Positions 1 through 25,869 of a stretch of 25,869 nucleotides of DNA are shown piece by piece (within the stretch, counting starts at the first letter, position 1; each line of letters opens with the position of its first letter). A program made the translations under genes and the position numbers. Under the pieces are notes generated by a model. It did no database searches and was not told the DNA's origin. It was given only the letters and a program-made list of their open reading frames with translations. This stretch comes from Candidatus Methylomirabilota bacterium (lineage in GTDB: Bacteria; Methylomirabilota; Methylomirabilia; Rokubacteriales; CSP1-6), in contig DASUPA010000342.1 of NCBI GenBank assembly GCA_036276335.1, positions 1 through 25,869 of the forward strand, read 5' to 3'.

Positions 1-864
1 GTGCTCGGCGACAAGCGCGAGAGCGGCGTGGAGGGCGCGAGGTGGCTGGCCGCGCCCGAGGAGATCCGCCGCGTGCTGGACGCCCAGCCGATCGACATCG
101 TCATCATCGCGCTGCCGCACGCCGAGTACGCGCGGCTCACCGACATCCTGAGCGCGATCGGCGACGAGCCGGTGGCGATCCACCTCGTGCCGGACATCTT
201 CAGCCTCGCCTCGCTGCGCGGCGGCATCGAGGAGTTCGAGACGCTGCCGATCATCCACCTGCGCGAGTCGCCGCTCTACGGCTGGAATCTCGTGCTGAAG
301 CGGGCGTTCGACGTCGCGCTCGGGACCGGCGCGCTGCTCGTCGCGCTGCCCGTCATGGGTGCCATCGCCGCGATCGTGCGGGCCACGTCGCCGGGGCCGA
401 TCCTGTACCGGCAGGAGCGCATGGGGCTCGACGGCCGGCGCTTCCACATGCTGAAGTTCCGGACGATGCTCCCGGACGCCGAGTCCGCCACGGGACCGAC
501 ATGGGCGGTGCCCGACGATCCGCGCCGCACGGCGGTCGGCCGCTTCCTGCGGCGGTGGAGCCTCGACGAGCTGCCGCAGCTGATCAACGTCCTGCGGGGG
601 GAGATGAGCCTGGTCGGCCCGCGCCCCGAGCGCCCGAGCTTCGTCGAGGAGTTCCGGCGCCGCGTGCCGGGCTACATGCTGCGCCACAAGGTGAAGGCCG
701 GCATCACGGGCTGGGCCCAGATCAACGGGTGGCGCGGGAACACCTCGATCGAGCGCCGGATCGAATACGATCTCTACTACATCGAGCGCTGGTCGCTCGC
801 CTTCGACCTCTCCATCCTCCTGCAGACGCTGTGGCTCGGGTTCAGGAACCGCAACGCCTACTGA
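1..864 (+). CDS. Polyprenyl-phosphate glycosylphosphotransferase (WcaJ/WbaP-like, Bac_transf domain), 5'-truncated by the window edge
   Basis: Motifs KFRTM, RWSLDELPQLINVLRGEMSLVGPRPERP, KAGITGWAQING and DLYYIERWS. One TM helix (LKRAFDVALG...) precedes the catalytic domain. Stop TGA at 862-864. Confidence 0.93.
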   Translation: MLGDKRESGVEGARWLAAPEEIRRVLDAQPIDIVIIALPHAEYARLTDILSAIGDEPVAIHLVPDIFSLASLRGGIEEFETLPIIHLRESPLYGWNLVLKRAFDVALGTGALLVALPVMGAIAAIVRATSPGPILYRQERMGLDGRRFHMLKFRTMLPDAESATGPTWAVPDDPRRTAVGRFLRRWSLDELPQLINVLRGEMSLVGPRPERPSFVEEFRRRVPGYMLRHKVKAGITGWAQINGWRGNTSIERRIEYDLYYIERWSLAFDLSILLQTLWLGFRNRNAY

Positions 865-923
865 CCCTCGGCGCGGACCTCGGCGCCACGCTGGCGACCC
901 GGCTCGCCGCCGATCCCCGGCGC

Positions 924-2105
924 GTGATGCTGGTCCTGCTCGTGGCGGGCCTGGCCGCGTCGATCTCGCTCTCCCAGGCGATGCTCGCCGTCGTCGCCGT
1001 CTGGCTGCTGCGCGAGCGCCTGCACGACCGCCTCGCCGTCTCCTGGCCGCTGGCGGCGCCGCTCCTGGCCTTCGGCGCGTGGACGCTCGCCACCGCGCTG
1101 TGGTCGGCGGCGCCGCTGGAGAGCCTGGGTGCGGCGCGCTCGGTCACCATGCTCGCGACGCTGTGGATCGTGCTCCACGTGCTGGGCGACGCGGCCCGGG
1201 CCCGCTGGTTCGCCACCGCGCTGTTCGTCGCGGTGAGCGTGGTGGCCGCGCTCTCGATCGTGCAGGTGGCGACGTGCGGGGGCGAGCGGTTGTACGGGAA
1301 AGCGCTGGCGCTGCCGTCCGTGCTCAGCTCGTTCTTCGGGAAGTGCCAGCGCGCGCACGGCTTCTACAGCATCTACATGACCCTGGCGGGCGTGCTGGCG
1401 ATGGTGCTGAGCCTGACCCTCCCGCGGCTGCTCGACCTGCGCCATCGCGTGGCGTCCATCGCGGGGTGGCTTGCCGGCGCCGTCGCCTTCGCGCTGACGC
1501 TCGTGCGCGGCGCGTGGATGGGCTTCGGCGCCGGCGTGCTGGTGCTCGCCTGCACGGTGCGGCGCCGGGGCCTGCTGCTCGCCGGCGTCGGCGTCGCGGC
1601 GGCGCTCGTGCTGGCGGTGCCCGGCGTGTGGCAGCGGGCGGCCACGCTCGTGGACGCGCGCGATCCCACCGCGCGCGAGCGGCTCGCCATGCTCTCCGCC
1701 GGCCTGGCGCTCGTCGCGGAGCATCCGGTGGCCGGGATCGGCCCGGGGCAGGTCCGCCGGCTCTACCCCGAGTACGCGCCACCCCACGCGGTGCGGCGGC
1801 ACACGAGCCACCTGCACAACACGCCGGTCCAGATCGCCGTCGAGCGCGGTCTCGTGGGGCTCGCGCTCTGGCTGTGGATCTTCGCCGCCTTCTTCGTCCG
1901 GTCGGTGGGGATCTGGCGCCGGCTGCCCGCGGACGCCACGCCGGATCGCGCGCTGGTGGCCGGCTGCGTGGCCGCCATCGCCGCCCTCCTGGTCGGCGGC
2001 CTCTTCGAGTACAACTTCGGCGACACGGAGGTGCTCCTGGTGGCCATGAGCGTGATGGCGCTGCCCTTCGTGGTCGAGCGCGACCGCGCGCGGCGCCCGG
2101 CGTGA
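924..2105 (+). CDS. O-antigen ligase / Wzy_C family inner-membrane protein
   Basis: Many hydrophobic helices, LTLVRGAW motif and HLHNTPVQIAVERGLVG (conserved His loop of WaaL-like proteins). Start is uncertain: GTG 924, ATG 927, or CTG 861 overlapping the upstream TGA. The track's start at 42 is an in-frame extension. Confidence 0.82.
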   Translation: MMLVLLVAGLAASISLSQAMLAVVAVWLLRERLHDRLAVSWPLAAPLLAFGAWTLATALWSAAPLESLGAARSVTMLATLWIVLHVLGDAARARWFATALFVAVSVVAALSIVQVATCGGERLYGKALALPSVLSSFFGKCQRAHGFYSIYMTLAGVLAMVLSLTLPRLLDLRHRVASIAGWLAGAVAFALTLVRGAWMGFGAGVLVLACTVRRRGLLLAGVGVAAALVLAVPGVWQRAATLVDARDPTARERLAMLSAGLALVAEHPVAGIGPGQVRRLYPEYAPPHAVRRHTSHLHNTPVQIAVERGLVGLALWLWIFAAFFVRSVGIWRRLPADATPDRALVAGCVAAIAALLVGGLFEYNFGDTEVLLVAMSVMALPFVVERDRARRPA

Positions 2106-2650
2106 CGCGGCCGTCCGCGATCGCGGCCCGGCTGGCCGCGGTGAAGCTCCTCGTCATGGACGTGGACGGCGTGCTGACCGACGGCGGCCTCTACTACACG
2201 GAGCGCGGCGACGAGGTGAAGCGCTTCGACGTCCGCGACGGGCAGGGGCTGGTGCTGCTCCGCCAGGCCGGCGTGCTGACGGCCGTGATCACCCGCCGGC
2301 GGTCGGAGATCGTGGAGCGGCGGGCCGACGAGCTCGGGATCGTGGAGGTCCACCAGGGCGCGACGGACAAGCGCGCGGTGCTCGAGGCGCTGCTCGCCCG
2401 CCGCGGTCTCGCGGCCTCCGACACCGCCTACGTCGGCGACGACGTCGGCGATCTCCCGGCCATGGCGCTCGTCGGCATCCCGATCGCCGTCGCCGACGCC
2501 GTCTCCCCGGTGAGGCACGCCGCCGTCTACGTCACGCGCGCGCGCCCCGGCCACGGCGCGATCCGGGAGCTCTGCGACCTGATCCTGAGCGCGAAGCGGG
2601 CGCCGTCGGCGACGCGCGCGCGGACGGCGCGCGCCCCGCGCCGCGTCTAG
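2102..2650 (+). CDS. kdsC: 3-deoxy-D-manno-octulosonate 8-phosphate phosphatase (HAD family, KdsC/YrbI)
   Basis: MDVDGVLTDG (DxD motif I), FDVRDGQG and YVGDDVGDLPA. GTG at 2102 overlaps the previous stop (GTGA). Its TAG stop overlaps the convergent anti-sigma stop (CTAG 2647-2650). Confidence 0.9.
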   Translation: MTRPSAIAARLAAVKLLVMDVDGVLTDGGLYYTERGDEVKRFDVRDGQGLVLLRQAGVLTAVITRRRSEIVERRADELGIVEVHQGATDKRAVLEALLARRGLAASDTAYVGDDVGDLPAMALVGIPIAVADAVSPVRHAAVYVTRARPGHGAIRELCDLILSAKRAPSATRARTARAPRRV

Positions 2651-3345
2651 TACGCGAGCGCCGGCTCCGTCGACGTGCGGACGCGGACGAAGTAGTCCTT
2701 GAACCGCTCGAGGTCGTCGACGGAGACCATGTCCGAGACGAGGAAGCAGGCCACGTCGCGCTGCCGCCAGACCCAGGTGACGAAGCCGCTGTCCTTCACC
2801 AGCGCGGGCCGGTAGCGGTCGATCTGGACTCGGTTCCGGTCGGGGACCTTGAGGCCGTCGGCGGGCAGGGCGACGTAGGTCACCAGGTGCCCGTCGAGGT
2901 CGCGGTAGTGCATTGCCACCCCCCGCTGGCGCAGGAGGTACACGGGCTCGGCGCTGACGAATTCCAGCCGGTCGTCGCCGATGAAGACGCTGGTGAGCCC
3001 GATGCCGGTCTGCTGCTGGAGCCACGGCAGCGCGGCCGGGTAGACCTGGGACTGGCGGCTGCCCCACATGAGCGCCCGCGAGTGCTCGCTGACGACGGCG
3101 CGGACCAGCTGGTCGACGGGGTCCAACGGCTGGAGCCGCGGCAGCACCGGCAGCATGAAGAGCGCCAGCACCATGGCCGTGGCGGCGGCGGCGAGCAGCG
3201 GCGACAGCCACGCCGGGCGGCGGGACGACGCCGGCTGATGGGCCTGGACGATGGCCGCCCGCAGCGAGGCGGGGGCCGTGTAGCGCGGCAGCTCGGCGGC
3301 GAGCCGGCGCCCCAGCTGCTCGTCCGAGTCGGGCATCGGCGTCAT
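2647..3345 (-). CDS. Transmembrane anti-sigma factor (RsiW/PrtR-like architecture), no intact ZAS motif
   Basis: Directly downstream of an ECF sigma. Short cytoplasmic RYTAPASLRAAI segment, one TM helix (WLSPLLAAAATAMVLALFML) and a periplasmic domain (VVSEH...AMHY...WVWRQ...LVSD). Confidence 0.72.
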   Translation of the reverse strand: MTPMPDSDEQLGRRLAAELPRYTAPASLRAAIVQAHQPASSRRPAWLSPLLAAAATAMVLALFMLPVLPRLQPLDPVDQLVRAVVSEHSRALMWGSRQSQVYPAALPWLQQQTGIGLTSVFIGDDRLEFVSAEPVYLLRQRGVAMHYRDLDGHLVTYVALPADGLKVPDRNRVQIDRYRPALVKDSGFVTWVWRQRDVACFLVSDMVSVDDLERFKDYFVRVRTSTEPALAY

Positions 3346-3413
3346 TGGATCGAGGTCCGCGAGGCCGGCCCGGACCGCAGGTGGCCTGATCGAGGCGGGC
3401 GTGGCGCCGTCAC
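3342..3413 (-). CDS. Putative 23-aa bridging mini-ORF MTAPRPPRSGHLRSGPASRTSIQ
   Basis: GTG 3413-3411 overlaps the sigma stop (GTGA). In-frame TGA 3344-3342 overlaps the anti-sigma ATG (ATGA). Translated by hand; no evidence of expression. Confidence 0.3.
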   Translation of the reverse strand: MTAPRPPRSGHLRSGPASRTSIQ

Positions 3414-3919
3414 TTCTCGTAATCCTTCAGGAGGCCGCGCAGCCGCTCCTTGGCGCGGAAGATGCGCGATTTCACCGTGCCCACCGGGCACGCCATGACG
3501 CGGGCCACCTCCTCGAGCGGCATGCCTTCGACTTCTGCGAGCAGCAGCACCGTGCGGAACTCCTCGGGCAGGCGGCGCATGGCGCGCTCGAGGTCGGTGT
3601 GGGCCTCCATGGCCCTACCTTCGTCCAGCGGCGTGTCGTGGAACATCGGCGTGTCCCAGTCCGGGACGCCGTCCTCGGCGACCGCCGCCTCGCGCTCGCG
3701 CAGCCGGTAAAACGTGAGGAACGTGTTCCTCAGGATCTGGAACAACCACGCCCGGAGATGGGTTCCCGGCTGGAATCGATGGGAGAACCGGAAGGCGCGC
3801 AGGTAGGTCTCCTGCACGAGGTCCTCCGCCTCCGGCGGATTCCGCGTCAGGTACATCGCGAAGTTGTAGAGCGCGTTGAGGTGCTGCAGGGCGTCCCGCT
3901 GGAACTCGGGATCCGCCAC
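3410..3919 (-). CDS. ECF RNA polymerase sigma-70 factor (SigH/SigR-like)
   Basis: Region 2 AEDLVQETYLRAF...LRAWLFQILRN and region 4 LPEEFRTVLLL...EEVARVMACPVGTVKSRIFRA. GTG start with SD GGAG 6 nt upstream, overlapping the end of folK. Confidence 0.92.
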   Translation of the reverse strand: MADPEFQRDALQHLNALYNFAMYLTRNPPEAEDLVQETYLRAFRFSHRFQPGTHLRAWLFQILRNTFLTFYRLREREAAVAEDGVPDWDTPMFHDTPLDEGRAMEAHTDLERAMRRLPEEFRTVLLLAEVEGMPLEEVARVMACPVGTVKSRIFRAKERLRGLLKDYEK

Positions 3920-3922
3920 CGC

Positions 3923-4471
3923 CTACTCCTCGAACCACCGGGCGGAGTAGCCGCCCGGCCGGACGGTGTGGTCGTCGGCCAGCGTGTCCAGGAGCTCGCG
4001 CACCGTCGCGTAGAGCGTCGGGTGCTCGAGGTCCGGGGCGACGTCGGCGAGCGGACGCAGCACGAACGCGCGCTCGGCGAGCAGCAGGTGCGGCACCTGG
4101 AGGTCGTCGGGGCCGCTGATGACCTCCTCGCCATAGAAGAGGATGTCGATGTCGAGCGTGCGGGGCGCGAACCGGCGGGTCTCCGGCGTGCCGGCGGGCC
4201 GGACGCGCCCGAGCGCGTCCTCGATCCCGTGCAGGCGGTCGAGCAGGGCCCGCGGCGGCAGCGGCGTGTCGACCGCGACCACGCAGTTCAGGTACCAGCG
4301 CTGCTCGCTGCCGGTGCGGCCCGGCTCCTCCTCCCAGGGCTCGGACTCGTAGAGCGGCGACGCGGTGACGAGCTCGACGTCGGCCGCGTCGCGCAGCCGC
4401 TGCACGGCGGCGCGCAGGAGGGCCAGCCGGTCGCCGACGTTCGAGCCGAGGCTCAGGTAGACGCGGGTCAC
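3923..4471 (-). CDS. folK: 2-amino-4-hydroxy-6-hydroxymethyldihydropteridine diphosphokinase
   Basis: YLSLGSNVGDR, LYESEPW, YLNCVV, PRTLDIDILFYG and PH...ERAFVLRPL. Follows folB. Confidence 0.95.
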   Translation of the reverse strand: MTRVYLSLGSNVGDRLALLRAAVQRLRDAADVELVTASPLYESEPWEEEPGRTGSEQRWYLNCVVAVDTPLPPRALLDRLHGIEDALGRVRPAGTPETRRFAPRTLDIDILFYGEEVISGPDDLQVPHLLLAERAFVLRPLADVAPDLEHPTLYATVRELLDTLADDHTVRPGGYSARWFEE

Positions 4472-4472
4472 G

Positions 4473-4835
4473 TCATCGGCTCCGCGTGAGCTCGACGGAC
4501 GGCGTCCCGACCAGGCCCTCGAGCGGCGGGGTCAGCTTGCGCACGCGCACGCGCACCTGCTGCGCGGGGAACTCGCGCAGCAGCGCCTGGGCGATCTGGC
4601 CGGCCAGGCGCTCGATGAGGTTCACGCGGCCCTGCGTGCCGACCTCGACGATGCGCCGGGCGACCAGCCCGTAGTCGATGGCGCTGGCGAGCTCGTCGGA
4701 GGTGACCGCGGGCGTGAGATCGACGGCCAGCTCGGCGTCGACCGAGAACCACACCCCGACCGTCTGCTCGGCCTTCGAGACGCCGTGATGGCCGTAGAAG
4801 CGGACGTCCTCCAGGCGCAGGCGGTCGCCCGTCAC
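4473..4835 (-). CDS. folB: Dihydroneopterin aldolase
   Basis: FYGHHGV..AEQ..G..FSVD, IDYG, NLIERLA and VRVRKLTPP. True start is GTG 4835 (GTGA overlap with the FAH gene), not 5504. Confidence 0.93.
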   Translation of the reverse strand: MTGDRLRLEDVRFYGHHGVSKAEQTVGVWFSVDAELAVDLTPAVTSDELASAIDYGLVARRIVEVGTQGRVNLIERLAGQIAQALLREFPAQQVRVRVRKLTPPLEGLVGTPSVELTRSR

Positions 4836-5590
4836 AGCTTCACGACGGGGTTCTTCAGCGTCCCGATGCCGTCGATGCGGATCTCCACGCGGTCGCCGGC
4901 GGCGAGCGGACCCACGCCGGCCGGGGTGCCGGTCGCGATGACGTCGCCGGGCAGCAGGGTCATGATCTCCGCCACGCGGGCCACCACGTCCTCGACCGAA
5001 AACACGAGGTCCTTGGTGGAGCCGGCCTGGCGCACGACGCCGTTGACCCGGGCCTCCACGGTCACCGCGTTGGGCTCGATGTCGGTCGCGATGCACGGCC
5101 CCAGCGGGCAGAACGTGTCGAACGCCTTGGCCCGGCTCGGGCCGCGGTCGCGCGCCTGGAGGTCGCGCGCGGTGACGTCGTTCAGGCAGGTGTAGCCGAG
5201 CACGTAGTCGCGCACCCGTTCGGCCGGCACGTTGCGGCAGCGCTTCTTCATGACGACGGCCAGCTCCGCCTCGTGCTCGACGCGCGTGCTCTGGGGCGGC
5301 AGCACGATCGGGTCGTTGGGCCCGATGATGGCGCTCGGCGGCTTCAGGAAGATGCGCGGCTCGTCCGGGATGGGCGCCCCCATCTCGGCGGCGTGGTCCC
5401 GGTAGTTCAGCCCCACCGCGACCACCTTCGAGGGCAGCGCCGGCGCGAGCAGCACCACGTGCTTGACCGGATAGCGGCGGCGCCCGCGCGCGAAGACCGA
5501 CCACGGCGTGCCCGAGTACTCGACCACGCTCCCGCCCTCCAGGGCCCCGAACCGCGTCTTGCCGTCCGCGCGAAAGCGCACGATGTGCAT
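4832..5590 (-). CDS. Fumarylacetoacetate hydrolase family protein with short N-terminal (DUF2437-like) extension
   Basis: KVVAVGLNY..H, FLKPPSA, EHEAELAV, NDVTARDLQ, KAFDTFCPLGP and TGTPAGVG. ATG overlaps the dapB stop (TGATG). Confidence 0.9.
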   Translation of the reverse strand: MHIVRFRADGKTRFGALEGGSVVEYSGTPWSVFARGRRRYPVKHVVLLAPALPSKVVAVGLNYRDHAAEMGAPIPDEPRIFLKPPSAIIGPNDPIVLPPQSTRVEHEAELAVVMKKRCRNVPAERVRDYVLGYTCLNDVTARDLQARDRGPSRAKAFDTFCPLGPCIATDIEPNAVTVEARVNGVVRQAGSTKDLVFSVEDVVARVAEIMTLLPGDVIATGTPAGVGPLAAGDRVEIRIDGIGTLKNPVVKL

Positions 5591-6423
5591 CAGGCGATCC
5601 CGAGCACGTCGTGCATCGAGTAGAGTCCGGGCGGCCGGCCCGCCATCCAGCGCGCGGCGCGCAGGGCGCCGCGCGCGAAGGTGTCGCGGCTGTGCGCCCG
5701 GTGGGTGAGCTCGAGACGCTCGCCCAGCGTCCCGAACGACACCGTGTGCTCGCCGACGACGTCCCCCGAGCGCAGCGACATGACGCCGATCTCCTTGCCC
5801 GTCCGCTCGCCCGGCAGCCCGTGGCGTCCGTACACCCCGACCTGCTCGAGGTCGCGGCCCAGCGCCTCGGCCACCACCTCCGCCATCCGGACCGCGGTCC
5901 CGCTGGGCGCGTCCTTCTTGAAGCGGTGGTGGATCTCGGTGATCTCGACGTCGTAGTCGTCGCCGAGCGCCTTCGCCATGATCGCCAGCACCTTGAAGGC
6001 CAGCGTCACCGCGACCGACATGTTCGGCGCCACCAGGATGGCGGCGCGCCGCGCCAGCGCGGCGATCTCCTCGCGCTGCGCGGCGGAGAAGCCGGTGGTG
6101 CCGATCACCGCGCGGGCGCCGGCGTCGGCGACCAGGCGGAGATGCTCCAGCGAGGCTTCCGGCACGGAGAACTCGACCAGCAGGCGGTCGCGGGTGAGGG
6201 CGGCCCCCGCGTCCGCGCCGATGGGGACGCCGAGCCGGCCGGCGCCCGCCACCTCGCCGGCGTCGCGCCCGAGCATTCGATGCCCGGGCGCCTCGAGGGC
6301 GGCGGCCAGGCGGAGGCCGGGGGCCTCGCCGAGGAGGGCGACGATCCGGGTTCCCATGCGGCCAGCCGCTCCGCCGACGACGAGGTCGGTCGTCGGCTCG
6401 CCGGCCGGCGAACCTGCGCTCAT
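5590..6423 (-). CDS. dapB: 4-hydroxy-tetrahydrodipicolinate reductase
   Basis: GAAGRMG Rossmann motif, IGTTG, APNMS, EIHHRFKKDAPSGTA and HRAHSRDTFARGA. Confidence 0.96.
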   Translation of the reverse strand: MSAGSPAGEPTTDLVVGGAAGRMGTRIVALLGEAPGLRLAAALEAPGHRMLGRDAGEVAGAGRLGVPIGADAGAALTRDRLLVEFSVPEASLEHLRLVADAGARAVIGTTGFSAAQREEIAALARRAAILVAPNMSVAVTLAFKVLAIMAKALGDDYDVEITEIHHRFKKDAPSGTAVRMAEVVAEALGRDLEQVGVYGRHGLPGERTGKEIGVMSLRSGDVVGEHTVSFGTLGERLELTHRAHSRDTFARGALRAARWMAGRPPGLYSMHDVLGIA

Positions 6424-6436
6424 GACGACGCGCGGG

Positions 6437-7324
6437 CTACCTGACGAGGCCGTACTGCCGGATGATGCCGCGCAGCACCTCGCGGTTGGCCTCGCTCATG
6501 CGGCACATCGGGAGCCGGAACTCCGGCTCCAGCATGCCGGCCATCGCCATCGCTTCCTTGATCGGGATCGGGTTCGTCTCGAGGAAGGCGGCCCGGGCCA
6601 TCGGGAACAGCCGGTAGTGCAGCTCCCGCGCGCGCTTGATGTCGTTCTCGAGCGCGGCGTGGACCATGTCGGCGGTCTCCCGCGGCAGGATGTTGGCGAT
6701 GACGGAGATCACGCCGTGGCCGCCGACGGCCATCAGGGGCAGCGTCAGGTTGTCGTCGCCGGACAGGACGGAGAAGCCCGGGCCGCACGCCGCGATGACC
6801 TGGGACATCTGGTCCAGCGATCCCGAGGCCTCCTTGACGCCCTTGATGTTCGTCACGTCCTTCACGAGCCGCGACATCGTCGCGGTCTCGATGTTGACCG
6901 CGGTGCGGCTCTGGATGTTGTAAACCACGATCGGCAGCGCCACCGACTCGGCCACCGCGCGGAAGTGCCGGTACAGCCCCTCCTGCGTCGGCTTGTTGTA
7001 GTAGGGGTTCACCACCAGCGCGCCGTCGGCGCCGGCCTTCTCGGCGTGCCTGGTGAGCTCGATCGCCTCGCTCGTCGAGTTGGAGCCGGTGCCGGCCAGG
7101 ATCTTCATCCGCTTGCGGGCCGCCTCCACGACGATCTCCACCACGCGCTTGTGCTCGTCGTGGGAGAGGGTGGGCGACTCGCCGGTGGTGCCGCACGGCA
7201 CCAGGCCGTCGGTCCCGTTGGCCGCGTGCATCTCGACCAGCTCGCGCAGCTTGGCCTCGTCCACCTTGCCGTTCCGGAACGGCGTGACCAGCGCGACGAA
7301 GGAACCGGTGAAGATCGGGTTCAT
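6437..7324 (-). CDS. dapA: 4-hydroxy-tetrahydrodipicolinate synthase
   Basis: ALVTPF, GTTGESPTL, GTGSNST, PYYNKPTQ, YNI..RT, Schiff-base Lys in GVKEASG, and TNPIPIK. ATGA overlap with lysA. Confidence 0.97.
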   Translation of the reverse strand: MNPIFTGSFVALVTPFRNGKVDEAKLRELVEMHAANGTDGLVPCGTTGESPTLSHDEHKRVVEIVVEAARKRMKILAGTGSNSTSEAIELTRHAEKAGADGALVVNPYYNKPTQEGLYRHFRAVAESVALPIVVYNIQSRTAVNIETATMSRLVKDVTNIKGVKEASGSLDQMSQVIAACGPGFSVLSGDDNLTLPLMAVGGHGVISVIANILPRETADMVHAALENDIKRARELHYRLFPMARAAFLETNPIPIKEAMAMAGMLEPEFRLPMCRMSEANREVLRGIIRQYGLVR

Positions 7325-8580
7325 GCCATGGTCTCCCCCGCCACCAGGTCCTCGAACGTCTCCCGGCGGCGCACGATCGTGTAGCGGTCGCCGTCGACGA
7401 GCACCTCGACGGGCCGCGGTCGCGTGTTGTAATTCGACGCCATGACGAAGCCGTAGGCGCCCGCGCTCATCAGGGCGAGGAGGTCGCCCTCTTCCGGCCG
7501 CGGCATCTCGCGGTCCTTGGCGAAGAAGTCGCCCGACTCGCAGATGGGACCCACCACGTCCGCCGTCTCCTTCGCGGCGCCGGCGCGCGCCTGGGCCACC
7601 GGCAGGATCTCGTGATACGAGTCGTAGAACGCGGGCCGGATCAGGTCGTTCATCGCGGCGTCCACGACCACGAAGTTCTTCGTGTCGGTCGCCTTGTGGT
7701 ACAGGACCCGCGTGAGCAGGGCGCCGGCGTTGCCGACGATGGACCGGCCCGGCTCGAGCAGCACCGTGGCGCCGAGCTCCCTGAGCGCCGGCAGCAGCAC
7801 GGTCGCGTACTCGGCGTGGCTGGGCGGCGTCTCGTCGCGGTAGCGGATGCCGAGCCCCCCGCCGACGTCCACGATGGAGATCTCGATGCGCCGCTCGCGC
7901 AGTGTCTTCACGAGGGCGGCGACGCGGGCGGTGGCGTCGGCGAAGGGGGCGCTCTTCGTCAGCTGCGAGCCGATGTGCATCTGGGCGCCGACGACCTGGA
8001 GCCCCGGCAGCTTCGCGGCCTGCTCGTACGCCGCGAGCGCCTGCGTGTACGGAATGCCGAACTTCGAGGTCTTGAGCCCGGTCGAGATGTACTTGTGGGT
8101 GTGCGGGTCGACGTCGGGGTTCACGCGCAGCGCGACCGGCGCCCGCGTGCCCGCCTCGCGGGCCACCTCGTCGAGCACGCGCAGCTCGCTCAGCGACTCC
8201 ACGTTGAACATGAGGATGTCGGCCTTGAGCGCGTCGCGCATCTCCTCGCGGGTCTTGCCGACTCCCGAGAAGATGATCTTCTTCGGCGGCACCCCGGCCC
8301 TGAGCGCGCGGTGCAGCTCGCCCCCCGACACGATGTCCGCGCCGGCGCCCGCGCGGGCCAGCGTGGCGATCACGGCGAGGTTGGAGTTGGCCTTGATCGC
8401 ATAGCAGATGACGTGCGGCACGTCCTTGAAGGCGGCGTCGTAGGCGCCGTAGCTCTCGAGCAGCGCGGCCTTGGAGTAGACGTAGGCCGGCGTTCCCACG
8501 GCGTCGGCCAGCCGGGCCAGGGAGACGGACTCGCAGTGGAGACCGCCGTGACGATACGTGAAGTGCGTCACCGGAGTCAT
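7321..8580 (-). CDS. lysA: Diaminopimelate decarboxylase
   Basis: PLP lysine motif YAIKAN, GADIVSGGE, SKFGI, HIGSQ, GGGLGI, EPGRSIVG, GPICESGD and AGAYGFVMASNYN. Confidence 0.97.
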   Translation of the reverse strand: MTPVTHFTYRHGGLHCESVSLARLADAVGTPAYVYSKAALLESYGAYDAAFKDVPHVICYAIKANSNLAVIATLARAGAGADIVSGGELHRALRAGVPPKKIIFSGVGKTREEMRDALKADILMFNVESLSELRVLDEVAREAGTRAPVALRVNPDVDPHTHKYISTGLKTSKFGIPYTQALAAYEQAAKLPGLQVVGAQMHIGSQLTKSAPFADATARVAALVKTLRERRIEISIVDVGGGLGIRYRDETPPSHAEYATVLLPALRELGATVLLEPGRSIVGNAGALLTRVLYHKATDTKNFVVVDAAMNDLIRPAFYDSYHEILPVAQARAGAAKETADVVGPICESGDFFAKDREMPRPEEGDLLALMSAGAYGFVMASNYNTRPRPVEVLVDGDRYTIVRRRETFEDLVAGETMA

Positions 8581-8589
8581 GTGCAGGAG

Positions 8590-8618
8590 ATCGTTGCCCT
8601 TTTCGAGCGTGAAGTCAA
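8590..8618 (-). promoter_or_regulatory. Putative sigma70 promoter for lysA-dapA-dapB (internal to the operon)
   Basis: TTGACT (8618-8613), 17-nt spacer, AACGAT (8595-8590), then 9 nt to the lysA ATG. The -10 lacks the first T. Confidence 0.45.
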
Positions 8619-9694
8619 GGCACGCTCACCGCGACCTCGTTGGAGCGGACGCTCTCGTTGGCGCGCGTGCTCGTGTCCTGCGCCGTGACCACGTACCGGT
8701 AGCGTCCCGGCGGCAGGCCGCGGTCGACGAAGGTCGTCGCCGGCGGCCGGACCGATCCGACCCGTCCGAACGCGCCGCGCCCGGCGGCCCGGTAGACGAC
8801 GTGGGCGCCGACGTCGGCGGCCGGGCTCGCCGTCCACGACAGCCGCACCTCGCCGGCCGACGGGATCGCCACGAGGTTCGCCGGCGGCGCGGGCGCGGTC
8901 GTCTTCACCGGCGTCGACGTCACCGGGGGCGTGGGCGATCCCGTCGTGCTCGCGTCCCCCTCGGTCCGGACGGCCCGGACCGCGTACCGGTACGAGCGAT
9001 CGTTGGTGAGCCCGCGGTCGATGAATGACGTCTGGCCGGGCCCGGTGCGGCCGACCACGGCGGGCGTGGTGGCGGCGTCGGGGGCGCGCAGGATCTCGTA
9101 CGTGAGGATCCCGCTCGGCGGCGCCCCGTCCGCGAGCCGCGCGGGCGGCTGCCACGCCAGGTGGACCTCGCCGTCGCCGGGCGTGGCCTGCAGACCGACC
9201 GGCGCCTCGGGCGCCGCGATGTAGGTGACCGACGCGCGCGTCGACGGCGCGCTCAGGCGGCCGCGCGCGTCGCTGGTGACGACGACGTAGGTGTAGCGGC
9301 GGCCGATGGTCAGGTCCCGCCGGTCCGTGTAGAGGACGCGGCCGTCCCGGACCTCCGCCGCGGGCGGATCGTGCAGGCGGAAGGTGGCGATCTGCGTGTA
9401 GCCCGCGATCCGATCGTCGACGCGCATGGCCGCGCGGGGCTGGCCGAGCCCGGCATCCTCCGCGCGGTAGAGGCGCGCCTCGCCGGGGTCGAAGAGGCGC
9501 GTGTTGTCCACGCGGCGGCGCGGCAGCGTCCACGCGAGGTCGATGCCGTCCTCGCGGGCGCGCGCGCCGAGGTCGGTGACCGGCTGCGGCAGGCGCACGG
9601 TCGGAGGAACGGGATTGCCGCGCTTGCCGCAGGCGGCGAGCGCCAGCACGGCGAGGGCGACGGCGGCCGCCCGCGCGAGGGGCGTGGCCCTCAC
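8615..9694 (-). CDS. Lipoprotein with LptM/LppL-like N-terminal motif and three fibronectin type III domains
   Basis: GTG 9694 (GTGA overlap with argH). Signal peptide with lipobox LAA-C22, then CGKRGNPVPP. Three repeats of P..L.A...../L.W..P/Y...R/.D..L....Y.Y.V (FN3 pattern). Confidence 0.75.
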   Translation of the reverse strand: MRATPLARAAAVALAVLALAACGKRGNPVPPTVRLPQPVTDLGARAREDGIDLAWTLPRRRVDNTRLFDPGEARLYRAEDAGLGQPRAAMRVDDRIAGYTQIATFRLHDPPAAEVRDGRVLYTDRRDLTIGRRYTYVVVTSDARGRLSAPSTRASVTYIAAPEAPVGLQATPGDGEVHLAWQPPARLADGAPPSGILTYEILRAPDAATTPAVVGRTGPGQTSFIDRGLTNDRSYRYAVRAVRTEGDASTTGSPTPPVTSTPVKTTAPAPPANLVAIPSAGEVRLSWTASPAADVGAHVVYRAAGRGAFGRVGSVRPPATTFVDRGLPPGRYRYVVTAQDTSTRANESVRSNEVAVSVP

Positions 9695-11064
9695 GAGGCG
9701 AGGAGCGCGCGTGCCTGGACGAGCGCGCGCCGCACGGCCTCCGGCGCGGTGCCGCCGGTGACCGCCCGCGCGCGCAGCGAGGCCTCCACCGTCAGCGCCT
9801 CGCGCACGTCCGCCGCGATCAGCGGCGAGAAGCCACGCAGCGTCTCGAGCGACAGTGCGTCGAGAGCCTGGCCGGCCTCGAGCGCGTGCCGCACGACGCG
9901 GCCGACCACTTCGTGCGCCTGCCGGAAGGGGAGGCCCTTGCGCACGAGGTAGTCGGCGAGATCGGTGGCGGTGGCGTAGTGCTCGCCGGCGGCCGCCCGC
10001 ATGCGCTCGGTGCGGAACGTCAGGGAGGCGAGCAGCGGCGGCAGCACGCCGAGGATGGCGTCGAGCGTGTCGACGGAGTCGAAGAACGGCTCCTTGTCCT
10101 CCTGCATGTCGGAGTTGTAGGTGAGCGGAAGGCCCTTCATCGTCGTGAGCACCGCGACCAGGTTGCCGTAGAGGCGTCCGCTCTTGCCGCGGATCAGCTC
10201 GGCCACGTCGGGGTTCTTCTTCTGCGGCATGATCGAGGACCCGGTGGCGAACGCGTCGGCGAACTCGACGAAGGCGAACTCCGCCGTCGCCCACAGCGTC
10301 AGGTCGGCGGCCAGGCGCGAGAGGTGCATGCCCACGATCGCGGCCGCGCCGAGGAACTCCAGCACGTAGTCGCGGTCGCTCACGGCGTCCAGGCTGTTGG
10401 CGGTCACGGCGGCGAAGCCGAGGTCCCGCGCGAGCGCCTCCCGATCGATGGGATACGCGGTGCCGGCCAGCGCGGCCGCGCCCAGCGGCAGCGCGTCGGC
10501 GCGCGCCGCGCAGGCGGCGAGCCGCTCGCGATCGCGCTGGAGCATGAACACGTAGGCGAGGAGGTGGTGGGCGAGCAGCACCGGCTGCGCGCGCTGCAGG
10601 TGCGTGTAGCCCGGCATGGGCGCCTCGGCGGTCTCACCCGCGCGGTCGACGAGCGCCTGCTGGACCCGCCGGAGCCCCTCGCGCGTGCGCGCCACGACCT
10701 CCCTCAGATAGAGGCGCTCGTCCAGGGCGATCTGGTCGTTGCGCGAGCGTCCGGTGTGCAGCTTGCCGCCGACCTCGCCCACGAGCTCCTGGAGCCGGCG
10801 CTCGATGTTCATGTGGATGTCCTCGAGCTCGGGGCGGAACGGAAACGTGCCCGCCTCCAGCTCGCCGCGCACCGTCTCCAGGCCCTTCACGATGGCGTCG
10901 CGCTCGGCGTCGGTGAGTAGCCGCGCGCGTCCCAGCGCCCGCGCCCACGCGATGCTGCCGGCGATGTCCTGCGGCCAGAGCCGCTGGTCGAAGGCGAGGG
11001 AGGCGGTGAAGCGCTCGGCGGTCGGGTCGGCGCCCTGGCGGAAGCGCCCGCCCCAGGGCTTCAC
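9691..11064 (-). CDS. argH: Argininosuccinate lyase
   Basis: KPWGGRF N-terminus, EDIHMNIE, LHTGRSRNDQ, PGYTHLQRAQP, signature GSSIMPQKKNPD and YNSDMQEDKE. Start GTG 11064 (GTGA overlap). Confidence 0.97.
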   Translation of the reverse strand: MKPWGGRFRQGADPTAERFTASLAFDQRLWPQDIAGSIAWARALGRARLLTDAERDAIVKGLETVRGELEAGTFPFRPELEDIHMNIERRLQELVGEVGGKLHTGRSRNDQIALDERLYLREVVARTREGLRRVQQALVDRAGETAEAPMPGYTHLQRAQPVLLAHHLLAYVFMLQRDRERLAACAARADALPLGAAALAGTAYPIDREALARDLGFAAVTANSLDAVSDRDYVLEFLGAAAIVGMHLSRLAADLTLWATAEFAFVEFADAFATGSSIMPQKKNPDVAELIRGKSGRLYGNLVAVLTTMKGLPLTYNSDMQEDKEPFFDSVDTLDAILGVLPPLLASLTFRTERMRAAAGEHYATATDLADYLVRKGLPFRQAHEVVGRVVRHALEAGQALDALSLETLRGFSPLIAADVREALTVEASLRARAVTGGTAPEAVRRALVQARALLAS

Positions 11065-11729
11065 GGCAGCAGCGCCGCGATGTCGGTCATGATGCGCTCG
11101 GTGACGCCGAGCCGCGCGTCCCGTCCCCGCGCGCCGTCGCGCGTGAAGCGGCGGGGCGGGCCGAACCGCACGCCGAGCGGCGTCGGCCGCGGCAAGTAGA
11201 AGCGGCGCTGGCGGAGCGCCTCGTACGTGCCGTGGAGCGCCGCCGGCACGACGGGCATTCCGGACTGGAGCGCCAGCAGCGCCACCCCGGGCAGGCCGCG
11301 CTCCAGCCGCCCGCGCACGCTGAACGGGCCCTCGGGAAAGATGCCGACCACGCCGCCGCGCTCCAGGTAGGAGAGGGCGCGCCGCAGCGCGCCGAAATCG
11401 GGCCGCTCGAGGTTGATGGGAATGGAGCCGATGTGGCGGTGGAAGGCCGGGTGCAGGAGCGTGGCCCGCCACACCCGGGGCATCACGATGAACGCGATCG
11501 GCGCCGGGACCGCGACGCCAAGGACGACGCCGTCGAGATAGTTGTGGTGGTTGGCCGCCACGATGTACGGACCGGACGCGGGCAGGTGCTCGAGGCCCTC
11601 GACGCGGAGGTCGAACCAGCGCGCGAGGGCGGCGCGGATCGGCGCGCGCAGCATCCGGTAGAGCCACGGGAACTCGGGCCTCGCCCGGCCGGCACTGCGA
11701 GGCACGGAGAGCGCGGGCGCGCGCGACAT
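11061..11729 (-). CDS. Lysophospholipid acyltransferase (PlsC family)
   Basis: Catalytic HX4D motif (NHHNYLD), IFPEG motif and PVVP. Confidence 0.88.
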   Translation of the reverse strand: MSRAPALSVPRSAGRARPEFPWLYRMLRAPIRAALARWFDLRVEGLEHLPASGPYIVAANHHNYLDGVVLGVAVPAPIAFIVMPRVWRATLLHPAFHRHIGSIPINLERPDFGALRRALSYLERGGVVGIFPEGPFSVRGRLERGLPGVALLALQSGMPVVPAALHGTYEALRQRRFYLPRPTPLGVRFGPPRRFTRDGARGRDARLGVTERIMTDIAALLP

Positions 11730-11738
11730 GGCCCGGGA

Positions 11739-11747
11739 TTTATAGCA
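11739..11747 (-). promoter_or_regulatory. Putative extended -10 promoter for plsC-argH operon
   Basis: TG-c-TATAAA on the - strand, the only AT-rich patch in the intergenic gap. It lies 9 nt upstream of the ATG and there is no SD. Confidence 0.55.
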
Positions 11748-11765
11748 CGGCGCTCCGGCGGGGCG

Positions 11766-12755
11766 CTACCGACGGGACAGGCGGCGATACCGCGCGACCG
11801 CGCGGTTGTGCTCGTCGATGCTCATCGAGAAGTGGTGGCGCTTGTCGTCCTGGGCCACGAAGAAGAGGTACTTCACCGGAGCGGGGTCCAGTGCCGCCTC
11901 GATGGCGCCGAGGCCCGGGCTCGCGATGGGGCCGGGCGGGAGCCCGGTCCGCACGTACGTGTTGTACGGATGGTCGGTGAGCAGGTCCGCCCGGCTCAGC
12001 GTCCGGCGCTCCTTGGCGACGGCGTACTGCACGGTCGGATCGGCCTGCAGCGGCATGCCGATGCGCAGGCGGTTCCAGAACACCGCAGAGATCAGGCGCT
12101 GCTCGTCCTTGATGACCGCCTCGCGCTCGATGATCGAGGCCAGGGTGAGCAGCTGGTGGACCGACAGCCCGCGGGCGCGCGCCCGATCGGCGAGCGCGGG
12201 ACCGAGCTTGCTCCGCATGCGCTGGACCATCCGCCCGAGCATCTCCTCCGCGGTCATCCCGCGGACGAAGTAGTACGTGTCGGGAAAGACGTAGCCCTCC
12301 GCGCTGGCGGCCTCGATGCCGTGGGCGGCGAGGAACGTCGTGTCGGCGGCGACGCGCGCCACCTCCTCGGCGGTGGTGAGCTGCTCGGCCTCGAAGGCAC
12401 GCCCGAGCTCGGCGATGGACGCCCCCTCGGGGTGCAGGACCGCCCGGCGCCGGACCTGCCCGCTCTCCAGCAGCGTGACGACGTCCCACGTCGTGGCGTC
12501 CCTGGGCACCTCGTACTCGCCCGCCTTGAGGCTGCGCGGAACGCCGCGCGCGACGGCGGTGGCCACGAACGCCACGCGGCTGCGCACGACGTCGGCCTCC
12601 TTCACGCGGCTGGCGATGCCCAGGATGCTCTCGTGCGGCGGAATGAAGACGGTGAGGGGCCCCTCGCGGAGCGCGGGCGGCGGCGTGACCGCCATCCAGA
12701 CGACGGCCCCGAGCCCGGCGGCCAGCGTGAGGAGGGCGACCCGGCGCAGCGTCAT
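11766..12755 (-). CDS. mltG: Endolytic transglycosylase MltG (YceG family)
   Basis: N-terminal TM anchor, LKAGEYE, EGYVFPDTY, catalytic Glu in LASIIERE, PLQADPTVQY and YNTY...GLPPGPIASPG. Start taken at ATG 12755 (MTLRRVALL). Confidence 0.93.
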   Translation of the reverse strand: MTLRRVALLTLAAGLGAVVWMAVTPPPALREGPLTVFIPPHESILGIASRVKEADVVRSRVAFVATAVARGVPRSLKAGEYEVPRDATTWDVVTLLESGQVRRRAVLHPEGASIAELGRAFEAEQLTTAEEVARVAADTTFLAAHGIEAASAEGYVFPDTYYFVRGMTAEEMLGRMVQRMRSKLGPALADRARARGLSVHQLLTLASIIEREAVIKDEQRLISAVFWNRLRIGMPLQADPTVQYAVAKERRTLSRADLLTDHPYNTYVRTGLPPGPIASPGLGAIEAALDPAPVKYLFFVAQDDKRHHFSMSIDEHNRAVARYRRLSRR

Positions 12756-12873
12756 GATGTCGAGTGTACCCTGCGGCTCGCCGGAGCCGGAAAACCCGCG
12801 CCCGGGGCGCCCGGCGTCCGGCCCCGGGCGCCGCGGGCCGCCCGGGGCCCGCATGGGACGCGACCGCCGTCTT

Positions 12874-12882
12874 TGGTATACT
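12874..12882 (+). promoter_or_regulatory. Putative extended -10 promoter for rpoA
   Basis: TG-g-TATACT, about 46 nt upstream of ATG 12929. SD GGAGG at 12919-12923. Confidence 0.6.
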
Positions 12883-12928
12883 GACGGGCCTTGGGGTATC
12901 GCCCCCTTACTCTGCCACGGAGGTCCGC

Positions 12929-13942
12929 ATGCAGGAGCTGCAGCTCCCCACTCGCCACGACTGGAACGCCACGGAAAAGGTGTACGGCAAGATCGTCATC
13001 GAGCCGTTCGAGCCCGGCTTCGCGCTGACGGTCGGCATCGCCTACCGCCGCGTGCTCCTGTCGGCCATCCACGGCGCCGCGCCGACCTGGGTGAAGATCG
13101 AGAACGTCCTCCACGAGTTCTCGCACCTGCCCGGGGTCCAGGAAGACACGCTCGACATCATGATGAACCTCCGGAAGGTGACGTTCGCGCTGCACGTCAA
13201 CCGCCCGAAGATCCTTCGCCTCAAGGCGCAGGGCACGCGCGCGGTCAAGGCCGGCGACTTCGAGCCGGATTCGGACGTGGACGTCCTCACGCCCGACGTG
13301 ACGCTGGCCACGCTCGACAAGGACGGGATGCTCGAGATGGAGGTGTGCATCGAGCGCGGCCGCGGCTACCAGCCGGCCGAGAAGCGCGAGCCCGAGGCGC
13401 TTCCGATCAACGCCATCCTCCTCGACGCCGACTTCTCGCCGGTCAAGCGCGTGAACTTCCACGTCGAGCCGGTCCACACCGGCAAGAGCGACGGTCCCGG
13501 CCCCGAGCGGCTCGTGCTCGAGGTCTGGACGGACGGCAGCGTGACGCCGCAGGCGGCCGTCGGCGAGGCCTCGCGCATCCTGCAGGACCACTTCACGCTC
13601 CTCACGAACTTCCCCGAACTCGTCCTGCAGGAGGAGGAGGACGCCGAGCGGGGCGAGCCGCGGCCCGGCGCGGAGCTCAACGACAACCTCTTCCGCAACG
13701 TCGACGAGCTGGAGCTCTCCGTGCGCGCCTCGAACTGCCTGAAGACGGCGAACATCCGCACCATCGCCGACCTCGTCCAGAAGAGCGAGGCCGAGCTCCT
13801 CAAGACGAAGAACTTCGGCAAGAAGTCGCTGAACGAGATCAAGACCATCCTCGGCGAGATGGGCCTCTCGCTCGGCATGCGCCTCGACCCCGAAGAAGTC
13901 GAGCGCCTCCGCTCCCAGTTCGAACGCGCCTACGAAGCCTAG
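12929..13942 (+). CDS. rpoA: DNA-directed RNA polymerase subunit alpha, stand-alone and divergent copy (337 aa)
   Basis: RRVLLS, VLHEFS.LPGVQED, GRGY.PAE, DA.FSPV, WTDGSV.P and alpha-[17 protein letters not shown]...[18 protein letters not shown] 5 nt before ATG 12929; the track's start at 12764 is spurious. Confidence 0.95.
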
Positions 13943-13992
13943 GCCGGCGCCGCCAGGCGCGGCGTCCCGGCCGCCAGCGCGGCCCGGCGGGC

Positions 13993-14014
13993 CGGGGCGC
14001 CCCGGGGCGCCCCG
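13993..14014. repeat. 22-bp perfect palindrome / tandem 10-mer between convergent rpoA and dapL; possible bidirectional hairpin
   Basis: CGGGGCGCCCCGGGGCGCCCCG equals its own reverse complement. There is no U-tract on either side. Confidence 0.5.
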
Positions 14015-14093
14015 CCTCTAGCGCTGCACCTCGCGTGCTGGGGAACGTCGGTTCAGCGCCCGCCCCGCCGCACGGCCGGAGTCGCACGCCGGA

Positions 14094-15329
14094 TCAGCGG
14101 TGGAGACGGGACTTGATGCGGTCGACCGCTTCCTGGGTGGCCTCCTTGGCCCCGAACGCCGTGAGCCGGAAGTACCCTTCGCCGCTCGGCCCGAAGCCCG
14201 CGCCCGGCGTGCCGACGACGTGCGCCTCGTTGAGGAGCCTGTCGAAGAAGCCCCAGGAGTCGAGCCCCGGCGGCGTCTTCACCCAGATGTAGGGCGCGTT
14301 GCGCGCGCCGTAGACGCTGAGGCCGGCCGCCTCGAGCCCCTCGCGGATCAGCCGGGCGTTGTCCATGTAGTAGTCGATGGTCGCGCGCACCTGCTTCTGG
14401 CCCTCGGGCGTGTACACGGCCGCCGCGCCCTTCTGGATGACGTAGGGGACGCCGTTGAACTTGGTGGACTGGCGGCGAAGCCAGAGCGCGTTCAGGCTGA
14501 CGCGCTCGCCCGAGACGGCGCGGCCGTGGAGGTCCTTCGGCACCACCGCGAAGGCGCAGCGCGTGCCGGTGAAGCCCGCCGTCTTCGAGAACGAGCGAAA
14601 CTCCACGGCCACCTCCCGGGCGCCCTCGATCTCGTAGATCGAGTGCGGGATGTCGGGGTCCTGGATGTACGCCTCGTACGCGGCATCGAAGAGAAGCACG
14701 GCGCCGGTGCGGCGCGCCCAGTCCACCCAGCCCTTCAGCGCGGCCCGGTCGAGCACGGCCCCCGTCGGGTTGTTCGGGAAGCACAGGTAGACGAGGTCCA
14801 CGGCGCGGTCCGGGAACGGCGGCTGGAAGCGGTTCTCGGCGACGCACGGCAGGTAGACCATGCGCTCGTAGCGGCCCCGCTCGTCGGTCCGCCCGGCGCG
14901 CCCGGCCATCACGTTGCTGTCCAGATAGACGGGATAGACCGGATCGGTCAGCGCGACGACGGCGTCCGCGCTGAAGATCTCCTGGAAGTTGCCGGTGTCG
15001 CTCTTCGCGCCGTCGCTGACGAAGATCTCGTCGACGGCGAGGGTCACGCCGCGCGCGCCGTAGTCGTGCTTGGCGATGAGCTCCGCGAGGAACTCGTAGC
15101 CCGGCTCGGGCCCGTAGCCGCGGAACGTCTCGACGCGCGCCATCTCGTCGACCGCGTCGTGGAGGCCGCGGATCACCGCGGGCGCCAGCGGCCGCGTCAC
15201 GTCGCCGATGCCGAGCCGGATGATCTTCGCGTCGGGGTGTGCCGCCTGGAAGGCCTTCACGCGCGCGGCGATCTCGGTGAACAGGTAGCTGCTCTTCAGC
15301 TGCAGATAGTGGTCGTTGATCCTCGCCAC
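14094..15329 (-). CDS. dapL: LL-diaminopimelate aminotransferase
   Basis: [55 protein letters not shown] lysine in [13 protein letters not shown], and GSGFG-like [17 protein letters not shown] start with SD GAGGAG. Confidence 0.95.
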
Positions 15330-15366
15330 GCGGTCTCTCCTCGCCGGTCGAAGTCGAAGTGCCGCG

Positions 15367-15375
15367 ATTCTAGCA
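15367..15375 (-). promoter_or_regulatory. Putative extended -10 promoter for dapL
   Basis: TG-c-TAGAAT on the - strand, 37 nt upstream of the dapL GTG. The TAG is also the comEC stop codon. Confidence 0.6.
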
Positions 15376-17628
15376 AATCGACTCGGGGTCGAGGCAGAGG
15401 CGCTCCACGCGGCGGTCCGCCCAGCGCGTGACGGTGAGCGCGCGGCCGTCGGTCTCCACGAGGATCGCCCCGTGCCGGTCGGTCCGGTACACGGCGGCCC
15501 CGAGATCGGCCAGGCGCGTCAGCGTGCCGGGATCGGGATGGCCGTACGGGTTCCGTGCGCCGACGGAGACGATGGCCACCGACGGGCGCACCGCGGCCAG
15601 GAACGGGGTGGTGCTCGAGGTGGCGGCCCCGTGGTGAGCGACCTTCAGCACGGTCGCCGCGAGCGGCACGGCCGCGTCCACGAGGGCGCCCTCGGCGGCG
15701 GCCTCGATGTCGGAGGCTAGCAGGACCGAGGCCAGGCCCAGCTCGACGCGCAGCACGATGGCGCGGTCGTTGGCGCGCGTGCTGCGCGTGGTCGCGGCCA
15801 GCGGGGTGATCCACGCGCCGCCGAACGGGCGCGGCCGGCGCGCGTCCCACGGCTCGGCGACGCGGACGAGGCGCCGGAGCGCCGGCATGCCGCCCGCGTG
15901 GTCGGCGTCCGGGTGCGTGACGACCTCGGCGGCGAGTCGCAGGATCCCGCGGCTCCAGAGAAACGGCGCCACGATGCGCTCGCCCGCGTCGAGACGCCAC
16001 GGCCCGCCGGTGCCCGCGTCCACCACCATGGCACGGCCGTCGGGCGCCTCGACCACGATCGCGTCCCCCTGGCCGACGTCCAGCACCGTCACGCGGAGCG
16101 TCCCGGCCGGCGGCGCCAGCATCGGTCGCGCCCAGAGCGCGATCGCGAGGACGAGCAGCGCTGCCGCGGCGACGGCGGCGAGCCGCGAGCGGCGCGGCGA
16201 GTCGCGCGCGTGCCACGCGGCGAGGGCGCCGCCGAGGGCCGCGGCATAACAGACGATGGCGCCCGGCCCGGGCGCCGGCAGGTGCAGGACCGCTCCCGGC
16301 ACGGCGGCCGCGACCGCGACCACGCCCCGCAGCGCCAGCAGCACCGGCCACACGGCGCCCAACGCCGCCGTGGCCAGCCAGTCCCCGACCGGGGCGGCCG
16401 CGACGCCGAGCAGCCCGAGGATCGTCGCCGCCGCCGCCAGCGGCACCACCGCCAGGTTGGCGACGACGCCGACGGTGGAGAGCTGGTTGAAGTGCGCGAG
16501 CGTGATCGGAAGCACGGCCAGCTGCGCGGCGAGGCTCACGCCGAGCGCGCCCCCGACGGCGCCGCGCGGCAGCGGCGCCGCCACGATCCCGGCCGTCGCG
16601 GCGAACGAGAGCTGGAATCCCGGATCGAGCAGGTCGCCGGGCCGCGCGGCGAGAATGACCAGCGCGGCGAGAGCCAGCCCGTTCGTGACCGACGGCTCGC
16701 GGTCGAGCACGACGGCGGCGAGCACGAGCACGGCCATGAGCGTGGCGCGCACGACGGAAGGCTCGGGCCCCACGACGGCGGCGAAGCCCGAGATCACGAG
16801 CATCGCCGTGACGGCCGCCGCCCGGCGAGAGCCGCCCGCGGCGCGCAGGAGGGTCCACATTGCGCCGGCCAGGAGCGCGACGTTGAACCCTGACACGGCG
16901 AGGACGTGATACACGCCGGCGTCACGGAAGCCCGCGTCGACGTCCGGCGGCAGCCCGGAGCGCTCGCCGAGCAGGAGACCGCCGAGCAGGGCCGCCGACA
17001 CGGGCGGCAGCCGGTCGGCGATTGCGTCGAGCGCGGCTCGCCGGACGCGCGCGGGCCACGGTGGCGCCGCCGGCTCCAGGGCGACGACGCGCGCGGCGCT
17101 GGCGCTCGCCGTCACGTGGATGCCGTCGCGCGCGAGCCGCGCCGGGCCGTCGAAGCCGCCCGGATTGCGGAACGGGACGGGCCGGTCCAGTCGTGCCTCC
17201 ATCGAGACGCGCTGCGCCTCGACGAGGTCCGGCGCGGGGCCGTAGACGGCGACCGAGATGCGGCCCGAGCGCGTCGCGCCGTCGACGCGCTCGACGTCGA
17301 CCAGCAGCCGGCTGCGCTCGGGCGCCCAGCGCCGCGGCGCGGCGGCCAGGCGTCCCTCGACGCGGGCCGTGAGCGGCAGCGTGAGCCGGCCCACGTGGTC
17401 GGCGGGGAGCGGGCCGGGCTGCGCGCGGAGGGCTCCGAGCGCGGCGACGGCGGCCAGCAGCGGAACCGTCGCGTGGGCGGGTGTCCCCGCCACCAGGAGG
17501 ACGGCCGCCAGCGAGGCGGCCGCCGTCCCGAGCGCCCACGCGGGGCGCGCGCCGACCCACGGCGCGACGGCGATGCCGGTGGCGAACGCCGCCGCCAGCG
17601 GGGCGAGCGGCATCGCCAGCCGCGTCAC
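15370..17628 (-). CDS. comEC: DNA internalization competence protein ComEC/Rec2 (OB/DUF4131 + Competence + metallo-beta-lactamase domains)
   Basis: [58 protein letters not shown] and NPYGHP...YRTD..G. Start GTG 17628 (GTGA overlap with comEA). Confidence 0.93.
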
Positions 17629-18059
17629 GGCGCCGGTCCAACGGCGAGCAGCGGGCGAACGCGAGCCAGCGTCGTGTCGCCGATGCCGCGGACGCGGCGC
17701 AGCTCGTCGACGGAGCCGAACGATCCGCGCCGCCGGCGAACGTCGACGATGCGCGCCGCGAGCCCGGGGCCGATGCCGGGAAGCCGCTGGAGCTCCTCGG
17801 ATGTCGCGCGGTTCAGGTCGACGGGCGCCCGGCCGCCGGTCGGCGGCGGCGTGCGCGGGACGGCCGGGCCCGCGCGGTCGGGCTGCACCCGCGACGCGCG
17901 GCCGGTCGGTGTCGCGGCGGCCGGTGCACGGTCCAGCGCCTCGAGTCGATCCGCGAGCTCCGGGTGAGCGCGTCGCCATCGGTCGATGCCGATCCCGGCC
18001 GCCGCCACGAGAACGACGACGAGGAGCAGGGTGAGCTGGCGCCGGGTGTACAGGTCCAC
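17625..18059 (-). CDS. comEA: ComEA family helix-hairpin-helix DNA-binding protein
   Basis: N-terminal TM segment, Pro/Ala linker, then VDLNRATSEELQRLPGIGPGLAARIV...F.SVDELRRVRGIG (tandem HhH). Confidence 0.88.
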   Translation of the reverse strand: MDLYTRRQLTLLLVVVLVAAAGIGIDRWRRAHPELADRLEALDRAPAAATPTGRASRVQPDRAGPAVPRTPPPTGGRAPVDLNRATSEELQRLPGIGPGLAARIVDVRRRRGSFGSVDELRRVRGIGDTTLARVRPLLAVGPAP

Positions 18060-18138
18060 GGCGTCGACGGTGACACACGCGCGTGGAGGCCGCCAGAGTG
18101 GACGGACGGAGACGGCGCGGCGTCTCCGGCGGTCGACG

Positions 18139-20100
18139 CTAGGCGAGGAGCGGAAGCTGCATCCGCACGGTCGGCCGGTCGTCCAGGCGCGCGCTGGCGA
18201 CGCTGCCGCCGTGCAGCTCGAGCAGCCGGCGCACGATCGCCAGCCGCATTCCGGTCACGGGCGCGTTGGAGGCGCCGGCGGCGCTCACGTCGAGCATCGC
18301 CGACGCTCCGTCGCGCTCGAGGCGGAGGCGGACGCGCCCGCCCGTCGGCGTCACCCGCAGCGCGCCCTCGAGCACCCGCTGGAGCACCTGGCGCAGCCGG
18401 CGCCCGTCACCGCTGACCCGCGCGTCGAGCACGTGCTCGCTGAAATCGATGGCGACGTTCTTCGCGCGCGCCTCTTCGCCGACGGCGCGCGCGGCGAGCT
18501 CGACGACGTCGACGAGCGCCACCGGGACGCGCTCGAGCTCGAGGCCGCCGGTCACGAGCCGCGCGAACAGCCGCTGCAGCTCGCGCGTCTCGCGGCGCCG
18601 CCGGCGGTCGTCCACCGCCACCGCCGCGCGCCGGGCCAGCTCGCACGCGAGAGCGACGTCGTCGTCGCTCAGCGGGCCCTCCTCGCCGACCCGCACGAGC
18701 GTGAGCGCGCCCAGCGCGCGGCGACGGGCGACCAGCGGCGCGCACACGTAACCGCCGACCCCGAGCTGCCCGAGGAGCACGCGCTCCTCGGCGCTGCCGC
18801 GGCTCTCCATCTCTTCCGGCGTCGCGCCCGTGTAGCGCCACTGCACCACCTGCGTGCTCAGGGCGCGGCCGAGCGCGCTGTCCGGCGGCGGCGCCGCCGC
18901 CTGGCCGCCGAGCAGGACGGCGGCGGCCCGCTCGGCGACCGCGTTGCGGTGCGCCAGGGCCACCCGCCGGTAGCCGCCGTCGCGATCGCGGAGGTCGATG
19001 GCGCACCAGTCGGCCACGGCCGGCACGGCGAGGCGCGCCACGCCGGCGAGCGCGGAGGCGGCGTCGCGGCCGGCGAACAGGGCCGTGGTCGCGTCGGCCA
19101 GGAACACGCTGCGCTGCCGCGCCGCCTCGGTCGCCCGGCGCGCGCGCTGCGCGTCCTCGAACAGGCGCGCGTTCCGGATGGCCGCCCCGACGCGGTCGGC
19201 CGCCAGCTGCAGGAAGCGCGCCTCGTCCGCGCTGAAGCCCCGGCGCTGCCGGCGCGCGGCGTGCACGACGCCGACGAGGTCGCCGTCGACCGACACCGGG
19301 ACACCGATGAGCGAGTGGACGTGCGCCGCGCGCAGGGGACCGAGGTCCACCTCGGCGGCGGCGTCCTCGAGGATGACCGGCTGGCCGCCGGCCGCGATGC
19401 GGCCGCTCAGCCCTTCGCCGATCGGCACGCGAGCCTCGAACCCGGCCGCGGCCTCCAGGCCGACGGCGTGCGCCAGCGCCAGGTGCGCGCCGTCCTCGGT
19501 GGGCAGCAGGATCACCGTCGTGTCCGCCTCCACCGCGTCGTGGAGGCGCTCGAGGATCCCGTGCAGCAGGTCGTCGAGCGACCGGTGCGTCAGGACGGCC
19601 TCGGTGATCGACTCCAGCCGCTGGACCATCTCCACCGCGGCCTCGACCTCCGCGCGTGCCATCTGCTCGCGCCGCAGCCGCTGGTCGCGCTCGTGCTCGA
19701 GCCGCTTCTGCTCGGTCGCGTCCATCATCAGGCCGCGCAGCCGGCCGGAGCCCGCCTGGTGCACCCGGCCCCGCAGCCAGATCACCGTGCCGTCCGCCTT
19801 CGTCGCCCGGAACTCGTGATCCACCACGTGGCCGCGGGCCGCCTCCTCGTACGCGCGCTGGGCCTGCTCGCGGTCGCGGGCGTCGACCAGGGTCGACCAG
19901 AAGTCCTGGGTGGCGAGCCAACGCTCCAGCGGATAGCCGAGCAGATCCTCGGCCCGGCGGCTGACGAACGTGAAGCGCTGCGTGGTGGGCTCGAGCTCCC
20001 AGACGATGCCGTCGAGCTCGTGCACCAGATCCCGGAAGCGACGCTCGGCGCCGTCGTCGGCGATATGCGTGGATCCGGCCGCAGACGCGAGGGTGTCCAT
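18139..20100 (-). CDS. PAS-GAF-GAF sensor with degenerate histidine-kinase C-terminus (pseudokinase), 653 aa
   Basis: PAS_3 (IVWE...FVS...LLGY...DRE...EFR...DG..IW) and two GAF domains. The HATPase-like tail has no H-box, N-box or D-box residues. Start ATG 20100. Confidence 0.78.
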   Translation of the reverse strand: MDTLASAAGSTHIADDGAERRFRDLVHELDGIVWELEPTTQRFTFVSRRAEDLLGYPLERWLATQDFWSTLVDARDREQAQRAYEEAARGHVVDHEFRATKADGTVIWLRGRVHQAGSGRLRGLMMDATEQKRLEHERDQRLRREQMARAEVEAAVEMVQRLESITEAVLTHRSLDDLLHGILERLHDAVEADTTVILLPTEDGAHLALAHAVGLEAAAGFEARVPIGEGLSGRIAAGGQPVILEDAAAEVDLGPLRAAHVHSLIGVPVSVDGDLVGVVHAARRQRRGFSADEARFLQLAADRVGAAIRNARLFEDAQRARRATEAARQRSVFLADATTALFAGRDAASALAGVARLAVPAVADWCAIDLRDRDGGYRRVALAHRNAVAERAAAVLLGGQAAAPPPDSALGRALSTQVVQWRYTGATPEEMESRGSAEERVLLGQLGVGGYVCAPLVARRRALGALTLVRVGEEGPLSDDDVALACELARRAAVAVDDRRRRRETRELQRLFARLVTGGLELERVPVALVDVVELAARAVGEEARAKNVAIDFSEHVLDARVSGDGRRLRQVLQRVLEGALRVTPTGGRVRLRLERDGASAMLDVSAAGASNAPVTGMRLAIVRRLLELHGGSVASARLDDRPTVRMQLPLLA

Positions 20101-20115
20101 CGCGCCGGCAACGAG

Positions 20116-20130
20116 GCAAGCGGCATGCCA
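20116..20130 (-). promoter_or_regulatory. Putative sigma54 (-24/-12) promoter
   Basis: TGGCATGCCGCTTGC versus consensus TGGCACG-N4-TTGC, with the exact 10-nt GG-to-GC spacing. Predicted TSS about 20104. Confidence 0.65.
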
Positions 20131-20276
20131 GACCGGTCGTTGTAACAACGCCTCGAATCGCCGCGCGAACGCGGCACGCGTCACGGTCGCGCTGGCGTCC
20201 GCAACGCCGCCGCGGCGGGCCGGCTTCGCGTGGCGCCGGGCCTGCCGTGTCAACCGCGTCCCGGGCGACTCCGCCC

Positions 20277-20297
20277 TGTGCACGGAGCGGGTGCACA
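20277..20297. promoter_or_regulatory. Inverted repeat matching an NtrC-type enhancer (TGCAC-N7-GTGCA)
   Basis: TGTGCAC-GGAGCGG-GTGCACA, a perfect 7-7-7 palindrome about 180 bp upstream of the predicted sigma54 TSS. Confidence 0.5.
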
Positions 20298-20335
20298 TGG
20301 AAACTCGGTTGCAGCGCCGGTGTCGCCCCCGCGAG

Positions 20336-21451
20336 TCAGGGCACGAGGGCCGCGCGACTGATCGACGTCGTCTCGCGGTTGTGCCACTCGGACTCCGTGA
20401 ACGCCTTGTTGATCTGCTCCAGCGGATACTTGTGGGAGATCAGCCGGTCGAACGGAAAGCGCGTGCGGTTGCGCACGAGGAAATCGAGCGCGCGCGGGAT
20501 CACCCACGCGTCGTACATGATCACGCCGACGATCCGCTTGGCGCCCCAGACCAGCTGGGCGGGCTCGAAGTCGACCCTGGCGCCCCGCGAGATGGTGCCG
20601 ATCTCCAGATAGGTCCCGCCCGGCCGCAGCATGTCGATGCCCTCGGGAATCACCTGGGGGAAGCCGACGAAGTCGCACGCGACGTCGGCGCCGAGGCCGC
20701 CCGTCCACTTGCGCACCAGCGCCACCCGGTCCCGGCGCTCCGTGATCTCCCGCACGTTGATCACGTGATCGGCGCCGAAGGCGGTGGCCAGCTCCAGCCG
20801 GCCCGGGAGCTGGTCGACGACGATGACGGTCGCGGCGCCCATGTCCCTGGCCACGGCCGCCGCCTGGACGCCGAGGCCGCCGGCGCCCTGGATCACCACG
20901 CTGCCGCCGAACCGCAGCCCGGCCTCGTGCAGCCCGAAGATCACCTGCGAGAGCGCGCAGTTCACCGGGGAGACGAGCTCGTCCGTCAGCGCGTCGGGCA
21001 CGGCGAAGACGGCGCCGCCGGGCCGCAGGTAGTAGTACTCCGCGAAGGCGCCGTGGAAGTGCGGGAACTCCGAGGGGCCGCGCGGCCGCTCGATCTTGGC
21101 GGGGCAGGCGGCCGGCTGCTTGTTCAGGCAGACGGCGCAGCGCCCGCACGGATAGAAGTAGGTGTACGCGACGCGGTCGCCCTCGCGCAGCGGCCGGCCC
21201 AGCGAATCCGTCTTCACGTTCCGGCCGAGCTTCGCCACCCGGCCCATCATCTCGTGCCCGAAGATCCAGCCGTCCTCCGGCAGCCGCAGCGGCGCGTCGC
21301 CGCGCCAGAAGTGCAGGTCGGAGCCGCACACGTTGGCGAGCGAGACCTTGACCAGGATGGCGTCCGGCTCGATGTCCGGCAGCGTCACGTCGCGGAGCTC
21401 GAACGGCTTGCCCGGGCCGAGGAACACGGCGGCCTTGCCGGTGGTGGCCAT
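20336..21451 (-). CDS. Zinc-binding medium-chain dehydrogenase/reductase
   Basis: CGSDLH, GHE motif, structural Zn site CGRCAVC...C, GAGGLG Rossmann motif, and Asp after beta-B (VVDQ) suggesting NAD(H). SD AAGGGAG. Confidence 0.9.
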   Translation of the reverse strand: MATTGKAAVFLGPGKPFELRDVTLPDIEPDAILVKVSLANVCGSDLHFWRGDAPLRLPEDGWIFGHEMMGRVAKLGRNVKTDSLGRPLREGDRVAYTYFYPCGRCAVCLNKQPAACPAKIERPRGPSEFPHFHGAFAEYYYLRPGGAVFAVPDALTDELVSPVNCALSQVIFGLHEAGLRFGGSVVIQGAGGLGVQAAAVARDMGAATVIVVDQLPGRLELATAFGADHVINVREITERRDRVALVRKWTGGLGADVACDFVGFPQVIPEGIDMLRPGGTYLEIGTISRGARVDFEPAQLVWGAKRIVGVIMYDAWVIPRALDFLVRNRTRFPFDRLISHKYPLEQINKAFTESEWHNRETTSISRAALVP

Positions 21452-21463
21452 GGACGCTCCCTT

Positions 21464-21946
21464 CTACCGCTGGTGGCCGAGGCCGAAGGTGTCGTGCAGC
21501 GCGCGCACCGCCAGCTCGGCGTACTTGTCCTCGATCACGCACGAGACGGCGATCTCGGACGTGGAGATCATCTGGATGTTGATGCCTTCCTTGGAGAGGG
21601 CGGCGAACATCTGCGCGGCGACGCCGGAGTGGCTCCGCATGCCGACGCCGACGATGGAGACCTTGGCGACGCGCTCGTCGTGCGAGACGCCCTCGGCGCC
21701 GACCTGCCGCGCGATCGCCTCCAGCGCGGCCTGCGCGCGGGGATGGTCGCCGCGGGGCAGCGTGAAGGAGATGTCGGTGAAGCCGTCCCGGCTGATGTTC
21801 TGCACGATCATGTCGACGACGACGTTCTTCGCGGCGACCGCGCCGAAGACCTGGGCGGCGATGCCCGGCCGGTCGGGCACCCGGAGCAGCGAGATCTTCG
21901 CCTGGCTCCGGTCGTGAGTGATGCCGGTGACGACCGCCTCTTCCAT
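21464..21946 (-). CDS. Putative aspartate kinase beta subunit from an internal in-frame start (Met245, 160 aa)
   Basis: AAGAGGAG, 6-nt spacer, then ATG GAA GAG at the boundary between the catalytic and ACT domains. Confidence 0.65.
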
Positions 21947-22678
21947 CCCGCTCTCCTCTTTCGTCACGATCGTGCCGGGGTCGCGCTTGAAGGTCGACCG
22001 CACGTGCACGGTCACGCCGTACTTCTTCGCGAACTCCACCGACCGCGCCTGGAGCACCTTGGCGCCGAGGCTCGCCATCTCGAGCATCTCGTCGTAGGCG
22101 ACGCGCGGCAGCTTGCGCGCGTCCGGCACGACGTTCGGATCGGCGGTGTACACGCCGTCGACGTCCGTGTAGATCTCGCAGACGTCGGCCTCGAGGGCGG
22201 CGGCCAGCGCCACCGCCGTGAGGTCGGACCCGCCGCGCCCCAGGGTGGTGATCTCGTCCGCGTCCGACAGGCCCTGGAAGCCGGCGACGACGACGATCTC
22301 GCCCGCCTCCAGCGCGGCCCGGGCGCGCTCGGGATTGATCTGGGTGATGCGCGCCTTGGTGTGGCCCCGGTCGGTCCGGATGCCGACCTGGGGCCCCGTG
22401 AGCGACCGCGCCTTGAGCCCCAGCGAGTGCAGCGCCATCGAGAGCAGCGCGATGGTCACCTGCTCGCCGGTCGCGAGCAGCATGTCCATCTCGCGGGGCT
22501 CGGGCGTCGACGCCACCCGGGCGGCCAGGGCCAGCAGGCCGTCGGTCGTCTTGCCCATCGCCGACACGACGACGACGACCCGATGCCCGGCGGCGCTCTC
22601 CGCGACGCGCCGGGCGACGTTCTTGATCTTCTCGGCGTCGGCGACGGACGAGCCGCCGTACTTCTGCACGATCAGCAT
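21464..22678 (-). CDS. lysC: Aspartate kinase (alpha subunit, two C-terminal ACT domains)
   Basis: [24 protein letters not shown]...[32 protein letters not shown] and IQMISTSEI. Confidence 0.97.
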
Positions 22679-22687
22679 AGATCTCGA

Positions 22688-22717
22688 AATCTACATGAGC
22701 CGCGCACGCCGAGGCAA
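22688..22717 (-). promoter_or_regulatory. Putative sigma70 promoter for lysC
   Basis: TTGCCT (22717-22712), 18 nt, TAGATT (22693-22688), then 9 nt to the ATG. No clear SD. Confidence 0.5.
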
Positions 22718-22734
22718 GGAACGCGCCGCCGGCG

Positions 22735-23736
22735 TCACGCCGCCGTGGTCGGCGCGCGCCGCGCCTCGCCGAGGTCGAGCTGCTCGCGCAGGAGGTAGAG
22801 CCAGCCCACGAGCACGATGGGGACCGCCGCGCTCGCGTGGTAGATGAGCGCGTAGGCGACCGCCGTGGCCGGCGCCACGCCGAAGATGTCGAGCGCGAGC
22901 CGGGCGGCGAAGTGCCACACGCCGAGGTAGCCGGGGGCGGACGGCACGCTGATCCCGAGGCCGACGAAGGCGAGGACGACCCAGCCCGCCACGAAAGGCA
23001 GATCCAGGTGGACGGCGCGCAGCATCGTCCACGCCGACAGTGCCGGCAGCAGCCACACGGCGACCGTCCAGGCCGCGATGCGCACGGCGTGCGCCGGCGT
23101 CCGGATGCCCTGCAGGCCGCGCAGCGCGATGTCGAACGTCCCCAGCGCGGCGCGCGCCAGCCGCGGCCACCGGCCGGTGACGCGGGCGACGAGCCGCCGG
23201 CCCAGGTCCGGCGCCCAGGCCGCGGTCACGAGCAGGGCGACGCCGACGAGATCGATGACGAGCACGATACCGGCCGCCCACTCGACCGCGGCCGGCACCG
23301 GGATGACGAAGACGAGGATCGCCAGGATGAGGACGATGGCGAGGCTGTCGAGCACGCGCTCGATGACCACGGTGGCCGCGACCAGCCAGAACGCCTGGGT
23401 CGCGCTGAGCGGCTCGACCGCGCGGAGGCGGCGCGCCGCCGCGTAGATCCGCACCAGCTCGCCGGCGCGCAGCGGCAGCACGTTGTTCGCCATGTAGCCG
23501 ATCATCGTGGCCGGGACGATGCCGGGCGGGGGGGCGCCGGGCGGGAAGAGCCAGCGCCACCGGAACGCGCGCGCGTACAGCCCGGCGAGGCCGAGGACGA
23601 CGCTCACCAGCACCCAGCCCCAGCTCGTGCGCGCCAGCTGGGCGCCCAGCTCGCGGAGGTCGACGCTGGTGAGGAGGAACGCGAACAGCGCGACGCTGAT
23701 CGCGACGCCGAGGCCGAGGCGCAGGCGGTGGCTCAG
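22735..23736 (-). CDS. Lysylphosphatidylglycerol synthase TM-domain / UPF0104 (flippase-like) membrane protein
   Basis: RAFRWRWL, GYMANNVLPLRAGELVR, ATVVIERVLD and VPSAPGYLGVWH, with multiple TM helices. Likely start is CTG 23736 overlapping the thrC TGA. Confidence 0.8.
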   Translation of the reverse strand: MSHRLRLGLGVAISVALFAFLLTSVDLRELGAQLARTSWGWVLVSVVLGLAGLYARAFRWRWLFPPGAPPPGIVPATMIGYMANNVLPLRAGELVRIYAAARRLRAVEPLSATQAFWLVAATVVIERVLDSLAIVLILAILVFVIPVPAAVEWAAGIVLVIDLVGVALLVTAAWAPDLGRRLVARVTGRWPRLARAALGTFDIALRGLQGIRTPAHAVRIAAWTVAVWLLPALSAWTMLRAVHLDLPFVAGWVVLAFVGLGISVPSAPGYLGVWHFAARLALDIFGVAPATAVAYALIYHASAAVPIVLVGWLYLLREQLDLGEARRAPTTAA

Positions 23737-24791
23737 AGGCCGAGCTGCGCCAGGACCGCGTCGATCGAGGCGGGAACCGACGTCGGCCGGGTGGCCGATT
23801 CGAGCGCGGTGTCCGGGTCCTTCAGGCCGTGACCGGTCAGCGTGAGCACGAGCGTGGAGCCGGGCTCGAAACGGCCGGCCTTCACGAGCTTCACGAGACC
23901 GGCCACCGTCGCCGCCGAGGCGGGCTCCATGAAGATGCCCTCCTCGCGCGCGAGCATCCGGTAGGCGCGCAGGATCTCCTCGTCGGTCACGATGTCGACC
24001 CAGCCCTGGCTGTCCTTCATCGCCTCGAGGGCGAGGCCCCACGAGGCCGGATTGCCGATCTTGATCGCGGTCGCCACCGTGCGCGGCTCGTCGATGACGC
24101 GGTTCTCGTAGATGGGCGCCGCGCCGGCGGCCTGGAACCCGATCATGCGTGGGAGGTCCTTGATCTTGCCGTCGCGGTGGTACTCGCGGTAGCCGCGCCA
24201 GTAGGCGGAGATGTTGCCCGCGTTGCCCACCGGGATGAGGTGGTAGTCCGGCGCCCGCCCGAGCTGATCCACGACCTCGAACGCGGCGGTCTTCTGGCCC
24301 TCCAGGCGGAACGGGTTCACCGAGTTCACGAGCGTGACCGGGTGCGTCTCGGCGATCTGCCGGACGATGGACAGCGCCTGGTCGAAGTTGCCGTCCACCG
24401 TCAGGACCTTGGCGCCGTGGATGGCCGCCTGCGACAGCTTCCCGAGCGCGATGGCGCCCTTCGGCACCATGACGAACGCCCGCAGGCCTGCGCGGGCCGC
24501 GAACGCGGCCGCCGACGCCGAGGTATTGCCGGTCGACGCACAGATCACCGCTCGCGACCCGGCCTCGACCGCCTTCGAGATGGCCATCGTCATCCCGCGG
24601 TCCTTGAACGACCCCGTGGGGGTGAAGCCCTCGCACTTCAGATAGATCGACAGGCTCGGGTCCGTGGCCTCCGCCAGCCGCGGCGCCGGCACCAGCGGCG
24701 TATTCCCCTCGTGCAGCGTCACGACCGGCGTCCTGTCGCTCACCGGCAAGTACCGCCGATACGTCTCGATGACGCCCGGCCACCCGCTCAT
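23733..24791 (-). CDS. thrC: Threonine synthase (short, Thermus/Bacillus type)
   Basis: TLHEGNTPL, PLP lysine in PTGSFKDRG, CASTGNTSASAA, NSVNPFRLEGQKT, PVGNAGNI and TGHGLKDP. Confidence 0.95.
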   Translation of the reverse strand: MSGWPGVIETYRRYLPVSDRTPVVTLHEGNTPLVPAPRLAEATDPSLSIYLKCEGFTPTGSFKDRGMTMAISKAVEAGSRAVICASTGNTSASAAAFAARAGLRAFVMVPKGAIALGKLSQAAIHGAKVLTVDGNFDQALSIVRQIAETHPVTLVNSVNPFRLEGQKTAAFEVVDQLGRAPDYHLIPVGNAGNISAYWRGYREYHRDGKIKDLPRMIGFQAAGAAPIYENRVIDEPRTVATAIKIGNPASWGLALEAMKDSQGWVDIVTDEEILRAYRMLAREEGIFMEPASAATVAGLVKLVKAGRFEPGSTLVLTLTGHGLKDPDTALESATRPTSVPASIDAVLAQLGL

Positions 24792-24829
24792 GCGGTGCCG
24801 CTTCGAGCGCCGGCCTTGCCGGCGCTCAT
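24788..24829 (-). CDS. Putative 13-aa bridging mini-ORF MSAGKAGARSGTA
   Basis: ATG 24829-24827 overlaps the hom TGA. Its TGA 24790-24788 overlaps the thrC ATG. Confidence 0.35.
   Translation of the reverse strand: MSAGKAGARSGTA
24805..24827. repeat. Perfect 10-bp GC-rich hairpin in the hom-thrC spacer
   Basis: GAGCGCCGGC-CTT-GCCGGCGCTC. No U-tract. Confidence 0.7.
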
Positions 24830-25869
24830 ACAGGGCCCTCGACCCGGATCATGGTGGTCGGCGTGGCGACGTCGGCCATCCGGTCGATCGCGGAGAGCGC
24901 GGCGCGCATGTCCTTCTCGCGCGCCTCGTGCGTCATCATGACCACGGGGACGGCCTCGCGTGTGCCGCGCCCCTTCTGGATGACCTGGGCGATCGAGATG
25001 TTGTTGTCGCCGAGGATGCCCGCCACGCGCGACAGCACGCCGGGCTTGTCGTGCACCATGGCGCGGAGGTAGTAGCAGCACCGCACGGCGTCCATCGGGC
25101 GCAGCGGCAGGGCCGCCGGCCCGACCGACGGCAGCTCCAGCGCGAGCGCCGGAATGCCGTGCGCGATGTTGCGCGCGATCTCCAGCACGTCGGACCAGAC
25201 CGCCGAGGCCGTCGGGAGCTGGCCGGCGCCGCGACCGTAGAACATCAGGTCCCCGACCGCGTCGCCGGTGATGAACACGGCGTTGAAGACGCCCGACACG
25301 GCGGCCAGCGGGGAGGCGGCCGGGATCATCGTCGGATGCACGCGGACCTCGACCCCGCCGTCCACCGCCTTGGCGATCGCGAGCAGCTTGATGCGATAGC
25401 CGAGCTCGCGCGCGTAGGCGATGTCCGCGCTCGTCACGCGGGTGATGCCCTCCGTGTGGATGTCCTTCAGGTCCACGAAGGTCCGGAAGGCGAGCGACAC
25501 GAGGATCTGCAGCTTGTGCGCGGAGTCCATGCCCTCGATGTCGAGCGTCGGGTCGGACTCGGCGTAGCCGTGGGCCTGCGCCTCCTTCAGCACGACGGCG
25601 AAGTCGAGGCCCTCGTCCGTCATCTTCGAGAGGATGTAGTTGCAGGTGCCGTTCACGATGCCGGCGAGGCCGAGGATCCGGTTGGCGGGCAGGCCGTCCC
25701 GCACCGCGCGGATGAGCGGGATGCCGCCGGCCACGGCCGCCTCGAAGGCGAGCGTGACCCCGCGGCGGCGCGCCTCCTCGTACAGCTCGGCGCCGTGATG
25801 CGCCAGGAGCGCCTTGTTGGCGGTGACCACGTGCTTGCCGGCGGCCAGCGCCTTGAGGATGAACGTCCG
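24826..25869 (-). CDS. hom: Homoserine dehydrogenase with C-terminal ACT domain, 5'-truncated by the window edge
   Basis: GKHVVTANKAL, FEAAVAGGIP, GIVNGTCNYIL, GYAESDPTLDIEG.D..HKL, GRGAG..PTASAV and ACT DKPGVLSRVA. Confidence 0.95.
   Translation of the reverse strand, partial: RTFILKALAAGKHVVTANKALLAHHGAELYEEARRRGVTLAFEAAVAGGIPLIRAVRDGLPANRILGLAGIVNGTCNYILSKMTDEGLDFAVVLKEAQAHGYAESDPTLDIEGMDSAHKLQILVSLAFRTFVDLKDIHTEGITRVTSADIAYARELGYRIKLLAIAKAVDGGVEVRVHPTMIPAASPLAAVSGVFNAVFITGDAVGDLMFYGRGAGQLPTASAVWSDVLEIARNIAHGIPALALELPSVGPAALPLRPMDAVRCCYYLRAMVHDKPGVLSRVAGILGDNNISIAQVIQKGRGTREAVPVVMMTHEAREKDMRAALSAIDRMADVATPTTMIRVEGPV

What the first reader, a model, noticed from the sequence alone, without database searches (positions are those of the whole stretch)
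12874..13942. Orphan rpoA outside the alpha ribosomal-protein operon
Seen: a full-length rpoA is flanked by divergent mltG and convergent dapL, has its own extended -10 and SD, and has no rpsM/rpsK/rpsD upstream or rplQ downstream. Knowledge: rpoA is almost always single-copy inside that operon; Francisella is the described exception, with two rpoA genes whose products form a heterodimer. Inference: this is a second alpha paralogue, implying RNA polymerase with non-identical or exchangeable alpha subunits in this lineage.
Basis: partly seen in the sequence, partly recalled or inferred. Interest (0 to 1): 0.75.

Follow-up and report, generated by a model that had tools for sequence, protein, structure and literature searches.

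The report
Second RNA polymerase alpha subunit, Rokubacteria
This soil bacterium's stand-alone rpoA gene is one of two different RNA polymerase alpha subunits kept by nearly its whole order; each copy has lost a different, otherwise near-universal assembly motif, so the enzyme is probably built on a mixed alpha pair, as otherwise shown only in Francisella.

Summary
Window 12929-13942 (+) encodes a full-length alpha (337 aa, NTD plus CTD). It passes NCBI's rpoA cut-offs. It lies divergent to mltG and convergent to dapL, with a conserved extended -10 and an SD.

The organism is a Candidatus Rokubacteria MAG, 76% complete. It lacks rpsD, rpsK and rplQ, so its own operon copy cannot be seen.

In relatives, 85 of 97 near-complete genomes of the order carry two alphas. 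One is this "orphan", 64-93% identical. The other is 40-47% identical and sits in rpsM-rpsK-rpsD-rpoA-rplQ. Most genomes of sister orders have one.

Both copies are under purifying selection. rpoB and rpoC are single-copy.

The operon copy has lost the near-universal HEF motif and has a degenerate CTD; one family lacks that CTD entirely. The orphan has lost the RVG..TD loop but keeps the ancestral CTD.

Best reading, by inference only: a preferred or obligate, oriented alpha heterodimer.

Metatranscriptomes hold near-identical contigs of the gene.

I found no paper reporting this for Rokubacteria. This scan had already reached the same conclusion on another Rokubacteria genome (e1-5242812).

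The parts
12874..12882 (+). Extended -10 promoter element TGgTATACT of the orphan rpoA; there is no recognisable -35.
   Evidence: Read directly. The pattern TGnTAnnnT is present 46-93 nt upstream of the start codon in 67 of 90 distinct orthologous upstream regions. No RNA-library contig covers 12816-12904, and one begins at 12905.
12893..12905 (+). Short GC hairpin (GGGG-loop-CCCC) near the predicted 5' end of the transcript.
   Evidence: The GGGG...CCCC stem recurs in 17 aligned relatives, but its pairs are mostly invariant, so support is weak.
12919..12923 (+). Shine-Dalgarno GGAGG, 5 nt before the ATG.
   Evidence: Read directly. GGAGG or GGGGG lies at the same place in the relatives.
12929..13942 (+). 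Orphan rpoA CDS (337 aa, P0001), the non-operon alpha paralogue of Rokubacteriales.
   Evidence: Orthologues are 64-93% identical across the order and almost always lie next to mltG.
12929..13624 (+). Alpha N-terminal (assembly) domain, residues 1-232. It keeps R41 (E. coli R45) and H62-E63-F64. It carries orphan-specific P29, Y39, R82 and R194 (E. coli R33P, L43Y, K86R, K200R).
   Evidence: Residue tables and alignment blocks.
13469..13507 (+). Rewritten loop, residues P181-E193. It replaces the near-universal R191-V-G..T196-D197 motif (E. coli numbering).
   Evidence: The motif residues are kept in at most 5% of 91 orphan sequences. They are kept in 97-100% of operon copies (V192 is Leu there) and in 79-92% of outgroups. 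Loop length varies among orphans.
13625..13678 (+). Acidic inter-domain linker, residues 233-250.
   Evidence: dN/dS is 0.87, so it is essentially unconstrained.
13679..13939 (+). Canonical alpha C-terminal domain, residues 251-337. The 261 determinant (D259, E260, E262) and the 265 determinant (R266, N269, C270, G297, K299, S300) are intact.
   Evidence: PF03118 4.4e-26. All determinant residues are conserved in 89-91 of 91 orphans. dN/dS is 0.09. Identity to the single alpha of sister orders is 68%, against 43% for the operon copy.
11766..12854 (-). Divergent neighbour mltG (endolytic transglycosylase). The true start is probably the in-frame ATG at 12755.
   Evidence: TIGR00247 and PF02618. 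The mltG-rpoA divergent pair is conserved in almost all of about 100 orthologous loci. Relatives align from residue 33-53 onward.
14094..15329 (-). Convergent neighbour dapL (LL-diaminopimelate aminotransferase).
   Evidence: TIGR03542 596 bits. It lies downstream of the orphan rpoA only in the nearer genera.

Best explanation
SHOWN
- The gene is the non-operon member of a pair of RNA polymerase alpha paralogues. The pair is older than the order Rokubacteriales (Candidatus Rokubacteria, GTDB phylum Methylomirabilota) and has been kept by essentially all its members.
- The orphan has its own conserved promoter. It keeps the ancestral alpha-CTD almost unchanged. It keeps the HEF motif (E. coli 66-68). 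It has lost the conserved R191-V-G..T196-D197 loop.
- The partner in rpsM-rpsK-rpsD-rpoA-rplQ shows the opposite pattern. It has lost HEF and kept the loop. Its CTD has lost E261 and C269, and in one family the CTD is gone.
- Both copies keep R45 and are under purifying selection. In five near-complete genomes each carries one complete rpoB and one rpoC.

INFERRED
- The two alphas assemble as a preferred or obligate heterodimer on one beta/beta' pair. Duplication was followed by complementary degeneration.
- The orphan is probably the beta-associated alphaI. It would carry the one fully competent CTD, which reads UP elements and touches sigma region 4 and activators.
- The operon copy is probably the beta'-associated alphaII.

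The orientation is the weakest step.
For: Two copies across the order
- 40 of 40 relatives hold a match and most hold two.
- 85 of 97 genomes that are at least 90% complete have both copies.
- 40 of 45 genomes of sister orders have one copy, which sits in the operon in the eight sister-order loci examined.
- The second copy lies in infA-rpsM-rpsK-rpsD-rpoA-rplQ.

No demonstrated loss
- Five genomes without the operon copy also lack rpsD.
- Of five genomes without the orphan, three lack mltG and two have mltG at a contig end.

Reciprocal loss of near-universal motifs
- H66/E67/F68 are conserved at 0.92/0.96/0.84 in 119 outgroup sequences, at 100% in orphans and at 0% in operon copies.
- R191/G193/T196/D197 are conserved at 0.92/0.87/0.79/0.81 in outgroups, at 97-100% in operon copies and at 5% or less in orphans.
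- As summarised in PMC3294249, beta protects alpha 30-55 and 65-75, and beta' protects 175-185 and 195-210. The orphan also has K86R and K200R at beta'-binding positions.

CTD asymmetry
- Orphan to sister-order identity is 68%; operon copy to sister-order identity is 43%.
- In the operon CTD, E261 is A or P, C269 is A and L290 is E.
- In all 14 genomes of family f4 the operon copy matches only residues 1 to about 240. The four read in full are 249 aa with no CTD.

Selection
- dN/dS is 0.24 for the orphan, 0.22 for the operon copy and 0.21 for the truncated copies.

One beta and one beta'
- One complete rpoB and one rpoC in each of five near-complete genomes.

Origin
- The two copies are sister clades with SH-aLRT 96.
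- The AU test does not reject their monophyly (p 0.47).
- They share five rare derived NTD states; either copy shares none with sister orders.

Expression
- Near-identical contigs from RNA libraries tile 12905-13930 at higher depth than mltG or dapL.
Against: - No protein-level data exist. Dimer preference, incorporation into RNAP and orientation are all inferred.
- Both paralogues keep R45, the beta-binding arginine that Francisella alpha2 lost. The clearest Francisella signature of an oriented dimer is therefore absent.
- The footprint data cannot say which protomer uses which motif. I could not compute contacts from a core-enzyme structure.
- Under the site-heterogeneous model the deep branching is an unresolved polytomy. 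A foreign origin of one copy is not excluded.
- The window's own MAG does not contain the operon region, so the pair is not shown in this strain.
- The RNA evidence comes from assembled contigs of libraries that were found with this gene. DNA carry-over cannot be excluded.
Confidence: 0.6

Rival explanations
1. Two interchangeable homodimeric polymerases. Each alpha forms its own homodimer, and the cell has two RNAP populations with different CTDs, used for different promoter sets or conditions.
For: Both copies keep R45 and most dimer-helix residues. The orphan has its own promoter and could be regulated separately. PMC3294249 regards the Chloroflexus duplicates as possibly still equivalent.
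Against: Each copy has lost a different near-universal NTD motif, so each homodimer would lack one motif on both protomers. In family f4 an operon-alpha homodimer would give an enzyme with no alpha-CTD at all. No lineage has demonstrably lost either copy, which argues against redundancy.
Confidence: 0.2
2. One copy is a xenologue. The orphan, or the operon copy, was acquired from another phylum rather than arising by duplication within the lineage.
For: With LG+C20 the orphan, operon and sister-order clades all emerge from an unresolved node on long stems of 0.45 and 0.60. Their best PDB relatives differ: 7ye1 for the orphan and 8i23 for the operon copy.
Against: The larger tree places them as sisters with SH-aLRT 96, next to the sister orders. 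The AU test does not reject monophyly (delta lnL 0.95, p 0.47). They share five rare derived NTD states (W16, A36, W58, T78, L231), while either copy shares none with sister orders. Both gene trees show the same order of families (f4, then f5, then f1). This rival concerns origin only and is compatible with a heterodimer.
Confidence: 0.1
3. Simple relocation. This is the only rpoA of the organism and has merely moved out of the ribosomal operon.
For: Only one rpoA is found in the window's own MAG.
Against: The MAG is 76% complete and also lacks the essential rpsD, rpsK and rplQ, so the operon block was simply not binned. Nine of 11 genomes of the same genus have both copies.
Confidence: 0.02
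4. The orphan is not a core RNAP subunit. It acts off the enzyme, for example as a free alpha-like regulator or decoy.
For: It lost the R191..D197 loop and changed several conserved assembly residues.
Against: It passes the rpoA equivalog cut-offs. It keeps R45, HEF and the dimer helices, and its NTD is under purifying selection (dN/dS 0.26). In family f4 it is the only source of an alpha-CTD. Its CTD is the ancestral, best-conserved one.
Confidence: 0.05

Closest known systems
Francisella RNA polymerase alpha1/alpha2 heterodimer (Charity et al. 2007, PMC1891329; Mukhamedyarov et al. 2011, PMC3294249; PDB 6wmp chains A and B)
   Same: There are two rpoA genes per genome, one in the ribosomal-protein operon and one elsewhere. 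Both are full length in this family. The duplication is specific to the lineage, with faster evolution and complementary changes in assembly determinants. The duplication cannot be told from long-branch effects except by constrained-tree tests.
   Different: The duplication is independent and much older, covering an order rather than a genus. Both copies keep R45, whereas Francisella alpha2 has Gln there. The losses are in other motifs: HEF 66-68 versus the 191-197 loop. The non-operon copy keeps the ancestral CTD. The operon copy's CTD degenerates and is deleted in one family. Heterodimerisation is shown biochemically in Francisella and only inferred here.
Chloroflexus spp. and Streptomyces avermitilis rpoA duplicates (listed in PMC3294249)
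   Same: There is a second rpoA outside the operon in free-living, non-proteobacterial lineages.
   Different: That paper reports no drastic substitutions in the dimerisation or beta/beta' regions of these duplicates and considers them possibly still equivalent. Here each copy has lost a near-universal motif.
Archaeal Rpo3/Rpo11 and eukaryotic Rpb3/Rpb11 (AC40/AC19) heterodimers
   Same: The assembly platform is made of two non-identical alpha-like subunits. One is associated with the beta-like subunit and the other with the beta'-like subunit (discussion of PMC3294249). The CTD-less operon alpha of family f4 parallels the reduced partner.
   Different: Those subunits have no alpha-CTD and need further small subunits for assembly. 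The resemblance is by analogy, not by descent from this duplication.
Engineered E. coli RNAP with oriented alpha heterodimers or a single alpha-CTD (Ishihama, Ebright, Gourse and Busby laboratories; recalled from memory, not checked here)
   Same: This is an enzyme with one functional alpha-CTD, in which the beta-associated and beta'-associated alphas play different roles at UP elements.
   Different: Those are laboratory constructs. Here the asymmetry would be natural and fixed.

Membership tests
Bacterial RNA polymerase alpha subunit (RpoA; TIGR02027 / NF003513) | Whole-protein score above the curated equivalog cut-off | tested here: met
   NF003513 scores 382.9 bits (cut-off 302). TIGR02027 scores 327.5 bits (cut-off 227.8).
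Bacterial RNA polymerase alpha subunit (RpoA; TIGR02027 / NF003513) | N-terminal assembly domain (RNA_pol_L with the RNA_pol_A_bac insert) plus the C-terminal domain (RNA_pol_A_CTD) | tested here: met
   PF01193 2.9e-16, PF01000 1.9e-29 and PF03118 4.4e-26.
Bacterial RNA polymerase alpha subunit (RpoA; TIGR02027 / NF003513) | Arg45 (beta binding) and the DNA-binding 265 determinant of the CTD | tested here: met
   R41 corresponds to E. coli R45. R266, N269, C270, G297, K299 and S300 are present and invariant in 91 orphans.
Bacterial RNA polymerase alpha subunit (RpoA; TIGR02027 / NF003513) | Near-universal R191-V-G..T196-D197 loop of the NTD | tested here: not met
   It is replaced by a loop of variable length (window P181-E193). 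The motif residues are kept in at most 5% of orphans.
Bacterial RNA polymerase alpha subunit (RpoA; TIGR02027 / NF003513) | Location in rpsM-rpsK-rpsD-rpoA-rplQ | tested here: not met
   The gene is flanked by mltG and dapL. The operon slot is filled by the other paralogue in relatives.
Francisella-type two-alpha RNA polymerase (alpha1/alpha2 heterodimer) | Two non-identical rpoA genes per genome, one in the operon and one outside | tested here: met
   This is met in relatives: 85 of 97 near-complete genomes of the order and 9 of 11 genomes of the genus. It cannot be tested in the window's own 76%-complete MAG.
Francisella-type two-alpha RNA polymerase (alpha1/alpha2 heterodimer) | Lineage-specific duplication with faster evolution of the paralogues | tested here: inconclusive
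   The copies are sister clades with SH-aLRT 96 under LG+G4. They are unresolved under C20. The AU test gives p 0.47, so monophyly is not rejected. They share five rare derived states.
Francisella-type two-alpha RNA polymerase (alpha1/alpha2 heterodimer) | One paralogue has lost Arg45, which orients the dimer | tested here: not met
   R45 is kept in 91 of 91 orphans and 39 of 39 operon copies. The asymmetry lies in other motifs.
Francisella-type two-alpha RNA polymerase (alpha1/alpha2 heterodimer) | Both alphas are present in purified RNAP, and the heterodimer forms in preference to homodimers | not testable with these tools
   This needs biochemistry or a multimer structure prediction, and neither was available.

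The most novel reading that the evidence does not exclude
Rokubacteriales RNA polymerase is built on an obligate, oriented heterodimer of two alphas. The pair arose by duplication and complementary loss of the beta-side and beta'-side assembly motifs. The enzyme has only one fully competent alpha-CTD, and literally only one in family f4. This would be a natural bacterial counterpart of the Rpb3/Rpb11 arrangement, spread through a whole, abundant soil order.
Probability: 0.5. Interest if true: 0.8.

Novelty: new member of a known kind. Interest (0 to 1): 0.65.

Why it matters
The alpha homodimer is treated as a constant of bacterial RNA polymerase. Francisella is the single characterised exception.

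An entire order of abundant, uncultured soil bacteria with two selected, complementary alphas would show that heterodimeric alpha platforms evolved repeatedly. One family in this order has an alpha without a CTD.

It would also give a natural system for two old questions. What does each of the two alpha positions, and each of the two CTDs, contribute to promoter recognition and activation? How did the asymmetric Rpb3/Rpb11-type platform arise?

There is a likely practical consequence, which I infer and did not check. rpoA is, to my recollection, used as a single-copy marker. If so, true paralogy in this order will distort marker-based phylogeny and the contamination estimates of Rokubacteria MAGs.

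Tried and rejected
- Own-genome search for a second rpoA found only the window's copy. This is uninformative because rplQ, rpsK and rpsD are also missing.
- The generic sigma-70 and terminator scan found nothing in 12500-14300. The promoter has an extended -10 and no -35.
- The careful site-heterogeneous tree did not resolve the deep nodes. I relied on the larger tree, the AU tests and the rare shared states instead.
- The Francisella-style test for loss of R45 was negative in both copies.
- I tried to obtain residue-level alpha-beta and alpha-beta' contacts. The Heyduk 1996 footprinting paper is not held. The alignment supplement of PMC3294249 is illegible. PMC4834550 has no such table. The orientation therefore rests on the footprint summary in PMC3294249.
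- A knob-into-hole reading of dimer-interface residues is suggestive only and carries no weight. The residues are operon Y35 and I50 against orphan A46 and A50.
- The first dN/dS script timed out and was redone.
- P0004, an NTD-NTD-CTD alpha, was considered as Rosetta-stone evidence. I rejected it because its two halves are identical, which points to an assembly artefact or a very recent event.
- Literature searches for Rokubacteria with rpoA, and for rpoA duplications, found only the Francisella work.

Full report
WHAT IS IN THE WINDOW

The ORF at 12929-13942 (+) translates to a 337-aa protein, P0001. It has the three Pfam domains of a bacterial RNA polymerase alpha subunit: RNA_pol_L, RNA_pol_A_bac and RNA_pol_A_CTD. 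It scores above NCBI's curated rpoA cut-offs, with NF003513 at 382.9 bits against 302 and TIGR02027 at 327.5 bits against 227.8. Its best solved relatives are ordinary alpha subunits: 7ye1 at 6.6e-84 and E. coli at 7e-63.

Upstream and divergent lies mltG (TIGR00247, PF02618). Downstream and convergent lies dapL (TIGR03542, 596 bits).

GGAGG sits at 12919-12923, 5 nt before the ATG. A generic -35/-10 scan finds nothing. However, the extended -10 pattern recurs upstream of the orthologous gene in 67 of 90 distinct relatives' upstream regions, in very GC-rich DNA. I read that as a phylogenetic footprint of a real promoter.

WHOSE GENOME, AND IS THERE A SECOND COPY?

Record titles of close relatives name Candidatus Rokubacteria / Rokuibacteriota, which is GTDB Methylomirabilota.

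The window's genome is a MAG of 529 contigs, 76% complete. It holds only this rpoA. It also lacks rplQ, rpsK and rpsD. These are essential genes, so the whole rpsM-to-rplQ block was simply not binned. The own genome cannot answer the question, and relatives can.

- Of 40 relatives in the order, all have a match and most have two. One is an orthologue of the window's gene at 64-93% identity. The other is 40-47% identical.
- In the same genus, 9 of 11 genomes have both.
- Of 97 genomes of the order that are at least 90% complete, 85 have both.
- In a 100%-complete relative (G016) the second copy lies in infA-rpsM-rpsK-rpsD-rpoA-rplQ. The same holds in every other operon locus I fetched.
- The orphan is next to a divergent mltG in nearly all of about 100 loci across the order. 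dapL follows it only in the nearer genera.

Most genomes of sister orders of the same class have a single alpha. This group includes a closed 2.75-Mb genome. The count is 40 of 45 genomes. That single copy sits in the operon in the eight sister-order loci I examined.

I looked for true losses and found none.

- Five genomes that lack the operon copy also lack rpsD.
- Of five genomes that lack the orphan, three lack mltG as well.
- In the other two, the contig ends within 150-400 nt of the mltG start.

rpoB and rpoC are single-copy in five near-complete genomes. The extra hits are a contig-edge fragment and two pieces of one gene.

ORIGIN

In a 198-sequence tree (LG+G4) the orphan and operon clades are sisters with SH-aLRT 96. 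Together they are sister to the sister-order alphas with support 84. The operon stem is long (0.40) and the orphan stem short (0.07).

With a site-heterogeneous model on 79 sequences the deep nodes collapse into a polytomy. Both stems are long there, at 0.45 and 0.60.

AU tests do not reject orphan plus operon as one clade (delta lnL 0.95, p 0.47). They also do not reject adding the sister orders to that clade (p 0.28).

Independently of any tree model, the two paralogues share five rare derived NTD states: W16, A36, W58, T78 and L231 in E. coli numbering. Neither shares any such state with the sister orders.

Both gene trees show the same order of families: f4, then f5, then f1.

The best reading is one duplication in the stem of the order, followed by co-divergence. 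A foreign origin of one copy is not excluded, and I put it at about 0.1.

HOW THE TWO COPIES DIFFER

Both copies are under purifying selection.

| Copy | Whole-gene dN/dS | NTD | CTD |
|---|---|---|---|
| Orphan | 0.24 | 0.26 | 0.09 |
| Operon | 0.22 | 0.22 | 0.19 |

The CTD is strongly asymmetric.

- The orphan CTD is 68% identical to the single alpha of sister orders and 94% identical within the order.
- All residues of its 261 determinant and 265 determinant are intact.
- The operon CTD is only 43% identical to sister orders.
- The operon CTD has lost E261 (now A or P), C269 (now A) and L290 (now E). It keeps R265, N268, G296, K298 and S299.

In family f4 the operon alpha matches only residues 1 to about 240 in all 14 genomes. 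The four copies I read in full are 249 aa: an NTD plus a short acidic tail, followed directly by rplQ, with no CTD at all. These truncated genes are still under purifying selection (dN/dS 0.21).

In the NTD the pattern is reciprocal. I screened the 79 columns that are at least 75% conserved in 119 outgroup sequences. These were 110 anonymous cluster representatives, 8 sister-order alphas and E. coli.

| Motif (E. coli numbering) | Outgroup conservation | Operon copy | Orphan |
|---|---|---|---|
| H66-E67-F68 | 0.92 / 0.96 / 0.84 | kept in 0% | kept in 100% (window H62-E63-F64) |
| R191, G193, T196, D197 | 0.92 / 0.87 / 0.79 / 0.81 | kept in 97-100% | kept in 5% or less |

The operon copy has also lost D77 in most of family f1. 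In the orphan the 191-197 motif is replaced by a loop of variable length and composition (window P181-E193). In the same loop, V192 (outgroup conservation 0.82) is Leu in all operon copies.

The orphan further carries R33P, L43Y, K86R and K200R. The operon copy carries F35Y, I46T, S50I/V and A112G. Both copies keep R45.

MECHANISM (INFERENCE)

PMC3294249 summarises the E. coli data. Beta protects alpha residues 30-55 and 65-75. Beta' protects 175-185 and 195-210. R45 is needed for beta binding. K86, V173 and positions 180 and 200 are needed for beta' binding.

HEF (66-68) lies in the beta-protected segment. The 191-197 loop lies beside and inside the beta'-protected segments. K86 and K200 are beta' determinants.

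The simplest model has three parts.

- The copies underwent complementary degeneration after duplication.
- The orphan keeps what the beta-associated alphaI needs, and the operon copy keeps what the beta'-associated alphaII needs.
- Neither homodimer would then present both motifs, so a heterodimer is preferred or obligatory.

This model fits four observations: universal co-retention, one complete rpoB and rpoC per genome, the CTD asymmetry and the CTD-less alpha of f4.

It also fits what I recall, but did not check here, of work on E. coli UP elements. In that work the beta-associated alpha's CTD takes the promoter-proximal subsite, where the 261 determinant touches sigma region 4. That is exactly the determinant the operon CTD has lost and the orphan has kept.

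My probabilities:

- About 0.6 for a preferred or obligate heterodimer.
- About 0.4 for the stated orientation.
- About 0.2 for two homodimeric enzyme populations.

EXPRESSION

Four soil, rhizosphere and sediment metatranscriptome runs hold contigs that tile 12905-13930. In run X15 the pieces that tile 13027-13867 have 0-1 mismatches. Depth is 2-42 over the NTD part, against 0-8 over mltG and dapL. No contig covers 12816-12904.

This is consistent with a monocistronic transcript that starts just after the -10. Three cautions apply. These are assembled contigs of libraries that were found with this gene. DNA carry-over cannot be excluded. The CTD part also collects other organisms' sequences.

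COMPARISON WITH WHAT IS KNOWN

The closest known case is Francisella alpha1/alpha2. There the heterodimer was shown biochemically, and the duplication was likewise lineage-specific with accelerated evolution. The same paper lists duplicates in Chloroflexus and S. avermitilis that lack drastic substitutions.

The Rokubacteria case is an independent and far older event. It differs in which motifs were lost: R45 is kept in both copies. It also differs in that the non-operon copy carries the ancestral CTD, and in the outright loss of the CTD from the operon copy in one family.

I found no paper that mentions rpoA together with Rokubacteria, and none on other rpoA duplications beyond the Francisella literature.

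This scan has met the same gene in several other Rokubacteria genomes. One earlier follow-up (e1-5242812) reached the same conclusion. My motif screen reproduces its claim independently.

VERDICT

The gene is a new, independent instance of the Francisella kind of two-alpha polymerase, with interesting variations. The mechanism is inferred, not shown.

Noticed in passing
L026:5041-5787 (-); also L029, L120 and L122 (family f4 relatives): The alpha gene inside rpsD-rpoA-rplQ of family f4 is only 249 aa: an NTD plus a short acidic tail, with no alpha-CTD. All 14 f4 genomes searched match only residues 1 to about 240. dN/dS is 0.21. I know of no free-living bacterium reported with a CTD-less operon alpha.
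   Followed up: partly
L113:5094-11133 (genome G130, a sister order): The gene order is rpsM-rpsD-rpoA-rplQ, then about 2 kb, then rpsK followed by a second full-length alpha (351 aa). rpsK is missing from its usual slot. This looks like a partial operon duplication with reciprocal loss. The second alpha branches with representative P0031 at the base of the sister-order clade, so it is a separate event. Four other sister-order genomes (G063, G080, G129, G149) also gave two matches.
   Followed up: partly
L165:4001-5581 (GCA_003864475.1, contig BGZO01000033.1); protein P0011: A single 526-aa gene in infA-rpsM-rpsK-rpsD-[ ]-rplQ encodes two diverged alpha NTDs in tandem, followed by one CTD. It is either a natural single-chain alpha dimer with one CTD or two adjacent genes joined by a frame error.
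   Followed up: partly
L162:6001-7710; protein P0004: A 569-aa NTD-NTD-CTD alpha whose two NTD halves are identical, found on one contig of one sample. It is probably an assembly artefact or a very recent tandem duplication.
   Followed up: partly
protein P0010: A 1031-aa protein made of 11 tandem alpha-CTD (PF03118) repeats. Its origin and context are unknown.
   Followed up: no
window 12893-12905: A short GGGG-loop-CCCC hairpin lies just downstream of the -10 of the orphan rpoA. It recurs in 17 aligned relatives, but its pairs are mostly invariant. It may be a 5' stabilising or regulatory stem.
   Followed up: partly
window 12753-12854: The mltG ORF as listed starts at 12854. Its first 33 codons are low-complexity and relatives align only from residue 33-53 onward. 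The in-frame ATG at 12755 (MTLRRVALL..., a membrane helix) is the likelier start. That would make the mltG-rpoA spacer about 170 nt.
   Followed up: partly
relatives G155:C334 and G168:C96 (L163, L164); G096, G020, G166, G143, G001: Rokubacteria MAGs often lose one alpha through assembly or binning. Some contigs end in the mltG-rpoA spacer. In other MAGs rated 86-100% complete, rpsD is missing along with the operon alpha. Two MAGs rated 91% and 97% complete (G104, G108) show no alpha at all.
   Followed up: partly

Follow-up and report, generated by a model that had tools for sequence, protein, structure and literature searches.

The window analysed here is a stretch of 25,869 nucleotides from a Rokubacteria/Methylomirabilota MAG, and its source organism is a soil bacterium. 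On the forward strand of the window, positions 12929 to 13942 encode a stand-alone, full-length paralog of the RNA polymerase (RNAP) alpha subunit, termed type-A rpoA (A), as an open reading frame of 337 amino acids (P0001). The protein scores 327.6 bits against the NCBI equivalog model TIGR02027, for which the cut-off is 227.8, and carries PF01193, PF01000 and PF03118 in a single chain, each above its gathering score; the PF03118 match of the C-terminal domain (CTD) is at 4.4e-26. An AlphaFold2 model, computed with 115 homologues as input, has the canonical architecture at a mean pLDDT of 93.5. A Foldseek search with this model returned RNAP alpha chains only, and the modeled N-terminal domain (NTD) superposes on Thermus alpha with an rmsd of 1.8 Å. 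By score, domains and fold, the gene at 12929 to 13942 is a full bacterial RpoA.

Alignment to E. coli rpoA (L158) places several features along the N-terminal part of the protein, all on the forward strand. The motif 1 or helix H1 region (aa 25-41, E. coli 29-45) lies at 13001 to 13051 and retains R44 and R45, which are R40 and R41 of the window protein and fall in columns invariant in 115 alphas. VLHEFS (E. coli 64-69) is found at 13106 to 13123; this motif is retained in A and hypervariable in the paralog found in related genomes, termed type B (B). R82, the equivalent of E. coli K86, is encoded at 13172 to 13174, and the exchange of lysine for arginine at this position is a conservative change. 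Additional exchanges relative to E. coli are L43 to Y, N41 to I, R33 to P, G36 to A, L31 to F and L39 to V. At 13463 to 13513 lies an eroded loop of the beta-prime side (aa 179-195, E. coli 187-201), from which R191, G193, T196, D197 and Y198 are lost; R191 is replaced by histidine, and T196, D197 and Y198 have no counterpart in the window protein. This stretch exceeds the corresponding E. coli segment, VEAARVEQRTDLDKL, by 2 aa, and in the AlphaFold2 model it sits between strands 172-181 and 193-201, with a lower pLDDT there. The initial annotation had read the loop as rewritten, with an insertion of about two residues, and had aligned Arg191 to a histidine; both statements are borne out.

The C-terminal part, likewise on the forward strand, begins with an acidic interdomain linker (aa 235-250, 13631 to 13678; model pLDDT 60-68). 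It is followed at 13679 to 13855 by a canonical alpha-CTD, identified by PF03118 and a residue table, with equivalents of E261, R265, N268, C269, G296, K298 and S299, all of them retained from E. coli; sequence reading places its SVRASNC segment at 13709-13744 and its KNFGKKSL segment at 13808-13831. The CTD had been described as canonical and as retaining R265, N268, G296, K298 and S299, with which the alignment and the PF03118 match both agree. These UP-element residues and the 261 determinant are present in at least 97% of type-A proteins. The chain closes with a C-terminal extension helix (aa 321-336, 13889 to 13936; helix H321-336 in the AlphaFold2 model) that is conserved across type A, is absent from B and from single-copy alphas, and aligns to the C-terminal tail of the Caulobacter alpha 7ye1.

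Type-A rpoA is located outside the ribosomal operon, in surroundings made up of aspartate-family and arginine biosynthesis genes: dapB, lysA, argH, a class I/II aminotransferase gene (read as dapL), an aspartokinase gene, thrC and hom. Its divergently transcribed neighbor, mltG (YceG family; 11766 to 12755, reverse strand; PF02618 at 8.7e-81), serves as a marker of the type-A locus. The order argH-plsC-mltG<>rpoA-A is conserved in 65 of the 71 loci with enough flanking sequence, at identities as low as 64%, and as judged from gene order the A locus is old.

Upstream of the gene, a Shine-Dalgarno sequence, GGAGG, occupies 12919 to 12923 on the forward strand, 5 nt 5ʹ of the start codon, and GGAGG or GGGGG precedes the ATG as a conserved feature of type-A loci. 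An extended -10-like element, TGGTATACT, lies at 12874 to 12882 on the same strand, 46 nt upstream of the ATG. Of 91 distinct upstream regions of type A, 86 have TATAMT within 110 nt of the gene, and in 63 of these it takes the form TGnTATAMT; the background is 1.3% of random 110-nt windows from the same loci. The -10 element is the sole conserved promoter signal upstream of A. A generic two-hexamer scan of this region found no full sigma-70 site, and a terminator scan was also empty. Type A has a conserved putative promoter of its own, separate from the ribosomal operon. A structured 5ʹ leader upstream of A was considered and rejected, the fold being no better than that of shuffled sequences (z -0.65), and an Rfam search upstream of A matched no known RNA.

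Type B is part of the adk-infA-rpsM-rpsK-rpsD-rpoA-rplQ operon. Over the order, type-A proteins are 64-93% identical to the window protein and type-B proteins 37-47%. Among genomes at least 90% complete, two or more rpoA matches were found in 72 of 83 genomes of the window's family (f1) and in 14 of 14 genomes of a second family (f4). Elsewhere in the class, one rpoA was found in nearly every one of 38 genomes of at least 90% completeness, the closed genomes G050 and G072 included; the single alpha of these sister orders is 49-56% identical to A and keeps all motifs. The copy-number tally covers 136 genomes. Four of these are flagged as unpublished (G020, G062, G083 and G146), and among the subsets discussed below, G020 is one of four "A-only" genomes, G083 one of five "B-only" genomes and L029 one of 112 type-A sequences; the conclusions are independent of them. 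Contamination or mis-binning of MAGs was rejected as the source of the second alpha, since A and B share a contig in G036, G038 and G040 and the pattern recurs in more than 80 genomes.

Apparent single-copy genomes of the order are assembly gaps. The window assembly itself is 76% complete in 529 contigs, and its only rpoA is type A. The operon copy is unseen there because the alpha-operon contig was not assembled: rplQ and rpsK are missing too, and the B partner is found in relatives of the window's genus and order. The possibility that the window's substitutions are those of a single-copy gene was rejected on the same absence of rplQ and rpsK, and because four other "A-only" genomes are likewise without rplQ. 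Three of the "B-only" genomes lack mltG, and the other two have contigs that end at mltG. Two genomes rated 91-97% complete have no rpoA whatever. The family f2 is represented by a sole genome, G025 (73% complete), which has one operon-borne alpha, L007, branching with B; purA and yqgF, and no rpoA, lie ahead of its mltG. L007 keeps the HEF of the VLHEFS type along with R191, T196, D197, Y198, L43 and S50. If G025 is truly single-copy, this one incomplete MAG would show an unsplit alpha that keeps both motif sets.

Erosion of conserved motifs is reciprocal between the two copies. A total of 112 type-A and 34 type-B sequences were compared with two reference sets, consisting of 12 single-copy alphas from sister orders and 112 diverse representatives out of a library of 1.8 billion proteins, and scoring covered the 76 positions at which conservation reached at least 75% in each set. 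L43 (Y or F in A), L83, K86 (R in A), N125, R191, G193, T196 and D197 are lost in A and kept in B, whereas H66, E67, F68, A112 and, within the CTD, S263, C269 and L300 are lost in B and kept in A. In the diverse alphas, position 191 is R in 91%, position 86 is K in 96% and position 43 is L in 86%. The type-A sequences have lost R191, T196 and D197, and 97% of them have R at position 86. This high conservation among diverse alphas, set against loss throughout type A, puts the changes seen in the window beyond chance. The 187-201 loop varies across type A in both sequence and length, with only its terminal E-R-L fixed. B has K at position 86 in 97% of sequences and keeps R45, R191, T196, D197, Y198 and K86 in 88-100% of copies. 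Neither A nor the single-copy alphas vary at VLHEFS; in B, its place is taken by RSADT, KNPLV, SAGAE and others, at times with deletions. H66 and E67 are each at least 90% conserved among 115 diverse alphas.

These comparisons also qualify the first reading of the window. Motif 1 had been described as rewritten in this alpha, and this stands for R33P, L43Y/F and V56P, the only paralog-specific changes of A; L31F, G36A and L39V are common to A and B, F31 and V39 being frequent in bacteria (29% and 21%), and N41I is limited to a subclade comprising 37% of type A. Arg45, singled out as a retained beta-binding residue, is indeed present, but B keeps it as well, and it does not discriminate between the paralogs. 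The prediction that an operon-borne partner would keep R191 and might lose beta-face residues fits B, which keeps R191 and has lost H66-E67-F68 in the beta-protected 65-75 segment. When the substitutions of A were sought in single-copy alphas, as had been suggested, the alphas of sister orders, those of closed genomes among them, were found to keep all of these residues.

The eroded sites can be set beside the known interaction surfaces of alpha. According to the footprinting of Heyduk 1996, as relayed in PMC3294249, beta protects alpha 30-55 and 65-75, and beta-prime protects 175-185 and 195-210. K86A, V173A and insertions at 180 and 200 block binding of beta-prime (PMC3294249), and R191 of E. 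coli alpha forms salt bridges with D410 and D413 of beta-prime (PMC9177976). R191C is the temperature-sensitive allele rpoA101, with which RNAP still assembles but is unstable. The assignment of VLHEFS (64-69) to the beta face has its source in the footprinting cited second-hand, not in computed contacts. On this mapping, A has shed beta-prime-side determinants and B a beta-side one. Such reciprocal motif loss supports the earlier proposal that this alpha is sub-functionalized for one position in the dimer, probably the beta-binding alpha-I.

Conservation of whole domains also differs between the copies. In A, domain 2 has an identity of 0.51 to the sister-order consensus and a within-group conservation of 0.85, and the CTD has an identity of 0.71 and a within-group conservation of 0.95, the highest among the domains. 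In B, domain 1a is conserved (0.53), while domain 2 (0.38, within-group 0.67) and the CTD (0.44) are relaxed. In two families, f3 and f4, B is 237-255 aa long, has an acidic tail at its end and is without a CTD, and the stop codon of the CTD-less B overlaps the rplQ start. Five near-complete f4 genomes contain one PF03118 domain apiece, located in A. A split B with a separate CTD open reading frame was rejected for f4 on this single PF03118 per genome. Because the only alpha-CTD of f4 genomes is in A, it is hard to view A as anything except a constitutive polymerase subunit.

A 108-row maximum-likelihood tree recovers an A clade with an SH-aLRT of 100 and a clade of B plus L007 with 99. A and B come together with weak support in the best free tree (SH-aLRT 69), in which deep nodes are weak. 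Constraining A, B and the single-copy alphas of the class to one clade improved on the free quick tree by 25 lnL, with a p-AU of 0.81. Both copies carry the derived motif EPFExG[FY]ALTVG (L31F, G36A, L39V), and the stem branch of A has a length of 0.44, that of B 0.25. Outside Rokubacteria, the nearest representatives reach only 45-49% identity to A. A lineage-specific duplication at the base of the Rokubacteria order, accompanied by acceleration, fits best with the trees and residues, and the trees carry no sign of horizontal transfer into the order. Transfer from Alphaproteobacteria, considered on account of the best PDB match, 7ye1, is unsupported by shared derived residues or by the trees. 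Purifying selection acts on both copies, at dN/dS values of 0.05-0.20 for A and 0.03-0.33 for B. The window gene has a dN/dS of 0.10-0.13 against same-genus orthologs, and between genera, A evolves no faster than B.

Outside Francisella and its close relatives, bacterial RNAP is presumed to contain a homodimer of identical alphas. To our knowledge, two unlike alphas in a bacterial RNAP have so far been shown in Francisella only. A literature search combining Rokubacteria and rpoA found no paper. The RpoA1/RpoA2 pair of Francisella tularensis (PMC3294249, PMC1891329; PDB 6WMP chains A and B) likewise consists of two divergent rpoA, only one of which belongs to the ribosomal operon. Both derive from full-length alphas and have evolved at an accelerated rate; they arose by lineage-specific duplication, the probable origin of the Rokubacterial pair as well. 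In Francisella, too, the copies show complementary loss of beta and beta-prime determinants, implying an oriented heterodimer. However, the Rokubacterial pair is of independent origin (Methylomirabilota versus Gammaproteobacteria), and the eroded sites differ: R45 and K200 in Francisella, VLHEFS 64-69 (in B) and the R191-D197 loop with K86 (in A) in Rokubacteria. Francisella alpha2 has Gln at position 45, whereas both Rokubacterial copies keep R45. The operon copy, which is the beta-side alpha1 in Francisella, would be the beta-prime-side subunit in Rokubacteria, and the loss of its CTD in two Rokubacterial families is also unlike Francisella. In a phmmer search, A scored 166.5 bits to 6wmp_A and 122.9 to 6wmp_B, compared with 285 to the Caulobacter alpha. 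A groups with Methylomirabilota alphas and, on these comparisons, is not orthologous to Francisella RpoA2.

Other alphas provide further points of comparison. A resembles canonical RpoA (E. coli b3295; TIGR02027) in its three-domain fold, R44/R45 and the DNA-binding residues of the CTD. It differs in lying outside rpsM-rpsK-rpsD-rpoA-rplQ with a putative promoter of its own, in K86R and L43Y/F, in the eroded, variable-length R191-Y198 loop, in its extra C-terminal helix and in the presence of a second alpha in relatives. Chloroflexus and Streptomyces avermitilis also have two rpoA per genome (PMC3294249). Those pairs are reported to be free of drastic substitutions in dimerization or beta/beta-prime regions and were considered possibly equivalent (PMC3294249), unlike the Rokubacterial pair with its clear reciprocal erosion. 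The archaeal Rpo3/Rpo11 and eukaryotic Rpb3/Rpb11 (AC40/AC19) pairs likewise combine a large subunit on the beta-like side, which has domain 2, with a reduced one on the beta-prime-like side, an analogy already made for Francisella in PMC3294249. Here it is an analogy only, as B still has a complete, if relaxed, domain 2, and no partners like Rpb10 or Rpb12 are implied.

We consider it likely that A and B form an oriented heterodimer, with A as alpha-I and B as alpha-II, and that this enzyme is an independent variant of the Francisella alpha1/alpha2 arrangement. The two genes would be duplicates from the base of the order, both retained since. A would take the alpha-I position on beta by means of R45, VLHEFS and its well-conserved domain 2, and its canonical CTD would make the UP-element and activator contacts. 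B would take the alpha-II position on beta-prime through R191, T196, D197, Y198 and K86. In each copy, the determinants of the other position would have decayed, and in f3 and f4, where B is without a CTD, the result would be a polymerase with a single alpha-CTD. From the pattern of residues, we infer both the position of each copy and the disuse of homodimers. Since both copies have R45 and most dimer-helix residues, homodimers are compatible with the sequence.

This compatibility is the starting point of an alternative that we regard as unlikely, in which A2 and B2 homodimers form two separate RNAP pools, for example an activator-responsive, CTD-rich enzyme and a housekeeping one used under differing conditions. 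R44, R45, T38 and most of helix H1 are indeed present in both copies, the promoter of A is distinct from that of the ribosomal operon, and a minor alpha1 homodimer is thought possible in Francisella. A homodimer, however, fills the beta and the beta-prime positions alike, which should keep selection on both motif sets of each paralog, yet in each, one set is hypervariable in sequence and length. In addition, B2 of f3 and f4 would be an enzyme without any alpha-CTD, and there is no demonstrable absence of either copy from a genome. It is quite improbable that A is the sole working alpha and B a decaying relic or a protein with a non-polymerase role. The lower TIGR02027 scores of B (275-305 bits, and about 205 for the CTD-less form, versus about 315-335 for A) and the relaxation or loss of its domain 2 and CTD would suit a relic. 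Nevertheless, B is under purifying selection (dN/dS 0.03-0.33), has R45, R191, T196, D197, Y198 and K86 in 88-100% of copies, and is translationally coupled in its operon order-wide, while the supposed sole alpha, A, is without the beta-prime salt-bridge loop, a feature present in all single-copy alphas.

Two further readings concern A itself. That A is a xenolog, for instance of proteobacterial descent, and redundant with a native alpha seems very improbable, even though its best PDB match is the Caulobacter alpha 7ye1 (285 bits versus 216 for E. coli), the two have a C-terminal tail in common, and A lies outside the operon. The derived EPFExG[FY]ALTVG motif is common to A and B, which together make up one side of a branch in the best free tree, and uniting them with the single-copy alphas of the class gives the tree that beats the free quick tree by 25 lnL (p-AU 0.81). 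The closest non-Rokubacterial representatives are no more than 45-49% identical, the locus is stable order-wide, and the reciprocal decay speaks against redundancy. We give hardly any credence to the idea that A is no polymerase subunit and acts instead as a free alpha-like factor, using its CTD to titrate UP elements or activators. Such a role would agree with the CTD being the best-conserved part of A (within-group 0.95), but A has a full NTD with invariant R44/R45, the dimer helix, VLHEFS and a well-conserved domain 2 in a canonical fold (pLDDT 93.5), and it holds the only alpha-CTD of the f4 genome.

Returning to the oriented A/B heterodimer, we lean, with some reserve, towards its broadest form, in which the enzyme would be obligate in the whole order and a single-CTD enzyme in two families, and would represent a natural bacterial intermediate towards an asymmetric platform of the Rpb3/Rpb11 type. 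If the heterodimer reading holds, it would be a second, independent and far more widespread case of the arrangement, covering an entire order of soil bacteria that are abundant and uncultured and of which more than 100 genomes were seen. The division of labor would be unusually clean, with the beta-side motif, domain 2 and the CTD in A and the beta-prime salt-bridge loop in B. The reciprocal erosion amounts to a natural mutagenesis map, suggesting which residues are needed only in alpha-I or only in alpha-II. The CTD-less operon alpha of two families predicts a polymerase with one alpha-CTD, which bears on how UP elements and class I and class II activators are read; if true, it would offer a natural test of one versus two alpha-CTDs in promoter recognition. 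For the use of rpoA as a single-copy marker, two copies are normal in the Rokubacterial order and are no sign of contamination.

Two families of the order have an operon-borne alpha (type B) of 237-255 aa that lacks a C-terminal domain (loci L131, L132, L133-L140 and L143-L145; for example, L132:3956-4705, minus strand) and whose stop codon overlaps the start of rplQ. In each of five near-complete genomes there is one alpha-CTD, which is carried by the stand-alone paralog beside mltG (type A). Type A additionally features a conserved extra C-terminal helix, ...RLR[SA]Q[YF]ER[AS][YF]E[AT] (window 13889-13936), that is missing from type B and from the single-copy alphas of the class. The C-terminal tail of the Caulobacter alpha (7ye1) aligns with this helix.

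The two proteins also differ at dimer-helix positions (E. coli 43, 46, 50 and 230), which change in step between them. In one family, Y43 and A50 of type A go with T46, I50 and P230 of type B; a second family pairs F43 and S50 in type A with V46, A/V50 and L230 in type B. Because these positions change in step, the sequences suggest a co-adapted A/B heterodimer interface, a signal that is confounded by phylogeny since there are effectively two clades.

Many upstream regions of type A genes (window 12758-12928; L051-L130) contain a conserved GTCAAC or TGTCAA element, located 35-50 nt upstream of a conserved TGnTATAMT -10 element. This spacing is too great for the element to serve as a -35 box. 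Downstream of the -10 element lies a G-rich/C-rich, hairpin-like stretch; in the window, its fold was not better than those of shuffled sequences (z -0.65), and Rfam gave no match. Elsewhere in the window, an ECF-type sigma factor with Sigma70_r2 and r4_2 domains is encoded at 3410-3922 (minus strand), followed by an overlapping ORF of 259 aa that has no Pfam match and is probably its anti-sigma factor (the pair spans 2647-3922, minus strand). The window also encodes a large PAS-GAF protein (18139-20439, minus strand) in which Pfam finds no kinase domain.

A third family is represented by a single genome (G025, 73% complete). It has one alpha, which is operon-borne (L007:997-1980, plus strand), branches with type B and retains both the HEF motif (H66-E67-F68, E. 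coli numbering) and the R191/TDY loop of the beta-prime side. Its mltG (L168) is preceded by purA and yqgF and has no adjoining rpoA. This alpha may represent the unsplit state within the order. G139 and G144, two genomes of the window's own family with completeness ratings of 97% and 91%, contain neither a type A nor a type B rpoA; marker-based completeness is therefore no guarantee that rpoA loci have been assembled.

A second alpha also occurs in another order of the class. In G068, the extra gene is found 3 kb from the operon alpha (L146:3947-5014 and L146:7916-9052, both minus strand), in a small added L6-S11-rpoA2-EF-G cluster that follows rpoA-rplQ-larA. Its product is missing R191 and TDY and keeps HEF, and the cluster looks like an independent duplication that included ribosomal-protein paralogs. 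More broadly, about a dozen of 112 diverse alpha representatives lack R191 (P0031, P0050, P0070, P0073, P0075, P0079, P0118, P0131, P0137 and P0143) or HEF (P0115, P0119 and P0130); additional uncultured lineages may thus harbour split or specialised alphas.
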